A stretch of DNA of 64,000 nucleotides from Promethearchaeota archaeon (GTDB taxonomy: Archaea > Asgardarchaeota > Lokiarchaeia > Sigyniarchaeales > SOKP01): the NCBI GenBank assembly GCA_048941015.1, contig JBHLNZ010000010.1:1-64000 (forward strand). Reading direction: 5' to 3'. Position 1 is the stretch's first letter; every line of letters starts with the position of its first letter. The notes beneath the pieces were generated by a model. The model saw only the letters and a program-made list of their open reading frames with translations. It was not told the DNA's origin and made no database searches. Shown one piece after another: positions 1 to 64,000 of the stretch. A program made the translations under genes and the position numbers.

Positions 1-234
1 TATTTCAAAAATCTATTGGATTTTAATATTTCCTTTATTATAAAATCCAAATTAGGAATAATATAATAGAACTTAAACTCCAAATAAATTGAATGAAATA
101 ATTTGATTTAGAATAAAACAATTTTGAATTTGTTTTAAAACATATCTAAGTATTTAAAATTTCAATAATTTTGAAATTCAAAATCGTTAAAAATATTAAA
201 AATTTAAAAAAATAAGAATATATATTTTGATTTT

Positions 235-486
235 TTAACCACCTGCTTGAGTGGCCATTACAGTAATGACATCTTTTTTAGGATGAATTCCAATCTTAGC
301 AAATTTTAACTGATCGGGTAAAACTTTTCCTTTAAATATAAATTGAATTGCTAAAATTGGGTTTAACTTATATTCCCTTTGAACAGTCTTCTTTATCTCA
401 GCAATAGATTGATTAGGATCCACTTCTATAAGTTTAATTGCTTGATCAGGAGGCACTCCTGTAAGCCTAAAACGATATTGTGTCAT
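235..486 (-). CDS. Ubiquitin-like protein (eukaryote-type beta-grasp) with mature C-terminal Gly-Gly
   Basis: 83 aa ending TQAGG-stop; QFIFKGKVLPD aligns to ubiquitin RLIFAGKQLED, SIAEIKKTVQ to TIENVKAKIQ. Confidence 0.85.
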   Translation of the reverse strand: MTQYRFRLTGVPPDQAIKLIEVDPNQSIAEIKKTVQREYKLNPILAIQFIFKGKVLPDQLKFAKIGIHPKKDVITVMATQAGG

Positions 487-637
487 TATATTTCACTTTA
501 ATTTTTTAATATTAAATTTTTTTACTTATATATTGCATGAATAATTACTTAAATTCTCTGGTATTTTTTGATAAACTGTAGTCTAATATGATTTAAAATA
601 TTGTTAAAGACATTATTTTGAATTTTTATCGACTTAT

Positions 638-835
638 TTAGAAGCGAAAAGGTTCAGGGGGAGGTCCGGGAGGACCAGGTGGATGTGGCGGTGGATATGG
701 ACTTGGTTGCGGGGAGGGTCTAAAGGGAAACCGACCTATTTTACTTTCAATTTGTGAAATTCGTTCTTCTATTTTATTTAATCTCTTTTCAATTTCAATA
801 ATCCTTTCTAACAAATTGGGGTTCTCTATTGACAT
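638..835 (-). CDS. Small protein: short coiled coil plus proline-rich tail
   Basis: Heptads LLERIIEIEKRLNKIEERISQIESKI, then PSPQPSPYPPPHPPGPPGPPPEPF; locally GC-rich, consistent with coding. Confidence 0.7.
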   Translation of the reverse strand: MSIENPNLLERIIEIEKRLNKIEERISQIESKIGRFPFRPSPQPSPYPPPHPPGPPGPPPEPFRF

Positions 836-1130
836 TATTAATTAAATTTTCCGTAAATTATTTTTAATATTTCTGTAATTTTAAGAAGATTTTTGATAAA
901 AATCAAAAATCTGTTTCCGAATTATTAATCAATAACTTTATATTTATAGTTAACTCTATTTTGGTTAGACATATATTTATTCTGATGAAATGATAACTTG
1001 AATAATTGAATTGCTTTCAAATTAAATTATTGATATACTCTTTTTTCTTTTTTTAACTAAATACTTTTTTTTAGTTCGAGTATAGGAGAAAAGTATAAAT
1101 TTTTATTTAAAAAATGATATATATATTATC

Positions 1131-2234
1131 ATGGAAAGTTGGAATATATCGAAAAAATTAAAGAGTGAACTATTGAAAAAATCTAATAATATAGAAGATA
1201 ATAGTAGAAGGATTTTGTTCATTCTTAGAAACCTAGGTCCTCAAAGATTTACTAATCTTATCAAATATTCAAATTTAAGTAGATCTACGGTCTCAAAATA
1301 TCTTAATATTCATAGAGAAAATGGAAATGTTGAACAGAAATTGATAACAGATAAGGAAACTAAAAAACAATATCAAAATTATGTAATTACTGAAAAAGGA
1401 ATTGAAAAGTTAGGTGAAAAACCTTTAAAAATAAAAGAAGATCTATTTGTAATCAATGAGTTAAAAGAAAATGTCAGGAAGCTTGAAGATTTAATAGATT
1501 TTTACAAAAAAATAAATATGGAAGACCCATTTATCATACATATCTTAAGGATTATATCAAAAATAGGAGATAATTTTTTTGAACTGCAGCAAGACAGAGA
1601 TCTCTATTTAGCACTTTTTTATATTTTTTATAATTCAATTTTAGGACAGGGTGCTTTAGCAAGAAAATATTGGCATTTTGACGATTCAAGTTCTCAAAAG
1701 TTTGCTGGATATAAATTAAATTTAGATCAATTCTGTGAGGTTTACAATGTCTCTAAAGAAGCAATTAATTACTTAGCCAGAGTTAAACTAATAAAAAATG
1801 ATTTCGGATTTTATTTAATTAAGCGTGAGGATAGTGATTTTTATTTTCATGAAGAAGATTTACTAGGAACCACAACATTCAGACTTATCAAAGATAGATT
1901 GATAGATGAGATAATTAATCTTCAAGAAGGAATTTACGACATTATATACGATTTAGATATAATGGCTGAAGAAATAACTAATCAATTAGAAGAAATGGGC
2001 CTAATATGGGATGCTATTAAAGATCAATTTCAATTACTGGTTATAAATTTAATTATTAAGAATGCTATAGAAATGGGGTTTCTAGATATAGAAAGAGAAA
2101 AGCTTATGGATGGTATTACCCAATCTCAAAAACTTTTTCAATCTGAAGAAGGCAAATTATTACGTGAAATAATTTTAGATAATTCAAAAATCGATCTTAA
2201 TTTGAATATCCTTACCTTAATACAGAATAAGTAA
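1131..2234 (+). CDS. Winged-helix (ArsR/MarR-like) transcriptional regulator with large C-terminal domain
   Basis: RFTNLIKYSNLSRSTVSKYL HTH and YVITEKG wing. Confidence 0.7.
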   Translation: MESWNISKKLKSELLKKSNNIEDNSRRILFILRNLGPQRFTNLIKYSNLSRSTVSKYLNIHRENGNVEQKLITDKETKKQYQNYVITEKGIEKLGEKPLKIKEDLFVINELKENVRKLEDLIDFYKKINMEDPFIIHILRIISKIGDNFFELQQDRDLYLALFYIFYNSILGQGALARKYWHFDDSSSQKFAGYKLNLDQFCEVYNVSKEAINYLARVKLIKNDFGFYLIKREDSDFYFHEEDLLGTTTFRLIKDRLIDEIINLQEGIYDIIYDLDIMAEEITNQLEEMGLIWDAIKDQFQLLVINLIIKNAIEMGFLDIEREKLMDGITQSQKLFQSEEGKLLREIILDNSKIDLNLNILTLIQNK

Positions 2235-2302
2235 TTTCCCCTTTCAATCAATTTCTCGAATTTTTAAAAGCAAATGATTTAAGTTGCAATATTCAATAAA
2301 AT

Positions 2303-3121
2303 TCATTTTAGCTCAGGTTTTTCACCTAAATAACCTGAGCCGTGTGGATAACCAAAAATACCTCTCTTAACCATTGGAGCATTAAAATTTCCTTTAGCCC
2401 AAGGAGCAGGGAATTTTTGAAAAATTGCTGATGCGATCAGAGCAAATGTTTGTAATGTAATAAAAATGGCGTAATTATTCCAATTTATAAGAAATCCTAA
2501 ACTAATTACTATATTAGGAATATGGCATATAACAGTTTTGATAATTATAGATTTAGGAGTATCATGTTCAGGACTAACATAGACATCCCAGAAATAATCT
2601 TGAATAAAGTACTGCCATAAGGCCATTGAGGCAAAACTTATTAAATATAATGCCCAACTAGTTATACCAATTAATCTCCAAAGGTGATAAAAAGAAAGAA
2701 GGATGCCTCCAGAACTAAATCCCCAAAAAACTCCAAAAGTAATCTCAGAGATAAAATAATATTTTCTGTTGAACGTTAGGGTCATGCGAGACCATAAGAT
2801 CCAGTATGCAAAAAAAATATAAACAAAACAGATAGTACAATATGTTATCCAATATGGATCTGTAATTTGGTCTATGAAAAAAAATGGTTGGGTAAATATC
2901 TGTTCTAATGTTCCTGTTACCGCTATTATAATATTACAAAATGAGAAATAGATAAATGCGCGAATCCATGCTGCTCCTGGTTTCCAAACATTAATTGGCA
3001 ACCCTTTAAATCTTTTTCTATAGGTTAATATCATCATAATAGCAAAAATGGTAAAAAAAATGACATAAAATATTAAAAAAGTAATATATGACAATATTTT
3101 TAACCTCTGCTCAAAACTCAC
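2303..3121 (-). CDS. Uncharacterised multi-pass membrane protein
   Basis: About 7 hydrophobic segments; starts 8 nt after the nadA stop. Confidence 0.65.
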   Translation of the reverse strand: MSFEQRLKILSYITFLIFYVIFFTIFAIMMILTYRKRFKGLPINVWKPGAAWIRAFIYFSFCNIIIAVTGTLEQIFTQPFFFIDQITDPYWITYCTICFVYIFFAYWILWSRMTLTFNRKYYFISEITFGVFWGFSSGGILLSFYHLWRLIGITSWALYLISFASMALWQYFIQDYFWDVYVSPEHDTPKSIIIKTVICHIPNIVISLGFLINWNNYAIFITLQTFALIASAIFQKFPAPWAKGNFNAPMVKRGIFGYPHGSGYLGEKPELK

Positions 3122-3129
3122 ATACTTCT

Positions 3130-4074
3130 TTAAGAATACTGCAACATCCTTTCAATAGGTTTCAATGCTTTTTTAGCAACATCCGAGGGAACTTTAACTT
3201 CAAAATTCTTATCATTAGGATTTTCTAAAATATATTTAATTAATTGTAGATTATGTTTTTTCATATTATAACATATTAATTTTTCTTTTGCTGGATAATA
3301 TTGCTTTTCCGGAAAATCTTCTTTCATTCTTTCGAGTAAGCCAATTTCTGTGCCTACTATAAATACTTTTTCACTTGAGTGACTACTTTTTACTCTATTA
3401 TACATCTGAGCTGTTGATCCTACAAAATCCGATAACTCTCTTACTTCTCTTATACATTCTGGATGAACTAGAAGTAGTGCATTTGAATGTGCTTTTCTAA
3501 CTGATCTAATGTCATCAGCAGAAATTTGTGCATGAACATAACAATTCCCTTCGGGTGGCATTTTTATAGTCTTAATTCCAGATTTTTGTTCAGCATAATC
3601 CCCCAAATGAGCATCAGGGCCAAATAATACCTTATTAACATTAAATTCTTTACTAATTCTTTTAACTATATTAACCGCATTTGATGAGGTACAACATATA
3701 TCTGATTCGGCTTTGACTGCTGCTGTAGAATTTACGTATACAACAACAGGGATATTGGGATTTGCTTCCTTAAACTCTCTTACTTTTTCTGCTGTAAGAT
3801 ATGCTGCCATTGGACAACAAGATTCAGGATTTGGAATTAAAATTCTTTTATCTTGATTTAAGATGGATGCGGTTTCGGCCATAAAATCAACTCCAGCAAA
3901 AATAATATAATCTGAACTAGTTTCTCTTTTTGCTTTACGAGAAAGTCCAAGTGAATCTCCTAAATAATCAGCAATTTGTTGTATCTCAATGGGTTGATAA
4001 TAATGTGCAAGAATTGTTATATTTAATTCATTCTTTAATTTTAAAACTTCTTTTTGTAAATCATTTATATTCAT
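3130..4074 (-). CDS. nadA: Quinolinate synthase A
   Basis: ILAHYYQ, GDSLGLS, CPMA, YVNS, CCTSSNA, CYVH, HPEC, CYNMK; start moved to MNINDL (4074) to remove overlap with pscS. Confidence 0.95.
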   Translation of the reverse strand: MNINDLQKEVLKLKNELNITILAHYYQPIEIQQIADYLGDSLGLSRKAKRETSSDYIIFAGVDFMAETASILNQDKRILIPNPESCCPMAAYLTAEKVREFKEANPNIPVVVYVNSTAAVKAESDICCTSSNAVNIVKRISKEFNVNKVLFGPDAHLGDYAEQKSGIKTIKMPPEGNCYVHAQISADDIRSVRKAHSNALLLVHPECIREVRELSDFVGSTAQMYNRVKSSHSSEKVFIVGTEIGLLERMKEDFPEKQYYPAKEKLICYNMKKHNLQLIKYILENPNDKNFEVKVPSDVAKKALKPIERMLQYS

Positions 4075-4090
4075 AATTTTATCTCTCTTG

Positions 4091-5308
4091 TTATGTAAGA
4101 TTATATTTTTTCGCAATTTCTAAAAAAGCTGAAGTAAAATATTTTACTTGTTCCCAAGTGAGTCCGTAGGTATTAAACTTCATTTCCTTAGAAATTCCTG
4201 GAAGTAATCCTATTATACCTCTTTCTTTAAATTCTTCTCGAACAAAAAATCCTTTTCTCGGATGGGATTTAGCAACTTCAGCGAAACCATCTGTTTTTAA
4301 ATTAGTTAAAGGATGACATTTTGGTAATTTTCCCAAAATGGTTATTCCATTAACATTTTTTATGTTTTTTATTACATAATTTGCTTTTTTCGCTTCTTCT
4401 TCAACATATTCTTTTTGTGTTCGCTTAACAATTGCAGGAAAACTAGCCATTAAAGTAATTAAGGGAGCTCCATAGACCGGAGGACATCCCATTAAAGTAC
4501 AAATTTTATTGGGAAATGATTTATTTGTCAAGTTTCCTTGAATTTGAGAATTTGCCATTATATCATTATAATATTTCTCTTCAAATCCAAGCAACCCAAT
4601 TGGACCAGAAGCTGCCATTGATTTATGACCACTACATGCTATAAAATCAATTGTATTTTTTTTACAATTAATAGGTAATATTCCTGCTGAATATGCTGCG
4701 TTCAGAAGGAATGGAATGTTATAATTATGACAAATCTCTCCAATAGGACCTGGATTATTTAAATTTCCGTATTTATAATCCACGTGGGTTAATACAACTA
4801 ATAGAGGTGGTTTCCCTTCTTCTTTTATGACTTGTTTTATTGTTTTTTCATAATCTTCACTTTCAATAACAAATTCAGGATCTCCTGAATTAGGCACTTC
4901 TCTTACTTTTAAATTATTTGCTTCTATAGCTAAATATGTTGTGTAATGTGCTAAACTATCTACAATTACGACTTTTTTATTGGGATTTTTTTTTGCTAAA
5001 GCTTGCATTACTATTCTTTTTGAATCTCTTGCCGCAGCTGTTGGAATTATATTATCAATATTTAAAAATCTAGCCATGTCTTTAAGAAATTCAAATACAG
5101 GAGGATTTTCAATTTGATCAATCCTACCTTTCAGGCAATTGTCGCATATACTATATCCATCCCCAAAGGATATTAATGCTTTATATGCTTCTGGAGTTAG
5201 GATTCCTCCTCTTTGTATTGGGTGGATATTAATGAATTCTTCATTTATAGAACGATAAAAATGAGAATATTTTCCTACAAGATCATTATTATATTCTAAT
5301 TTATCCAT
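4091..5308 (-). CDS. pscS: O-phosphoseryl-tRNA:Cys-tRNA synthase (SepCysS)
   Basis: PIQRGGILTPEA, GDGYSICDNC, GRIDQIENPP, AHYTT, PLP-lysine SGHKS, LMGC. Confidence 0.93.
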   Translation of the reverse strand: MDKLEYNNDLVGKYSHFYRSINEEFINIHPIQRGGILTPEAYKALISFGDGYSICDNCLKGRIDQIENPPVFEFLKDMARFLNIDNIIPTAAARDSKRIVMQALAKKNPNKKVVIVDSLAHYTTYLAIEANNLKVREVPNSGDPEFVIESEDYEKTIKQVIKEEGKPPLLVVLTHVDYKYGNLNNPGPIGEICHNYNIPFLLNAAYSAGILPINCKKNTIDFIACSGHKSMAASGPIGLLGFEEKYYNDIMANSQIQGNLTNKSFPNKICTLMGCPPVYGAPLITLMASFPAIVKRTQKEYVEEEAKKANYVIKNIKNVNGITILGKLPKCHPLTNLKTDGFAEVAKSHPRKGFFVREEFKERGIIGLLPGISKEMKFNTYGLTWEQVKYFTSAFLEIAKKYNLT

Positions 5309-5470
5309 AGACTCATTAGTCTAATATGAATTTTCTCTAATAAAGATAGTTTTTATAATTTTAAAAGAGTTTTTAAAAATAATAAAAAGGGTAAAAATAA
5401 TAATAATAATATCTTTCTAACTTCAATTTTTATTCTTTAATTTAAAAATAAAAAAGTGAAATGATATTTA

Positions 5471-6019
5471 ATGCCAATCATAATTCCTAGTCCAAGAACT
5501 GGAAAAAATCCCAATATTCATGAATCTGTTTTTATAGCACCAACCGCAGTTATAATTGGAGATGTAACAATTGGGGAGGGGAGTAATATATGGTTCGGAG
5601 CAGTACTAAGAGGTGATTGGGGAACAATTATTGTCGGAAAGAATACGAGTATTCAAGAAAATGTTACAATACATATTGAGATGGGCTCTACAGTTAGTAT
5701 AGGGGATGATTGTATTGTTGGACACCATGCAATGATACATGGTCCTTGTACTATTGAGAATGGGTGTGTAATTGGAATTGGATCAAACATTTTACATCGA
5801 TCAAAAGTTGGTGAAGGTTCTCAAATTGGCGCTGGGGCGGTCTTAATTAATAAAGAGATCCCTCCTCGTTGTTTAGCAGTAGGTATTCCTGCTGATGTGA
5901 AGAAAGAACTACCCTCCTCAGGTAAATTAGCTGGAGCGAAAACATCAGGAGTTTATGTAAAGAATGGGGAGGCATTTAAAGAGTTCTTTGAAAAAAATCT
6001 TGATTCCTTTAAATTTTAA
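5471..6019 (+). CDS. Gamma carbonic anhydrase family protein
   Basis: Hexapeptide repeats, VLRGD, IQENVTIH, VGHHAMIHG. Confidence 0.9.
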   Translation: MPIIIPSPRTGKNPNIHESVFIAPTAVIIGDVTIGEGSNIWFGAVLRGDWGTIIVGKNTSIQENVTIHIEMGSTVSIGDDCIVGHHAMIHGPCTIENGCVIGIGSNILHRSKVGEGSQIGAGAVLINKEIPPRCLAVGIPADVKKELPSSGKLAGAKTSGVYVKNGEAFKEFFEKNLDSFKF

Positions 6020-6208
6020 TCTTTTTCTTTTTTTTAGGTTTATTGAAAATTCGGTTATAGACCGTAAATCATTTTCTTAAGATATTTCATTCTCGATAAA
6101 ATATAAAAAAATTAGTAGTTTTAAAATATTTATATATTTGGAACTACTTAGTTATAAATATAGAAATCTTGATTTCATAAAAATTAAAAAAAAAAGAGAA
6201 ATTTAAAA

Positions 6209-6739
6209 ATGAATTTTTGGAAAACATTCTTGATAACAATTTTAGTATATTTAGGACTTAATACTCTCTTTGTACTAATTGGACTTTTTGTTTTTACACC
6301 TCCCGAACTTGCAACTGAATTGGATGATATCCTTCTTATAATAGCACTAATTTTTGCTCCAATATTTGTTTTCCCTTTCGAGGCATGGGCTACGGGAATC
6401 TCGAACCTTATTACAAGTGCAGATATATTTGTAGATCTTTTTACTTTCTTTGGAATTATAGTACCACCATTAGTCGCAGCTATTCTTGCTGCAAAGTTAG
6501 GTGAAGAAAGAGATACTGGATTTAATGCTTGGTTTATTACCAGTTTAATTATGGCTGTTATATATGCTATTCTTCTTGGTGTTGGTCAACTAAGTTCTTC
6601 TGTATTAGGAATTACTTGGTTTGAAAATGTTTCTATTTATGGAGAAATAGGAACAATTCTAGCTATATTTATTTCTGGAATAATTAATGGATTTTTTTAC
6701 GGCTGTATCTCATTAATAGCTGCTCGGAAATTTTTATAA
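6209..6739 (+). CDS. Uncharacterised membrane protein
   Basis: About 5 hydrophobic helices. Confidence 0.65.
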   Translation: MNFWKTFLITILVYLGLNTLFVLIGLFVFTPPELATELDDILLIIALIFAPIFVFPFEAWATGISNLITSADIFVDLFTFFGIIVPPLVAAILAAKLGEERDTGFNAWFITSLIMAVIYAILLGVGQLSSSVLGITWFENVSIYGEIGTILAIFISGIINGFFYGCISLIAARKFL

Positions 6740-6789
6740 GAATATTATAGAACTAAATTCTTATTTTTTTTTATTATCCTTCATTTTTA

Positions 6790-7530
6790 TTATTTTGAGC
6801 AGAAGCAATTCTCATTTTTAATAAGATCTATAATATCAAACTTCAGATTTAATAGATTTACCATAAGTAATTTATTTTCCAAATTAGGAAGTCCTAATGT
6901 CGTTTTTATTACTTCCAAAGCTTCTAAAGTCCCCAAAATTCCTGGAGTTACTCCAATAACAGGTAGTGGGCCTTCAGATGGTTCTACTGCATCAGGTTCA
7001 TTAAAAATACATTCATAACAAGCAGAATTTTTAGGATTTATAGTCATAATTTGTCCAAAAAAATCTTTTATTCCTGCAATTATACATCTTATATTATTTT
7101 CTACAGCAATTCTGTTAACTAAAAATTTAGTTTTTAAATTATCACTACAATCAACTATAAAATCGTAATTTTCCTTTCCCAAATATTTCATAATTGTATC
7201 ATAATTGGCATATTCTTTATATGTTATAACTTTAACATCTGAATTAAGTTTAGATAATATCTCTTTAGCTGAAATACTCTTATCTTTACCAATTTGAGAT
7301 TCATTATAAAGTATTTGACGCTGTAAATTAGAAATTGAAACAGTATCATTATCAATTATAGTTAATTCTTTAATCCCTGCAGCAACTAAATAGAATGCAA
7401 ATGGAGATCCTAATCCACCAGCACCAACTTGTAAAACTTTAATATTCGATATTAATGCTTGTCCCTTTTCTCCTATAGAAGGAGATATAATCTGCCTTGA
7501 ATATCTCTCTTTTTGTTTTTCTGTAAGAAT
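6790..7530 (-). CDS. ThiF/MoeB (E1-like) adenylyltransferase, full length 246 aa, probable ATT start
   Basis: Frame is open 113 codons upstream of the listed ATG (7191) and reads ILTEKQKERYSRQII..VLQVGAGGLGS..DNDTVSISNLQRQILY; in-frame TAA directly precedes ATT at 7530; CYEC and CFC in the C-terminal half. Confidence 0.88.
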   Translation of the reverse strand: MLTEKQKERYSRQIISPSIGEKGQALISNIKVLQVGAGGLGSPFAFYLVAAGIKELTIIDNDTVSISNLQRQILYNESQIGKDKSISAKEILSKLNSDVKVITYKEYANYDTIMKYLGKENYDFIVDCSDNLKTKFLVNRIAVENNIRCIIAGIKDFFGQIMTINPKNSACYECIFNEPDAVEPSEGPLPVIGVTPGILGTLEALEVIKTTLGLPNLENKLLMVNLLNLKFDIIDLIKNENCFCSK

Positions 7531-7534
7531 TTAA

Positions 7535-7909
7535 TTACTCCTCCTTTATTATTTCTTTAACATTATTAATGGATTCTTCAATTTCAATAAAAATCAAACC
7601 CAAATCTATATTTAATTCTATCAAAGCTACAACAATTATATTATTGCTACCCCCTAAAATGATTAATTGCAAATCATCAAATTCAACGGTTAAATTTAGC
7701 AACTTACTTTCTAATGTAGTAGTAGCAGTTTCCATAGCACCAAACATTGTAGCAGCCATAGCTCCAAATTTTCTTTCTTCAATTTGGCGAGGTAATCTTG
7801 AAATTATAGTAAGACCATTGCGGTTTACAAAGGCACTACCCACGATCCCTGCTACTAATTCAAGTTTATCTAATTCTCTTGAAATCTTTTCAATTTGTAA
7901 AGAATCCAT
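7535..7909 (-). CDS. Roadblock/LC7 domain protein
   Basis: GIVGSAFVNRNGLTIIS, FGAMAATMFGAME, DLGLIFIEI. Confidence 0.9.
   Translation of the reverse strand: MDSLQIEKISRELDKLELVAGIVGSAFVNRNGLTIISRLPRQIEERKFGAMAATMFGAMETATTTLESKLLNLTVEFDDLQLIILGGSNNIIVVALIELNIDLGLIFIEIEESINNVKEIIKEE
7538..7544 (-). promoter_or_regulatory. Shine-Dalgarno-like GGAGGAG in front of the ATT start of the E1-like gene
   Basis: Minus strand reads AAGGAGGAG-TAATTAA-ATT; 7-nt spacing; lies in the last codons of the roadblock gene. Confidence 0.55.
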
Positions 7910-8084
7910 AAATGAAACTAAAGATGTTTTTTAAGATGTTGATATAAGAATAATATATTAAATACCATTAAAAATATATTGTAATTACTTATTTCGTCGA
8001 AATTTTGAAAATAAATTAAACTACTTATTATAATTATCTAAAATGGAATGATTTGAAGAGATTAAATATTTATACAGGGAAATA

Positions 8085-8285
8085 TTATCGATAAAATCCC
8101 TTATTTCCATTAAAAGGTCTATATCTGTTTCTCCAACCAGGTTGTCTTAACTTAGCTGTCCTTCCAAAACCGCAGTAAGCACAAAATCTTTTCTGACGGT
8201 GGTAAGAATGCCTACCACATCTTCTACATGTTTTGTGACTTGCAGCTTTATTTTTCTTTCCCTTACTTGATGTACCTTTACCCAT
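8085..8285 (-). CDS. rpl37e: Large ribosomal subunit protein L37e
   Basis: MGKGTSSKGK, CRRCGRHSYH..CAYCGFG zinc finger. Confidence 0.97.
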   Translation of the reverse strand: MGKGTSSKGKKNKAASHKTCRRCGRHSYHRQKRFCAYCGFGRTAKLRQPGWRNRYRPFNGNKGFYR

Positions 8286-8309
8286 CTTAATTCCCTTCCC
8301 TCAAATTGG

Positions 8310-8615
8310 TTATTCTTCGTCTTCTTCGCGATGCATTACTTTTTCTTCCTCTTTCTCTGCGAGCATTATCAAACTTCGCTCTTGACCAATAAAAATAACA
8401 GATGCCCCCCTTATCATTACAGTCCCTAAATCTTTGCTTCTTTTCCCTCCTCGGCCAAAATATATCTCTTTTGCGTTTTCAACAATTAGATTCATATAAT
8501 TATCAAACTTAACAAGTTTGCCTGTCAAATATGTATTCCAAATTTTCAATTTAATACGAACTTCTGGCTTTAAAATTGCTTTGCTTAATGTTCTTGATAT
8601 TGTTTGTTGAGACAT
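8310..8615 (-). CDS. Sm/LSm family RNA-binding protein
   Basis: Sm1 GKLVKFDNYMNLIV, Sm2 LGTVMIRG; upstream of rpl37e as usual in archaea; likely start MSQQ at 8615. Confidence 0.88.
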   Translation of the reverse strand: MSQQTISRTLSKAILKPEVRIKLKIWNTYLTGKLVKFDNYMNLIVENAKEIYFGRGGKRSKDLGTVMIRGASVIFIGQERSLIMLAEKEEEKVMHREEDEE

Positions 8616-8747
8616 CTTAAAAACTTCATAAAAACTTAAAGAATATTCCATAAAATGTATCAAAAATATAAATATTTTTTTATTCTAAAGGATTTAATAA
8701 AACAAAATAGAAAACTAAATTTAATTATATTTATTGGAAATTAAGAG

Positions 8748-9785
8748 ATGAAGAAAATAGGTATTTTTGACAGCGGTGTTGAAACACCTGAAGAGATCAT
8801 TATGGCAGCAGATTTTATTCCTTATAGACTCTTTGGAGATCCTACAATTCAACCAGATAAAGCTAATGAGCATATACCTCCTACTCATTGCATCTGGACA
8901 CGTAATCTTCTTGAGCAGGCTATTCAAGGTTTAAACAAAGATATTGTAGGTATAATTGCAACTCATGGCTGTGATCGTACTAATCGTGAATTTGATATAT
9001 GGGTTGAATGTATTAAACTTGATTTTATGTTTTTTTTAAATTCGCCTCGCAAGAGAAGCAAATTAGCTTTTAACTTTTTTATTGATGACATGAAGGAACT
9101 TATTACTCAATTTGAAGAGCATTTCGATGTTCGAATAAATAATGAAAAGTTAAGAACAAATATAAAGAAGATGAACCAAATAAGGAGGCTTCTAAAAAAA
9201 ATCTCTGAATTTAGGAAAAATATGTTATTAAAAGGTTCCGAATTTCACGAATTAGTTAAAAATGCTCAACAAAATAATAAAGATGATACATTAAAATTTC
9301 TTCAATTAAAATTAGAAGACCTAGAAAAAAGGAAACCAATGAGTCAAAATAATTTTAAAAAAGTTTTATTAACAGGTTCTGATATAGACGATACCGAATT
9401 TATTAAATTTCTTGAAGAACTTGGGTTTCACATTGTGATAGATGACTTATGTGTTGGTACAAAGTATTTCTGGGATAATGTTGATGAGAGCGATGAACCT
9501 TTAAGAGCTTTAGCAAAATATCACCTTAATAAGCCCATTTATTCGACAAAATTTCCATCCTATGAAAGGTTTGAAATTCTTAAAAGATTAGCTAAAGAAT
9601 ATGATGTTGATGGTGTTATTAATATTTCTCAGAAGTTTTGTGAGCCAATGCTATATGACCATCCATATTTAAATAAAAAATTTAAAGAACTTGACATTCC
9701 TTATCTTTTTATTGAAATCACTTATAATAGAGAATCATATACCCAATTATCAACAAGATTTTCAGCGTTTGCTGAAATGATTTAG
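8748..9785 (+). CDS. 2-hydroxyacyl-CoA dehydratase / benzoyl-CoA reductase family subunit (HgdB/BcrC-like)
   Basis: PEEIIMAA, HC, GCD, DDLCVG, KFCEP. Confidence 0.85.
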   Translation: MKKIGIFDSGVETPEEIIMAADFIPYRLFGDPTIQPDKANEHIPPTHCIWTRNLLEQAIQGLNKDIVGIIATHGCDRTNREFDIWVECIKLDFMFFLNSPRKRSKLAFNFFIDDMKELITQFEEHFDVRINNEKLRTNIKKMNQIRRLLKKISEFRKNMLLKGSEFHELVKNAQQNNKDDTLKFLQLKLEDLEKRKPMSQNNFKKVLLTGSDIDDTEFIKFLEELGFHIVIDDLCVGTKYFWDNVDESDEPLRALAKYHLNKPIYSTKFPSYERFEILKRLAKEYDVDGVINISQKFCEPMLYDHPYLNKKFKELDIPYLFIEITYNRESYTQLSTRFSAFAEMI

Positions 9786-9787
9786 AG

Positions 9788-11053
9788 GTGGGAGAAATTT
9801 CAAAATCAGAACATAAAAAAATGTTAGATGCAACTCAAGGTTTAAAGAATATTATGGGTAGACATTTCTTAGCAATTGAACAAGCTTACAGAGATGCAAA
9901 GCCAACAGCTTGGGCCACTTCAGGAAGTCCTGTTGAACTTCTTTATGCGATGGATGTACAACCAATATTACCCGAAAATTCAGCAACTATCTCTGCTGCT
10001 CAAAAATATTCTAAAAATTTTATCGAGCTTGCTGAGGATGAGGGATTTTCCTATGATCTTTGTTCCTATTTTAAAACAAATGTTGGAGCCGTAATAAGTA
10101 ATGCAGATATGACTAAAGGAGGTACTCGAAAACCAACCTTTATGTTATCTACAGATGTTATATGTGATACTCATGTCAACTGGTTCGAAGTTCAAGCTGA
10201 ACGATTAAACGTACCGCATTATACGCTTGATATCCCACATGTTGTTAGTAATACAAACAAAAGACAATATAATTACTTTAAAAAATATATTACCGAACAA
10301 CTTTATGAGTTTCTCGATTTCATTCAAGAAGTGACTGGTCATGAATATAATAAAGAAAAAGCCAAAGAAGTGACCAAAAATTCATGGGACTTAAGTATGG
10401 TTTGGCAAGAAATTTACAAACTAAGGAAAGTTGTCCCTTGCCCTATAAGTACCCGAGATACGTTCGGAGGGTTATTTCCTCTGTTTACGATGCCTGGACT
10501 AAAAGCTCCTATTAAATTATATAAAAGAATGTATCGAGAAGCAAAGGAAAGAGTAGATAACGGAATAGGTGCACTTAAAAATGAGGAATTTCGTCTTATG
10601 TTTGAGGGAATACCTTTCTGGTATCATTTACGCTTTTTTAGTAATTTAGAAAAGTGGAATGCGGTTATTGTCTATGAACCTTACACTTATGCTTTTAGTA
10701 AATATATGAATCCAAATGTGACAAAAGAAATGGTTTTTAGTCAACCTATTGAAGCTATGTCCGAATTACTACTAAGCTTTTGGTATATATATGATCTTAA
10801 GACAAGAATTAAGAAGTTTGAAGAAACAGTTGAGGAATGGAAGATTGATGGAGTTTTATTGCATGAGAATTTATCTTGTAGACCAAATTCTTGTGGTTTA
10901 TATGATTTAAAACGCCATTTAATGGATGACTATGATATTCCTTGTCTTGTTATTTCTAGTGATATGAATGATCCAAGAAAAATGAATGAAACTCAGGTAT
11001 TAAATCAAATAGAGAGCTTTATAGAAATCTTACGTAAGAGAAAAAAACAATAA
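9788..11053 (+). CDS. 2-hydroxyacyl-CoA dehydratase / benzoyl-CoA reductase family subunit (HgdA/BcrB-like)
   Basis: PVELLYAMD..PEN, DLCSY, ICD, SCRP, DMNDPR; GTG start 2 nt after the partner stop. Confidence 0.85.
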   Translation: MGEISKSEHKKMLDATQGLKNIMGRHFLAIEQAYRDAKPTAWATSGSPVELLYAMDVQPILPENSATISAAQKYSKNFIELAEDEGFSYDLCSYFKTNVGAVISNADMTKGGTRKPTFMLSTDVICDTHVNWFEVQAERLNVPHYTLDIPHVVSNTNKRQYNYFKKYITEQLYEFLDFIQEVTGHEYNKEKAKEVTKNSWDLSMVWQEIYKLRKVVPCPISTRDTFGGLFPLFTMPGLKAPIKLYKRMYREAKERVDNGIGALKNEEFRLMFEGIPFWYHLRFFSNLEKWNAVIVYEPYTYAFSKYMNPNVTKEMVFSQPIEAMSELLLSFWYIYDLKTRIKKFEETVEEWKIDGVLLHENLSCRPNSCGLYDLKRHLMDDYDIPCLVISSDMNDPRKMNETQVLNQIESFIEILRKRKKQ

Positions 11054-11109
11054 TTCTCTTAAGTTAAAGTAAATTCTTTACTTTTTTCAGATTGTTAAAA
11101 ATTAATACT

Positions 11110-12228
11110 TTAATGTTTATATTCTCTCAAAGGTAATTGAATGGTCTTTTGAGTACGTTGTGATTCGTATGATGCTAAAACTATTTCCAAACTAGCCCTT
11201 CCATCATATATAGTTGGTATCCATTCCTTAGGAAATCCAACGTCCTCATTTGAACGATTTAGAACTTGATTTATAAAACTTCGAACCTCTCGAGCATAAG
11301 GAAGGTTCCAACGATCCTTAGGGAAACTAATTTCGATTTCCTGGACTTTACTTGTTTTTGTTCTACTAAAACGTTTTTTTATCGTCATAGGTTTTAAGAA
11401 TCCCTCAAATGGGACATCAAAAAAGTATGTTCCTTCTGTTCCATGAATTCTGCCTAATTCCTCCCCATAAAAACTACCAAAAAATGCTTCAGAACGCTCA
11501 AACACTGCAATAACTTCACTTTCTTTAAATGACAATAGAACAGTAGAATGATCTTCATTAACTCTGCTCTTATGGATCTTTCTTATTTGTGCACTTACAC
11601 TCTTTACTTCTCCAAACCACCATCTAAATAAATCAAAATAGTGCGGTCCGTGATCCAAAAGATCTCCTCCTCCGCATCTATCACTTGTCAATCTCCATAG
11701 TCCCGCTTCTTCTATTATATCCTTTCTCGGATTTGGCCCAAGATCAGGCATATAATGATACCAAGAAATTGAAGCATGAAAAATATCACCTATTTCCTTT
11801 TCAATAATTCTTTTCTTGAGGAATTGGAATCCTAAATCGAATCTTTTCTGTGTTGCCGTTTGAAAAATTATATTATTTTTCTCAACATCTTTAATCATTT
11901 TATCAATTTCTTCTAAATTTAACCCAATAGGCTTCTCACATAAAATATGCTTTCCATTTTCTGCTGCTTTTATCACCTGCTCAGCATGAGCCCAATGAGG
12001 AGAACAAATGCTCACTGCTTCAATATTTGGATCTTCTAATAAATCTTGTGGATCAAGATACGTTTTTGGAACATTATAATGCTTTTGTGCTAGTTTAAGA
12101 TGAGATTCGAGGGGATCAGAAACTGCTACTATCTCTGCGAGTGGAGATTTGTAATATGTTGGTAAATGACCATTATTTGCAACAGTTCCGCATCCTATAA
12201 CGCCAACTTTTAGCTTATTATTGGGCAA
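11110..12228 (-). CDS. Gfo/Idh/MocA family NAD(P)-dependent oxidoreductase
   Basis: GVIGCG, GKHILCEKP, GGGDLLDHGPH. Confidence 0.92.
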   Translation of the reverse strand: MPNNKLKVGVIGCGTVANNGHLPTYYKSPLAEIVAVSDPLESHLKLAQKHYNVPKTYLDPQDLLEDPNIEAVSICSPHWAHAEQVIKAAENGKHILCEKPIGLNLEEIDKMIKDVEKNNIIFQTATQKRFDLGFQFLKKRIIEKEIGDIFHASISWYHYMPDLGPNPRKDIIEEAGLWRLTSDRCGGGDLLDHGPHYFDLFRWWFGEVKSVSAQIRKIHKSRVNEDHSTVLLSFKESEVIAVFERSEAFFGSFYGEELGRIHGTEGTYFFDVPFEGFLKPMTIKKRFSRTKTSKVQEIEISFPKDRWNLPYAREVRSFINQVLNRSNEDVGFPKEWIPTIYDGRASLEIVLASYESQRTQKTIQLPLREYKH

Positions 12229-12353
12229 TAATTTTAACCTAAATTAAATAAAATTATTATTATAGATTTTATAAAATTGGAATTTCTTTAAAAATTTAGG
12301 TTTAGTACTAATTTAATTATAAGCTTAAATAAAGCTCTTTTTTTTTATGCAAT

Positions 12354-12707
12354 TCAATTAGAAATTTTTACAAGATGATTAGGTGTGAGAATTAGATACT
12401 GATCTCCTAGCCTAGCCATAGATCCTCCATTATCTCTTAAAAATAATTTTAAATCTTCAATTCCTCTTTTTAGTTTAGTCACATCTATATTTCGGAGTAT
12501 TTCTTTTGCATTAATTATTAAAATATTTCGATTTAACAATTCCTTTTTAATATCTTCAATCTGTTCAAGAGAAGAAAAATCGTATTTTTTAATCATAAAA
12601 CTCTGTTTAAGAGCAGAAAATTCTCTCGAAAATCCCATTGTTTCTTCTGGAGAACTCATTAGATCATAATCAACTTTTTTCCAAAATCTTGTCACTTTTG
12701 TGATCAC
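12354..12707 (-). CDS. sepF: Cell division protein SepF (archaeal type)
   Basis: IEDIKKELLNRNILIIN..GGSMARLGDQYLILTP core; short amphipathic N-terminus. Confidence 0.75.
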   Translation of the reverse strand: MITKVTRFWKKVDYDLMSSPEETMGFSREFSALKQSFMIKKYDFSSLEQIEDIKKELLNRNILIINAKEILRNIDVTKLKRGIEDLKLFLRDNGGSMARLGDQYLILTPNHLVKISN

Positions 12708-13051
12708 TACTTCATTTTATACTTAAATTTTCTCAAACACTTACGTTTATAAATTATCTAGATTCATATTTAAGTAAGAAAGTTATCGAGATGTCTATTT
12801 TTCTACTATAGGTGTATTATGTAGAAAATATAAAAGCGTTTTTTTCGAGATTTTTATATTTTTCTTATATCGCTATTTTTGGAAGTATAATATCAATCTT
12901 TCCACTTTAAACATTATATTATGCATGTAATATCTTCTTATAAATATCCTATAATAACTCAAAATTTAATTTTGTCTCGAGTTTAAAAATTATTAATATA
13001 GATAAATCATATTAATGATCATCTGAAAATTAATACAAAAATCGAATTAAA

Positions 13052-13513
13052 ATGAGCGAAGAAAAAGTTATTGTTGCAAATAAAGGCTTAGTTCGGGCAG
13101 AGTTTAACTTTTGGGTTGGTCTTTATATGGATAAATTTTATGATGGACTTGAAAATAAGAAAATTGTTGGAAATAAATGCCCGAAATGTGGTGATGTATT
13201 TGTTCCACCAAGAAAAATCTGTGGGAAATGTAATGTTGTTATACCATTTGATAATAACTGGTTGGATTTACCAGATACTGGTACGCTTGTAAACTATACC
13301 ATAACTTCCTATAGAGTTAATGATAGGAGTGATAGAAAAGCAAAACCTCAGATAATCGGTATGATAAAAATCGATGGAAGCAATACAGGAATAATATATA
13401 GAATATTAGATATAGATTCTAGCGAAGTAAACACAGGAATGAAAGTAAAAATTGAATGGAATGAAAAAACAAAAGGAGATCCTTCTGATATCAAGGGCTT
13501 CGTTAAGGTGTAA
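13052..13513 (+). CDS. DUF35 (Zn-ribbon + OB-fold, ChsH2-like) protein
   Basis: KCPKCG.VFVPPRKICGKC, GMKVKIEW. Confidence 0.9.
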   Translation: MSEEKVIVANKGLVRAEFNFWVGLYMDKFYDGLENKKIVGNKCPKCGDVFVPPRKICGKCNVVIPFDNNWLDLPDTGTLVNYTITSYRVNDRSDRKAKPQIIGMIKIDGSNTGIIYRILDIDSSEVNTGMKVKIEWNEKTKGDPSDIKGFVKV

Positions 13514-13528
13514 AGGGTGGTATACTAA

Positions 13529-14671
13529 ATGGAAAAAGTAGGAATTGTTGGATATAATCAAGTCAAATTGTATTCAGACGCAAATTATGGTCGATATGAG
13601 ATGATTTTTGAGGCTGTGAGAGGTGCTATTGATAGTGCAGGCTTGAAAAAGAAAGATATTACAACAGTAATATCATGTACTAACGATTATTATGATGGAC
13701 GTACTATTTCAAATTGTTTTACTGTTGAAGTTGGTGGAGGATATCTAGCAGATGAGAGTAAAGTCGAGATGGATGGAGCTCACGGAGTGCTTTATGGTTT
13801 AATGAGAATTTTGTCTGGAAATCATAAACTTGCCGTAGTCTGGGGTGGAAGCATGGCGTCATGTTTTCCGTATCATACTACAAGACTCTACGAGACTGAT
13901 CCAACTTGGGAAAGACCAAATGCTTATGTGAATGATATAACAGCTGCAGGCTTTCAGATGAGAGCTTATATGGAAAAATATGGAGTTAGTACTGAAGATA
14001 TCGCCAAAATAGCTGTAAAAAATAGAAAAAACGCTTCAAAAAATCCTTTAGCTTTAGAAGAAGCTCAAAATCCAAATATAACGATTAAAGATGTATTGGA
14101 GTCAGATATTTATGCTGCTCCTGTTACAGAATTAATGGTAGCTCAGCCTTGTGATGGAGTTGCTGCTTTATTACTAGCACCAGAGAAACATGCATTAAAA
14201 ATAACTGATAAACCCGTTTGGATTACTGGGGTAGGATGGAATCAAGATACATACTATCTCGGAGATCGAGATCTTTCTGGCTCTAAATCAATGGAATTAG
14301 CTGGTAAAATGGCTTTTGACGCTGCAGGGATTAAAAGTCCTAAAGATGAAATTCATGTAGCAGAACTTTTTGAAGCTTATGCACATGAAGAACTTATTTT
14401 TTCAGAGGCTTTAGGCTTAGCGGAAAAGGGAAAAGGTGCAGATCTTAGCTCTGAGATTGATGGTAAATTGCCGATTAATCCTTCAGGTGGTGCTATTAGC
14501 GGTAATCCTCCCTGTGCCACTGGTTTGATTAGGATAATTGAGGCTGCTAAGCAACTTAGAGGCGAGGCTGGTAAATATCAGGTCAAAGATGCCAAGAGAG
14601 CGATAGCTTCGGGGCAAATAGGAATGTGTGCTCAAAATAATATATTATATGTTTTAGAAGGAGGTGCATAA
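13529..14671 (+). CDS. Thiolase-fold protein, Ltp4-like
   Basis: DYYDGRTIS, ESKVEMDGA, PINPSGG; no thiolase nucleophile Cys motif. Confidence 0.85.
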   Translation: MEKVGIVGYNQVKLYSDANYGRYEMIFEAVRGAIDSAGLKKKDITTVISCTNDYYDGRTISNCFTVEVGGGYLADESKVEMDGAHGVLYGLMRILSGNHKLAVVWGGSMASCFPYHTTRLYETDPTWERPNAYVNDITAAGFQMRAYMEKYGVSTEDIAKIAVKNRKNASKNPLALEEAQNPNITIKDVLESDIYAAPVTELMVAQPCDGVAALLLAPEKHALKITDKPVWITGVGWNQDTYYLGDRDLSGSKSMELAGKMAFDAAGIKSPKDEIHVAELFEAYAHEELIFSEALGLAEKGKGADLSSEIDGKLPINPSGGAISGNPPCATGLIRIIEAAKQLRGEAGKYQVKDAKRAIASGQIGMCAQNNILYVLEGGA

Positions 14672-14673
14672 AA

Positions 14674-15921
14674 ATGGGGAGACAAGTCGCAATAGTATCG
14701 GCTGGATTTAGTGAGCACGCTTCAAAACGTTCTGATGTTAACATGGGAGAACTCGTTAGTGAAGCAATAGAAGATTGTTTAAAAAAGGTACCTAGTCTTG
14801 AACTTAAGGATATAGATGCTTATGTTAATGGAAATATGCCTGCTTTTGAAGGCTCAAATATTCCTGAATTATGGATAACAGATTGGATGGGTGCGAGAAA
14901 TAAACCCCTTATGAGAATCACAACGGGAGGAACTACAGGAGGATCAGTAGCCATCGCAGGATATTACACGGTAACTGCAGGTTTGCCAGGAATTGATACG
15001 GTTTTGGCAGTTGCTTTTGAACAACAATCTCAAGGGGATACTAGTGTTGGTCTTGCAAGTGTTGCGTATGGAGAAATTTCAATCCTTAATACTATGGGAG
15101 CAACTTACGATCATCTAACTCGTTTATTATCGGGTGGTGCTGCTATTGGAGCAGCTGCTTATCAAGCAACAACATATATGAATAAAACAAATATAACTGA
15201 AGAAGATTTAGCAAGAGTAGTCGTACAAAATAGACACAATGCTGCTAAAACATGGTGGGCACATTTAAAAATGCCAGATCTTACCATAGAACAGGTGCTT
15301 GACACTCCATACATTCAATACCCTTTAAGATATGGAATGGTCTGTCCAGCATCGGATGGCGCATGCGCAATGTTATTTACAACAGAAGAAAAAGCTAAAG
15401 ATATGTGCGACATTCCGGTATATGTTAATGGAGTAGCAAGTGTTGCTAATGAATCTGCCATACTTGGATATGATGGAAGTGGATCAGCTCAAATTGATCC
15501 TTCTATGCAATTGGGGGCGATGAGATCATCTGAATTAGCATATAGTCAAGCAGGAATATCGTTTCCAAGAAAGGAAATTGATTATGCTGAGGTGTATTCT
15601 CCATTTCCTAATCAGGAGTTAATGTGGGTTGAAAAATTAGGTTTATTTGAGGAAGCTACAGCACCTGAAATGTATGAAACAGGTGTTACAGCAGTAAATG
15701 GAGATTTACCAGTAAATTGCTCCGGTGGAGTAAATTCCACTAATGCTATAGGGGCATCTGCAATGGAAAGACCTGCCGTAGCAGCATTACAGATTATGGG
15801 AAAAGCTAGTAATCAAGTTCCAAAGACTGTACATGCTTCAATAGGAAGCGGATGGGGAGGATCACTTAATTTTATCACTTTGATGGTTATGGCTGATGAG
15901 CCCCAAAGAAAATGGAGGTGA
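14674..15921 (+). CDS. Thiolase-fold protein, Ltp3-like aldolase
   Basis: FEGSNIPELW, KPLMRITTGGTTGGS, CPASDGACA, AEVYSPF, VNCSGG. Confidence 0.85.
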   Translation: MGRQVAIVSAGFSEHASKRSDVNMGELVSEAIEDCLKKVPSLELKDIDAYVNGNMPAFEGSNIPELWITDWMGARNKPLMRITTGGTTGGSVAIAGYYTVTAGLPGIDTVLAVAFEQQSQGDTSVGLASVAYGEISILNTMGATYDHLTRLLSGGAAIGAAAYQATTYMNKTNITEEDLARVVVQNRHNAAKTWWAHLKMPDLTIEQVLDTPYIQYPLRYGMVCPASDGACAMLFTTEEKAKDMCDIPVYVNGVASVANESAILGYDGSGSAQIDPSMQLGAMRSSELAYSQAGISFPRKEIDYAEVYSPFPNQELMWVEKLGLFEEATAPEMYETGVTAVNGDLPVNCSGGVNSTNAIGASAMERPAVAALQIMGKASNQVPKTVHASIGSGWGGSLNFITLMVMADEPQRKWR

Positions 15922-15927
15922 GATTAA

Positions 15928-16455
15928 ATGTCAAAAATAACACAAAGAAAACATTTAGATTATGTAAAAAAGGAATATGTTAAGACTCGAACTATGCCTG
16001 CAAATTGGTATTTGTCAAGCTACAAATACAAATTCAATGTTACTCATTTGAAACCTTTTATGGATAAATTAAAAGAGAAAAAATTAGTCGCAAATCAATG
16101 TTCAGGCTGTAATCGCGTATTTTTTCCACCACGGCTAGTATGTGGGCAATGTTTTGTAGTTCCAGATAAATGGGTTGATATAAGAGATACTGCATCCGTT
16201 GCTACTTATGCAATTGCTTTTTTAAAAGATGAAAATGGAGTAGTTCAAGAGAGACCAATGGTCCTTGTTCATCATGATGGAGCTGATACTTGTAGTATAG
16301 CTGAATTACGTGAAGATATAGAAGTAAAAGATACCTATGTTGGAATGCCTATTAAAGCACATTGGAAAGAAACGCCTGAAGGTGGACTGATGGATATTGA
16401 ATATTATGAAGTAATAGAAGATAAATCGAAAGATATGAAAAAAGAAAAAAAATAA
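15928..16455 (+). CDS. DUF35 (Zn-ribbon + OB-fold) protein
   Basis: QCSGCNRVFFPPRLVCGQC, VGMPIKAHW. Confidence 0.9.
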   Translation: MSKITQRKHLDYVKKEYVKTRTMPANWYLSSYKYKFNVTHLKPFMDKLKEKKLVANQCSGCNRVFFPPRLVCGQCFVVPDKWVDIRDTASVATYAIAFLKDENGVVQERPMVLVHHDGADTCSIAELREDIEVKDTYVGMPIKAHWKETPEGGLMDIEYYEVIEDKSKDMKKEKK

Positions 16456-16478
16456 TCTCTTTTTTTTTTTAATTTTTT
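16456..16478. terminator. T-tract terminator between convergent genes
   Basis: Long T runs directly after the DUF35 stop. Confidence 0.45.
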
Positions 16479-18131
16479 TTATGAAAATATTATTCCCTCA
16501 AATGGAGTTAACTTAATTTTTCCGCTATAATCATTAAGCTCTAATGTTTTTCTATTAGGCAACGTAGAAAAGAGTAATTCTGGTTTTTCTTTAGGTAAAT
16601 CAATTATTAATTCTTTTTTTGTAAAATTTAAATAAATAGTTAATTCCTGATCCTTATATAATCTTTGATAAGTTAGACAATTTTTCTTATTTTCTTCAGG
16701 TTCTATAAATTTGAATTGACCTTCCTGTAAAGAAATATTCTGCTTTCTTAGCTTTATTAATCTTTTATAGCAATTAAGTAAGGACTCTGGATTCTTTTGT
16801 TCTTTCATTACATTGATTTTTTCATAAGAATCTGAAACTCTTAACCACGTTTTAGCCTCAACGTTAGATGAAAATCCCGCGTTTTGTTCACTATTCCATT
16901 GCATTGGTGTTCTGCATCTGTCTCGGGATAATGAAATACCAAAGATTTTAGCTAAAAACGGTATTGGAAATTTAGAATATTTTTTAGTTAAAGGATCTTG
17001 ACTCTCTTTTATTTTAAAACTGACATTAGGCATTCCAATCTCTTCTCCATAATAGATAAAAGGAACCCCTCTTAGGGTTAACTGTAACGTAGCAAGTATT
17101 TTTGCCTTTCGAAAATCATTTTTAATTAACGAGATATACCTGTCGCGATCATGATTCCCATATACATATGTAGGAGTATATGGAAATGGTAATGTATTTT
17201 CTATTCTAGAAATTACTCTTTTATATTTTTTAAAATTAAAATGAGCAGAAGAAAATTCAAATAAAAAACACATATGCAGTCCATTGTTGTTGGGACCATA
17301 GTAACGCCGTAATTGTTCTATTATTCCAAAAACTTCACCTACAAGAAATCTTTCTGGTTCGTACTCATCCATTATTTTTCTCAATTCTAATGTAAAATCG
17401 AAGGTTTCTGGGAGATTTAAATTATATTTATGTTTCTGAAATAGGGAAGCATTTTTTTTTTCAGAATATAATGCCCAACTAAAAGGATTATTTCTTAAAT
17501 CTTTATCTTCATAAATCGCGTGTAAAATATCCAATCGAAATCCATCTATTCCTTTATCTAACCAAAATCGTATAGTATTAAACATTTCTTCTTTAACTTC
17601 AGGATTTCTATAATTTAAATCAGGTTGGAAGGGCAAAAATCCAAAGTAAACCCATTGATTAGTATTTTCGTAATACTTCCAAGCTTTCCCCCCAATGATT
17701 GCGTTCCAATTGTTTGGAGGTTTTTTTCCATCAAGATTCTTACCATCTCTCCATATATACCAATCTCGTTTAGGATTACTTTTACTTGATGCCGATTCAA
17801 TAAACCATGGATGTTCATCAGAAGTATGATTAAGGACTAAATCCAAGACTATTTTCATATTCCTATTGTGTATTTCATTAAGGAGATTGTCAAAATCCTG
17901 CAGTGTTCCATATTCTGGTGAAATGTCACGAAAATCTTTAACATCATATCCATGATCTTTCTGCGGAGATTTAAAGAAGGGACTAAACCATATTGTTTCC
18001 ACACCAAGTTCTTCTAAATAATCTAATTTTTGAATAATTCCTTGAAGGTCTCCTATACCATTTCCAGTACTATCTTTGAACGAACGAGGATAAATTTGAT
18101 AAACTACTGTTTTTTGCCACCATTTATGCAT
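16479..18131 (-). CDS. GH13 alpha-glucosidase / oligo-1,6-glucosidase
   Basis: YQIYPRSF, DLVLNHTS, QPDLN, DGFRLD, VGE, NHD, YYGEEIG. Confidence 0.95.
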   Translation of the reverse strand: MHKWWQKTVVYQIYPRSFKDSTGNGIGDLQGIIQKLDYLEELGVETIWFSPFFKSPQKDHGYDVKDFRDISPEYGTLQDFDNLLNEIHNRNMKIVLDLVLNHTSDEHPWFIESASSKSNPKRDWYIWRDGKNLDGKKPPNNWNAIIGGKAWKYYENTNQWVYFGFLPFQPDLNYRNPEVKEEMFNTIRFWLDKGIDGFRLDILHAIYEDKDLRNNPFSWALYSEKKNASLFQKHKYNLNLPETFDFTLELRKIMDEYEPERFLVGEVFGIIEQLRRYYGPNNNGLHMCFLFEFSSAHFNFKKYKRVISRIENTLPFPYTPTYVYGNHDRDRYISLIKNDFRKAKILATLQLTLRGVPFIYYGEEIGMPNVSFKIKESQDPLTKKYSKFPIPFLAKIFGISLSRDRCRTPMQWNSEQNAGFSSNVEAKTWLRVSDSYEKINVMKEQKNPESLLNCYKRLIKLRKQNISLQEGQFKFIEPEENKKNCLTYQRLYKDQELTIYLNFTKKELIIDLPKEKPELLFSTLPNRKTLELNDYSGKIKLTPFEGIIFS

Positions 18132-18233
18132 AATTGAATCACTTTTGAAAGTATTATATTCTTAAATTATAATTGATCATTTTTAGAAATTTTTAGAAAA
18201 CTATAAATTTCTATACAAACCTATTTTTAAAAT

Positions 18234-18767
18234 ATGGAATCAAAAGGTTCAGATTTGATTGAGCTAATCAAATCACGTAAAAGTATTAGAAACTTCGTAT
18301 ATAAAAAGATTGATAATGAAACTATCAGAGAAATAATAGAATGTGCTCGTTGGGCTCCTTCAGGTCAAAATAATCAACCTTGGAAGGTTTGTATTGTATC
18401 TCATCCTACAGTTAAGCGAATGATTGCTGAGCAAACTAAAGATGGAGGTATTATTGAAAGTGCTTATGTGAATTTCGTTATTTTCTTAGATCTCGAAAGA
18501 AGTTATGACCGTGTAAAAGATATTTCTGCAATGGGCGCATTTATTCAAAACATCCTTTTAGCTGTGCATGCTAAAGGCTTGGGTGCTGTTTGGATCGGAG
18601 AAATCTTAAAAAATAAAGATCATGTGAATGAAATCTTTAAATATCCTACTGATAAGTTTGAACTAATTTGTGTTATAGCTGTAGGCATAATTGATGAACC
18701 TTTAGAAGAAAAGAGGGAAAAGGAGCGAGAAAGGAAACCGATCGATGATTTTATTGATTGGTTTTAA
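18234..18767 (+). CDS. Nitroreductase family protein
   Basis: RKSIRNF, APSGQNNQPW, GLGAVWIG. Confidence 0.93.
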   Translation: MESKGSDLIELIKSRKSIRNFVYKKIDNETIREIIECARWAPSGQNNQPWKVCIVSHPTVKRMIAEQTKDGGIIESAYVNFVIFLDLERSYDRVKDISAMGAFIQNILLAVHAKGLGAVWIGEILKNKDHVNEIFKYPTDKFELICVIAVGIIDEPLEEKREKERERKPIDDFIDWF

Positions 18768-18811
18768 TTTACTAACTAAAATAAGTTCATCTGATACTTC
18801 TTATTAGAATA

Positions 18812-19531
18812 TTACTTTAAGCTTGTCTTTTCTAATTCTTGCTTTTTCAATGCCTTAAACTCAGTTGCAAAAAATTCGTTCCCATAATGTGAAAATAAGC
18901 ATGCCGCAGGATTATGAGGAGACGATCTATCTTTTGCAATTAAAGTAGTAAATGGCGCTTTAGAAAGATGAGTAAATGTTATATCATGTCCTACACATAA
19001 ACCAATAATAATATTCAGATCTGTTTTATGATAATTTAAAATTAAAGCCTGTGCTGCTGGATTACATGTTATCCAACCTATTTTATAACCTGTTTTAGAA
19101 AACATAGTAAACTCCTCAGGTACTCCAACTTCAGTCTTCTTAACGCTTCCTGTTTTACAACATATAGATAATACTTCAAAACCATATTTTTCTAAAATCT
19201 CAGCAATTTTTTTTGTTTCTTGAAGCATCCCCACACAAAATGCTAATCCTAATCGTTTATATCCCATCCCTTTTGCATATTCTACAGTGTCTTTTAGCCG
19301 TGGCCAATGAATATATCCCTTAGCTTCGACAGTTGAAGCAACTCCTGTTGACAATTTAATAAATTCATCAGTTTGATACAAATTTTTAGCTTCTTTCTCA
19401 ATTTGAGGACTTATTTTCATAGGACAGTTATCTAAAATCTTACTTGCCCTTCCCACAGCACAGTAATTAATGCTATTACATTTATGGCAAGTTGGGAATT
19501 GTTTATTTTCGTTCTCGATTAACTCATTCAT
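18812..19531 (-). CDS. DUF1847 Cys-rich metal-binding protein
   Basis: GLAFCVG, CCKTG, CNP..QA, GLCVGHD, HNP. Confidence 0.88.
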   Translation of the reverse strand: MNELIENENKQFPTCHKCNSINYCAVGRASKILDNCPMKISPQIEKEAKNLYQTDEFIKLSTGVASTVEAKGYIHWPRLKDTVEYAKGMGYKRLGLAFCVGMLQETKKIAEILEKYGFEVLSICCKTGSVKKTEVGVPEEFTMFSKTGYKIGWITCNPAAQALILNYHKTDLNIIIGLCVGHDITFTHLSKAPFTTLIAKDRSSPHNPAACLFSHYGNEFFATEFKALKKQELEKTSLK

Positions 19532-19707
19532 AGCTGATTCCTACTTCACTCTTTAATTATAATGTTAATGTAATATTGTTTATTCTTATTAATAAAATAT
19601 AATTTTAGTCTGACAAAATTCTAGAAAGATGATTACACATAAAGTAAGAAATAAATTATGGATTTAATTTAAATACTTAAAATCTATATGAATTTATTGG
19701 AAAATTT

Positions 19708-20967
19708 ATGAACCAGAATGAACATTTTACTTACGATTTTCGTTCTATGATTAATATTCTCATGTTAAACAGTCTAGGTTTCTTTTTTCTTGACTTCCTA
19801 ATATATTATTTTACAAGTCAGATTTTGAATGCATCTGGTTTACAAGTTGGCTTAATTTTTTCACTAAATGTATTCGGTAACATCTTAAGTTCCACATTTA
19901 CAGGGATTATAACCGATAAAGTTAAATCGAAAACAAAATTGATATTAATTGGCTCATTCGGGCGAGGTATAGCCTATTTTATATTTTATTTCGCTCTTTT
20001 CTATAACTCATTGCCTGGTATTTATATTGGACACTTTTTTTTAGGATTTTTTGTAGGATTTTTTTGGATTCCCTTTAATACTCTAATTGCCCAAAAATCC
20101 CATAAAAATCATAGAAGTCAAGCTTTTGGAAGGAAAGAAGCCGCAGTTGGCAGAGGTTTATTGATCGGTTCAATTTTTGGATTTATTATTTTTAATTTCA
20201 CTATTAGTTTTACTAATAATCCCATAATTGTATATTCTGCAATTCCAGTTTTTGGAATTGCTAATTTCTTTGCTGGGATAAAACTTATTCGAGAAGTAGA
20301 TGAATCTATTAAAATTTCTGAAGACAATTCTCAAAATGACATGACTAAACAAGCTTTGAAGGATACTTTTGCTAGAAGAATGATTTTTGGCTTAATTTTT
20401 ATTTCAATCGTACTGCTCTTAGCTAATATAAATGGCTCTCTTTCAAGACCTTTTCTAAATTTCTATTTATTAGAAGTTATTACAAACGATCCATGGTTAG
20501 CTTCCATAGCATATTTACCTGCAGGAATCATTTCAATGCTTATAGCACCTAAGTTAGGTAAATTTGTTGATAGCATTAGACCTGAGCTTGGAATTTCCAT
20601 AGCAAGTATTTTTGGTGCAATAACAACTTGGTTTTTAATTAATACTAATAATTACATAATATTTTCCATTTTATTAACATTAGATATAACTATTGTTCAA
20701 ACTGCTAACTTAGTAGTCCAAAATCTGCTTAGTAGAATAACATTAACACATAGAGGAAAGATTTTTAGTGGATTTCAGTTATTTATGGGGATTGGAAGTG
20801 TTATTGGCCCAATGATGGGAGGATTAGCATGGGATTATCTTTCAATCACAGCGCCATTTATAATATCTATAATCGTAGAATTATGTTTAATACCATTTTA
20901 TATAATTGCTGTGTTATTTATTAAACCAGTATTAAAGGAAGCTTACCACGAAAAAAAGAATGGGTAG
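19708..20967 (+). CDS. MFS transporter
   Basis: About 12 TM, GIITDK loop motif, IGPMMGG. Confidence 0.9.
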   Translation: MNQNEHFTYDFRSMINILMLNSLGFFFLDFLIYYFTSQILNASGLQVGLIFSLNVFGNILSSTFTGIITDKVKSKTKLILIGSFGRGIAYFIFYFALFYNSLPGIYIGHFFLGFFVGFFWIPFNTLIAQKSHKNHRSQAFGRKEAAVGRGLLIGSIFGFIIFNFTISFTNNPIIVYSAIPVFGIANFFAGIKLIREVDESIKISEDNSQNDMTKQALKDTFARRMIFGLIFISIVLLLANINGSLSRPFLNFYLLEVITNDPWLASIAYLPAGIISMLIAPKLGKFVDSIRPELGISIASIFGAITTWFLINTNNYIIFSILLTLDITIVQTANLVVQNLLSRITLTHRGKIFSGFQLFMGIGSVIGPMMGGLAWDYLSITAPFIISIIVELCLIPFYIIAVLFIKPVLKEAYHEKKNG

Positions 20968-20984
20968 AAAGAATTTCCCTTTTA

Positions 20985-22430
20985 TTATTGAATTACACTT
21001 TCCTTATTATTATTAGAAGTTAGTTCTATTCCTCTTTGCTTTAATATTTCTGAAATTCTCTCAACATCTTTATTAATCCAAATTGCTGCAAGTAGCCAAA
21101 GGAATCCACCAATAATTCCAATACTCATTGTTAATAACACAGTAATCTGATAATTACCACTGAAAAAAGCTAATAAAAATCCTGCTAATATATTACCAGA
21201 ACCACTTCCTATTAATTCTAAAAATTGGTTTGTGGAACTTATAAATCCTTGAGCTTCAGGTAAGTTGATTGCTTGTAGAATGGGAGGTTGATTAATATTC
21301 CATAATCCCATAACACCACGACCAATAAAAATAAAAAGTCCAGCAATCCAAACTATTGGCATCGAAAATACAACAAGCAAATTTAAACCTTCTTCATTTG
21401 AGATATAAGGAAAGGGTAAAAAGAAAATAACTATAAAGAAAAGAAATGTTGTAATAGCAGAAAAGAAAATCATATAAACTCGATTCCTTAGATTTTTCTT
21501 TGCCAATTTATCGGAAATTTTAGCAAATGCTAAAGAGCCAAATAAACCTCCTGGTAATCCAAACAAAATCATCATAATGCTCACTGCGAAGGGTGAAAAA
21601 TTCACCTCCGACTGAATATAGGCAATTACTAAGAAGTCTGGTATGGATATCAAAATTGTTGTAAACAGACCTTCAATAAAGGCAATAAAGTTAGTAGGTT
21701 TTAAAATTGTAGATTTAAAAGACTGATAATTTAGCTTATAATCATATTTTATTTCAGCATTAACTAAAATACCTTTTAATTCTTCATGAGTAGCGGCTCT
21801 TTTCGGTTCAATACCTTTTATAAAGATTAATACTCCAAAAATTATCGCAATTATCCCTAAAAACCAAAAATATTCCCTCCAAAAATAATTCTGAAATAAA
21901 AAAGCGGATAATACCATCCCGAGAATTTGGAATAGTTGAAAGAAAGCCTGTAAAAGTCCAAAAAATTGTGAACGGTCTTTTTCCTCAGTTCTATCATTTG
22001 CATAAGAATTTATTATAGGCCAATTACCCCCAGATGCAAAACTTCGGAGTGAGGTTAAAATTACAAACAAAATCCAAGTTGTATTACCTAATCCATCCGG
22101 AACAAAACCATTAAAAAAAAGCCCTATTCCGAAAATCGTTTGACTGAACGCCATTAACTTAATACGAGAGAATCTATCTGCTAGAATACCAAAAAGAATC
22201 CCAGAAAGAGCCATAGCATACATTGAAATTCCAGCCAAAAACCCAATTTCATAAGAATGAAAACCTTCTCCAGGCCACATGATATTTGATATTATTAAGA
22301 CATTTATGAAAATTGTACTAATAGTAAATGCAAAAGAATTATAAACTAAGAAACTTGGCCATAGTTTCTTTAATAAGAGTTTAAAACCAACCTTCTCTTC
22401 TATAGACTTAATTCCATTATCTAAGCTCAT
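20985..22430 (-). CDS. MFS transporter
   Basis: GILADRFSR motif A, about 12 TM. Confidence 0.9.
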   Translation of the reverse strand: MSLDNGIKSIEEKVGFKLLLKKLWPSFLVYNSFAFTISTIFINVLIISNIMWPGEGFHSYEIGFLAGISMYAMALSGILFGILADRFSRIKLMAFSQTIFGIGLFFNGFVPDGLGNTTWILFVILTSLRSFASGGNWPIINSYANDRTEEKDRSQFFGLLQAFFQLFQILGMVLSAFLFQNYFWREYFWFLGIIAIIFGVLIFIKGIEPKRAATHEELKGILVNAEIKYDYKLNYQSFKSTILKPTNFIAFIEGLFTTILISIPDFLVIAYIQSEVNFSPFAVSIMMILFGLPGGLFGSLAFAKISDKLAKKNLRNRVYMIFFSAITTFLFFIVIFFLPFPYISNEEGLNLLVVFSMPIVWIAGLFIFIGRGVMGLWNINQPPILQAINLPEAQGFISSTNQFLELIGSGSGNILAGFLLAFFSGNYQITVLLTMSIGIIGGFLWLLAAIWINKDVERISEILKQRGIELTSNNNKESVIQ

Positions 22431-22493
22431 TATAGGTTTTCTAAAAGTAGAATAATTTTAATACTTTAGGAGTCCAATTATTAAAAATCTAAT

Positions 22494-23141
22494 TTATCGC
22501 CAAAAATGTATAAAATTTGAAAAGATTGGACCAATCCAATAGTAAAAATCAACCCACCATATATAAGTTAACCCAAGATATAATAATGCGTACAGAAATC
22601 CAAAAAAGAAACCAAATAAGACATCTGTTGGAAAGTGAACTCCTAAAATAACTCTAGAGAGTGCCATAATAATGTCTAAGCCAATAAATATTAATAATAT
22701 AGCCCAACTGTTAAAAAAATAAGCAAAAATAAATCCAAAAAATAGTAGAAAAGTGACATGACCAGAAGGGAATGATTTTTGCTCTGAATCTGACATAATA
22801 TATGGTATCCTAATATAGTCATCATGCTTAGTGACTCCATGTTTTTGAAGGGTAATGAAGGGGCGATTTCTTCTGATAATTTTGTAGCGAATTAAAATAT
22901 GTATTATTATTGATTGATCAAAACCGCCTGTAAAAAGGACAAGGAGATAATAGTCTTTTGTAATATATCCATAAATGAACCAAATAATCCAAACTAAACC
23001 CCAAAAATATAAACTGCCAAAGAAACTATAAATCTTGGCGAAAGTCTTAGTTTTTCTCGAAAAATCGCTCTTATATAAATTAAGAAATGTTTTATGATCC
23101 CATTTTTCAAGCTTTTCAATATATTCCGACAATACCGACAT
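22494..23141 (-). CDS. PAP2 family membrane phosphatase
   Basis: RNRP, SFPSGH, SRVILGVHFPTDV. Confidence 0.92.
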   Translation of the reverse strand: MSVLSEYIEKLEKWDHKTFLNLYKSDFSRKTKTFAKIYSFFGSLYFWGLVWIIWFIYGYITKDYYLLVLFTGGFDQSIIIHILIRYKIIRRNRPFITLQKHGVTKHDDYIRIPYIMSDSEQKSFPSGHVTFLLFFGFIFAYFFNSWAILLIFIGLDIIMALSRVILGVHFPTDVLFGFFFGFLYALLYLGLTYIWWVDFYYWIGPIFSNFIHFWR

Positions 23142-23473
23142 AAATTCAAATAAGAGCAGGATTTGGATAAATTGTATATGTTTGCATTTATAAACGTTTT
23201 CACACTTTTCCTACTACAATTTTTAAAAATCTTTAAGAATATAATTAGTATTATTTTGAAAATGGAACCCAATTCATAAATTTCATAAATAATTTTAATC
23301 AATAAGACTAAATCCTGTTTAGCTTTTTAATATAGGTTTAATAGCGATGAAATTAAACAACATTTAGTAAATTTTTTTGTTTGATCTACTTATCAATTGT
23401 TGAACCTACATAGATTTAAATATGATTCACAATATAAAAATCACAAGCAAAAATAATTTTTTTTCAAAAAAAG

Positions 23474-23983
23474 GTGTATAAAGTGTATAATGGATTCTCA
23501 GAAGAAAGTCTGAAACGAATTGCGAAACAAAAAGTTAATTTTAGGTTATCTGTGAAAATTCACGTTGGTGTTTACGTAATTGTCTCATTATTACTTCTTA
23601 CAATCAATTTACTTTTTACTCCAACATTTTTATGGATATTATATCCATTTTTCGGTTGGCTGATTGGCGTAGCAATGCATTGCGTTTCCTATATAGTCTA
23701 CGCGAGAGGTGTTTTTCCTATGGCTAAGAGAGGTGTTATTTTCCATTTAACGGCATATATTTTTACGATATCTTTCTTATTTATCATAAATTACTTTACC
23801 CTTCCGACATTCTACTGGGTACTATTTCCAGGAATTTTTTGGGGAGCTGCTTTGATTCTTCATATTATTGCTTACTTTGTATACTATCGGGGTAAGGTTG
23901 ATGAGGAAGGAGAAGGTAAATCGCGGAGAGAGAGAGCAATAGAAAAAGAATTAGAGAAAATGAAAAAAAAAATGGAGAAATAA
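23474..23983 (+). CDS. Tandem 2TM-domain membrane protein
   Basis: Two H..(V/A)Y..IN..W..P..W...H repeats and a charged tail. Confidence 0.8.
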   Translation: MYKVYNGFSEESLKRIAKQKVNFRLSVKIHVGVYVIVSLLLLTINLLFTPTFLWILYPFFGWLIGVAMHCVSYIVYARGVFPMAKRGVIFHLTAYIFTISFLFIINYFTLPTFYWVLFPGIFWGAALILHIIAYFVYYRGKVDEEGEGKSRRERAIEKELEKMKKKMEK

Positions 23984-24007
23984 AAAATTATTCGGTGATA
24001 CTCATAG

Positions 24008-24634
24008 ATGTGGCTAGGCAAATTTTTAGATCTAGAAGAAGATATGAATGAAATAAGAAAAAATATTGAAAAGGAGATCTTCAAAAATATTAAAAAAAGT
24101 AAGTTAACACCATTAGAGTTTACTATCATTGAGACTATTTTTAATTATCAACAAATTTCAGGTTATGATTTGATTCGGGTTCTTAATGAACATTTTGCGG
24201 GAACCTGGGAAGCACAATCTGGTACAATTTATCCAATTTTGTCCAAATTAAAAAGAGATGGATTTTTAAAAATAAAGCAAGTTAAAAGTCCTATTGGTCC
24301 AATAAAGAAAGTTTATAACCTCACCGAAGCAGGAGAAGAGTTGTTAAAAGTTAAAGTAAATAAAAACTTTCATGACCAACTAAAATTCGTCGAAAACTTT
24401 TTAACTGAATTATCTTCTGTCTATATTCATTCTCTTCCTCATGAAGAAAAAGAAATTAATCTCAAAGATGTTCAAGATTTAGTAAAGCAGACATTAGAAA
24501 ATGTAATTGCTACATTGCCATCAACTGTAGAATTTAAGGTAATCTGTCCTCAATGTGGAACTGAATTAGAGCGTAAAGATGCTCAATTTTGCCAAAACTG
24601 TGGAACAGCCTTGTATTCTTCTAATGAACCTTAA
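24008..24634 (+). CDS. PadR family regulator with C-terminal zinc ribbon
   Basis: SGYDL, SGTIYPIL, KKVYNLTEAG; CPQCG..FCQNCG. Confidence 0.9.
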   Translation: MWLGKFLDLEEDMNEIRKNIEKEIFKNIKKSKLTPLEFTIIETIFNYQQISGYDLIRVLNEHFAGTWEAQSGTIYPILSKLKRDGFLKIKQVKSPIGPIKKVYNLTEAGEELLKVKVNKNFHDQLKFVENFLTELSSVYIHSLPHEEKEINLKDVQDLVKQTLENVIATLPSTVEFKVICPQCGTELERKDAQFCQNCGTALYSSNEP

Positions 24635-24685
24635 ATTTGAAATATAAATTAAAAAAGTAAAAATAAAAATTTTATTTTTTTATTT

Positions 24686-25957
24686 TCATTCAATATCTAT
24701 TCCATATTTTTTAAAAATCTTGGTTAATTCTTCACCAGCTAAAAGCTTCATAATATCTCCCATTGGAGCTAATACTTCATCTTTAGAAGTCTGTCTATTT
24801 TGACTTATCCTCCCCTCCTTCACTTCAAAAGCAGTTTGACTCCAAGAACTTTCATCATTAAACGTAAACCAAATATCCTTATATGCTCCTTCTTGCCCTC
24901 CGTCTCTCGCTAACGGCTTTTCCTCAATAGAAACCTCAGGATCTTGAAGATAACACCAATCTAAAATTACCCATTCTAATTTTCGCTCAGAATCGGGTCT
25001 ATCAGCAAGATAAATACAATAGGCATGGCCTCCAAGTTCAGAGTCAGAGGGTGCAAAAATAGGGTCAGCCATAACTTGAGCTGCGCATACTTTAACCCGC
25101 CAAGAGGGAATTCCTGCATTTATGAGCAAACTTGCGATGAGTATTGCTCCATCTTCACAGTCTCCAATTTCTGATTGAATTGCTTCGAATGGAAATTGCC
25201 AAAATTCAGGACAATCTTCTGTTTCATCATCATATTTATACTTGAGGAAGTTGCAGACGAAATTTTGTATCATGTGTGCAGTTTCATTGGGTGTATCCCT
25301 TCTTAGGCCAACTTGAGTGATAACATGCCATAGGATAGCATCATCCTTTTTTAAAAAAGTCTTAACATCAGCATCGATTTGCTTTTTGTATGATTCACCT
25401 CTCAATGCTCTGCCCGTATAAATTATTGGTGCTTTTTCCCATTTATTTTCCCAGTATTCTGGGCCATATTCACCATAATCTTTTTCAAAAACTTCAATGG
25501 GTTTATAGTCTGGTATTTTTGGTATCTCTGGAGTTGGAACAGGTTCTTCTTCTGGTGTTGTCTTTTTTGGTACTCCTGTTAGTTCTTTTGCTTTATTGAT
25601 CCAGCTTTCAACATTTTTTATAGCGGGAATTTTAGATAATACATTTGGTCGTTCGCTTTTAAGTTGCTTTAATCTTTCTAAAATACTTTTTGGATTCCTC
25701 CGAGCAAATTCTTTAACTGAATCGACGCCGATTAAGTTTAGAGCGTTTGCTATTTTCGGATCAACTCCTTGAATTCTCATTAAATCAGCATGCTCTTGCC
25801 AAGTATCAAGTGTTCTAACAGAAACCCCTATACTTCGCGCTAACTTTTGAATCTGATATGCTGTTAATGGCAGTAAATCTTCAACTTCTCTAATTCCTGC
25901 TTTCGATAGAAGTTTCGCATGTTTTTCTTCCAAACCAATAATATCAGTTAACTTCAA
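24686..25957 (-). CDS. DUF4332 (HhH-like) domain fused to transglutaminase-like cysteine-protease domain
   Basis: ADLMRIQGV..L..GVDSVKE; Pro-rich linker; GDCEDGA, GHAY, ILDW triad. Confidence 0.8.
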   Translation of the reverse strand: MKLTDIIGLEEKHAKLLSKAGIREVEDLLPLTAYQIQKLARSIGVSVRTLDTWQEHADLMRIQGVDPKIANALNLIGVDSVKEFARRNPKSILERLKQLKSERPNVLSKIPAIKNVESWINKAKELTGVPKKTTPEEEPVPTPEIPKIPDYKPIEVFEKDYGEYGPEYWENKWEKAPIIYTGRALRGESYKKQIDADVKTFLKKDDAILWHVITQVGLRRDTPNETAHMIQNFVCNFLKYKYDDETEDCPEFWQFPFEAIQSEIGDCEDGAILIASLLINAGIPSWRVKVCAAQVMADPIFAPSDSELGGHAYCIYLADRPDSERKLEWVILDWCYLQDPEVSIEEKPLARDGGQEGAYKDIWFTFNDESSWSQTAFEVKEGRISQNRQTSKDEVLAPMGDIMKLLAGEELTKIFKKYGIDIE

Positions 25958-26081
25958 ATTATTTACTCCTTAAGATATTTCATCAATTAAAATGAATTAG
26001 ATTAGTAATAATATTTGCATCCTATTTAATAACTTTTTTCTAAAAATAGGAGAATAAAGGAATTGCTAAGTTGTTTTTTAA

Positions 26082-26537
26082 TTATTTTTGCGCTCTCTTC
26101 TTTTTTCTTACTAAGATAATATAATACACTAATACACCTAAAAATGCCCAAAAAAAGAATGAAATTATCCAACCTATGATCAAATCGAGGCTAAGAACTC
26201 CAAATACAAAAGAAAAGCAAGCAGCATACTCCAAGACAATATATGGAATATGTTGGCTCAATTTCGATCGAAAATCAATTTTGAATACTCTATCAAGTAA
26301 GAATTCTACCATTAAATAACTTAAAATCAAGACAAGATAAATAAAAAATTTCAAATCTTTTCCAACTATCAAGAAGTTTATTAAAATGACAGATATTGGT
26401 ACCATGAGGAAAGCTAGTATTATTCCAAAGATTAATACAGTTCTCGTCTTATCATTAGCCATCAAAATTAATGCACTAATCATTGATACGAAAAAAATGA
26501 AACCTGAAATAATAAACATCCATTCAAACAAATCCAT
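26082..26537 (-). CDS. Uncharacterised membrane protein
   Basis: About 5 hydrophobic helices, basic C-terminus. Confidence 0.65.
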   Translation of the reverse strand: MDLFEWMFIISGFIFFVSMISALILMANDKTRTVLIFGIILAFLMVPISVILINFLIVGKDLKFFIYLVLILSYLMVEFLLDRVFKIDFRSKLSQHIPYIVLEYAACFSFVFGVLSLDLIIGWIISFFFWAFLGVLVYYIILVRKKKRAQK

Positions 26538-26555
26538 ATTAGACTCGCCACAAGT

Positions 26556-26569
26556 CTAGTTTAAACTAG
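26556..26569. promoter_or_regulatory. Perfect 14-bp palindrome, candidate operator
   Basis: CTAGTTTAAACTAG, 18 nt upstream of the ATG at 26537. Confidence 0.35.
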
Positions 26570-26653
26570 TTAAATTTAGCAATATTACATCCTTTTTAAA
26601 TATTTAATCAAAAAAAGCGATATAAGTGTTATATGCGTTCAAATTCCCTTAAA

Positions 26654-27475
26654 TTAAGTAACATCAACATGTGATTCAATACGGGCAATTAATTCGTTAA
26701 TTCTGCTATAATCGTCTATAGTTATTGTTATTGCATCATTAGGGCATGTTCTTTCGCATCGTCCGCATCCTACACACTCTGTTTGATCGATAAATGCTTT
26801 TTGATCAACCATTTTCATTGCATTATAAATACAAACTTTAAAACATTCCCCACAACCAGTACATATTCCTTTGTCTACTTCTAATTCAACACCTTCCATC
26901 CTCTGTAAAAATTTTAGTGCAGATGACCCGTATTTCATAGCACTCAAAATGCAACAACATGAACAACAATGGCAGAGCGACATAAACCGGCCTTCGTCAG
27001 GTAAAGCTTCATATTTTACTGAGTCAGGGCGAAGTCGACCTAAATGAGGAACTAATCCATTTTCATAAGCTAGTCGTTCTCGTTCTAATGCTTCTTCTAC
27101 AGTCGCAACATGAGCATTAGGCCATCTTGAAAGGTTTATTCTTTTTGTAGCTTCACCTAACCATGTACATCCCAGATGCACATCATGATTTTGGCAATTA
27201 TTGGCTAAACGACATCCACAATCCATCAATACGATATGACTTGCTCTTTTAATAAAATGCTCTGTTACAATTAAAGGTAATACTTTATCTTCATAGCTTC
27301 CTAAAGATACATTTATAGGGATTGGAGAGCCATTCGAATTTTTCATGTCAAAGAATCTTTTCGCAAAGAATTTTATAATGGGAACTTTTGTTAGCTTTAT
27401 AAACTTTTTATAACGATTTGCACGAGGAGTATTTATTTCAATAGGTTTTAAATCAATAGCTTGAGATTTTTTCAT
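26654..27475 (-). CDS. Iron-sulfur protein with C-terminal 2x[4Fe-4S] ferredoxin domain
   Basis: CGCR, CHCCSCCC, CTGCGECFKVC, CVGCGRCERTCP; likely start MKKSQ at 27475. Confidence 0.88.
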   Translation of the reverse strand: MKKSQAIDLKPIEINTPRANRYKKFIKLTKVPIIKFFAKRFFDMKNSNGSPIPINVSLGSYEDKVLPLIVTEHFIKRASHIVLMDCGCRLANNCQNHDVHLGCTWLGEATKRINLSRWPNAHVATVEEALERERLAYENGLVPHLGRLRPDSVKYEALPDEGRFMSLCHCCSCCCILSAMKYGSSALKFLQRMEGVELEVDKGICTGCGECFKVCIYNAMKMVDQKAFIDQTECVGCGRCERTCPNDAITITIDDYSRINELIARIESHVDVT

Positions 27476-27582
27476 ATTAAATTTCCTTATTTTACATATT
27501 CTACCACTTAAATTATATTTATGCGATAACACTATTTAAATTTAAATATAGAAAAGAGAAGTTATAAAAAGAAATTTAATCA

Positions 27583-28674
27583 TTAAATAGTTAATTTTTT
27601 TTCTAGAGTATGACGGTCTTCTTTAAGAATTATTAGTCTATTATCATCAAGTCTAATATTCAATCCCCTTTTATTAATAAAATCTATTATTGCGTATTTA
27701 ATTTCAGAAAAAGTAAACTCTAATTCAGGTTCTTTATATTTAATATAACCAACGACATCTTTTAGCAACACTGAGGTAGCTATCATAGAAAAGGTGTTTA
27801 GTGCAATATCAATTATATTGTTTAAATTTGATTTCATATCAACCTTTCTTTTAGCTTCAAGAATTTTTTCTTTAAGTTTTCTTATATTTTTAAATTTGTC
27901 GTTAATTCCTAAACATCTATTACAAGAATCTAAAGCAAATTTATACTCTCTTGCTATGTAATAGGCTTCTGCTAAACTCTTCCAAAGCGTGCAATCTTTA
28001 ATTTGGTTGTCGACTAAATAATTATAAATCTTGTTAAGATTACCATATGGTATGTCATATTTCCAATCGATTTTTAAAGATTCTGCAAAAAGTTTAGTTG
28101 CCTTTTCATATTCATTCTTATTGAAGTAAGTCCATCCTAAATTATTATATGCAATTTTACTAGGCTCGAATTTCAATGCTTTTTCATATGCATCTATTGC
28201 TTTTTCGTATTCTCCAATATCATTAAATGCTAAGCCGATATCAATCCAGTTTCCTGGATTTACGGGATCTAATTCTAAAGCTTTTTCTAGCACTTCTATA
28301 ATTTTATGGTATTCTTTTTTATCATTTAATATTTTGATTAAATTAATAAGAGCTAATTCATAAACCGGATCGATTTCTAAAGCTTTTGTGTACCTTTTGG
28401 CAGCTTCATCTAATTCTCCTTTGCATTCTAATGCATAACCAATATTATTTAATGCTAATTTTGATTTAGGATCAATTTCTAATACTTTTTCATACCATTT
28501 TATAGCTTTGTCATATTCTTCTTTGTAGCGATAAGATAAACCAATTCTTATCATGGCATCAGTATTATCTGGTTTAATGCTTAATGCTCGTTTAAATGAA
28601 TCTATAGCTTGATCGTATTGACCTCTTTCGTGGAACAACTTCCCTTTCTCAATCCAATCTTTTGCTTTACTCAT
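27583..28674 (-). CDS. Tetratricopeptide repeat protein
   Basis: About 7 TPR units (A...Y.KAL..DP). Confidence 0.92.
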   Translation of the reverse strand: MSKAKDWIEKGKLFHERGQYDQAIDSFKRALSIKPDNTDAMIRIGLSYRYKEEYDKAIKWYEKVLEIDPKSKLALNNIGYALECKGELDEAAKRYTKALEIDPVYELALINLIKILNDKKEYHKIIEVLEKALELDPVNPGNWIDIGLAFNDIGEYEKAIDAYEKALKFEPSKIAYNNLGWTYFNKNEYEKATKLFAESLKIDWKYDIPYGNLNKIYNYLVDNQIKDCTLWKSLAEAYYIAREYKFALDSCNRCLGINDKFKNIRKLKEKILEAKRKVDMKSNLNNIIDIALNTFSMIATSVLLKDVVGYIKYKEPELEFTFSEIKYAIIDFINKRGLNIRLDDNRLIILKEDRHTLEKKLTI

Positions 28675-28828
28675 AAATTTTCTTCACTTTATTATATTAA
28701 TATCCACAATATAAAATTAGGGTTTTATAATTAATATTTCACTATTATAGATTCTAATCTTATTAGCATCACGGATCTACTGGACAAAAATATATAAAAG
28801 ATTTTAGGATTTAAAAAAAAATAAAGAG

Positions 28829-28977
28829 TGGCGGGGGGGAGAGTTCCAATGTTAGGGGCAATCCCTATCAATTTTGAACTCCCGAAGGCCTTTGCCACTG
28901 GATCTTAAGTCCAGCACCTATATTCGGTCTTGACCCATTTTAAGACACGACCATTGACCAGACTCGGTAACCCCGCC
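28829..28977 (-). tRNA. tRNA-Leu(UAA) with two introns (about 28920-28953 in the D-loop; 28843-28872 in the T-loop)
   Basis: Acceptor GGCGGGG/CCCCGCC+A; anticodon arm CTGGA-CTTAAGA-TCCAG; long variable arm; T-stem GGGAG/CTCCC; removing 34 and 30 nt leaves 85 nt; CCA not encoded. Confidence 0.93.
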
Positions 28978-29289
28978 ATAAATTAGGCGTGATATTCAAA
29001 TTCGTAATTCAACCTTAAGGAACGATTTTTTTAATCTCTTAGGTTTTATTAGTAATATTGAAAAATTTTAGTTTTAATTTAAATTTTTACCTTGACTTTT
29101 GGACTTCTATGATTAATAATTGTATCAATGGAACAATAATTTGATTTAAAGCTTAATTATATTATTGTAAAGTCAATAGTTAAATAGAAAAGATATTATA
29201 AAAAAAATAAATATAATTATAATAAAAAGATATTAAAATTATAGCTAAAGAAAAAATAACCATATAAAATAATTTTAGAGGTTGTAAAC

Positions 29290-29667
29290 TTGCCTGTTGG
29301 AATACTAGTAATTCGCTGGGATAACGAGATCGGACCAATTAATGAAGGATTTTATCCAGAAACTTTGAAAATTACAAATAATCTACTCACACAAGTGTAT
29401 TCTTCACATAGATACCAGAGTCTAAAGCCAGGTTTCGCCTCAATTTCATTAAAAAACAATAAAGTAGTTTCTTTTTTTTCAGGAGTAGGATCAGACTACA
29501 TTAGTGTTGAGAATTATGTTGTCGCTCTTTTACTTCGTCGAGATGAAAAACCAAATAAATATCGTGAAATATTAAAAGTAATAGCTGCAGAAATTCTAGA
29601 TAAAATTCAAGATGGTAAGTTTAAAAAGGTTTTGCCTGACTTATATCGGGATTTAGCAAAAATATAA
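29290..29667 (+). CDS. Stand-alone longin/uDENN-like protein
   Basis: N-terminal strand ending WDNEIGP, longin-like strand/helix order, 125 aa; GAGGT upstream of TTG. Confidence 0.6.
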   Translation: MPVGILVIRWDNEIGPINEGFYPETLKITNNLLTQVYSSHRYQSLKPGFASISLKNNKVVSFFSGVGSDYISVENYVVALLLRRDEKPNKYREILKVIAAEILDKIQDGKFKKVLPDLYRDLAKI

Positions 29668-29689
29668 TTTGATATAATAAATGAAAAAA

Positions 29690-30727
29690 TTAAGAGACCT
29701 CTACTTTTTTTACTGTAATCTTACCTTGTTCATCAATATCTAAAAGATCAGCAGCCTGTAATTTTTGAACAATCTTTTTTACTAATACAATAGGCGAACC
29801 AAGAGCTTTTCTTAGATCTTCTAATGTCATAGATCCTACTTTCTCAAGAATGAGAAAAGCCTTAAATTGAGGTTCCTGTTCCATTAGGGATGTGAGCTTG
29901 TTGTAATACGTAATTTTTCTTATATTTTCTTCTTGAAATTTTTGATATTCCTCCATTCTCTCCTGCAATTTTCTTAATTCTTCTTCGGCAATCCTTTTTT
30001 GATCACGATATTTTTCAACTTTGTTTACTAATTCGTCATATCTATCCCGAATTTCTTGGAAGCGTGATTTTAAATCTTTTGCTTCAGAAGTAGCTTCAGT
30101 GGAAGACAATTTAGTGTCCATTAAAAAGGAATCTAATTCTGCTATTTTAGCAGTCAAGTCTTTTTTTTCTTCAAAGTGCTCTTTTCGAATTTTTTCTATC
30201 TCAATTTTCCATTTTTGGTCCATTTCAGATAACATTTTTACTTGTTCCTCTTGTAATTTATCTGTGAACGTTTGAATTTCTCGAACTTTATTTTCTAAAT
30301 TCTTAATAGATTCATTTTTTAAGACTATACTTGAATTCTTCTCAGCTAATTCTGCTTTTAAGTTTCCTATTGCTTCATATGCATCTTCAACTTTTCGTTG
30401 AGTAGGAAAAATTTGTCTTTTAACTAAATCTAATTCTTTTCTAGCTTCAGCAGTATCCCCTTTAGCAAATTCTAATGCCTGTTCTTTTTCATTAATTATA
30501 GCTCTTTGAGAACCTACTAATTCTTTCAATTCTAAAACATCCTCGGGAATATCATACATTCTAGCAATTTTAATTTTTTGTTCTTCAATAATAATTTCTT
30601 GCTCTCTAATATCTCCTTTCTGTTTTTCAATCGTTTCTCTTAATCTGTCAATTTTATTTTGAAGCTCAGCTTTTTCTTTCTCATGAGATTCAATCCCTTC
30701 AATCATATCTTTAATATTTTTAGACAT
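29690..30727 (-). CDS. Long coiled-coil protein with C-terminal winged helix
   Basis: About 270 aa of E/K/Q-rich heptads, then MTLEDLRKALGSPIVLVKKIVQKLQAADLL. Confidence 0.75.
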   Translation of the reverse strand: MSKNIKDMIEGIESHEKEKAELQNKIDRLRETIEKQKGDIREQEIIIEEQKIKIARMYDIPEDVLELKELVGSQRAIINEKEQALEFAKGDTAEARKELDLVKRQIFPTQRKVEDAYEAIGNLKAELAEKNSSIVLKNESIKNLENKVREIQTFTDKLQEEQVKMLSEMDQKWKIEIEKIRKEHFEEKKDLTAKIAELDSFLMDTKLSSTEATSEAKDLKSRFQEIRDRYDELVNKVEKYRDQKRIAEEELRKLQERMEEYQKFQEENIRKITYYNKLTSLMEQEPQFKAFLILEKVGSMTLEDLRKALGSPIVLVKKIVQKLQAADLLDIDEQGKITVKKVEVS

Positions 30728-31015
30728 CTTAACTATTTCCTCAATAGTATTTAAATGAAAAATCGAGTTTTATCTAATAATTAAAAAATTTATTACTTAT
30801 TAAGCTATAATATTTAATAGAGAGAAAATAGATTTAATTTAAATATTTATCGAATTGATAAACAATAATCATCGATGAGGTAAAGAAAAATTTCTGTATA
30901 TTATTTTAAGTCCGATCAAATAAATGCCTTTATCCTTCTTTCATTTGAGTATTTAAAAGATAAGAATAAATTAACTTTAAAAGAGTTAAATATTTTCAAA
31001 AATGAAAAGGAAACT

Positions 31016-31462
31016 TTGGATTACATTAGAAGTAATAAACTTAATTTAATCTCTAAGGAAAATTCTTTTGAAATTGATACTCTTACTCAAATTGAAAACT
31101 TATTATTAAATTATTTTCAAGGTAAAAAACTAAACTTGTTTGCCGAAATCAAAAAAATGCAGATTAAATTAGATATTGAAGCTAAATTTAAAACTGAATT
31201 TACTCAAAAAGTAATTAATACATTACTTGACTTAAAACCGGGAGAAATTACTACATATTATGAGATTGGAAATAAAATCAATTCTAAAGCATATCGAGCT
31301 ATAGGAAATGTATGCAAATCAAATCCATTTCCTCTAATAATCCCCTGTCATCGCGTTTTAAGAAAAAACGGAGAGATTGGGGGTTTTATGGGTAAATCGG
31401 ATAAAACTTGGGAGACAAATCTCAAAAAAAAATTATTAAAAATAGAAGGATACAAAGTATAG
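31016..31462 (+). CDS. ogt: Methylated-DNA--protein-cysteine methyltransferase (N-terminus may extend to 30890)
   Basis: TY.EI, YRAIG, NPFPLIIPCHRV. Confidence 0.93.
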   Translation: MDYIRSNKLNLISKENSFEIDTLTQIENLLLNYFQGKKLNLFAEIKKMQIKLDIEAKFKTEFTQKVINTLLDLKPGEITTYYEIGNKINSKAYRAIGNVCKSNPFPLIIPCHRVLRKNGEIGGFMGKSDKTWETNLKKKLLKIEGYKV

Positions 31463-31520
31463 AAATCAGTAATATATTAACCGAAATTAATATATTAATT
31501 TACATCTTTTATTTAATATT

Positions 31521-32723
31521 ATGGTAGAAATATCTCCACTCAAACCCTATATTCCATTAAATCCAGAAGAGTTTTGTACGAATCCTTATGATGTAATCAG
31601 TAAAGAGGAAGAAATAATATTAAAGAAGAATCCAAAATCATTAATTCACCTTATTTTACCTGATGGAGAAGGCAATGAAATATACGAAAATGCCAAAAAA
31701 GCATATGAGAATCTTAAAAAGGATAGGGTAATTAAGAAAGAAGCAAGACCAAGTATATTTGTATATCGTCAGCAATCAACTCAATTTAGCCATGAAGGAC
31801 TCATAATTGGAGTAGCTCTTCAGGATTATGAAAATGGAAATATTGTAAAGCACGAACATACCCGTAAAAAACCTCTTAAAGACAGAACAAATCATATAAT
31901 CGCTACAAAAGTAGCTGCAGGATTAGTATGGACTGTTTTTCAAAGTAATAAAAAAATCAAAAATATAATTAAACTAATTAAAAAGAATGATCCTTTATTC
32001 AAATTCAAAAAATATGGATATGAACACTTACTATGGCAAGAAACTAATCCTAAAATAATTGAAAAATTAACAAAGTTATTTAGAAATGAGAATTTATATA
32101 TTGCTGATGGTCATCATAGAGCAGCAAGTGCAGCTGAATATAGAAAAATCCAAATGGAAAAATATGATAAAAATAATAAAATCAAAGCTCCTTGGCAATA
32201 TTTATTATCATATGTAGCTTCTGATGATCAAGTTCGTATATTAGCTTATAACCGTGTGATTAAAAAGCTACCATTAGATGAAAAAGAATTCTTAATTGAA
32301 TTAAACAAGATTTTTGAAGTTAAACCTATGGAACAGGCTTTTAATCCAGAAAGGAAAAATGAAATCGCTATTTGTTTAAAGGGAAAATGGTATCAGCTTA
32401 TAGTTAAGAATAAGAAATTCGAATCTATACGAGAATCTTTAGATGTTGCCATTATTCAAGAAAAAGTTTTAGAATCAATTTTGGGTATCTCTGATCCACG
32501 TTCTGATGAAAATATCTTTTTTGTTGGAGCTATTCAAAATCCAAAAGAAATGGAGAAATATATAACAGAAAAAGGGAATGATTTATTTATTAACCTTTAT
32601 CCTGTTAATATAAAAGATTTAGAAGCGATCGCCGACTTAGGAGGAGTAATGCCTCCAAAATCAACTTGGTTTGATCCTAAAGTATTATCTGGTTTAGTTC
32701 TTCATGATCTGAACGGAGATTGA
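31521..32723 (+). CDS. DUF1015 family protein
   Basis: PYDVI, KHEHT, YIADGHHR, MPPKSTWFDPK. Confidence 0.92.
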   Translation: MVEISPLKPYIPLNPEEFCTNPYDVISKEEEIILKKNPKSLIHLILPDGEGNEIYENAKKAYENLKKDRVIKKEARPSIFVYRQQSTQFSHEGLIIGVALQDYENGNIVKHEHTRKKPLKDRTNHIIATKVAAGLVWTVFQSNKKIKNIIKLIKKNDPLFKFKKYGYEHLLWQETNPKIIEKLTKLFRNENLYIADGHHRAASAAEYRKIQMEKYDKNNKIKAPWQYLLSYVASDDQVRILAYNRVIKKLPLDEKEFLIELNKIFEVKPMEQAFNPERKNEIAICLKGKWYQLIVKNKKFESIRESLDVAIIQEKVLESILGISDPRSDENIFFVGAIQNPKEMEKYITEKGNDLFINLYPVNIKDLEAIADLGGVMPPKSTWFDPKVLSGLVLHDLNGD

Positions 32724-32732
32724 TTCAAATAG

Positions 32733-33665
32733 TCAGTTCTTTTTTAAAAAATTCACTATTTTTTCAGCAACCATAATCGCCGCTTCTACTTGATTTTCTT
32801 TTGATTGACTCGCGATGTGGGGAGTTAAAATTAGATTTTCTTCGAATTTCCATAAATCTTCATCATCGAGTGGTTCCCTTTTATAAACATCTATAGCGGC
32901 TCCTCCTATTTTTTTACTTTTAAGTGCATCTAATAATGCTTTTTCATCAATTAGTTGACCCCTTGCGGTATTAATTATGATTGCATTTTCTTTCATAAGT
33001 CCTATTCTCTCTTCATTAATAAGATTTTCCGTTTGAGGTGTAGATGGTAAGTGTAAAGATATAATTTCCGCAGTTTTTAAAAGATCTTCAACGGTAGAAT
33101 AAATTTTACACCCCATATTTTTCGCTTCTTCTATTGCTGGAGGACCAGCACTAAATCTGGAATATACTCCAACATCCATTCCAAGAGCTATTGCTCTTTT
33201 AGCTAATGCTTTAGCAATGTTTCCAAACCCAATTAAACCCAATATTTTTCCATTTAATGTATAACCTAAATACTGACTTTTATTCCACTCTCCCCGATGC
33301 ATAGTTTTATCTGCAACCGAGATACATCTAGCCAAAGAAAGCATTAATCCTAATGCAAACTCTGCTACAGTAATTGCAGGTGCTTCTGGGGTATTAACTA
33401 CTTCAATATTCATTTCTTTAGCTTTTTGAAGATCTATATTATCAAGACCCACTCCTGCTCGTCCTATTACTTTAAGGTTTTTAGCATTTTCTAATACTTC
33501 AGCTGTTAATTTAGTTCTGGATCTCACAACTATTCCATCATAATTTTCAATATCTTTCTTTAATTCTTCATTAGTAATTGAAAACTTTTTCACTACTTCA
33601 AAACCGTTCTTATGAAAAATTTCTATTCCTTCATCTTGAAGTTTGTCACTAATTAAGATTTTCAT
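32733..33665 (-). CDS. serA: D-3-phosphoglycerate dehydrogenase (short form, no ACT domain)
   Basis: VVRSRTK, RAGVGLDNID, GFGNI, INTARG, TPHIA; next to a class V aminotransferase and DUF1015. Confidence 0.8.
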   Translation of the reverse strand: MKILISDKLQDEGIEIFHKNGFEVVKKFSITNEELKKDIENYDGIVVRSRTKLTAEVLENAKNLKVIGRAGVGLDNIDLQKAKEMNIEVVNTPEAPAITVAEFALGLMLSLARCISVADKTMHRGEWNKSQYLGYTLNGKILGLIGFGNIAKALAKRAIALGMDVGVYSRFSAGPPAIEEAKNMGCKIYSTVEDLLKTAEIISLHLPSTPQTENLINEERIGLMKENAIIINTARGQLIDEKALLDALKSKKIGGAAIDVYKREPLDDEDLWKFEENLILTPHIASQSKENQVEAAIMVAEKIVNFLKKN

Positions 33666-33818
33666 TTTGCATCATTATTATTTGATATGAGATTTATGAA
33701 TAATATTTTAGATGAATGCTTAAAATAATTTTTTATTATTCATTAGATTGTTAATTTCTAATAATTACAATATAAAAGATTAAAAAAAAGAAAAATAATA
33801 ATCTTGTTTTAAATTTCT

Positions 33819-34943
33819 CTATTTCATTTCTGAAATAATTTTAGCTAACACTTCTAACATTTCATTGAGTTCTTCTATAGTTATCTCTCCCATATGACCA
33901 ATTCGAAATGTCTTGTTTCTAAGATCTCCATAACCATTCACAATTTTATACCCCTTTTCCATAAGGGTTGAAACCATTTTACCAATATCTATGTTAAGAG
34001 AATTTTTAATAGTAGATACCGTATTGGATTCATACCCTTTTTCTGAAAACATTTCTAAACCCTTACGCTTAGCCCACTCTCTTGTGCGGGTTCCTAATTC
34101 AATATGCCTTTTAAATCTATTGTCTAAACCTTCTTCATTTAAGATATATTCTAATTGATATGCCAAAGCTCTAATCTGTGGAATTGGGGGCGTATTTGGA
34201 GTCTCATGTGTTTTATTTTTTTTCAATAATTCAACAAAATCTAGATAATATCCCCTATTTTTAACTATATTCGCTTTTTCTATTGCTGCTTGTGAAATTG
34301 AACAAACTGCTAGACCTGGAGGGATTGTAAAACATTTTTGTACTGAGGCTAAGCATACATCTATACCAAGTTTATCAACTTCGACTTTTACTCCTGCCAT
34401 AGAAGAAGTTGCATCAACACAAACCAAAGCTCCATAATCTTTAACAATTGGAATGAGTTCATCGATAGGGTTATAAACTCCCGTTGAAGTTTCATTTGCT
34501 TGAATAAATACAACAGAAAAGGTATCCTTATTTAATATATTTTTAATAAATTCGGGAGTTATCGCTTTACCCCATTCTACCCCTTCTTTAGTAGAATTTT
34601 TTCCATTAGTCAAACCAATTTTATACCAACGATCCCCAAAAGCTCCAATAGATAAAAATAAACCTTTTTCATCTTCAGTTAATAAGTTCCTTACACACGC
34701 TTCCATTATACCAGTAGCACTAGATGTAAAAATTAAGCATTCATTATTAGTATAGAGAAGTTTTTTAAGACCCTCCTCAACGAGCTGATGCATTTCTCTG
34801 TAGGGTTTAGATCTATGAGTATCGTTTGGTTTTGCCATTTCATTTAAGATTCTTTCTGGTACATATACAGGTCCGGGAGTAAATAATTTGAGTTGAGACC
34901 CTTTCTCTTTATTAAAATGAATTTCAGCCATATTATCATCCAT
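33819..34943 (-). CDS. Class V PLP aminotransferase, probable phosphoserine aminotransferase
   Basis: FTPGP, NETSTG, VDATSS, SVQKC..PPG, FRIGHMG. Confidence 0.85.
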   Translation of the reverse strand: MDDNMAEIHFNKEKGSQLKLFTPGPVYVPERILNEMAKPNDTHRSKPYREMHQLVEEGLKKLLYTNNECLIFTSSATGIMEACVRNLLTEDEKGLFLSIGAFGDRWYKIGLTNGKNSTKEGVEWGKAITPEFIKNILNKDTFSVVFIQANETSTGVYNPIDELIPIVKDYGALVCVDATSSMAGVKVEVDKLGIDVCLASVQKCFTIPPGLAVCSISQAAIEKANIVKNRGYYLDFVELLKKNKTHETPNTPPIPQIRALAYQLEYILNEEGLDNRFKRHIELGTRTREWAKRKGLEMFSEKGYESNTVSTIKNSLNIDIGKMVSTLMEKGYKIVNGYGDLRNKTFRIGHMGEITIEELNEMLEVLAKIISEMK

Positions 34944-35087
34944 TAATTAATTGTATGTAAATATATTAAACCTAAAAATTTAAACATTGATAATAATTTT
35001 CTAATAATCTATTTATTTTTAATAATCTTAATTTTTTTTATAAACATTCTTTTTAGAATATTTAAAGAATCCAATAGTTGATTTAAA

Positions 35088-36479
35088 TTGACGGATTATG
35101 ATGCAATAATCATTGGAAGTGGTATTGGTGGTACTGCAGTTGGATTACTATTAGCGTCAAATAAATTTAAGATCCTTCTTTTAGAAAAAAATGATTTCGT
35201 AGGAGGTCGTTGTAGTAGTTATGAAAAAGAAGGGTTTAAAGTAGATGTAGGAGTTCATTCATTTGCTAGATCGGATAAAGGACCGTTGCATAAAATATTA
35301 AAAATGACTGGCATGGAACAAGCAATCAGTTGGGAAACTATTAAAAGTGGTGATCCTCGTTGGTATTATAAAGGAAACTTTTATCAATTTCCAAAAGATT
35401 TAAGAAAACTTTTACCGGGTAAAGATTATTCAGATATTCTAAGATTAATTAGTGAGGCAACAAGGATAAGGAATACAAATGAATTGGATGCTATTGATCT
35501 TAAATCATGGTTAAACCAATTTACAGATAATACCTTAATACATTCTTATTTTAATATCATTTCACAATTATATTTTGTTATTCCTTATAATTTAGTATCC
35601 ACCGGAGAATTTCTTAGATGCCTCGGTTCATTAAATAAGTATCAAAGTATTGGATATCCAAAAGGAGGTTGCATTGCTATTCCTATGGCATATATCCAAG
35701 GAATAAAAAAATATGAAGGGGTTGTAGAAACAGGAACAACTGTTAACAAAATAATTATAGATGAAAATCTAGTTCAAGGTGTTGAACTAGATAATGGAAA
35801 GTCAATTTATTCAAATATAGTTATTTCAAATTCGGGATTTAAACATACAATAAACGATTTGGTTGGAAAGACGTATTTTAAAGAGGGCTTTCTTAAAAAG
35901 GTTGATGAATATAAATATTCCTTTAGTGCTATAACTTTTAAGCTTGCATTAAAAAAGCCAATAACATCGCATAAAATCATTATTTCATTTGTCTCAGAAA
36001 ATCCTGAAGAAAGATTTAAAAATTTAATTAATGGACAAGTCCCTGATGAAATTGACTTCTTTATTCCAGTACCTTCCAACTACGATCCAGATGTAGCCCC
36101 AAAAGGAAAACAATTGATTATTGCCGGTACAGTAGTTCCAAAAGAAAGTTTTCAAAAAAATAAGGATTTATGGATTAAAAATTCGATAAATACATTAGAA
36201 AAAATATTCCCAAAATTGTCAGATCATTTACTTTGGTATGATATTACAACACCAATTGACTTAGAACGTATGTATGGAAAGGAAGGATCTGTAGTTGGAA
36301 TTTGTCAAAATACTAACCAGACAGGGAGCAATAGGCCCCCAATCTCATTACCGATTAAAGGATTATATATGGTAGGTGGAGATGCTGGTGGGTGGGGTAT
36401 AGGTACTGAACTTGCAGCAAAAAGTGCTCTCGAATGTTCAGAAATCATATTGCAAAAACGCAACAAAAATTTAGAATAA
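35088..36479 (+). CDS. Phytoene desaturase-like FAD-dependent oxidoreductase
   Basis: IIGSGIGG, LEKN..GGR, DVGVH, YPKGG, GLYMVG. Confidence 0.85.
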   Translation: MTDYDAIIIGSGIGGTAVGLLLASNKFKILLLEKNDFVGGRCSSYEKEGFKVDVGVHSFARSDKGPLHKILKMTGMEQAISWETIKSGDPRWYYKGNFYQFPKDLRKLLPGKDYSDILRLISEATRIRNTNELDAIDLKSWLNQFTDNTLIHSYFNIISQLYFVIPYNLVSTGEFLRCLGSLNKYQSIGYPKGGCIAIPMAYIQGIKKYEGVVETGTTVNKIIIDENLVQGVELDNGKSIYSNIVISNSGFKHTINDLVGKTYFKEGFLKKVDEYKYSFSAITFKLALKKPITSHKIIISFVSENPEERFKNLINGQVPDEIDFFIPVPSNYDPDVAPKGKQLIIAGTVVPKESFQKNKDLWIKNSINTLEKIFPKLSDHLLWYDITTPIDLERMYGKEGSVVGICQNTNQTGSNRPPISLPIKGLYMVGGDAGGWGIGTELAAKSALECSEIILQKRNKNLE

Positions 36480-36491
36480 GTATAGAATGAA

Positions 36492-37154
36492 CTAAATTTT
36501 TCCTATTCTTAGACTATCTTCAAACTCTTCCAGGATATCTTCTTCATTATTTAGAATATTAAAAACAACCTTAAAATTCTTAAGATTTTTGAGAGATAAT
36601 TTATATTCGCTCAAATATAAAGCTGATCTGAAAATTGCATTTAGAAATATCGTTGTAAATAAGGAAATCATATTAAAAATATAATATTCTTCTGCAAACA
36701 TAAAAGCTATTGAAGCAGCTCCTAAGGTAATAATACCTACTATAATGTTTATTATACGATAATTGTAATTGTAATTTTTAATCAAAATTCCTTTCATTAT
36801 AGCTGCAATCCCAATGAAAGTAACAGGGATCGCAATGAAATAAATTATATAACTTGGAGAAAGCCGGGATTGATAAAATAATAGATTAATAATAAATAAT
36901 GAAAATAAAATTGAAGCTACTCCAATAATACTAAAGATTATTTTTCTGATAAAATCTAAATCTAATTTGAATAAACCTTCAGTAAGTTTTATTATTCCAT
37001 AAATTAATAAACTAAAAATTGGATAAACTATAAGAGCCATTAAAGCAATAAGTTGGTTAATTATTACCAATATCACAAGCATGAGCAACAATAATATGCT
37101 GATTATATCATCAACAATTATTTTCTGTCGATTTCTTGAATCTCTTGGTCTCAT
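36492..37154 (-). CDS. Membrane protein (HdeD/DUF308-like)
   Basis: About 6 TM as repeated hairpins. Confidence 0.55.
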   Translation of the reverse strand: MRPRDSRNRQKIIVDDIISILLLLMLVILVIINQLIALMALIVYPIFSLLIYGIIKLTEGLFKLDLDFIRKIIFSIIGVASILFSLFIINLLFYQSRLSPSYIIYFIAIPVTFIGIAAIMKGILIKNYNYNYRIINIIVGIITLGAASIAFMFAEEYYIFNMISLFTTIFLNAIFRSALYLSEYKLSLKNLKNFKVVFNILNNEEDILEEFEDSLRIGKI

Positions 37155-37263
37155 TTAAAATCACTTTTATGCAATGTTCATCTTAAATTAATATTATTAT
37201 GACAAATAAATTTATTAAGTATTTTATTTCTGCTTGTTTCTTTTTTCTTCTTGTATAATTCTA

Positions 37264-38271
37264 TTAAAATAGAAATTGTGTACCAACACTCGCGTTTAAA
37301 GCTAATAAATTTTCATTTTTAGTTTCATTTATCATATTTCCAAACTTTTCTCCGCTGCAGTGAATCGGAAATAAATATAATGGTCTATTATAAGTTTGAA
37401 ATTGAGTTAAAAAATCAATAGTTTCGGTCATTCTTTCATCTGAAGCGCTTACCATGTGAAAGCCTCCTATAATATGACTAATCGGTTTATTAGTAAGTTT
37501 TTTTACATAGTTTAAGGTGTTAATAATTCCAGAATGGCAGCATCCGTTTAACAGGATCACTCTATCTTCTAATTCGATTATTAAACACTTATCATCAATA
37601 ATTTTATCATATTTTATGACATTTTCTTGAAGGAACATGAAATTGCTGAAATCTTCATATTTATTATTTCTCGGAATCTCACCGCTAGCTACTATTTTTA
37701 ATCCTTCAATATTTAATACTTCGTAAGCTTCCTTTGAAAAAACTACATTTCCATTTAATTCTTCAACTTTTCTTATATCAATTGGTGCTTGATTTACAAT
37801 TTTAGATGAAGACAAAAGTATTTCTAAATCTTCTCGGGTTTTTCCGATTAAATCTTTCACTTTGACATCCTGAGACCGTATAAAAAATCTTTCAAGTAGT
37901 GCATTTTCATGGCATATTATTGGTATATTCTTTCCTATCCTTCTTAAAATTTCATATAATCCCCGAGAATGATCGTAATGCCAATGTGAAAGTATTATAA
38001 TATCAGTATCATTTAAATCTATTTTCCTAACATCTAGATTATGTGAAAAAGTAGAATTTGGTCCTCCTGTATCAAAAATTATTTTTTTAATGGGACTATC
38101 GGTTTTATTATTTTCATAAACATTTATGAAAAATCCTAAACCATGTTCTGCTATTGATTGAGTCGCGAAAATTCGATTCAAATCGATAAATTCTAATCCA
38201 TATTCTTTCTTGAATTGTTGAAAAGGAAGAACAACATTATTAGCTAATAATAAGATTTCTAATTTAACCAT
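37264..38271 (-). CDS. MBL-fold metallo-hydrolase (MJ0301-like family)
   Basis: AEHG, FDTG, SHWHYDH, GCCHSG, GGFH, HCSG. Confidence 0.88.
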   Translation of the reverse strand: MVKLEILLLANNVVLPFQQFKKEYGLEFIDLNRIFATQSIAEHGLGFFINVYENNKTDSPIKKIIFDTGGPNSTFSHNLDVRKIDLNDTDIIILSHWHYDHSRGLYEILRRIGKNIPIICHENALLERFFIRSQDVKVKDLIGKTREDLEILLSSSKIVNQAPIDIRKVEELNGNVVFSKEAYEVLNIEGLKIVASGEIPRNNKYEDFSNFMFLQENVIKYDKIIDDKCLIIELEDRVILLNGCCHSGIINTLNYVKKLTNKPISHIIGGFHMVSASDERMTETIDFLTQFQTYNRPLYLFPIHCSGEKFGNMINETKNENLLALNASVGTQFLF

Positions 38272-38289
38272 AATTGAATTTCATCTTAA

Positions 38290-39222
38290 TTAAATAAATA
38301 ATATGATATAATTACCTACAATTATTAAGATTACTGCTAACAAAAATCTTTTTCTGAATTTCTCTTTTAATAATATAATTGAAAAAATCTGCTGCACCAT
38401 AGGGGTGTTTACAGTAAATGTAGAGGTTAATACTAACCCATTTATCTCTGCAGCTTTATAAAATAAAGAATCGGCAAAACCCAAAGAGAGTGACCCTGCA
38501 ATACCTATATAAAAGTAGAATTTTAGGTTATTCCTACTTTCCTTCTTAAAACCTGAATAATATTCTTTCTTAAAGATTCCTACAACTAAAAAAATAGTAG
38601 TACCAAATATTACCCTTATGAAATTAGTGATAAACACATCGGAAGCAATAATTCTTGCTTGATTAAAAGAAACAATAGCTAAAGCCCAAAAGAAAGCGGT
38701 GCCAATTGCTAGTAATACTCCTGGAATTAAACTTTCTACTAATTTTTCTTCACCATCAATATTTGCCTCCTTTACTGGTTTGTCTTTAGTGCTTAAAATA
38801 AAAACACTTGATAAAATTAAAAGTCCCCCTATTAATAAAACGGGAGTAACTTGTTCTCCAAAATAAATAAAAGCAAAGGGATAAACAAAAACTAGACTTA
38901 ATTGAGTTAAAGGATAAGATCTTGAAGCATCTATCTTTTTTAATGATAAAAAATATAATAGGTCTCCAAAAGTGACTGAAAACCCAGAAATAAAACAGGC
39001 TATTAAATAATTAAATAATTCCTGATTGTTTAGAGAAGAGAATATTAGATAATTTCCGAAAATTAATGATAGAATGAACGTTGAAAGTGAGACAATAATA
39101 ATTCTAAATAGTAAACTTGCTTTTGGCTGCGTTTTGCCTAGTCCGAATTTATAGACTAATGAAGCTAAACCCCAAGTAAATAATGCATCAAGAGTAAATA
39201 GATATCCAATTAATTCTGGCAT
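38290..39222 (-). CDS. DMT/EamA family transporter
   Basis: Two EamA repeats, about 10 TM. Confidence 0.9.
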   Translation of the reverse strand: MPELIGYLFTLDALFTWGLASLVYKFGLGKTQPKASLLFRIIIVSLSTFILSLIFGNYLIFSSLNNQELFNYLIACFISGFSVTFGDLLYFLSLKKIDASRSYPLTQLSLVFVYPFAFIYFGEQVTPVLLIGGLLILSSVFILSTKDKPVKEANIDGEEKLVESLIPGVLLAIGTAFFWALAIVSFNQARIIASDVFITNFIRVIFGTTIFLVVGIFKKEYYSGFKKESRNNLKFYFYIGIAGSLSLGFADSLFYKAAEINGLVLTSTFTVNTPMVQQIFSIILLKEKFRKRFLLAVILIIVGNYIILFI

Positions 39223-39276
39223 TAAAATAAAATTATTATTTATAACTTTAAAAGTATTTTAAATGAAGTTATTTAA

Positions 39277-39888
39277 TTATCTTCTTAAATAAAGGAGATA
39301 TGAAGCAATAACTAAAATCCAAATTATAATACCAAATGTCATTATCCATTCTAATATAGGGTTCCAAGTAAATAAAAAGATTAAAATAAAACTAGCTTCA
39401 GTAAAACCAATATAAGCATGAATTGTTAAGAAGTTTTTATTTCTTAGAATTATAATATTAAAGAGAAGGAAATATATTAGACCTGTTATAAAGGATATTG
39501 AAGCAAAATTTCCGTGTAAAATTATTAATAATTGATTTCCTTCAACCGAAGGGAAAATACCAATCAACATAAAAAAAAAACATGAAGTAATGGCACTTAT
39601 AATTGCTGCCTTTCTAAGATATTCATTTGGATTACCTTCTTTAATAACTCTACCAAGATATAAATAAAATATCAATGCAAATAATCCTGATAATATTGTA
39701 CCTACATTAAAAAAAATACCACCAGGGCCAATTCCTAATTTGCTTATCATTAAAGCTATATTGTATTCTGGAAAAAACATTAAAGCTAAGAAATCGCCTA
39801 ATAACCCTACAATAACAGATAGAATTCCAAAAATTGCCCCTGGAATGATATCAAATATTTTGTTTAATGAATCATTGAAACTAACCAT
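39277..39888 (-). CDS. DUF998-like membrane protein
   Basis: ISKLG, FFN, GIFP, LH, EW. Confidence 0.7.
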   Translation of the reverse strand: MVSFNDSLNKIFDIIPGAIFGILSVIVGLLGDFLALMFFPEYNIALMISKLGIGPGGIFFNVGTILSGLFALIFYLYLGRVIKEGNPNEYLRKAAIISAITSCFFFMLIGIFPSVEGNQLLIILHGNFASISFITGLIYFLLFNIIILRNKNFLTIHAYIGFTEASFILIFLFTWNPILEWIMTFGIIIWILVIASYLLYLRR

Positions 39889-40000
39889 GAAAAGTCAAAT
39901 TTAATAATATTTCAAGATACTTAAACGATTCTATCAATATTATTTTATTGGAAATTCAATATAAAATTGCCAAAAAAAAAAAAATAAAAATTTTTTTTAT

Positions 40001-40321
40001 TTATTCTGGGAATGGTGGGTGTGGTATGTACATTTCAACTTTTTGCCATTCAACAATCGATTCAAGTTTTTTTTCTAATTTTTGGTAATCTGGATCCAAA
40101 TAGCTTTTAGTCAATAATTTCTCCATTTTTGCCATACTATCCCATTCTCTTTCAACTATTAAAGTATCATTATTATATGCACCCATCAAACTTCGGAAAC
40201 GTTTCTTTGGGGGGAAACCTAAATTTGCTTCAATTTCATCAAATCTCTTATCAATTTCATCTAAATCATTCCACTTTCCAGGATAAATCTTTTGAATTAA
40301 TCTTAAGATTACTTTTACCAT
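40001..40321 (-). CDS. Small dimeric alpha/beta-barrel (NIPSNAP-like) protein
   Basis: PGK, LIVEREWDSMAKME pattern. Confidence 0.6.
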   Translation of the reverse strand: MVKVILRLIQKIYPGKWNDLDEIDKRFDEIEANLGFPPKKRFRSLMGAYNNDTLIVEREWDSMAKMEKLLTKSYLDPDYQKLEKKLESIVEWQKVEMYIPHPPFPE

Positions 40322-40437
40322 TAAATTTCACCTCAAATTAATTATTGATGTAAATAGGTATTTTACAGAAATGTTAATATTTTATTTAATTTTTACTATT
40401 TTTAAAAAAAATATTAAAAAAAGAAAAGCAAAAGAAT

Positions 40438-41613
40438 TTAATTTTCTCTAACTTTGGCTAGAAACTCTTTTGAAGGTGCCTGGTTAAATAAAAACATATC
40501 AACGACTTGTTGGCTAAATAACTCATCTTTTTCTGTTAATTCAAACATTTTAGAAAGATTCTGTCCCATATTTTCGAAGAAGAAATCAATCATTGGTAGT
40601 CTCATCTTAAAATTCCTAATAATTTTTTTAATATTTGGATAATTTTTGTAATTTTTTAAAGCTTTAGAACTAAAATCTTCTATTTCTAGTGCATTAATAG
40701 CTGTTTCTGCTGCTGCTTGTCCAGATACAATGCTAGGATGGATTCCTTCACCACTTATTGGTGAGACGAAACCGGCAGCATCACCTATAAGCATAATATT
40801 ATCTCCATATAAAGCTTTGTCCACTACCCCTCTAGCAGGTAAAGGAAAACCTGCTTCCCAAATTACATTGTATCTCTCTTGAGGAAGAAAGTTCCTTATA
40901 AAGGGATTTTTCAAGAATTCATTGAAGATTTTATTAATATCATAGCCTAAATTATCTTCCTGCCAAGTGCCACAACCAACATTAAATCTTTGCTCATCTA
41001 ATGGAAATAACCAACTATATCCTTTAAAAGATTTATAAAATATTGACATTGTTTCTTTATCTATATAATTTTTTCCCTCCATTATTGCACATTTACATAC
41101 GCCAATATCTTCTATTTTCCATTTATCTCGTAGTCCCGATTTGTTTGCTAATTTAGAACTCATACCATCTGCTACTATGAAAATTTTACCAAAATATTCC
41201 TTTATTCCCGAAGGACTTCTTGTTTTTATCCCAACTTTTTGTTTATTTTTTGTTATAAAATCATATGAAACATTTTTGTCAAAAAGAATTGCTCCTGCAT
41301 CTACAGCTACGTCCTGAAGAAAATTATCAAATTCGAGGCGATCCACCACAATTGAAGATTCTCTTATCCCTTTCCATGAATATGTGAATTTATGAAAATC
41401 AGCAGAATACATGGTCATTCCTGTTATTGGAGGATATTTTGATTTAGACAGCTGAGGATAATATTTAAATATTCGCGAGCTTACAGCACCGCCGCAAGGT
41501 TTCCGCCAATCTCTATTCTTTTCTAATAATGCAACTTTATAACCAGCTTTAGCAATAACTTCAGCAGCTTTAGAACCAGCTGGTCCAGCTCCAGATATTA
41601 CTACATCATACAT
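40438..41613 (-). CDS. Geranylgeranyl reductase family flavoprotein
   Basis: GAGPAG, KPCGG, DR..FD, ADG, YSWLFP, GDAAG.VSPISGEGI. Confidence 0.92.
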   Translation of the reverse strand: MYDVVISGAGPAGSKAAEVIAKAGYKVALLEKNRDWRKPCGGAVSSRIFKYYPQLSKSKYPPITGMTMYSADFHKFTYSWKGIRESSIVVDRLEFDNFLQDVAVDAGAILFDKNVSYDFITKNKQKVGIKTRSPSGIKEYFGKIFIVADGMSSKLANKSGLRDKWKIEDIGVCKCAIMEGKNYIDKETMSIFYKSFKGYSWLFPLDEQRFNVGCGTWQEDNLGYDINKIFNEFLKNPFIRNFLPQERYNVIWEAGFPLPARGVVDKALYGDNIMLIGDAAGFVSPISGEGIHPSIVSGQAAAETAINALEIEDFSSKALKNYKNYPNIKKIIRNFKMRLPMIDFFFENMGQNLSKMFELTEKDELFSQQVVDMFLFNQAPSKEFLAKVREN

Positions 41614-41703
41614 TTTATATCATTTTAATTTAAATTCAATAATCTTCATTATTTGCTTTATTTATAATATCTCTTTTAAAATAAACATTCATTATTAAAA
41701 ATT

Positions 41704-43194
41704 ATGGTTATTGTTACCACGAATAGGGGAAAAATTAAGGGAGTTCAAGCAAAAAATCATCAATTTTTCTTAGGGATTCCTTATGCGAAACCTCCTGTAG
41801 GTGATTTACGATTTCGAGAACCACAACCTATGGATTCATGGAACGAAATTAAGCATACATCAAAATTTGGACCAATATCATATCAAAATCAAGTCGATAG
41901 CCCACCTATTAATCAAGAGCAAAGCGAGGATTGTCTTTATCTCAATATATGGACACCTAAAGCTGACAATGAAAATAGACCAGTAATGTTTTGGATACAT
42001 GGTGGTGGTTTCCTCATAGGAAGTAGTTCAAGGCCAAGACTAAACGGTGCAAGATTAGCAGCTTATGGTGATGTCATTGTCGTAAATTTTAATTACCGTT
42101 TAGGAGTTTTAGGTTTTCTTAATTTACCGAGTACTCCCCCCAATATAGGAATCCTTGATCAAATTGCAGCATTAAGATGGGTTAAGGAAAATATCGAAAA
42201 ATTTGGAGGTAATCCCACTAATATTACTATTTTTGGTGAATCTGCTGGTGCTATGTCCGTAGCAATTTTACTTGCTATTCCTTCTGCTAAAGGATTGTTT
42301 CATAAAGCAATTATGGAAAGTGGGGCTGCAAATCCGAGAGATTTCGAAGCAGAACGAGCGAAGGAGGGAGCAGAAGAATTTATGTCAAAATTAAAACTTG
42401 AAAATGGAAATATTAACGTTCTAAGAGAAATTCCAGTTAGTAGAATAATAAGAGTACAGAAAAAAATATGCGGAACCATGTTGGATCCTAGAATTAATCC
42501 ATTTAGACCTTTTATTGATGGAAATGTAATTCCAGAGCAACCCCTCGAAATTTTCCGAAAAGGAAAAGCGAATTCTGTTCCATTAATTATTGGATATAAT
42601 AATGAAGAATTAGGAGCTATATCAGACGTTCTAAATCAGGCAAATAAATTAAAAAGAAAAGTAATTTTAAGATATATTAGAGCACATATTAAGAAGAGAA
42701 ACATTTCTAAAGAAAATCTTAATAGACTAATTGAAGTATATAAGAAACAAATGGAATTAAGATATCCAAATAACCCTTTCAAATATTGGAGTGCCATACT
42801 TTCCGATTCTATGTTTAGGATTCCCATTATTCGTCAAATCGAGGCACAATGTAAACATCAAAAAGATATTTACTCCTATATTTTTCACTACGAATCGCCA
42901 AAATATGGGTATGCACTTCATACTTTTGAACTGCCTTTCGTATTTAATACTTTAGATACGGTAGATATGATGGAGGGAGCAATAGAGTTGAATGAAGAAA
43001 CAGAGAAATTATCTAATTTGATAATGGATACTTGGGTAAATTTCGCTCGAAATGGTGATCCAAACCATCAAAGCTTACCGGAATGGCCGCCATATGATAT
43101 AAAGAGGCGAGCTACAATGATGTTAGGTTTAAATCCCGTGGTCGAAAATGCACCTCTAGATGCCTTGCGAGAGATTTGGGATGGAATTATATAA
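41704..43194 (+). CDS. Type-B carboxylesterase
   Basis: GIPYAKPP, SEDCLYLNIW, HGGG, FGESAG. Confidence 0.95.
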   Translation: MVIVTTNRGKIKGVQAKNHQFFLGIPYAKPPVGDLRFREPQPMDSWNEIKHTSKFGPISYQNQVDSPPINQEQSEDCLYLNIWTPKADNENRPVMFWIHGGGFLIGSSSRPRLNGARLAAYGDVIVVNFNYRLGVLGFLNLPSTPPNIGILDQIAALRWVKENIEKFGGNPTNITIFGESAGAMSVAILLAIPSAKGLFHKAIMESGAANPRDFEAERAKEGAEEFMSKLKLENGNINVLREIPVSRIIRVQKKICGTMLDPRINPFRPFIDGNVIPEQPLEIFRKGKANSVPLIIGYNNEELGAISDVLNQANKLKRKVILRYIRAHIKKRNISKENLNRLIEVYKKQMELRYPNNPFKYWSAILSDSMFRIPIIRQIEAQCKHQKDIYSYIFHYESPKYGYALHTFELPFVFNTLDTVDMMEGAIELNEETEKLSNLIMDTWVNFARNGDPNHQSLPEWPPYDIKRRATMMLGLNPVVENAPLDALREIWDGII

Positions 43195-43199
43195 TAAAT

Positions 43200-44357
43200 C
43201 TAATTTCCATCTGAGTTAATAACATCCCAAACTGCTTGAGCAAGACTTTCACCTCTCGGTTCATCAAACAATCTCATTTTATTCATAGCATAACTAATAC
43301 TTAATTTTTTCTCAAGATCCATTATACAATAAGAACCTCCTAGGCCGCTCCAATAGAAACTACGTGGACCTTGTAGATAAATATCATGTGAAAGACCAAA
43401 ACCTAGTCCCCAAGACTTTGGCTGACGGAAAATAACTATATCTCTACCATGTATTTGTTCTTTTATAGCATTTTCTATTGTTGGGAAAGATAGAATCCGC
43501 TTATTATCAAGCTGACCACCACATGCAATTACAGCACCCACTTTTGCTATCGATCTTGCATTACCATGTCCATTAGAAGCTGGGATCTCAGCAGCACGCC
43601 AGTTTGGACTATTAAAATCTTTATTTAATAACACCGGATTAAACATGACTTTAAACGTTGTTTTAAAAAATAGTTTAAATAGAAACATCTTAAATTTTGA
43701 TACAGAATCATCTGGTGGAATTATTTCAGCAACCCTAGACTGATCTTCTTCAGATAAGCCAATGTGAAAATCTATATTTAGAGGTTGAGCTACTTCTTCC
43801 ATAAAAAAAGTACCTACTGATTTCCCTGTAACTCGGCGAATTATTTCACCTAAGAGATACCCAAAAGTTATTGAGTGATACCCGCTTCTTGATCCTGGTT
43901 TCCACCAAGGCTTTTGAGATGCTAATAAATCAACAATTTGATTCCAATCATACAAAACATCAATATTGATCTCTTTATCGAAACCAGGTAAACCTGCGGT
44001 ATGGCTTAGTAAATAACGAACTGGCAATTCTTTTTTTCCTGCTTGTGCAAATTCAGGCCAATAATTTGCTACTGGCGCATCTAAATCAATTAATCCTTTA
44101 TCCACAAGAATATGAACACATAATGCTGTCATAACTTTAGTTGTTGAAAAAACGTTCACTATTGTATCTTCTTGCCATGGTTGAGTTTGAGCTGCATCTG
44201 TAAAACCGCTCCATAAATCAACTACCATTTTTCCTTCCAACATTACTGCAAAAGAAGCACCAATTTCTAAACCTAATTGAAAATTCTTAGCAAAAGTTTC
44301 TTTTACTTTCTCAAACCGATCATCACAATATCCATGAATCTTCATGTTATTTTTCAT
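43200..44357 (-). CDS. Beta-lactamase-family serine hydrolase (family VIII esterase)
   Basis: FSTTK, LLSHTAG, WWKPG..GYH. Confidence 0.92.
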   Translation of the reverse strand: MKNNMKIHGYCDDRFEKVKETFAKNFQLGLEIGASFAVMLEGKMVVDLWSGFTDAAQTQPWQEDTIVNVFSTTKVMTALCVHILVDKGLIDLDAPVANYWPEFAQAGKKELPVRYLLSHTAGLPGFDKEINIDVLYDWNQIVDLLASQKPWWKPGSRSGYHSITFGYLLGEIIRRVTGKSVGTFFMEEVAQPLNIDFHIGLSEEDQSRVAEIIPPDDSVSKFKMFLFKLFFKTTFKVMFNPVLLNKDFNSPNWRAAEIPASNGHGNARSIAKVGAVIACGGQLDNKRILSFPTIENAIKEQIHGRDIVIFRQPKSWGLGFGLSHDIYLQGPRSFYWSGLGGSYCIMDLEKKLSISYAMNKMRLFDEPRGESLAQAVWDVINSDGN

Positions 44358-44481
44358 GACATTATTTAACTTTTAACGCTAAATAAATATTTTTACTGTT
44401 TTCTACATACCTGTCTAAATCTTTAGAACCTTTATATAGGTTTAAAGAGAATCTATAATTAATCAATTTTATTGCAAAAGA

Positions 44482-45852
44482 TTGAATCTTATGGAAAGTA
44501 AAATTGAAGCAAAATTAAGTCGACGCAATTTATGGGGTTATGCTATTGGAGCTATTCCTAATGGGCTTCTAACACTCATTTTCACTCTTAAATATATTGA
44601 ATATTTCTATGAAAAGCTTCAATTAAACCCAATATTATTCATAATTGGCCAAATTATTTATCTGGTGATTAATGCCCTTAATGATCCATTATTAGGGCAA
44701 TTATCTGATCGGACTAATCCTATGAAATGGGGGAGTAGAAGAAAGATATATATTAAATATGGAGCTCCAATATGGGCATTAGCTTTCATGCTAGTTTGGA
44801 TACCATGGAGTTTTAATAACCAAATTATTATCTTTCTACATTTTATCATTAGTATTTGCCTATTTGATACTATGCTAACATTAGTTGTTCTTGTATGGTT
44901 AGCTTTATTGCCTGAAATGACATCAGATTTGGATGAGCGAAATAAAGGCAATTTTCTTGCCCTTATTCTCGGTGCGATAGTAATTTTACCCACATTCCTA
45001 ATTGTTGGAGGAATGGATCCTACTTCTTTAGAATTTCGTGTTTTTATGTTAATTATTGCTATATTTTCTACAATTCTCTTATTATTAACTGCTTATCTTT
45101 GTCAAGAAAGCCCTGAATTCCGCAAGGATGAAGGTCTTCCACTAGGGAAAGCAGTAAAGGAAACATTAAAACTAAGATCTTTTCAGCTTTATATGGGATA
45201 CATTGTCTGTGATGCTTTCATTGGATCAATCGGATTGAGTTACTTATTTGTATACCTACTGATTTTAGGTGAGGGAGGTTTACTTTATTACTTTATTATC
45301 TTATTTTTCCTAGGCTACGGTTCAAACTTTTTATGTATGAAATTAAGACCAAAATGGGGGATGCATAAGATAATATTAAGGTTTGGAGCAATTAAGATAA
45401 TTGGTACATTCATTTTTTTCATATTATTGCTTTTTATCGATGTTCAGTGGTTTGTCATAACAGGTTTTGCTATTTTAACCTTTTTTGGAGGTTATACGAT
45501 ATTTAATACGCCTCTCCTATATTTATCGATAGATGAAGATGAATTAAACAATAAGTCTCGCAGAGAAGGCATGTTTTTTGGTATAGATGCGTTGATCCAT
45601 AAACCTACTCAGAGTATAGGTCCGATAGTTGCCACGATCATTTTAGAAGCGTTTAACTATGTCAAAGATTCTGATATTCAACCTGATTCAGCTTATTTAG
45701 GAATAAAAATACTCATGTTATTAGTTCCTGTTATAGTAAGTGCTATTGGGCTTATTTTTATCTACTTTTATCCAATTCATGGAGAAAAGCTAGATAAAAT
45801 GCGAGAACAATTAAAAATTCTACATGAAGAAAAACAAAAAAGAATAGAATAA
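44482..45852 (+). CDS. GPH-family (MelB-like) MFS sugar transporter
   Basis: NALNDPLLGQLSDRT, RREGMFFG, FYPI. Confidence 0.9.
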   Translation: MNLMESKIEAKLSRRNLWGYAIGAIPNGLLTLIFTLKYIEYFYEKLQLNPILFIIGQIIYLVINALNDPLLGQLSDRTNPMKWGSRRKIYIKYGAPIWALAFMLVWIPWSFNNQIIIFLHFIISICLFDTMLTLVVLVWLALLPEMTSDLDERNKGNFLALILGAIVILPTFLIVGGMDPTSLEFRVFMLIIAIFSTILLLLTAYLCQESPEFRKDEGLPLGKAVKETLKLRSFQLYMGYIVCDAFIGSIGLSYLFVYLLILGEGGLLYYFIILFFLGYGSNFLCMKLRPKWGMHKIILRFGAIKIIGTFIFFILLLFIDVQWFVITGFAILTFFGGYTIFNTPLLYLSIDEDELNNKSRREGMFFGIDALIHKPTQSIGPIVATIILEAFNYVKDSDIQPDSAYLGIKILMLLVPVIVSAIGLIFIYFYPIHGEKLDKMREQLKILHEEKQKRIE

Positions 45853-45905
45853 TTTTTTTTAAAATTTTATTTTATAATGAATACAAGTAAAATTAGGGAT
45901 AAATC

Positions 45906-48605
45906 ATGATAAATCCTCCTTATGATTTGAAATGTGAATATCTTGTTAATCCGATTGGAATCGATATTAAAAATCCAAGATTTTCATGGATTCTTGGCCA
46001 TCAAGAAAGGAATCAATATCAATCTGCCTATCAGGTTATAGTTTCATCAGAAAGTTCATTATTATTATCTGAAGTAGGGGATATGTGGGATAGTGGGAGA
46101 ATAGTTTCGGAACAGAATTTTAATATTCCATATAAAGGAAAACCATTAAAAAGTGATTCAAATTATTACTGGAAGGTAAAATGGTGGGATAAAAATAATA
46201 TCGAGAGTGATTACAGTAAGCCAAGTACGTTCGGTACAGTATTATTAAATAATTCTGAATGGAAAGCAAAATGGATTAGTAAAACGGAATTTATTGATGT
46301 AAAAACAAGAAAATTATATCAGTATAAATCAGGAAAAAGAAATTTGGCAGGTAGAATAAGAGAATATCATGCATTATATCTAAGGAAAGAATTCATTCTC
46401 AAAAAACCAGTTAAGTCAGCAAAAATATATATCTGCGGATTAGGTTATTACGAACTTAGACTCAATGGAAATAAGGTTGGAGATCGAATTCTAGACCCAG
46501 CACAAACTGATTACAATAAAGTTGCGCTCTATTCTACTTATGATATAACTACTAATTTGAAAAGCAAAAATGCTATAGGAATTATATTAGGAAATGGGCG
46601 CTGTGTTGAATTATGGGGTTATGACTTTCCAAAAGTAATTGCGCAAGTTCATATTCATTACGAAGATGGAAGCACTCAAATGATATACACAGATGAAAGT
46701 TGGAAACTATCCAATGGACCAATACAAGAAAATGGCATTTACTTTGGTGAAAAATACGATGCTCGATTAGAAATACCAGTATGGGATAAGCCAGATTATA
46801 AAGACTCTGAATGGGATTTTGCGGCAGAGGTTTCAGGATATACTTTATCTTCCCAGATGATGCAACCTATTAAAATTTCAAAACTACTTAAGCCTCAAAA
46901 ACTATATAGTCCCAAACCAGGAATATACGTTTATGATTTTGAGCAGAACTTTTCTGGTTATGTTCGTTTAAAAGTGCGTGGACCGCGAGGATGTGAAGTT
47001 ACATTAAAATTTGCTGAAATAGTCCATGATGATGGAACCATCAATACAGCAACTAATGGAAATGCTCCATCAACAGACATCTATATTTTAAAAGGGGAAA
47101 GAGAGGAAATTTTTGAGCCGCATTTCACTTATCATGGATTTCGATATGTCGAATTAACTGGATTTCCGGGAGTACCATCTTTAGATAATTTAGAAGGAAT
47201 TTTTATTCACAGCAATGTTTCTAAAGTAGGAGATTTCTTTTGTTCAAATCATTTAATTAATAAAATCCACACTAATATCCTTTGGGGTCAATTAAGTAAT
47301 TTAATGAGCATACCTACAGATTGTCCTCAGAGAGATGAGAGAATGGGATGGATGGGTGATGCACAACTTGCTATTGAGGAAGCTATTTTTAATTTTGATA
47401 TGGTACGTTTTTACAGTAAATATCTAAATGATATTAAAATATGTCAAAAACAAGATGGTTCAATATCTGACGTAGTTCCACCTTATTGGAAACTTTATCC
47501 TGCAGATCCTGCCTGGGGATCTGCTTATATTACAATCGCATGGTATCTATATTGGTATTATAACGATCTTCGTATACTCGAAGAGAATTATGAAGGAATG
47601 AAAAATTATATTGAATTTCTTATTTCAAAATCAGAAAATAACTTATTTCTAATGGGAAAATTTGGTGATTGGTGTCCCCCATGTTCCATAGTTTCAAGGA
47701 CAACTCCAATAGAACTGACTTCTTCTTGGTATTTTTATCATGACACTTTCTATTTGTCAAAAATTGCAGAAATTCTTGGAAAAAAAGAAGATAACGAACT
47801 TTATAAAAGTAAAGCCGAAGAGATTAAAAATGCATTCAATGAAAAATTCTTAAAGGTTTCTTATGAAACAACAAAATTATCTCCCGTAGATCGATCCGTG
47901 GGTCAAACATCGAATATTTTACCCCTCTATTTAAACATGGTTCCTAATAAAAAGAAAAAGAAAGTATTATCTATTTTAGTTAATGCTATTAGAGAAGATT
48001 TTGATTATCATTTCGATACAGGGATTTTAGGAACAAGGTATATATTTGATACTTTGTCTGAAAATGGTTTTCCAGAAGCTGTTTACAAAATGATTAAACA
48101 AAAAAGCTTTCCGGGATATGGATATATGATACTAGAAGGTGCAACTACTCTTTGGGAACGATGGGAAAAACTTGAAGGAGGAGGAATGAATTCCCATAAT
48201 CACATAATGCTCGGTTCTGTAGATGCATGGTTTTATAAAACTCTTGCAGGTATTACTTCAATACAACCTGGATGGAAAAAAGTAAGAATAAAACCGTATA
48301 TACCTGATGATATGGATTATGCTAGTGGATCAACAACTACAATTTTAGGGATAATTTATAGCAGTTGGGAAAAGTTAAATAATAAAATAAAAATGACTAT
48401 AAAAATACCCGTTGGATGCTCAGCTGACGTTTGGATACCAATTGAGGGAAAGAATATTATCATTAAAGAAAATGATGATATAATTTGGAAACCTGATAGA
48501 GAAAGCGAATCTAAAAACCAAGTAAAGTTCTTAAATCTTGAAGAGAAACATATTGTATTTAATATCGGTTCTGGATATTATGAATTCCTAATAGAAAAGT
48601 TTTAA
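45906..48605 (+). CDS. Alpha-L-rhamnosidase (GH78)
   Basis: PTDCPQRDERMGWMGD, FTYHGFRY, GATTLWERW, SHNH. Confidence 0.95.
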   Translation: MINPPYDLKCEYLVNPIGIDIKNPRFSWILGHQERNQYQSAYQVIVSSESSLLLSEVGDMWDSGRIVSEQNFNIPYKGKPLKSDSNYYWKVKWWDKNNIESDYSKPSTFGTVLLNNSEWKAKWISKTEFIDVKTRKLYQYKSGKRNLAGRIREYHALYLRKEFILKKPVKSAKIYICGLGYYELRLNGNKVGDRILDPAQTDYNKVALYSTYDITTNLKSKNAIGIILGNGRCVELWGYDFPKVIAQVHIHYEDGSTQMIYTDESWKLSNGPIQENGIYFGEKYDARLEIPVWDKPDYKDSEWDFAAEVSGYTLSSQMMQPIKISKLLKPQKLYSPKPGIYVYDFEQNFSGYVRLKVRGPRGCEVTLKFAEIVHDDGTINTATNGNAPSTDIYILKGEREEIFEPHFTYHGFRYVELTGFPGVPSLDNLEGIFIHSNVSKVGDFFCSNHLINKIHTNILWGQLSNLMSIPTDCPQRDERMGWMGDAQLAIEEAIFNFDMVRFYSKYLNDIKICQKQDGSISDVVPPYWKLYPADPAWGSAYITIAWYLYWYYNDLRILEENYEGMKNYIEFLISKSENNLFLMGKFGDWCPPCSIVSRTTPIELTSSWYFYHDTFYLSKIAEILGKKEDNELYKSKAEEIKNAFNEKFLKVSYETTKLSPVDRSVGQTSNILPLYLNMVPNKKKKKVLSILVNAIREDFDYHFDTGILGTRYIFDTLSENGFPEAVYKMIKQKSFPGYGYMILEGATTLWERWEKLEGGGMNSHNHIMLGSVDAWFYKTLAGITSIQPGWKKVRIKPYIPDDMDYASGSTTTILGIIYSSWEKLNNKIKMTIKIPVGCSADVWIPIEGKNIIIKENDDIIWKPDRESESKNQVKFLNLEEKHIVFNIGSGYYEFLIEKF

Positions 48606-48639
48606 ATAAGTTAAATTTAGAATTTTATTCTTTACTTTT

Positions 48640-50028
48640 TTATTCACTATTAGGTATTGGAGTTATTTTAAAAGAATATGCACTCGAATCAAAAAGATCT
48701 TTGGGTATTTCAAGAATTAGATTATTATCAACTTGAGACCATTTGATTGGATTATTATAACCCAATAATTGAATTTCTGAATTGGGATTAATTTTTAATG
48801 ATTTAATTACAACTTTTTTTCCTTTTGATTTATTTAATAATATTACGAAAAGAGAATTCTTAGTTTTAGTAAATTTCACATCAATATTATCAAAAGTTTT
48901 TTTTTCAGCTTTAATCCAAGGTCTTGTACCATAGATTGCTTCTCCATTAATCTCCAGCCATTTACCTAATCCTAAAATTGCTTTTTTCTGAAGCTCTGGA
49001 ATTGAACCATCCGCCTTAGGACCAATATTAAGCAACAGATTACCATTTTTGCTTACGATGTCGATAAACATCTTGATAAGTTCGTCAATTTTCAAATAAT
49101 GTTCCTCTGTCTCAAATTTATTAAAGCCATAGGAGTTTCCTATTCCTCGATTTGCTTCCCACTTTTTAGTCATTATTTTATCAAAAATTTCATATTCAGG
49201 AGTAAGAAAATCCCAGAAATGAACTTTAGGAAAATTTTCACCTTTTTTTTTGTATTGAATCCATCTGTCATTAATAATTCCTTCAGGAATTTTATTATAG
49301 TAATAAGCGAAAATCTCATATGCATTTGTAGGTACATATCCTATATCATTCCACAAAATTTTAGGCTCATATTTATCAATGAGCTCATACCAATGATTAT
49401 TAGCATATTCAATATATTCGGAAGTTCGGACGCCATTTTCAATAAAACTAGTATTATCTCTAATAGGTTCTGGGTTAAAAGACCAATCTAATAATCCTGA
49501 ATAATACACACCAAATTTCATTCCAAGAATTCTAACTTCTTTAGAAAGTTCTCCTATAATATCCCTACTAGCGTGATAGTTTTTCTTTTTTGGATTTTTA
49601 AAATTGCTAGGCCATAAAAGAAAACCATCATGATGTTTGGTAACGAGAACAACATATTTAGCGCCAGCTTTTTTAAATAATTGTGCCCACTCTTTTGGAT
49701 TCCAATTTTTAATCTCTTTATTAAAAATTGGTACAAAATCGTCATAAGTGAACTCTTTACCATAGTTCTCATAATGATATGTTTCTGTAGGACTACCTGG
49801 GATTCTAAGGGAATTTAAATACCACTCTGCATAAGGATTATTCTTAAAATGTTCTTCGGGACCTCTACTTTCAGATTCAATTAAATTTAAACCAGTCACA
49901 GCAAATGCTGGAACAGAATATAGACCCCAATGAATGAAGATTCCAAACTTGGCATCATGAAACCAATTTGGAACTTCATGTTTTTTTATCAATTTCCTTG
50001 TTGGCTCAAATCTCATTACCTTCACCAA
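48640..50028 (-). CDS. Alpha-L-fucosidase (GH29)
   Basis: KFGIFIHWG, YAEWY, TKHHDGF, LWND, GNLLLNIGP. Confidence 0.95.
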   Translation of the reverse strand: MVKVMRFEPTRKLIKKHEVPNWFHDAKFGIFIHWGLYSVPAFAVTGLNLIESESRGPEEHFKNNPYAEWYLNSLRIPGSPTETYHYENYGKEFTYDDFVPIFNKEIKNWNPKEWAQLFKKAGAKYVVLVTKHHDGFLLWPSNFKNPKKKNYHASRDIIGELSKEVRILGMKFGVYYSGLLDWSFNPEPIRDNTSFIENGVRTSEYIEYANNHWYELIDKYEPKILWNDIGYVPTNAYEIFAYYYNKIPEGIINDRWIQYKKKGENFPKVHFWDFLTPEYEIFDKIMTKKWEANRGIGNSYGFNKFETEEHYLKIDELIKMFIDIVSKNGNLLLNIGPKADGSIPELQKKAILGLGKWLEINGEAIYGTRPWIKAEKKTFDNIDVKFTKTKNSLFVILLNKSKGKKVVIKSLKINPNSEIQLLGYNNPIKWSQVDNNLILEIPKDLFDSSAYSFKITPIPNSE

Positions 50029-50636
50029 TCAGAAAAAGACTTTTCTTTTGAAAAATCTCTCTTCAAGGGTTTGCCCGTCATTAAGGTAAGATATCTAATG
50101 TAAGCAGATTGTTCAGCGCCTGTTACGTATTGTAACGCATCCTCTAGAGTCATTCCTTTAGCGAAGATTCCATGTCCTCTCACTACCACAAAAGGGTAAT
50201 TCTTAAGCATTTTAGGTACTTCTTTTGATGTGTAAAATGCCCCTGCTGGTATTTCAACGTCAATAATTGGAATTTTTTTATATAATGCAAAACCTTCAGC
50301 ATCTATACAAGTAATTTCATCCTCAATCAACGAAAGTGCGACACAAAATGGATTATGAGCGTGAATTACTGCCATGGCATCTGTTTCTAAATAAATAGCC
50401 CTGTGAACGCCAAGTTCAGTACTGGCAATAAGAGAACTCGAATCTTCTTCCTTTAATTCGCAAATTACTAAATCTTCTGGCTCTAATTCTCCAAGCATCG
50501 CTGCTCTCCTTTTAATAATTATCTTCCCTCCACTTCGAATGGAGATATTTCCTGAATGAGAAGTATTGTAACCATGTCTAACTAAATGCTTTCCAATTTT
50601 TCTAAACATTTTATATATTGATTCTTCAATAACCAT
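50022..50636 (-). CDS. Class II aldolase (fuculose/rhamnulose-1-phosphate aldolase-like)
   Basis: SGNIS.R, STE..VH, HAH, RGHG. Confidence 0.88.
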   Translation of the reverse strand: MVIEESIYKMFRKIGKHLVRHGYNTSHSGNISIRSGGKIIIKRRAAMLGELEPEDLVICELKEEDSSSLIASTELGVHRAIYLETDAMAVIHAHNPFCVALSLIEDEITCIDAEGFALYKKIPIIDVEIPAGAFYTSKEVPKMLKNYPFVVVRGHGIFAKGMTLEDALQYVTGAEQSAYIRYLTLMTGKPLKRDFSKEKSFSDW

Positions 50637-50653
50637 TTTCTTTAACCTTTTTT

Positions 50654-52450
50654 TTAAATATTAAATTCAATATCAAGCTTTTCTAATAACTCTGGTTTAG
50701 GAATTCCTTTCTCGTCCCATTGCCTTACAAAATAATATTGATCTAACATTGGTTCTAATGAAACGACATATCCTTTTGAAAATCCCTCCTTTAGAGGCTC
50801 GCTAATAAATCTTAGTGGTAAATTATCATCCTCTCTTTTAAACCCTTCTCGAATGTTAAAAATCCTCTCAAGATTATATATTCGTTCTCCAATTTCAAGA
50901 AGTTTTATTACATCATATTCAATTCCAGTTATTGCTTTTAAAAACCGAGCATAATAATCAAGTCCTAAAGCCCAACCCGCGAATGCACATATTACCAAAC
51001 TATCTTCAATTGCTTTCTGATTTTGTTTTAAAACTAGTAAATCAGGTTTTCCTGCGGTAGTAAATCTGTCTATTTTTTTTGGAGTAGCAAAGATTTCTAG
51101 TGAAGCCATATATCCAGTAAGATGACAGCCTCCTCGATTTGAGGTCGCATATCCTAATGCATGTCCAAAAACTCCTCTTGGATCATATGCTGGAAGTTCT
51201 AATCCTTTTACATGCATCGCAACTTCATTATGATTATATCGATTAGCAAGCGATCTTGCCCCCTGACTAATTTCAGCCCCAGTTCCTTCCATTTCAGCAA
51301 TTTTTATTATTAATTTCTTTAATATATTATTATTTCCAAATTTGAGGGAATTATCATTTAAAAACCCTTTTTCTTGTAATTCCATTGCACATGAAATACT
51401 AACACCACAAGAAATCGTATCGATTCCAAATTTATTACATAAATAATTTGCTTGAGTTATAGAGATTAAATCATATATTCCTAGATTTGGACCGAGAGCC
51501 CAAACAGATTCATATTCAGGGCCTTTACCGTTCATTTCACCCGCTTTCGTTAACCTTCCACACCTAATCGGACAAGCATAACATCCTTCTTGCTCTTGAG
51601 TTAACCGTTTATTTATTTCTTCTCCACTTACTTGAGCCGCTCTCTCATCATAACCTTTTTGAAAGTTATTAATAGGAAACATACCCAAAGTATTAATTAC
51701 ATTAACTAAAGCTGAAGTACCAAATTTCGGTAGGGAAGAACGTGTAATAGGGACAACTTTAATTTTATCCTGAGCAACTTTTACATATTTTTTTAAAAGT
51801 TCTTGGTTATGCACTTCAAACTTAATACTCCCTCCCTTTATAACAATAGCTTTAAGGTTCTTAGAACCCATAACTGCTCCAACTCCGCCTCTACCAAATG
51901 CTCTATATGCATCATTCATTATTGAAGCAATTTTTACTAAATTTTCACCAGCTGGACCAATCATTAGAGCATGAATATTCTTACCTTCAATTTCCTCCAA
52001 TTGATGAAGTGTATCCTCTGTATTAAGACCCCATAATTTCGAGGCTTCCCGTATTATGGGTTCTTTTCCACCCTCAATTAAGATATATGCTGGCTCTTTT
52101 AAAGCGCCCTCTAATAAAATTCCATCATAACCACATTTTTTCATAAAAACTCCAAAAGATCCACCAGAATTTGAATAAAAAATACCATTTGTAAGTGGAG
52201 ATTTAGTTACTAAAGAAAATCGACCATTAGTTGGAACAATAGTTCCGCCAAATGGTCCTGTTGAAAAAATCAACAAGTTTTTTGGATCTAATGGATCTGA
52301 GTTTACTGGAAGTCTTGTTGATAATAGTTTTACTCCTAAACCTCTTCCTCCGATAAAATCTTCTAATATTTTTTCATGTATAGGAAATTCACTGAATTTC
52401 TCATTATTTAAATTTATTTCGAGAATTTTATTATTTAGCCCTTTCATCAT
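50654..52450 (-). CDS. aor: Aldehyde:ferredoxin oxidoreductase (tungsto-/molybdopterin AOR family)
   Basis: IGGRG, KSPLT, IGPAGE, GAVMGSKNLKA, CYACPIRC, GPEYE, YDPR, RGGCH. Confidence 0.93.
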   Translation of the reverse strand: MMKGLNNKILEINLNNEKFSEFPIHEKILEDFIGGRGLGVKLLSTRLPVNSDPLDPKNLLIFSTGPFGGTIVPTNGRFSLVTKSPLTNGIFYSNSGGSFGVFMKKCGYDGILLEGALKEPAYILIEGGKEPIIREASKLWGLNTEDTLHQLEEIEGKNIHALMIGPAGENLVKIASIMNDAYRAFGRGGVGAVMGSKNLKAIVIKGGSIKFEVHNQELLKKYVKVAQDKIKVVPITRSSLPKFGTSALVNVINTLGMFPINNFQKGYDERAAQVSGEEINKRLTQEQEGCYACPIRCGRLTKAGEMNGKGPEYESVWALGPNLGIYDLISITQANYLCNKFGIDTISCGVSISCAMELQEKGFLNDNSLKFGNNNILKKLIIKIAEMEGTGAEISQGARSLANRYNHNEVAMHVKGLELPAYDPRGVFGHALGYATSNRGGCHLTGYMASLEIFATPKKIDRFTTAGKPDLLVLKQNQKAIEDSLVICAFAGWALGLDYYARFLKAITGIEYDVIKLLEIGERIYNLERIFNIREGFKREDDNLPLRFISEPLKEGFSKGYVVSLEPMLDQYYFVRQWDEKGIPKPELLEKLDIEFNI

Positions 52451-53733
52451 TAAGTCCTTTTTTGTAGAATTTCTTTCTCATATTCTTCTACGTTTTTGAT
52501 CCAATCTTTTCCAACTGGTACATCATTTTTATGACAATAAAAGTCCCAAATTGCCCCAAATGGCAGAGTCTTAAGTTCTTCTAGTAGTGCTAATCTCTGG
52601 AAGTATTTACCACCAACTTCGTAGTCCCTTAGAAGTTCCCAAGGTTGCAGCAATGCGTATAATATACTTTTTAATGTAGACCTTGCACCAATAACCCATG
52701 CTGCAATTCGATTGATAGAAGCATCGAAGTAGTCTAATCCTATAAAAATTTTATCTAATGCTTGACTTCGAATTACTTCTTCAGCAATTTGAATTATATC
52801 ATCATTTTGAATAACTACATGATCAGAATCCCAATGTAGCCCTCTACTAACATGAAGTAAAATTCCTTTGATGAAAGGTAAAATTGCGGAGATTTTATCT
52901 CCAACAGACTCAGTAGGATGAAAATGTCCTGAGTCAAGAGTTAACATTAGATTATTTTTTACTGCATAACTTAAGTAGAAATCATGACTTCCTACTACAT
53001 AAGCTTCACTTCCAATACCAAATAACTTTCCTTCTAATGAATCTTGTATATAATTTGGATTTACTTTTTGTTCAAAAATAGTATCCAGAGAATCCTTTAA
53101 TAATTTCCTATGTCCAGCACGATCTACGGGAATGTCTTTTGAACCATCAGGAATCCAAATATTGTGAATCACAATATCGTTCAAATTTTTTCCTATTTCA
53201 ACACTAATCTCACGACATTTTTTTATGTGTTCTATCCAGAAGTTACGGATTTCAGTAGATTTGCTACTTAAAGTAAATCCTGAATTCGCTTTTGGATGAG
53301 AAAACAAAGTAGAATTAAAGTCTAATCCTAAATCTTCCCCTTTTGCCCAATCTATCCATTTTTGAAAATGTTCTATCTTAATTTCATCTCTATCTATGAG
53401 TCTGCCTCCAAAATCCCCATAAATAGCGTGTAAGCTAACCCGATGTTTACCTGGTACTAAAGAAATTGCTTTTTTAAGATCCACCTGAAGCTCTTTAATA
53501 GTTCTTGGCTTCCCAGGGTAGCTTCCCGTAGGTATTATACCTGCTCCTGCTAGACAGGAATCTAAACTCTCAAACCCTCTGACATCATCTCCTTGCCAAC
53601 AGTGAATAGACAGAGGGATGCTATTTAAAATCTCTAATACCTTATCTGTGTTAACTCCAAGCTCGATATAAATCTCTTTTGCCGACTTATAAGCATTTAT
53701 TACTTTTTCTTTAGTTGCATTAATTATAATCAC
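52450..53733 (-). CDS. rhaA: L-rhamnose isomerase
   Basis: HCWQGDDV.GFE, LHAIY, WIPDG.KD, KLFGIG.E.Y.VGSH, DSGHFHPTE, WDSDHV, DYFDASINR. Confidence 0.96.
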   Translation of the reverse strand: MIIINATKEKVINAYKSAKEIYIELGVNTDKVLEILNSIPLSIHCWQGDDVRGFESLDSCLAGAGIIPTGSYPGKPRTIKELQVDLKKAISLVPGKHRVSLHAIYGDFGGRLIDRDEIKIEHFQKWIDWAKGEDLGLDFNSTLFSHPKANSGFTLSSKSTEIRNFWIEHIKKCREISVEIGKNLNDIVIHNIWIPDGSKDIPVDRAGHRKLLKDSLDTIFEQKVNPNYIQDSLEGKLFGIGSEAYVVGSHDFYLSYAVKNNLMLTLDSGHFHPTESVGDKISAILPFIKGILLHVSRGLHWDSDHVVIQNDDIIQIAEEVIRSQALDKIFIGLDYFDASINRIAAWVIGARSTLKSILYALLQPWELLRDYEVGGKYFQRLALLEELKTLPFGAIWDFYCHKNDVPVGKDWIKNVEEYEKEILQKRT

Positions 53734-53829
53734 TTTTTATTTTAGTATCATATATCTAATGTAAAACAATAATTATAATAATAAATTAGAGTGATTTCTA
53801 AAAATTGAAAATTCTTAGAAAAATAATAA

Positions 53830-54270
53830 TCAAAATATTTCAATAAAACCTTCATCACCGTTTACTCTAACCATTGTTCCATTCTCGATTTCTTTTAAAT
53901 TAGAGAGATTTATTTGATCAACGATGGGAAATTTTTGACCATAGAAAATTTCTGCAATAATAGCACCCGAACTCATTAAAGGTTCACCAATTTCGCATAC
54001 TATAGCTTTAGGTCCCACATTTCGAACTATCGTCTCTAATAGCACAAATCCTAAAGTAGTAGTTCCTATAGGGTATGGAAAAATTAATATTTTTCCTGTA
54101 ACATCTTTTTTATACAATTCATGAGTTCTGTCAGCAACTTTTAATCTCCTACTTTTTTGTACTAAAGGTATAGTGAACGCAGCACTAATACTAAAAGGTT
54201 GCTTAGTTATTAACGCTTCACCTTCAACAATTCCTTTACTAAGGCTTCTTCCTTTTATAATTTTAGTCAT
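53830..54270 (-). CDS. Aconitase X small (swiveling) subunit, DUF126
   Basis: G.VEGEALIT, GKILIFP..GTT, PKAIV, VRVNGDEG. Confidence 0.85.
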   Translation of the reverse strand: MTKIIKGRSLSKGIVEGEALITKQPFSISAAFTIPLVQKSRRLKVADRTHELYKKDVTGKILIFPYPIGTTTLGFVLLETIVRNVGPKAIVCEIGEPLMSSGAIIAEIFYGQKFPIVDQINLSNLKEIENGTMVRVNGDEGFIEIF

Positions 54271-55471
54271 TTTTCATACCCTCCGTTGCTATCTTTATGC
54301 AATCATCAATATTTCTATAGGTAGCATTACTATAAAAGCAAGTTTTAGCAGAATTAGTTGTTAATGGACGTGGTAAAGTAGTAAGAAGTGGACATAATGA
54401 AGTTAATTTTGCTCCAGATTTCTTTAAAATTTCATTATATTGAGAATTGATAATTTTTCTCTTACTCACTTCATTTGTACAAATCCATAAATTCATCTCC
54501 TTCATAATCTTTTTTCCTTTTAGCTTATTTAATAAATCTATTACTTCTTCTTCACTTAATTGGGGACATCCAGTTGTAATACTAACTGGTGGTTGTGTCC
54601 AATTAGTGCTATATTTTTCTCTTACTTCTTTGAGATCGTTATTATCAATTTCAATAATTTCTCCTGGTTTGTCACCCTGAAACGCACTTTTAAGATCTCT
54701 AGCTTCAGGAGTCATGCCAATTACATGAATCAGAGCAACAGCGCCAGTTGCAGCGGATGCTGCTCCTAAATTTTTTAAATTATCAGTAGTAATGTTTTTA
54801 AAACCATCTATGACTGGAATTTTATTACCTGCGATTTCTCCTATTCGTAATCCAATTGAAGTTAAATTGAAATTATCAGAATAGTCAATATCAGGAGAAA
54901 TTTTAAACAATAATTCACCTTTCCTATTCTCATCTATATGTAATCCATTATAAGGAGTCTTACCAGTGATAGCACATGCTAAATCTAAAAGACCACCTTC
55001 ACGATTAGATCTTGCTCCCAAAATAGAGTTTAAATAAATAACTGCTGAGGACTCAGACCATGCACAGTGATCACCTAATTTTGGTTTATTATCCAGAAAA
55101 TAAGGAGTACAAGTAAATCCATGGACACCTATTTTTGTTAGATCTTCCATTAACTGATCATGTAATTGAAATAATGGTATAATTGTTTTAAGTTCTTCAG
55201 CATAATCAAAATCAAGAATCGGATCTGCTGTGGTTCTTACTTTGACTTTCAGTCCTGCTTCTGCTATTTGGTGTAATACTTCAGCAGCAGCATTAACAAA
55301 ATTTAAACCAAAATTCAAAACTGTGTGAGCGGAAACAATTTCAATTAATTTCTCTGCCCCATAAGAATCTCCTAATCTAACAACTAATTTCAATAATTTT
55401 GAGAGTGTTTCACCTTTTTCGCCGTTTAAAATCGATTCTTCTTCTTTTGTTAAGAAAATTTCTTTCACCAA
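54263..55471 (-). CDS. Aconitase X large (catalytic) subunit, DUF521
   Basis: AH, TCTPY, AWSESSA...NS.LGARSNREG, GCPQ, CP, TNSAK..Y. Confidence 0.92.
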   Translation of the reverse strand: MVKEIFLTKEEESILNGEKGETLSKLLKLVVRLGDSYGAEKLIEIVSAHTVLNFGLNFVNAAAEVLHQIAEAGLKVKVRTTADPILDFDYAEELKTIIPLFQLHDQLMEDLTKIGVHGFTCTPYFLDNKPKLGDHCAWSESSAVIYLNSILGARSNREGGLLDLACAITGKTPYNGLHIDENRKGELLFKISPDIDYSDNFNLTSIGLRIGEIAGNKIPVIDGFKNITTDNLKNLGAASAATGAVALIHVIGMTPEARDLKSAFQGDKPGEIIEIDNNDLKEVREKYSTNWTQPPVSITTGCPQLSEEEVIDLLNKLKGKKIMKEMNLWICTNEVSKRKIINSQYNEILKKSGAKLTSLCPLLTTLPRPLTTNSAKTCFYSNATYRNIDDCIKIATEGMKND

Positions 55472-55642
55472 ATTAGAATAATAGTAATATAATATTATTT
55501 GATAAGCTTATAATTAAAATGATCCAAAAAGCATTGAATAATAACCTCTAATATAATAAAGGATATTTCAATTAATTCATATAATCTCCTTCATTCAAAA
55601 GTTTAAATTAAAATTAATTCTTAACTTGATATTTGAAAAGAA

Positions 55643-56698
55643 ATGGAAATTAAATACAATATTGGCTCATATAAATTTGAAGTAAATCAATTCTTTCCGG
55701 AAGATTTGTTTTACAAAATTACGGATATTAGAATTTCTAATATTCAAGATATTTTACAACGTGAATATAATAATCGAATCAGAAGAAAATTACCCTGGAA
55801 TGCAAATCTAGTTATAATCGCCGCTGATCATCCTGCTAGAAGAGTCACTAAAGTAGGGTCTAATGAATTAGCAATGGGTAATAGACAAGAATACTTAGGC
55901 AGAATAATTCGTGTTCTCATGCTTGATCAGGTCGATGGCATTATGGCAACGCCAGATATAATGGATGATTTGATAATCTGCAATTATATATTCAAAAAAA
56001 GTGGTGGCAGAAGTTTCATTGACAATAAGATTCTAATAGGTAGTACTAATAGAGGTGGGCTTTTTGGTTCTCCTTATGAAATGTATGATCCCGTTACAGC
56101 TTATAATATTGATGATATAAAACATAATGAATTAGATGGTGCTAAGATGATGATTAGGATTGATTTAAATTCAAAATTTGCTAAATATAGTCAAAAAACT
56201 TTAAAAATCTGTTCAAATCTAGTAAGAAAATGTAATGAATATGGAATTCCTTCTTTCATTGAAGCTTTACCTGTAGAATACACAGATAAAGGAATCTATA
56301 AAATAAGTAAGAGTAGTATCGAACTAATTAAAACAGTGGGCATTGTAACCGCTTTAGGAGGCAGTTCAGCAAATATTTGGCTTAAGGTTCCTTATGTTAA
56401 TAATTTTGAAGCAGTAGCTAAAAGTACAACCTTTCCTATATTAATTCTAGGAGGAGAAAGCCACGAAAATCCTTTTCAGTTCTTAAAAAATATAAAAACT
56501 GCTCTTTCATCAGGAGAAAATATTAAAGGATGTTTAGCTGGTAGAAATATTCTATATCCTGGTGATGATGACCCAAGAGCAGTATCATTAGGGGTTTCTA
56601 ATATTATCCATCATTCCTATAGTGTAGAAGAAGCTATTGCAACCATTGCTCAAAATCGTGGAAAAGAGATGGAATTTTTGACATCTAAAATGATATAA
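55643..56698 (+). CDS. Class I aldolase-like TIM barrel (Cgl0159-like)
   Basis: IAADHPAR, DGIMATPD, NRGGL, GAKMM, WLKVP, LILGG, AGRNILYP. Confidence 0.8.
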   Translation: MEIKYNIGSYKFEVNQFFPEDLFYKITDIRISNIQDILQREYNNRIRRKLPWNANLVIIAADHPARRVTKVGSNELAMGNRQEYLGRIIRVLMLDQVDGIMATPDIMDDLIICNYIFKKSGGRSFIDNKILIGSTNRGGLFGSPYEMYDPVTAYNIDDIKHNELDGAKMMIRIDLNSKFAKYSQKTLKICSNLVRKCNEYGIPSFIEALPVEYTDKGIYKISKSSIELIKTVGIVTALGGSSANIWLKVPYVNNFEAVAKSTTFPILILGGESHENPFQFLKNIKTALSSGENIKGCLAGRNILYPGDDDPRAVSLGVSNIIHHSYSVEEAIATIAQNRGKEMEFLTSKMI

Positions 56699-56821
56699 AC
56701 TCCATATTTACCCATAATTAAAATTATAGAATTATGCATTTTCTCTTCTTATTAAACAATTTCGAATAATTTATAGAAAATTACAAGAAAATTATTAAAA
56801 TATTAGTTCTTTAAAGAAATT

Positions 56822-57517
56822 ATGAGAAAAGAAGATTTATTAAAGCCTTCTGAATCTAATTTTATTAAGAATTCTGATATCTCTATTAAGGATTCGAATG
56901 AAATCCCTACAGGAACGTTTAAATCAGGTACTACAACTGTTGGATTGGTCTGCAAGGATGCTGTTATTTTAGGAACAGATAAAAGAGCTACAATGGCTTA
57001 CTTTATAGCTAGCAAAACAGCTGAAAAATTACATAAAATTCAAGATCATCTTTATATGACTATAGCAGGGTCTGTAGCAGATGCTCAATATCTTATTGAT
57101 GTTTTACGTGCTGAAACTATGCTTTATCAATTAAAAGAAGAGAAAAAGATTAAAGTGAAAAGTGCCGGAAAACTATTAGCTAACATATTATATCAGAATA
57201 AAATGTTTCCTTACGAAGTTGGACTAATTTTAGGCGGAGTTACAGAAGAAGAAGGGCCCTTATTATTAGACATTGCGGCTTATGGCTCAATTTTACCTGA
57301 GAAATTTTGCGCTGTTGGTAGTGGACAAAACTTTTCTTATGGCGTATTAGAGGCAAAATATAAAGATGGTTTAAGTATTGAAGAGGGTAAAGATATTATA
57401 AAAAAGGCTATTTCATCTTCAATAATCCGCGATATGGCCAGTGGCAATGGTATAGATATAGCTGTAGTTAAACAAGATGGTCCCGCAGAAAGGGAATTTA
57501 TTCCTATAAAAGAATAA
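56822..57517 (+). CDS. psmB: Proteasome subunit beta
   Basis: Propeptide then G|TTTVG, DKRAT, AGSVAD, GSG, RDMASG. Confidence 0.96.
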   Translation: MRKEDLLKPSESNFIKNSDISIKDSNEIPTGTFKSGTTTVGLVCKDAVILGTDKRATMAYFIASKTAEKLHKIQDHLYMTIAGSVADAQYLIDVLRAETMLYQLKEEKKIKVKSAGKLLANILYQNKMFPYEVGLILGGVTEEEGPLLLDIAAYGSILPEKFCAVGSGQNFSYGVLEAKYKDGLSIEEGKDIIKKAISSSIIRDMASGNGIDIAVVKQDGPAEREFIPIKE

Positions 57518-57750
57518 GAAGCAACATCATTTTTATTCACACTTCTATTTTTAGTTCTTATCCAGAATTTTAAATATTACCAAAGGATAAACTTTAAATA
57601 AATGGATTTAGAAATCTTTATAAGAATAACATATCTTTATAAAAATAAATTATATATTATAAAGTTAGATTAGTTATCTCGTTAAAAACGAAGACTTTCG
57701 TTCAATACTACTAAATATACACATAAATTGTAACTTGGAGATTCATCAAA

Positions 57751-58482
57751 ATGAGCTATAGTATTATAGTAGATCTCTCTCACAAAGAAAAGATAGAAGA
57801 ATTCCCCGATTTCGCATTAGATGAAGAAGATTATGAAGTCGATTATATAGATAAGAATGAAGGTCCTATCGATTTTGAAATGCTTGAAGACTATGATATC
57901 TTATTTATTGGAAATATTCAAGCTACTCAAAATGGAAAAGATGATAAGTTTACTAAGGAAGAATTATTAGCAATCAAAAAGTTTATCGGAGAAGGTGGAG
58001 GCTTATTCTTAACCAGTGGAGATGGCGGGGACAGAGATGTACCAATGAAACTTGGTTCTATTAGAGTATTATATAAAATAACTGGTGTACGGAAATTTTG
58101 GAATGGAATTATTCAAGAATCAACTTCAAATTTTCTTGTTAATCGAGATAATGTTTTAATTAATGAATTTTATGCTCATCCTATTACCGATGGAATTACA
58201 GCATTAGTCCTCCCTAACTGCACTTTTTTTACAATCACAGAAGAGGATATTGAAGATATCATTGTGACCTCTGAAAAAGCAGAATTTAAATACTATTTTG
58301 ATAATGATACTGGTGCAATTGGTCCTGTACCTATATGTGTAGTTTCTGAATTTTTTAATGGACGATGTGTTACAGTTGGATCATCAGATTGGTTAATTGA
58401 AGATAGCGATTATGGTTTGGATGCTGAAGATAATTTGAAATTTCTGACAAATATTTTGGAATGGTTGTCTTTCGAAACCTAA
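57751..58482 (+). CDS. GATase1-like / GIFT-type (IFT52 N-terminal, DUF4350-like) domain protein
   Basis: DLSHKE, FT.EE...IKKFI.EGGGL, HPIT.GI, GR.V..G, DNLKFL.N...WL. Confidence 0.6.
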   Translation: MSYSIIVDLSHKEKIEEFPDFALDEEDYEVDYIDKNEGPIDFEMLEDYDILFIGNIQATQNGKDDKFTKEELLAIKKFIGEGGGLFLTSGDGGDRDVPMKLGSIRVLYKITGVRKFWNGIIQESTSNFLVNRDNVLINEFYAHPITDGITALVLPNCTFFTITEEDIEDIIVTSEKAEFKYYFDNDTGAIGPVPICVVSEFFNGRCVTVGSSDWLIEDSDYGLDAEDNLKFLTNILEWLSFET

Positions 58483-58521
58483 ATCAATATTGATATTAAT
58501 TTTAGTGTCATATTTTATACT

Positions 58522-59634
58522 ATGGTATTTAAAGTTCTTCGTCCAGATTCTTATAGTGTCTGGAAAGATGAAGAAATCCTTAAACGGTTTCACAGATATA
58601 GAAGTATTATAGATAATAAAGAAATTGCTAGATTTCAATTAGCTAAAACGATCGAATGTGATTTTAATCCCCATGATAATATAGAAAACCTTGAAGAACT
58701 TTTGAGAAGTAAATCTTTGGAATTTAAAGAATTGATTAAATATAAAACTGAAAAGTTGAAAAATCGAAAAATATATTCTAAGAATTACATTAATTTAGCA
58801 GAACATCTAGCTAAAAAGTATCTAGAAAATTGTATTTTTTGTGAAAGAAAATGCCAGATTAATAGAATCGATGGAGAAAAAGGTTTTTGTTTGATTTCGA
58901 AAGACTCTTATGTATCATCTGCATTCTTACATATGGGTGAAGAAGCCCCTCTTATTCCAAGTGGTACTATTTTTTTCCAAGGATGCAATTTTGGATGTGT
59001 CTTCTGTCAGAATTATGATATCTCTCAAACTTGGAAAGGCAAGAGAGAGTTAGATGATGTTGCGCAAAAGATTGACCCAAAACAATTGGCAACCTTAGCA
59101 GATAAATTAGTAGACAAAGGGGCAATAAATATTAATTATGTAGGAGGCGATCCTATCCCAAATATTCATACGATAATAGGGAGTCTCAATTATCAACAAT
59201 CAAATATTTGCCAGTTATGGAATTCTAATTTTTACTTGACTGATAAGGCACTTTCATTAATCATTGATTTAATGGATTTTTGGTTACCCGATTTTAAGTA
59301 CGGAAATAATCAATGCGCTGAGAAATATTCTGGAATAAAAAATTATTTCGATTTTGTATCTCGAAATCATAAACGAATTCATAATGAGGGAAGTGGTGAA
59401 ATCATTATTCGACATCTCGTAATGCCTGACCATATTGAATGTTGTAGTAAACCTATTTTAAATTTTATTGCAAACGAGGTTCCAAACTGTGTAGTTAATA
59501 TAATGTCTCAATTCCGGCCACAATTTAAGACTTCTCAGTATCCTGAGATAAATAGAAGGCCTACAATCGCAGAAATGCACTTAGTAAAAAATTACGCTGA
59601 AGAATTAGGAATCCTCTGGAAACCTGTTTCTTAA
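58522..59634 (+). CDS. Radical SAM protein, PflX-like
   Basis: CIFCERKC, H.GEE, GCNFGCVFCQN, DFKYGN, IIRHLVMP. Confidence 0.9.
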   Translation: MVFKVLRPDSYSVWKDEEILKRFHRYRSIIDNKEIARFQLAKTIECDFNPHDNIENLEELLRSKSLEFKELIKYKTEKLKNRKIYSKNYINLAEHLAKKYLENCIFCERKCQINRIDGEKGFCLISKDSYVSSAFLHMGEEAPLIPSGTIFFQGCNFGCVFCQNYDISQTWKGKRELDDVAQKIDPKQLATLADKLVDKGAININYVGGDPIPNIHTIIGSLNYQQSNICQLWNSNFYLTDKALSLIIDLMDFWLPDFKYGNNQCAEKYSGIKNYFDFVSRNHKRIHNEGSGEIIIRHLVMPDHIECCSKPILNFIANEVPNCVVNIMSQFRPQFKTSQYPEINRRPTIAEMHLVKNYAEELGILWKPVS

Positions 59635-59638
59635 TGAT

Positions 59639-59959
59639 TTATTTATTTATCCTGAGATCTTTAATCTCTAATAAACTAAAATCCTTATTAAATACGAATT
59701 TATCCTTGTAATGCTCAGTATATAAATCATCCATTTCTGGAGTGTGTAAGAATTCTGTTTCTGTATATATTTCATAAATACAAATTACTTCATAGTTGAT
59801 TCTCTCTTGATCCACTAATTTCTTTATTTCATTTATTTTGAACTTAGCTAATGTTCTATAATATAAATGATCAGTTCCCTTCCTTGCATGCTCTCCTAAA
59901 TTCCTTAACTTATAAATCTCCTCTTTGATAATTTGCTTAAATTTCTCACGATTTTCCAT
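59639..59959 (-). CDS. Hypothetical protein
   Basis: 106-aa ORF filling the gap; no motif recognised. Confidence 0.55.
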   Translation of the reverse strand: MENREKFKQIIKEEIYKLRNLGEHARKGTDHLYYRTLAKFKINEIKKLVDQERINYEVICIYEIYTETEFLHTPEMDDLYTEHYKDKFVFNKDFSLLEIKDLRINK

Positions 59960-60003
59960 AATTATTTTAGCTTAAGAAGTCGCCTTTTAATTTTAAAAAT
60001 AAT

Positions 60004-60638
60004 TTAATTTCTTGTTCTATATCTATTAATCGCAATATATAGAGATCCTATAATTATCCCTACTATTAACAAGAAAGAAACACTTATTAGATATCTTAAA
60101 ATACCGAGGCTTTCAATATCTAAAAAAGGGTATAAGTAATCCCCTGTAAATATTCCATTTATTAACGAAAACAATAAATAACCTATTGGATAAATAATCC
60201 AATAAAGAAAATATTTCCATTTATATCTGAACTGATTTTCCGTAAATAGCCAATCCACTATAAAAGCAATTGGGGCACATAATGCAAGATAAGATTACTG
60301 AATGCAGCCCATCCTGTAGGGTGATAAAAAATCTGTAATAGGATTGCAAAGAAGACAAATGTTGTGGTAATATAGAGAGTAAATGCTCCCTTCAAAGATC
60401 CCATAATTTTCTTAAGATAATCTGGTTTATTATACCAAATAATTGCTAATGTAAACCATATAGAAACTAATAAATTCGTCTGCATGGTATAATATTTAAA
60501 GTTCAATAACCAAACGAGAGGCATCCCCGAAGTTATTGTATTGATGAAAAATCCAACTACTATTGTAAACCAGCTTAAAGTAACGATAATTATTCTATAT
60601 AATAGAACTATTTTGTTTGAAATAATCATTTTTTTCAT
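60004..60638 (-). pseudogene. Pr6Pr / FAR-17a-AIG1-like membrane protein split by a 1-nt frameshift
   Basis: YYTMQTN and LH in ORF 60258-60638; DW and YPFLD in ORF 60004-60258; adding one base near 60277 gives LHYVAPIAFIVDWLF. Confidence 0.8.
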
Positions 60639-60834
60639 CTTAAAAGACCTTAATTAATTGATGATTATAGTCTTAAATAAGATTCTTAAATAAAAATTAT
60701 TTCTTTTTGAGGATTTTAATATATCATTTCCAATGCTTCTAAAACTATACAGAAAAATCTAAAAGGAATTAAATATTTCAGAATTTAACTGTCTACTAAA
60801 TATAATAAATTAATTTCATTGATGGAATTGAATA

Positions 60835-61947
60835 TTGATGAGCCTTAAGTTAGAAGATGTAAAAGGGCTTGGTAAAAAAGCCGAAGATCTAAGGAAAGTA
60901 GGAATTGATTCTGTAGAAAAGTTAGCAAACACAAAAGTCGATGATCTACTTAAAATAAAAGGTATTGGAAAAGCTTCTGCTGATAAATTCATAACAAGTG
61001 CTAAGGAGTTAATTAGTGGAGGATCAATTGAGCCCAAGAAGTTATCAGAATCAGCTGCATTAGCAGAAGAAGATAAAAAAGGTAAAGAGGAACTTAAAAG
61101 GTTAGAAGAAAAAAGAAAGAAATTAGAAGGAAAAAAAGTTGAGAATGATGATTTTGTTTTGGTTAAAATAACTGGCAAAACTCAACGTGGCACAATTTTC
61201 CGTGTTTCTTCTGAAGAAGATGCTAAAAAAGCAGGTATATATGATGATCAAAAAGCAAAACAAGGCTATTACACTCCAGAGTTTGTAATTGTTGGTAAAC
61301 CAGGTTTTTTAAATGAGGGATTAACAGAAACTTTACAAGATATGAATTATTTTGAAAAAAAATCAGTAAGAGTTCCTCCTTCAAAAGCGTTTGGTAGAAG
61401 AGATCCTCAGAAAATTGAAAGAATTGGTATTGCTAAATTTAGAAAATTAAATGATGGTAAAAATCCTGAAATTGGACAAGAATTCATCAAGAAGGGGACT
61501 GGTCAAAGAGGAGTAGTTACAAACATCTTACAAGGAAGAGTAATAGTTGATTATAATCATCCATTAGCTGGGCAATCAATCGATTATAACTTAGAAGTAG
61601 TAGAAAAAATAGAAGAATTCGATGAAAAAATAGAATATTTTATGATTTCAAAGGGTATTCCAAAAGAAAATGTAAAGGATTTTAAGATTAATTACAATAA
61701 GGATAATAAATTATTGGAAATCACTATACCTAAGATGTTCCTTTTTCAGAATTTAACATATATAAAGTTTGGGTTAGCTTTAGACTTGCAAACTCATATG
61801 AGTGATGAAATAAATGATGTTAAGTTTATAGAGATCTATGAAAAAATGCCAATCCCTGAAAGCCCAGCTGACTCTGTTAACCAAAAAGTTGAAGAATTCA
61901 ATATAGAGCAAGAAGAGAACACTGGAAAGGAGAAAAATAAAAATTAA
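60835..61947 (+). CDS. Long-type FKBP peptidyl-prolyl isomerase with N-terminal helix-hairpin-helix domain
   Basis: VKGLG/IKGIG HhH pair; PPSKAFG.R, VDYNHPLAG. Confidence 0.88.
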   Translation: MMSLKLEDVKGLGKKAEDLRKVGIDSVEKLANTKVDDLLKIKGIGKASADKFITSAKELISGGSIEPKKLSESAALAEEDKKGKEELKRLEEKRKKLEGKKVENDDFVLVKITGKTQRGTIFRVSSEEDAKKAGIYDDQKAKQGYYTPEFVIVGKPGFLNEGLTETLQDMNYFEKKSVRVPPSKAFGRRDPQKIERIGIAKFRKLNDGKNPEIGQEFIKKGTGQRGVVTNILQGRVIVDYNHPLAGQSIDYNLEVVEKIEEFDEKIEYFMISKGIPKENVKDFKINYNKDNKLLEITIPKMFLFQNLTYIKFGLALDLQTHMSDEINDVKFIEIYEKMPIPESPADSVNQKVEEFNIEQEENTGKEKNKN

Positions 61948-61971
61948 AATTTTAAGGAAATTTATGTAATA

Positions 61972-62982
61972 TTATTCAGTTCTGAATTTAGATATAAGCT
62001 CTTCTTTTTTAATTTTCTTTTGATCTTTGAATTCTGATTTTTTTTTTTCGTAATCAGCTTTTTTCCGTTGAAATTCTAATCTTTTCTTTAAAGCTTTCTC
62101 TTTTTTAGTATGTTTCTTTTTTAAATATGCTTTTTTAGTCTTTTTAAATTCTTTTTTGGCTTTCTTATATTCTTTTTTCTTTTTTTTATATTTTTCATAC
62201 TTCTTTTTTATTTCTCTTCGAAGATTTGGGCTAATTTTTTCTATTCCTAAAGCATTTAATTGTTTTTTAAAATTATCAAATGACTCAAATCTAATTACTA
62301 TAATTCCTAACTCTCGAGCAGGAATGAGATTTCTAATTTTGTCATCAATAAATACACACTTTTTTGGTTTTGTATCTAATTTGTTTAACACATATTTGTA
62401 TTTTTCTATATCTGGTTTTATCATTCCAAGTTCATTTGAAAGGAATACATTATCAAACATGTCATAGAATCCTCTTAAATCATTCGACTTAGCGTGAATA
62501 TCATGAGTATTTGACATTAAACTAACAGTATATCCCGCATTATGTAAGCGTTCAATAATTTCTGCCATATCGGATGAAATATGTGTTACTTTTGTATAAA
62601 GATTAAACCAAAGCTCAATATAATAAGCCACATTCATTCTTTTTGGAGGTAAAGCCCCATTTTTCTTTTGATAGGGATAATAGTATTTTTCAAAAATTTT
62701 TTCTAAAAATTCATTAGAAGAAATAATACCAGAACTTAATCTTCGTTTTAATTTTCTAAGATAAGGTTCAGTAAGAATATCAGGAATTTTAATTTTTAAA
62801 TCATGTTCTAATATGGCGAAAAGATTCTTGAGAACAAAAGTCTTTTCAATTAGAACCCCTCCAAAATCGAATATAAAGTGTTTGATCTTATAAAGTTTCA
62901 CTTTTTGTTTTTTAAAGACTTTATTCTCCTTTTTATCAATTTTTTTTGCTTTATATTTCTGATCGTTCATTATTAATATCAA
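61972..62982 (-). CDS. HAD family phosphatase with lysine-rich C-terminal extension
   Basis: FDFGGVL, MSNT, KPD, FIDD; last ~80 aa very Lys-rich. Confidence 0.88.
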   Translation of the reverse strand: MILIMNDQKYKAKKIDKKENKVFKKQKVKLYKIKHFIFDFGGVLIEKTFVLKNLFAILEHDLKIKIPDILTEPYLRKLKRRLSSGIISSNEFLEKIFEKYYYPYQKKNGALPPKRMNVAYYIELWFNLYTKVTHISSDMAEIIERLHNAGYTVSLMSNTHDIHAKSNDLRGFYDMFDNVFLSNELGMIKPDIEKYKYVLNKLDTKPKKCVFIDDKIRNLIPARELGIIVIRFESFDNFKKQLNALGIEKISPNLRREIKKKYEKYKKKKKEYKKAKKEFKKTKKAYLKKKHTKKEKALKKRLEFQRKKADYEKKKSEFKDQKKIKKEELISKFRTE

Positions 62983-63767
62983 ATTTTAATTTTTATATCT
63001 TGAAATTTCTCTAAAATTAAATTACATACTTTAGATACAGGATCTCCCTCGCATTTCCAATTTGAAAATTCAGGAAAAGATCCAGAATCTACAATGTATA
63101 ACCTATTCGTTGATTCTTCTTTAACAATATCTAAGTGACCAAATAATAAATTATAATTACTTTTCCATTTGGTTAAGATTTCTTTAATTTCATTAGAAAA
63201 ATTGATCTTTTTCACTTCAGCATGCTCATTCATTAAAGGTTTTTTTTCACATACACAGAATTCATCACTAATAAAGTAAGCCAAATAATGTTTGCCAAAA
63301 ATGAATTTTTCTAAGAAAAGAATACCATTATCAATATCTTTAAGATCTTCTTTAGTTTTGATAACCTTAACGCCTCTGCTTCCCGATCCCATAATAGGTT
63401 TTAAAATTAGAGGATAATCTGAGGATTTAACTTGACTTATTATTGTATCAATAGTGCCTAAAAAAGTCTTAGGGACTAGAAATCCTGCTTTTTTTGCTAA
63501 ATGTTTTGACTCAATTCTGTTTTTATTTTTAAATGAAATTTCTGTATTTGGAATAACTGGTATTTTATTTGCTTCTAAAAAATAACCTGCGTATAAATAA
63601 AACATTTTTTTAGATTTGAGAATGAAAAAGTCATTTTCTAAAAGGTTTTCATCGATGTTCGAATTATCAGCACTATAAATTTTTACATCCATTCCTTTAC
63701 TTTCATAATATTTCTTCATTTTGCCTGTAAAGTGTGTTTTTCTCTTAGATAGGATTCCAATTTTCAT
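62979..63767 (-). CDS. ATP-grasp protein (RimK/ITPK1-like), atypical metal-binding motif
   Basis: VPKT, YPLILKP..GSGSRGV, LEKFI, GHLDIV, IVDSGSFP. Confidence 0.8.
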   Translation of the reverse strand: MKIGILSKRKTHFTGKMKKYYESKGMDVKIYSADNSNIDENLLENDFFILKSKKMFYLYAGYFLEANKIPVIPNTEISFKNKNRIESKHLAKKAGFLVPKTFLGTIDTIISQVKSSDYPLILKPIMGSGSRGVKVIKTKEDLKDIDNGILFLEKFIFGKHYLAYFISDEFCVCEKKPLMNEHAEVKKINFSNEIKEILTKWKSNYNLLFGHLDIVKEESTNRLYIVDSGSFPEFSNWKCEGDPVSKVCNLILEKFQDIKIKI

Positions 63768-63780
63768 TTTGATTTCTCAT

Positions 63781-64000
63781 TTAGTTCTTTGCTTGATTAA
63801 TTAAATAATCGCCTACTATTTTGGGACCATTTTTAATATAATTAAAATTGGGGGATGAATTAATATCTGTTAAATAAAAATTTCCTTTCTTATCTTGAAG
63901 AAAATCAATAGATGCAATTTTTAGATCAATACATTCTATTGCTTTCGAGGTTATTTCCCTTAATTCTGGAGTTTCATCAATTCTTTTCCGTGATTTCATC
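63781..64000 (-). CDS. C-terminal part of an ATP-grasp protein (continues beyond window)
   Basis: ASIDFL..FYLTDINSSPNF. Confidence 0.75.
   Translation of the reverse strand, partial: MKSRKRIDETPELREITSKAIECIDLKIASIDFLQDKKGNFYLTDINSSPNFNYIKNGPKIVGDYLINQAKN

Follow-up and report, generated by a model that had tools for sequence, protein, structure and literature searches.

Organization of the locus

Nine genes occupy positions 44,482–56,698 of the window (the whole 64,000-nt stretch of DNA that was analysed), and their content and order agree with a preliminary description of the same DNA. On the plus strand, the gene of a GPH/MFS_2-type cation symporter (44,482–45,852; PF13347, 169 bits; TIGR00792, 103 bits) is followed by that of a GH78 α-L-rhamnosidase (45,906–48,605), in which all five Bac_rhamnosid domains are present. 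Facing them on the minus strand is an operon that begins with the L-rhamnose isomerase gene rhaA (52,450–53,733; NF002203, 633 bits; PF06134, 604 bits), continues through a tungsten-type aldehyde:ferredoxin oxidoreductase (AOR; 50,654–52,450; AFOR_N, 245 bits; AFOR_C, 447 bits) and a small FucA-like class II aldolase (50,022–50,636; PF00596, 111 bits), and ends with a GH29 α-L-fucosidase (48,640–50,028; PF01120, 311 bits). Upstream of rhaA on the same strand lie the large subunit (54,263–55,471; PF04412, 370 bits) and the small, or swivel, subunit (53,830–54,270; PF01989, 58 bits) of an Asgard-specific AcnX paralogue, here called AcnX2. A Cgl0159-like TIM-barrel protein, a relative of the class I aldolases of DhnA type (55,643–56,698; PF22649, 212 bits), is encoded divergently, on the plus strand, and a carboxylesterase (COesterase/BD-FAE; PF00135, 436 bits) is encoded at 41,704–43,194, also on the plus strand.

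The minus-strand genes are tightly coupled from rhaA through GH29: rhaA and AOR overlap by 1 nt, AOR and the aldolase gene are 17 nt apart, and the aldolase and GH29 genes overlap by 7 nt. The two AcnX2 genes likewise overlap, by 8 nt. The only long gap in the run is an AT-rich spacer of 96 nt (53,734–53,829), which sets the AcnX2 small-subunit gene apart from rhaA and would leave room for a separate archaeal rhaA promoter. We compared five spacers (upstream of rhaA; between a beta-lactamase-like gene and the symporter gene; between the symporter and GH78 genes; between a geranylgeranyl reductase-like gene and the carboxylesterase gene; and between the AcnX2 large-subunit and Cgl0159-like genes) and found no common operator among them; AT-rich, promoter-like words alone recur, none of them at rhaA. 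The AcnX2–rhaA junction is found again in an independent metagenome-assembled genome (MAG) of a sister species, G261, and, with 95% identity, in a contig deposited at ENA, and is therefore not a misassembly.

A conserved rhamnose unit

RhaA belongs to the L-rhamnose isomerase family as judged by its NF002203 score, which exceeds the cut-off of 572 bits, and its closest relatives outside the Asgard archaea are proteins of anaerobic bacteria (53–61% identity). Of 400 Asgard genomes, 40 carry the gene. Twenty Asgard rhaA loci were examined, and at 11 of them, which come from four genera, both the class II aldolase and AOR genes accompany it; these three genes form a conserved core unit across at least four Asgard genera. 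The proposal that rhaA, the class II aldolase and AOR make up a catabolic unit leading to lactaldehyde is upheld by this distribution.

The aldolase, of 204 aa, falls under every curated equivalog cut-off: it scores 192 bits with NF006413 (cut-off 203) and 26 bits with the RhaD model NF002963 (cut-off 170), and is not of the RhaD type. Its best relative of solved structure is the fuculose-1-phosphate aldolase of Thermus thermophilus (2FK5), and the HxH and GHG zinc motifs are retained, with one pair of the FucA phosphate site, T/S-G, replaced by R-A. Among congeners the protein is 91–96% identical, always with AOR and rhaA alongside. This conserved linkage, the one basis for the assignment, suggests that the enzyme is a rhamnulose-1-phosphate aldolase, possibly acting on fuculose-1-phosphate too.

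The rhamnulokinase gene at a contig break

The preliminary description regarded the locus as kinase-less, and proposed a two-branch 6-deoxyhexose pathway in which the isomerase and class II aldolase process rhamnose, while a deoxy-sugar acid (L-fuconate, for instance) undergoes dehydration by AcnX2 and the Cgl0159-like protein cleaves the resulting 2-keto-3-deoxy acid, both branches delivering lactaldehyde to AOR. It had noted the absence of a rhamnulokinase, a fucose isomerase and an NAD-linked lactaldehyde enzyme, which holds for C126, the contig of the window: no FGGY kinase, rhamnulokinase match, FucI N-domain, iron-type alcohol dehydrogenase (Fe-ADH) or aldehyde dehydrogenase (Aldedh) gene was found there. 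It does not hold for the genome as far as the kinase and the two dehydrogenase families are concerned.

A kinase of the TIGR02627 type (483–485 bits) lies inside the fetched 20-kb locus at nine of the 11 loci with the three-gene unit, and elsewhere in the genome in the remaining two (G212 and G261). In the present genome, the opening of contig C144 (positions 2–175) encodes the final 57 codons of an FGGY kinase. The fragment matches model positions 421–454 of TIGR02627, is 45–63% identical to RhaB of relatives, and lies on a contig collinear with contig C70 of G261, whose rhaB reaches the contig end. Public contigs that are identical in the overlap continue 506, 1144 and 1793 nt past the edge of C144, and in a related strain the reading frame runs on with LNIPVIAGPS ahead of EATAVGN. 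No RNA data set is listed as containing the C144 stretch. The first 60 codons of the G261 rhaB lie at the end of another of its contigs (C122); a tblastx search with this end gave no match in the present genome, where the N-terminal part is unassembled. Since 57 codons alone are assembled, an intact rhaB is something we infer rather than see. Taken together, the sequences indicate that a rhamnulokinase is encoded in the genome, split by a contig break and unlinked from the operon in this species. The genome also encodes six FGGY kinases of full length, on contigs C54, C141, C42, C3, C135 and C130, which were considered as RhaB and rejected; their best TIGR02627 score is 106 bits, and all of them fall far short of the models for rhamnulokinase and fuculokinase. 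The case illustrates how contig breaks in fragmented MAGs can mimic a missing enzyme when a single window is considered.

An aldehyde:ferredoxin oxidoreductase with a probable lactaldehyde role

The AOR of the operon has the AFOR_N and AFOR_C domains and is close to AORs of known structure, aligning with the Pyrococcus furiosus enzyme (1AOR) across residues 8–594 with 535 bits. It is at most 40% identical to the 10 other AOR paralogues of the genome (11 in total) and represents a distinct orthologue, with counterparts (57–90% identity) that are linked to rha genes in relatives. An AOR gene also adjoins rhaA in one Pirellulales and one Spirochaetaceae contig among public genomes. The operon slot of an NAD(H)-linked lactaldehyde enzyme is filled by AOR; six Fe-ADH and two Aldedh genes are present on other contigs. 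In Eubacterium limosum, lactaldehyde is among the best substrates of WOR1, a bacterial enzyme of the AOR family (PMC11725836) and the one precedent that we found. From its family membership and conserved position, the operon AOR probably catalyses the oxidation of L-lactaldehyde to L-lactate. Such a role was a guess in an earlier study of bacterial MAGs, in which the genes concerned were not linked (Williams et al. 2022, PMC9324843), and our literature searches on lactaldehyde with AOR, and on Lokiarchaeota with rhamnose isomerase, found no description of an operon of this kind.

Glycoside supply and the fate of fucose

Orthologues of the GPH symporter (64–74% identity) lie beside GH78 in the rha loci of relatives, and the symporter is likely to import rhamnosides. 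GH78, a single-copy gene in this genome that adjoins rhaA in relatives, encodes a protein whose N-terminus on inspection lacks a signal peptide and which is therefore probably cytoplasmic. The carboxylesterase, also without a visible signal peptide, has homologues (54–55% identity) inside the rha loci of two relatives and probably serves the locus as an accessory carbohydrate esterase. GH29 is likewise present in a single copy, and is found within the rha locus of this genome and G261 only. The proposal that GH78, GH29 and the transporter feed the unit is plausible.

Model searches of the genome identified no canonical FucI, FucK or mutarotase, including RhaM, and the operon GH29 is consequently left with no explained downstream route. 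A 392-aa protein encoded beside a GH31 gene on contig C87 was considered as FucI; it contains the FucI_C domain alone, which is insufficient for a fucose isomerase.

AcnX2, a neighbour of the rhamnose unit

The canonical phosphomevalonate dehydratase AcnX pair of this genome is part of the mevalonate operon on contig C12, and the pair in the window is a second copy whose large subunit is 35% identical to the canonical one. The AcnX2 clade is confined to Asgard archaea and, unlike the canonical copy, which is present in 327 of 400 genomes, it occurs in only 20 (~5%), 18 of which also hold the mevalonate-type copy. The nearest relative of known structure is TkAcnX (7CNR, 234 bits). In common with this type IIb enzyme (7CNR/7CNS; PMC8184944), AcnX2 has split subunits encoded by overlapping genes, three cluster Cys, and the Glu-Ser-Ser (ESS), Lys and Tyr residues that hold the carboxylate and β-hydroxyl groups. 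The motifs TCTPY, GCPQ/H, LCP, ESS and NSAKxCFY are conserved throughout the clade. In contrast, the 5-phosphate site, which in the TkAcnX large subunit is formed by the Gly48-Val49-Ser50 loop, Asn53 and Asn79 (PMC8184944), is not preserved: almost all of the approximately 100 clade members have VLNF where AGVS would stand and Asp at the position of Asn79. The catalytic loop of the small subunit reads GTTT in all 24 members compared, as against GST in TkAcnX and in the mevalonate-operon copy of the genome.

These features bear on whether AcnX2 could be a second phosphomevalonate dehydratase isozyme in isoprenoid lipid synthesis. Its relationship to TkAcnX and the retained three Cys, ESS and Lys/Tyr would agree with such a role, but the phosphate-binding residues are altered clade-wide, the presumed catalytic Ser loop has become GTTT, no gene of the mevalonate pathway was recognized in the vicinity of AcnX2 at any locus examined, and the paralogue is rare next to the canonical copy; we consider an isozyme extremely improbable. 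Instead, AcnX2 is predicted to be an Fe-S dehydratase, forming a well-delimited, conserved subfamily with a rebuilt substrate pocket, and would be a working enzyme on a β-hydroxy acid other than mevalonate-5-phosphate. As such, the subfamily offers enzyme discovery a clean target.

Synteny comparison found that the AcnX2–rhaA arrangement is not conserved in relatives. AcnX2 adjoins rhaA only in this genome and in G261 (two of the 20 Asgard genomes with AcnX2), and further contigs at 95% identity that carry the same junction are probably of the same species. The 23 other AcnX2 loci have unrelated neighbours, 19 other Asgard rhaA loci show no link to AcnX2, and no AcnX or Cgl0159 homologue was found in 80 public-genome rhaA loci (~75 bacterial, five Asgard). 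At the level of whole genomes, rhaA is present in eight of the 20 with AcnX2 and in 32 of the other 380, which is above pure chance, but related genomes are not independent. AcnX2 lies beside the rhamnose unit but does not belong to it, and the AcnX genes most likely came to lie beside rhaA through a recent rearrangement.

The second branch of the two-branch pathway, an AcnX dehydratase acting on a deoxy-sugar acid, loses its footing with the confinement of this link to two species. To its credit, AcnX2 and rhaA are same-strand neighbours in both; GH29 is present with FucI and FucK not found; an aldonate would suit an aconitase-type α-H/β-OH elimination by an enzyme that keeps the catalytic core and has shed its phosphate-binding residues; and another AcnX type II subfamily (40% identity) occurs amid a Zn-ADH, an Amidohydro_2 lactonase-like gene, a sugar ABC transporter and glycoside hydrolases. 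Non-phosphorylative L-rhamnose and L-fucose routes proceed through a sugar dehydrogenase, a lactonase, an aldonate dehydratase and a 2-keto-3-deoxy-acid aldolase to pyruvate and L-lactaldehyde, and the present locus resembles them in having a dehydratase and an aldolase-like gene side by side. It departs from them in that no sugar 1-dehydrogenase or lactonase is among the annotated genes at 37–62 kb of the window, and in that neither AcnX2 nor the Cgl0159-like gene shows conserved linkage to deoxy-sugar genes. Moreover, the dehydratases of these routes are, to our knowledge, of the enolase superfamily or the IlvD/EDD type and the aldolases of the DHDPS or HpcH type, and not AcnX or DhnA/Cgl0159-like proteins. 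With rhaB in this genome, and beside the three-gene unit in relatives, the two-branch pathway is very improbable.

Another reading holds that AcnX2, sometimes together with the Cgl0159-like protein, constitutes a separate accessory module for the dehydration of a hydroxy acid that carries no phosphate and is either imported or released from esters, in the vicinity of the aldehyde/acid chemistry of AOR-type enzymes, its position beside rhaA and AOR being partly selected. The strictly conserved clade motifs imply an enzyme under selection, and the divergent Cgl0159-like/AcnX2 pair recurs in five genomes (including G261) and two metagenome contigs. Cgl0159-like genes are present in 11 of 20 AcnX2 genomes, compared with 30 of the 380 others, although these counts overstate the co-occurrence because related genomes are non-independent. 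MFS_2/GPH transporters lie beside or near AcnX2 at five loci and esterases adjoin it at two. An AOR-family gene is near AcnX2 in two independent arrangements, namely that of this genome and G261, and that of G260, where an AOR paralogue with no clear orthologue in the present genome begins 42 nt past the AcnX2 small-subunit gene; with 11 AOR paralogues per genome, however, one chance adjacency in 25 loci is not rare. No single neighbour is common to the whole clade, each gene stands alone in many genomes, and no substrate can be named, and we regard such a module as rather unlikely. A more specific version, in which AcnX2 is a new Asgard-specific dehydratase derived from phosphomevalonate dehydratase that acts on a non-phosphorylated hydroxy acid derived from a sugar or an ester (a deoxy-aldonate, perhaps) in a ferredoxin/AOR-linked second 6-deoxyhexose route, with fucose as the orphan substrate, and in which its place beside the rhaA-to-GH29 operon in two species would reflect that route, is doubtful to a greater degree and should be seen as speculative.

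The Cgl0159-like barrel

The Cgl0159-like protein belongs to PF22649 and matches Cgl0159 of Corynebacterium glutamicum (3FOK) over nearly its full length (E = 5e-44). A Lys in a WxK context is conserved (WLKVPY here, WMKLPV in 3FOK). The match to MJ0400 is weak, with a HMMER alignment that begins just past this Lys; its surroundings resemble the IVKTSY motif of MJ0400, and the Lys may occupy the Schiff-base position of MJ0400-type aldolases. The LGGE and AGRN motifs presumably correspond to the phosphate-binding motifs of MJ0400-type aldolases, and would point to a phosphorylated substrate rather than to the free keto-deoxy acid of the two-branch pathway. The gene lies within a conserved proteasome/IFT52-like/radical-SAM block that is also found in genomes without AcnX2 (four examples) or without rhaA. 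It belongs to this proteasome-side block, apart from the rhamnose route, and its suggested part as the class I aldolase of a second branch is not borne out. We found no function for Cgl0159/cg0198, or for 3FOK, in the literature. Cgl0159 is presumably part of the C. glutamicum inositol cluster, a point that was not used as evidence. Unlike the C. glutamicum protein, the domain is in most of the 41 Asgard genomes (of 400) that encode it fused to a xylose-isomerase-like TIM barrel, a partner with no homologue in the present genome.

Proposed pathway and comparison with known systems

Based on these observations, we propose, with a probability of roughly 70%, that the region at 44.5–53.7 kb is a rhamnoside (and fucoside) locus encoding an ordinary phosphorylative L-rhamnose pathway, in which AOR acts on lactaldehyde and from which AcnX2 and the Cgl0159-like protein stand apart. 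Rhamnose-containing glycosides would be imported by the GPH-type symporter, L-rhamnose would be released by the cytoplasmic GH78, and fucosyl and ester decorations would be taken off by GH29 and the nearby esterase. RhaA would then convert L-rhamnose to L-rhamnulose, the rhamnulokinase encoded at the edge of C144 would phosphorylate this to rhamnulose-1-phosphate, and the small FucA-like aldolase would cleave the latter to dihydroxyacetone phosphate (DHAP) and L-lactaldehyde. Finally, the operon AOR would oxidize L-lactaldehyde to L-lactate with reduction of ferredoxin, replacing the NAD-linked AldA/RhaW or FucO/RhaZ. The AcnX2 pair and the Cgl0159-like gene would form a separate block with the proteasome, IFT52-like and radical-SAM genes, and a rearrangement in the shared ancestor of this species and G261 probably brought this block beside rhaA.

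The proposed pathway shares with the bacterial phosphorylative pathway (RhaA-RhaB-RhaD in Escherichia coli) an equivalog-level RhaA, a TIGR02627-type kinase (complete in relatives and fragmentary in this genome), an aldolase of class II, a step dedicated to lactaldehyde, and the presence of GH78 and a sugar transporter in one locus. It differs in its Asgard host, in having a FucA-like aldolase in place of RhaD or RhaE, in the unlinked rhaB of this species, and in a lactaldehyde enzyme that would be ferredoxin-linked where bacterial AldA and FucO are NAD(H)-linked. Variants with RhaEW and RhaZ have been described in a study that is silent on ferredoxin, tungsten and archaea (Rodionova et al. 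2013, PMC3870299).

Loki-type Asgard archaea are usually pictured as fermenters of peptides and amino acids. The locus places a bacterial-type rhamnoside-degrading module in such an archaeon, rhamnose being a sugar of plants and algae. Lactaldehyde is a toxic by-product of rhamnose use, and its oxidation by AOR would conserve reducing power in ferredoxin and not in NADH. One of many unassigned archaeal AOR paralogues would in this way have gained a specific job, as a lactaldehyde:ferredoxin oxidoreductase. The protein shares the two-domain AFOR architecture of 1AOR; unlike those of 1AOR and WOR1, its gene is linked by translational coupling with rhaA and a sugar-phosphate aldolase gene, which argues for a task within one pathway and against a general part in detoxifying aldehydes.

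Organization and conservation of the rhamnose locus

The window derives from a metagenome-assembled genome (G000) of 144 contigs and 95% completeness, and its gene list between 44.4 and 56.7 kb agrees exactly with the preliminary description. On the plus strand, a GPH/MFS_2 symporter (44482–45852) is followed by a five-domain GH78 rhamnosidase (45906–48605). The minus strand carries, in order of transcription, the large (54263–55471) and small (53830–54270) subunits of an AcnX protein; RhaA (52450–53733; NF002203, 633 bits against a cut-off of 572); an AOR (50654–52450); a class II aldolase of 204 aa (50022–50636); and a GH29 fucosidase (48640–50028). Within the stretch from rhaA through GH29, neighboring genes either overlap or are separated by 17 nt, and an AT-rich spacer of 96 nt parts the AcnX small-subunit gene from rhaA. 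A Cgl0159-like TIM barrel is encoded on the plus strand at 55643–56698.

We retrieved a 20-kb region surrounding rhaA from each of 20 Asgard genomes and labeled the ORFs by BLAST against the proteins of the window; the relatives are named Promethearchaeota, Lokiarchaeota or Helarchaeota. Of 400 Asgard genomes, 40 carry rhaA, G000 included, among them 12 of 41 congeners. The aldolase, AOR and RhaA form a unit at 11 of the loci examined, spread over four genera, with identities of 66–96% for the aldolase and 57–90% for the AOR, and the rhamnose/aldolase/AOR unit first recognized in the window is real and conserved. Congeners usually have GH78 and the GPH transporter next to this triad, and a pair of geranylgeranyl reductase-like genes lies on one flank in both the congeners and G000, while the other flank differs.

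The AcnX pair of the window (hereafter AcnX2) adjoins rhaA elsewhere among the 20 Asgard loci only in the closest species, G261; the same junction is found in an ENA contig of 95% identity. In a survey of public genomes we fetched 80 rhaA loci, about 75 bacterial and five Asgard, in which bacterial RhaA is 53–61% identical to that of G000. RhaB is present at 39 of these loci and an AOR lies directly beside rhaA at two bacterial ones (Pirellulales and Spirochaetaceae); an AcnX or Cgl0159 homologue was found at none of the 80. In these loci, the AcnX–rhamnose arrangement of the preliminary description is confined to G000, its sister species and the ENA contig. This pattern is most simply explained by a rearrangement in a common ancestor of G000 and G261, which would have joined the rha operon to a block of AcnX2, Cgl0159-like and proteasome genes, shifted GH78 and the GPH transporter to the opposite side, added GH29 and separated rhaB from the operon.

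Rhamnulokinase at a contig break

An FGGY-type gene lies inside the fetched 20 kb at nine of the 11 triad loci. It shares no more than about 22% identity with any full-length FGGY protein of G000, and is identified as rhamnulokinase by TIGR02627 (483–485 bits, the next model scoring 144 bits). In tblastn searches of G000, the last 45–57 residues of the relatives' RhaB match positions 2–172 of contig C144 with 45–63% identity. This contig opens in frame (EATAVGN...) and reaches a stop 57 codons on; the fragment corresponds to positions 421–454 of TIGR02627. C144 is collinear with contig C70 of G261, where rhaB (479 bits) runs to the end of C70 itself. Logan contigs from sediment metagenomes overlap the beginning of C144 without a single difference and reach 506, 1144 and 1793 nt beyond it, and a contig from a related strain reads ...LNIPVIAGPS in frame immediately ahead of the C144 edge. 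The open frame, the collinearity with G261 and the extending contigs together indicate that rhaB of G000, as read from sequence, is cut by the assembly rather than absent, its last 57 codons being the assembled part. The view of the locus as kinase-less is not supported, given this C-terminus and the rhaB genes at nine of the 11 relatives' loci.

In both G000 and G261, rhaB lies away from the rha operon, among arginine/proline-type genes. The gene is interrupted by contig breaks in two independent assemblies, at position 1 of C144 in G000 and at the ends of C70 and C122 in G261. Several strain variants of the first 1 kb of C144 are present among the Logan contigs, and strain heterogeneity around rhaB may have caused the break.

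Proposed route of rhamnose degradation

GH78, GH29 and the esterase of the locus have no signal peptide, so glycosides probably enter through the GPH symporter and are cleaved intracellularly. L-rhamnose would then be isomerized by RhaA, the product phosphorylated by RhaB and the phosphorylated sugar split by the FucA-like aldolase into DHAP and L-lactaldehyde. The aldolase retains the zinc-ligand motifs HxH and GHG together with a GN phosphate motif, and its nearest solved relative is the fuculose-1-phosphate aldolase of T. thermophilus. Lactaldehyde would finally be oxidized to lactate by the AOR with ferredoxin. This AOR scores 535 bits against the P. furiosus enzyme (1AOR), and its identity to the ten other AOR paralogues of G000 does not exceed 40%. 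Lactaldehyde activity has been measured for the AOR family in WOR1 of E. limosum (PMC11725836), and a lactaldehyde role of AOR has been guessed for bacterial MAGs (PMC9324843). A reference survey of rhamnose pathways (PMC3870299) names only NAD(H)-linked lactaldehyde enzymes.

All substrates are assigned here from family membership and conserved linkage. We read the locus as a variant of the known rhamnose pathway, and what is new is the putative ferredoxin-linked lactaldehyde step and the archaeal host. The original interpretation is partly supported: its rhamnose/aldolase/AOR core holds, but its kinase-less, two-branch 6-deoxyhexose pathway is not supported, in view of the rhaB fragment on C144 and the limited linkage of AcnX2.

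AcnX2 is a second copy with a rebuilt pocket

G000 encodes two AcnX large subunits, 35% identical to each other. The canonical pair lies inside a complete archaeal mevalonate operon, all on one strand of contig C12 (25975–35969; L019:5976–15970), with genes for HMG-CoA synthase, an MVD-like protein, HMG-CoA reductase, a UbiD-type decarboxylase, both AcnX subunits, mevalonate kinase and a fusion protein. The fusion (633 aa) combines isopentenyl-phosphate kinase with an FMN-dependent IDI2-like domain. Homologues of AcnX2 form about 107 clusters at 55–95% identity, all named ones from Asgard archaea, and the next matches are at 41% or less. At ≥65% identity the AcnX2 clade is found in 20 of 400 Asgard genomes, 18 of which hold both copies, and the mevalonate-type copy in 327 of 400.

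We compared AcnX2 with the mevalonate-5-phosphate dehydratase TkAcnX (7CNR), taking residue roles from PMC8184944. The three cluster Cys residues and Glu-Ser-Ser are kept, as are the Lys and Tyr that in TkAcnX hold the carboxylate and β-hydroxyl (PMC8184944). The Ala47–Ser50 loop (AGVS), which binds the 5-phosphate in TkAcnX (PMC8184944), is replaced by VLNF, Asn79 by Asp, and the G-S-T loop of the small subunit, with the presumed catalytic serine, reads G-T-T-T. These pocket changes are kept across the clade. A retained catalytic core together with conserved changes in the phosphate loop suggests that AcnX2 is a selected enzyme, probably acting on a β-hydroxy acid other than mevalonate-5-phosphate. 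We regard this uncharacterized subfamily as an unrelated but interesting neighbor of the rhamnose locus.

At the 25 AcnX2 loci examined, the pair itself is constant and the neighbors vary; they include pterin/radical-SAM genes, carbamoyl-phosphate synthase and acyl-CoA genes, with MFS_2 transporters at five loci and esterases at two. Another uncharacterized AcnX type II subfamily (40% identity, motif TTLDP), on a metagenome contig with P0109 (L164:215–11898), neighbors a Zn-dependent alcohol dehydrogenase, a sugar ABC transporter, a lactonase-like Amidohydro_2 protein, GH31 and GH35, a context that would suit a sugar-acid dehydratase. The transporters, the esterases and this sister subfamily provide weak leads toward imported or ester-derived acids as the substrate class of AcnX2. 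In G260 (L056:4877–9095), the gene 42 nt beyond the AcnX2 pair encodes an AOR paralogue that shares 34% identity with the rha-linked enzyme, and an OMP-decarboxylase/HUMPS-family gene comes 4 nt later, a second, independent instance of AcnX2 close to an AOR.

Genomes with AcnX2 more often carry rhaA (eight of 20, compared with 32 of the 380 others) and Cgl0159-like genes (11 of 20, compared with 30 of the 380), in both cases among related genomes that are not independent. Apart from the linked cases named here, the co-occurring genes lie on different contigs.

The Cgl0159-like barrel belongs to a proteasome block

The divergent pairing of the Cgl0159-like gene with AcnX2 is limited to one genus subclade (G000, G261, G233, G253 and G251) and two metagenome contigs. 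In G261 a sulfatase-family gene (487 aa; L027:12507–13970) between the AcnX2 large-subunit and Cgl0159-like genes breaks the pairing. The barrel is found in 41 of 400 Asgard genomes, nearly always heading a block of proteasome subunit, IFT52-like and radical-SAM genes, which also occurs without AcnX2 (G242, G239 and G149). This setting and the variable neighbors of AcnX2 argue against the AcnX/class I aldolase branch proposed earlier. The three-gene block is kept across several Asgard genera; in the window (57751–58482 and 56822–57517), a 243-aa protein with a faint match to the IFT52 GIFT domain lies between the proteasome subunit and radical-SAM genes.

In about 25 of the 41 genomes, the Cgl0159-like barrel makes up the C-terminal half of a 680–740-aa fusion, joined to an N-terminal xylose-isomerase-like TIM barrel (AP_endonuc_2), for example L074:4404–6476 (G162), L076:4312–6504 (G149) and L078:5649–7703 (G138); G000 has no homologue of the N-terminal half. 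The fusion looks like an undescribed sugar-phosphate isomerase/aldolase. Its neighbor is an Fe-ADH gene in two genomes (G239 and G138) and a PFK gene in another (G002).

Other sugar clusters in G000

Despite the GH29 gene in the operon, canonical FucI, a fuculokinase-like FGGY protein and a mutarotase were not found in G000. On contig C87 (8492–11619; L163:3493–6620), a GH31 gene overlaps by 19 nt the gene for a 392-aa protein with a FucI_C domain only, near transaldolase/FSA, Amidohydro_2 and MFS transporter genes. This protein, the only hint of FucI in G000, may be an aldose isomerase. A further cluster on contig C3 (7589–13638; L023) comprises an FGGY kinase, an SCP2 protein and two fusions, one of a D-2-hydroxyacid dehydrogenase with a class II aldolase (560 aa) and one of a DHDPS-type aldolase with an APH/fructosamine-kinase domain (702 aa), and possibly represents an unexplained sugar-acid route.
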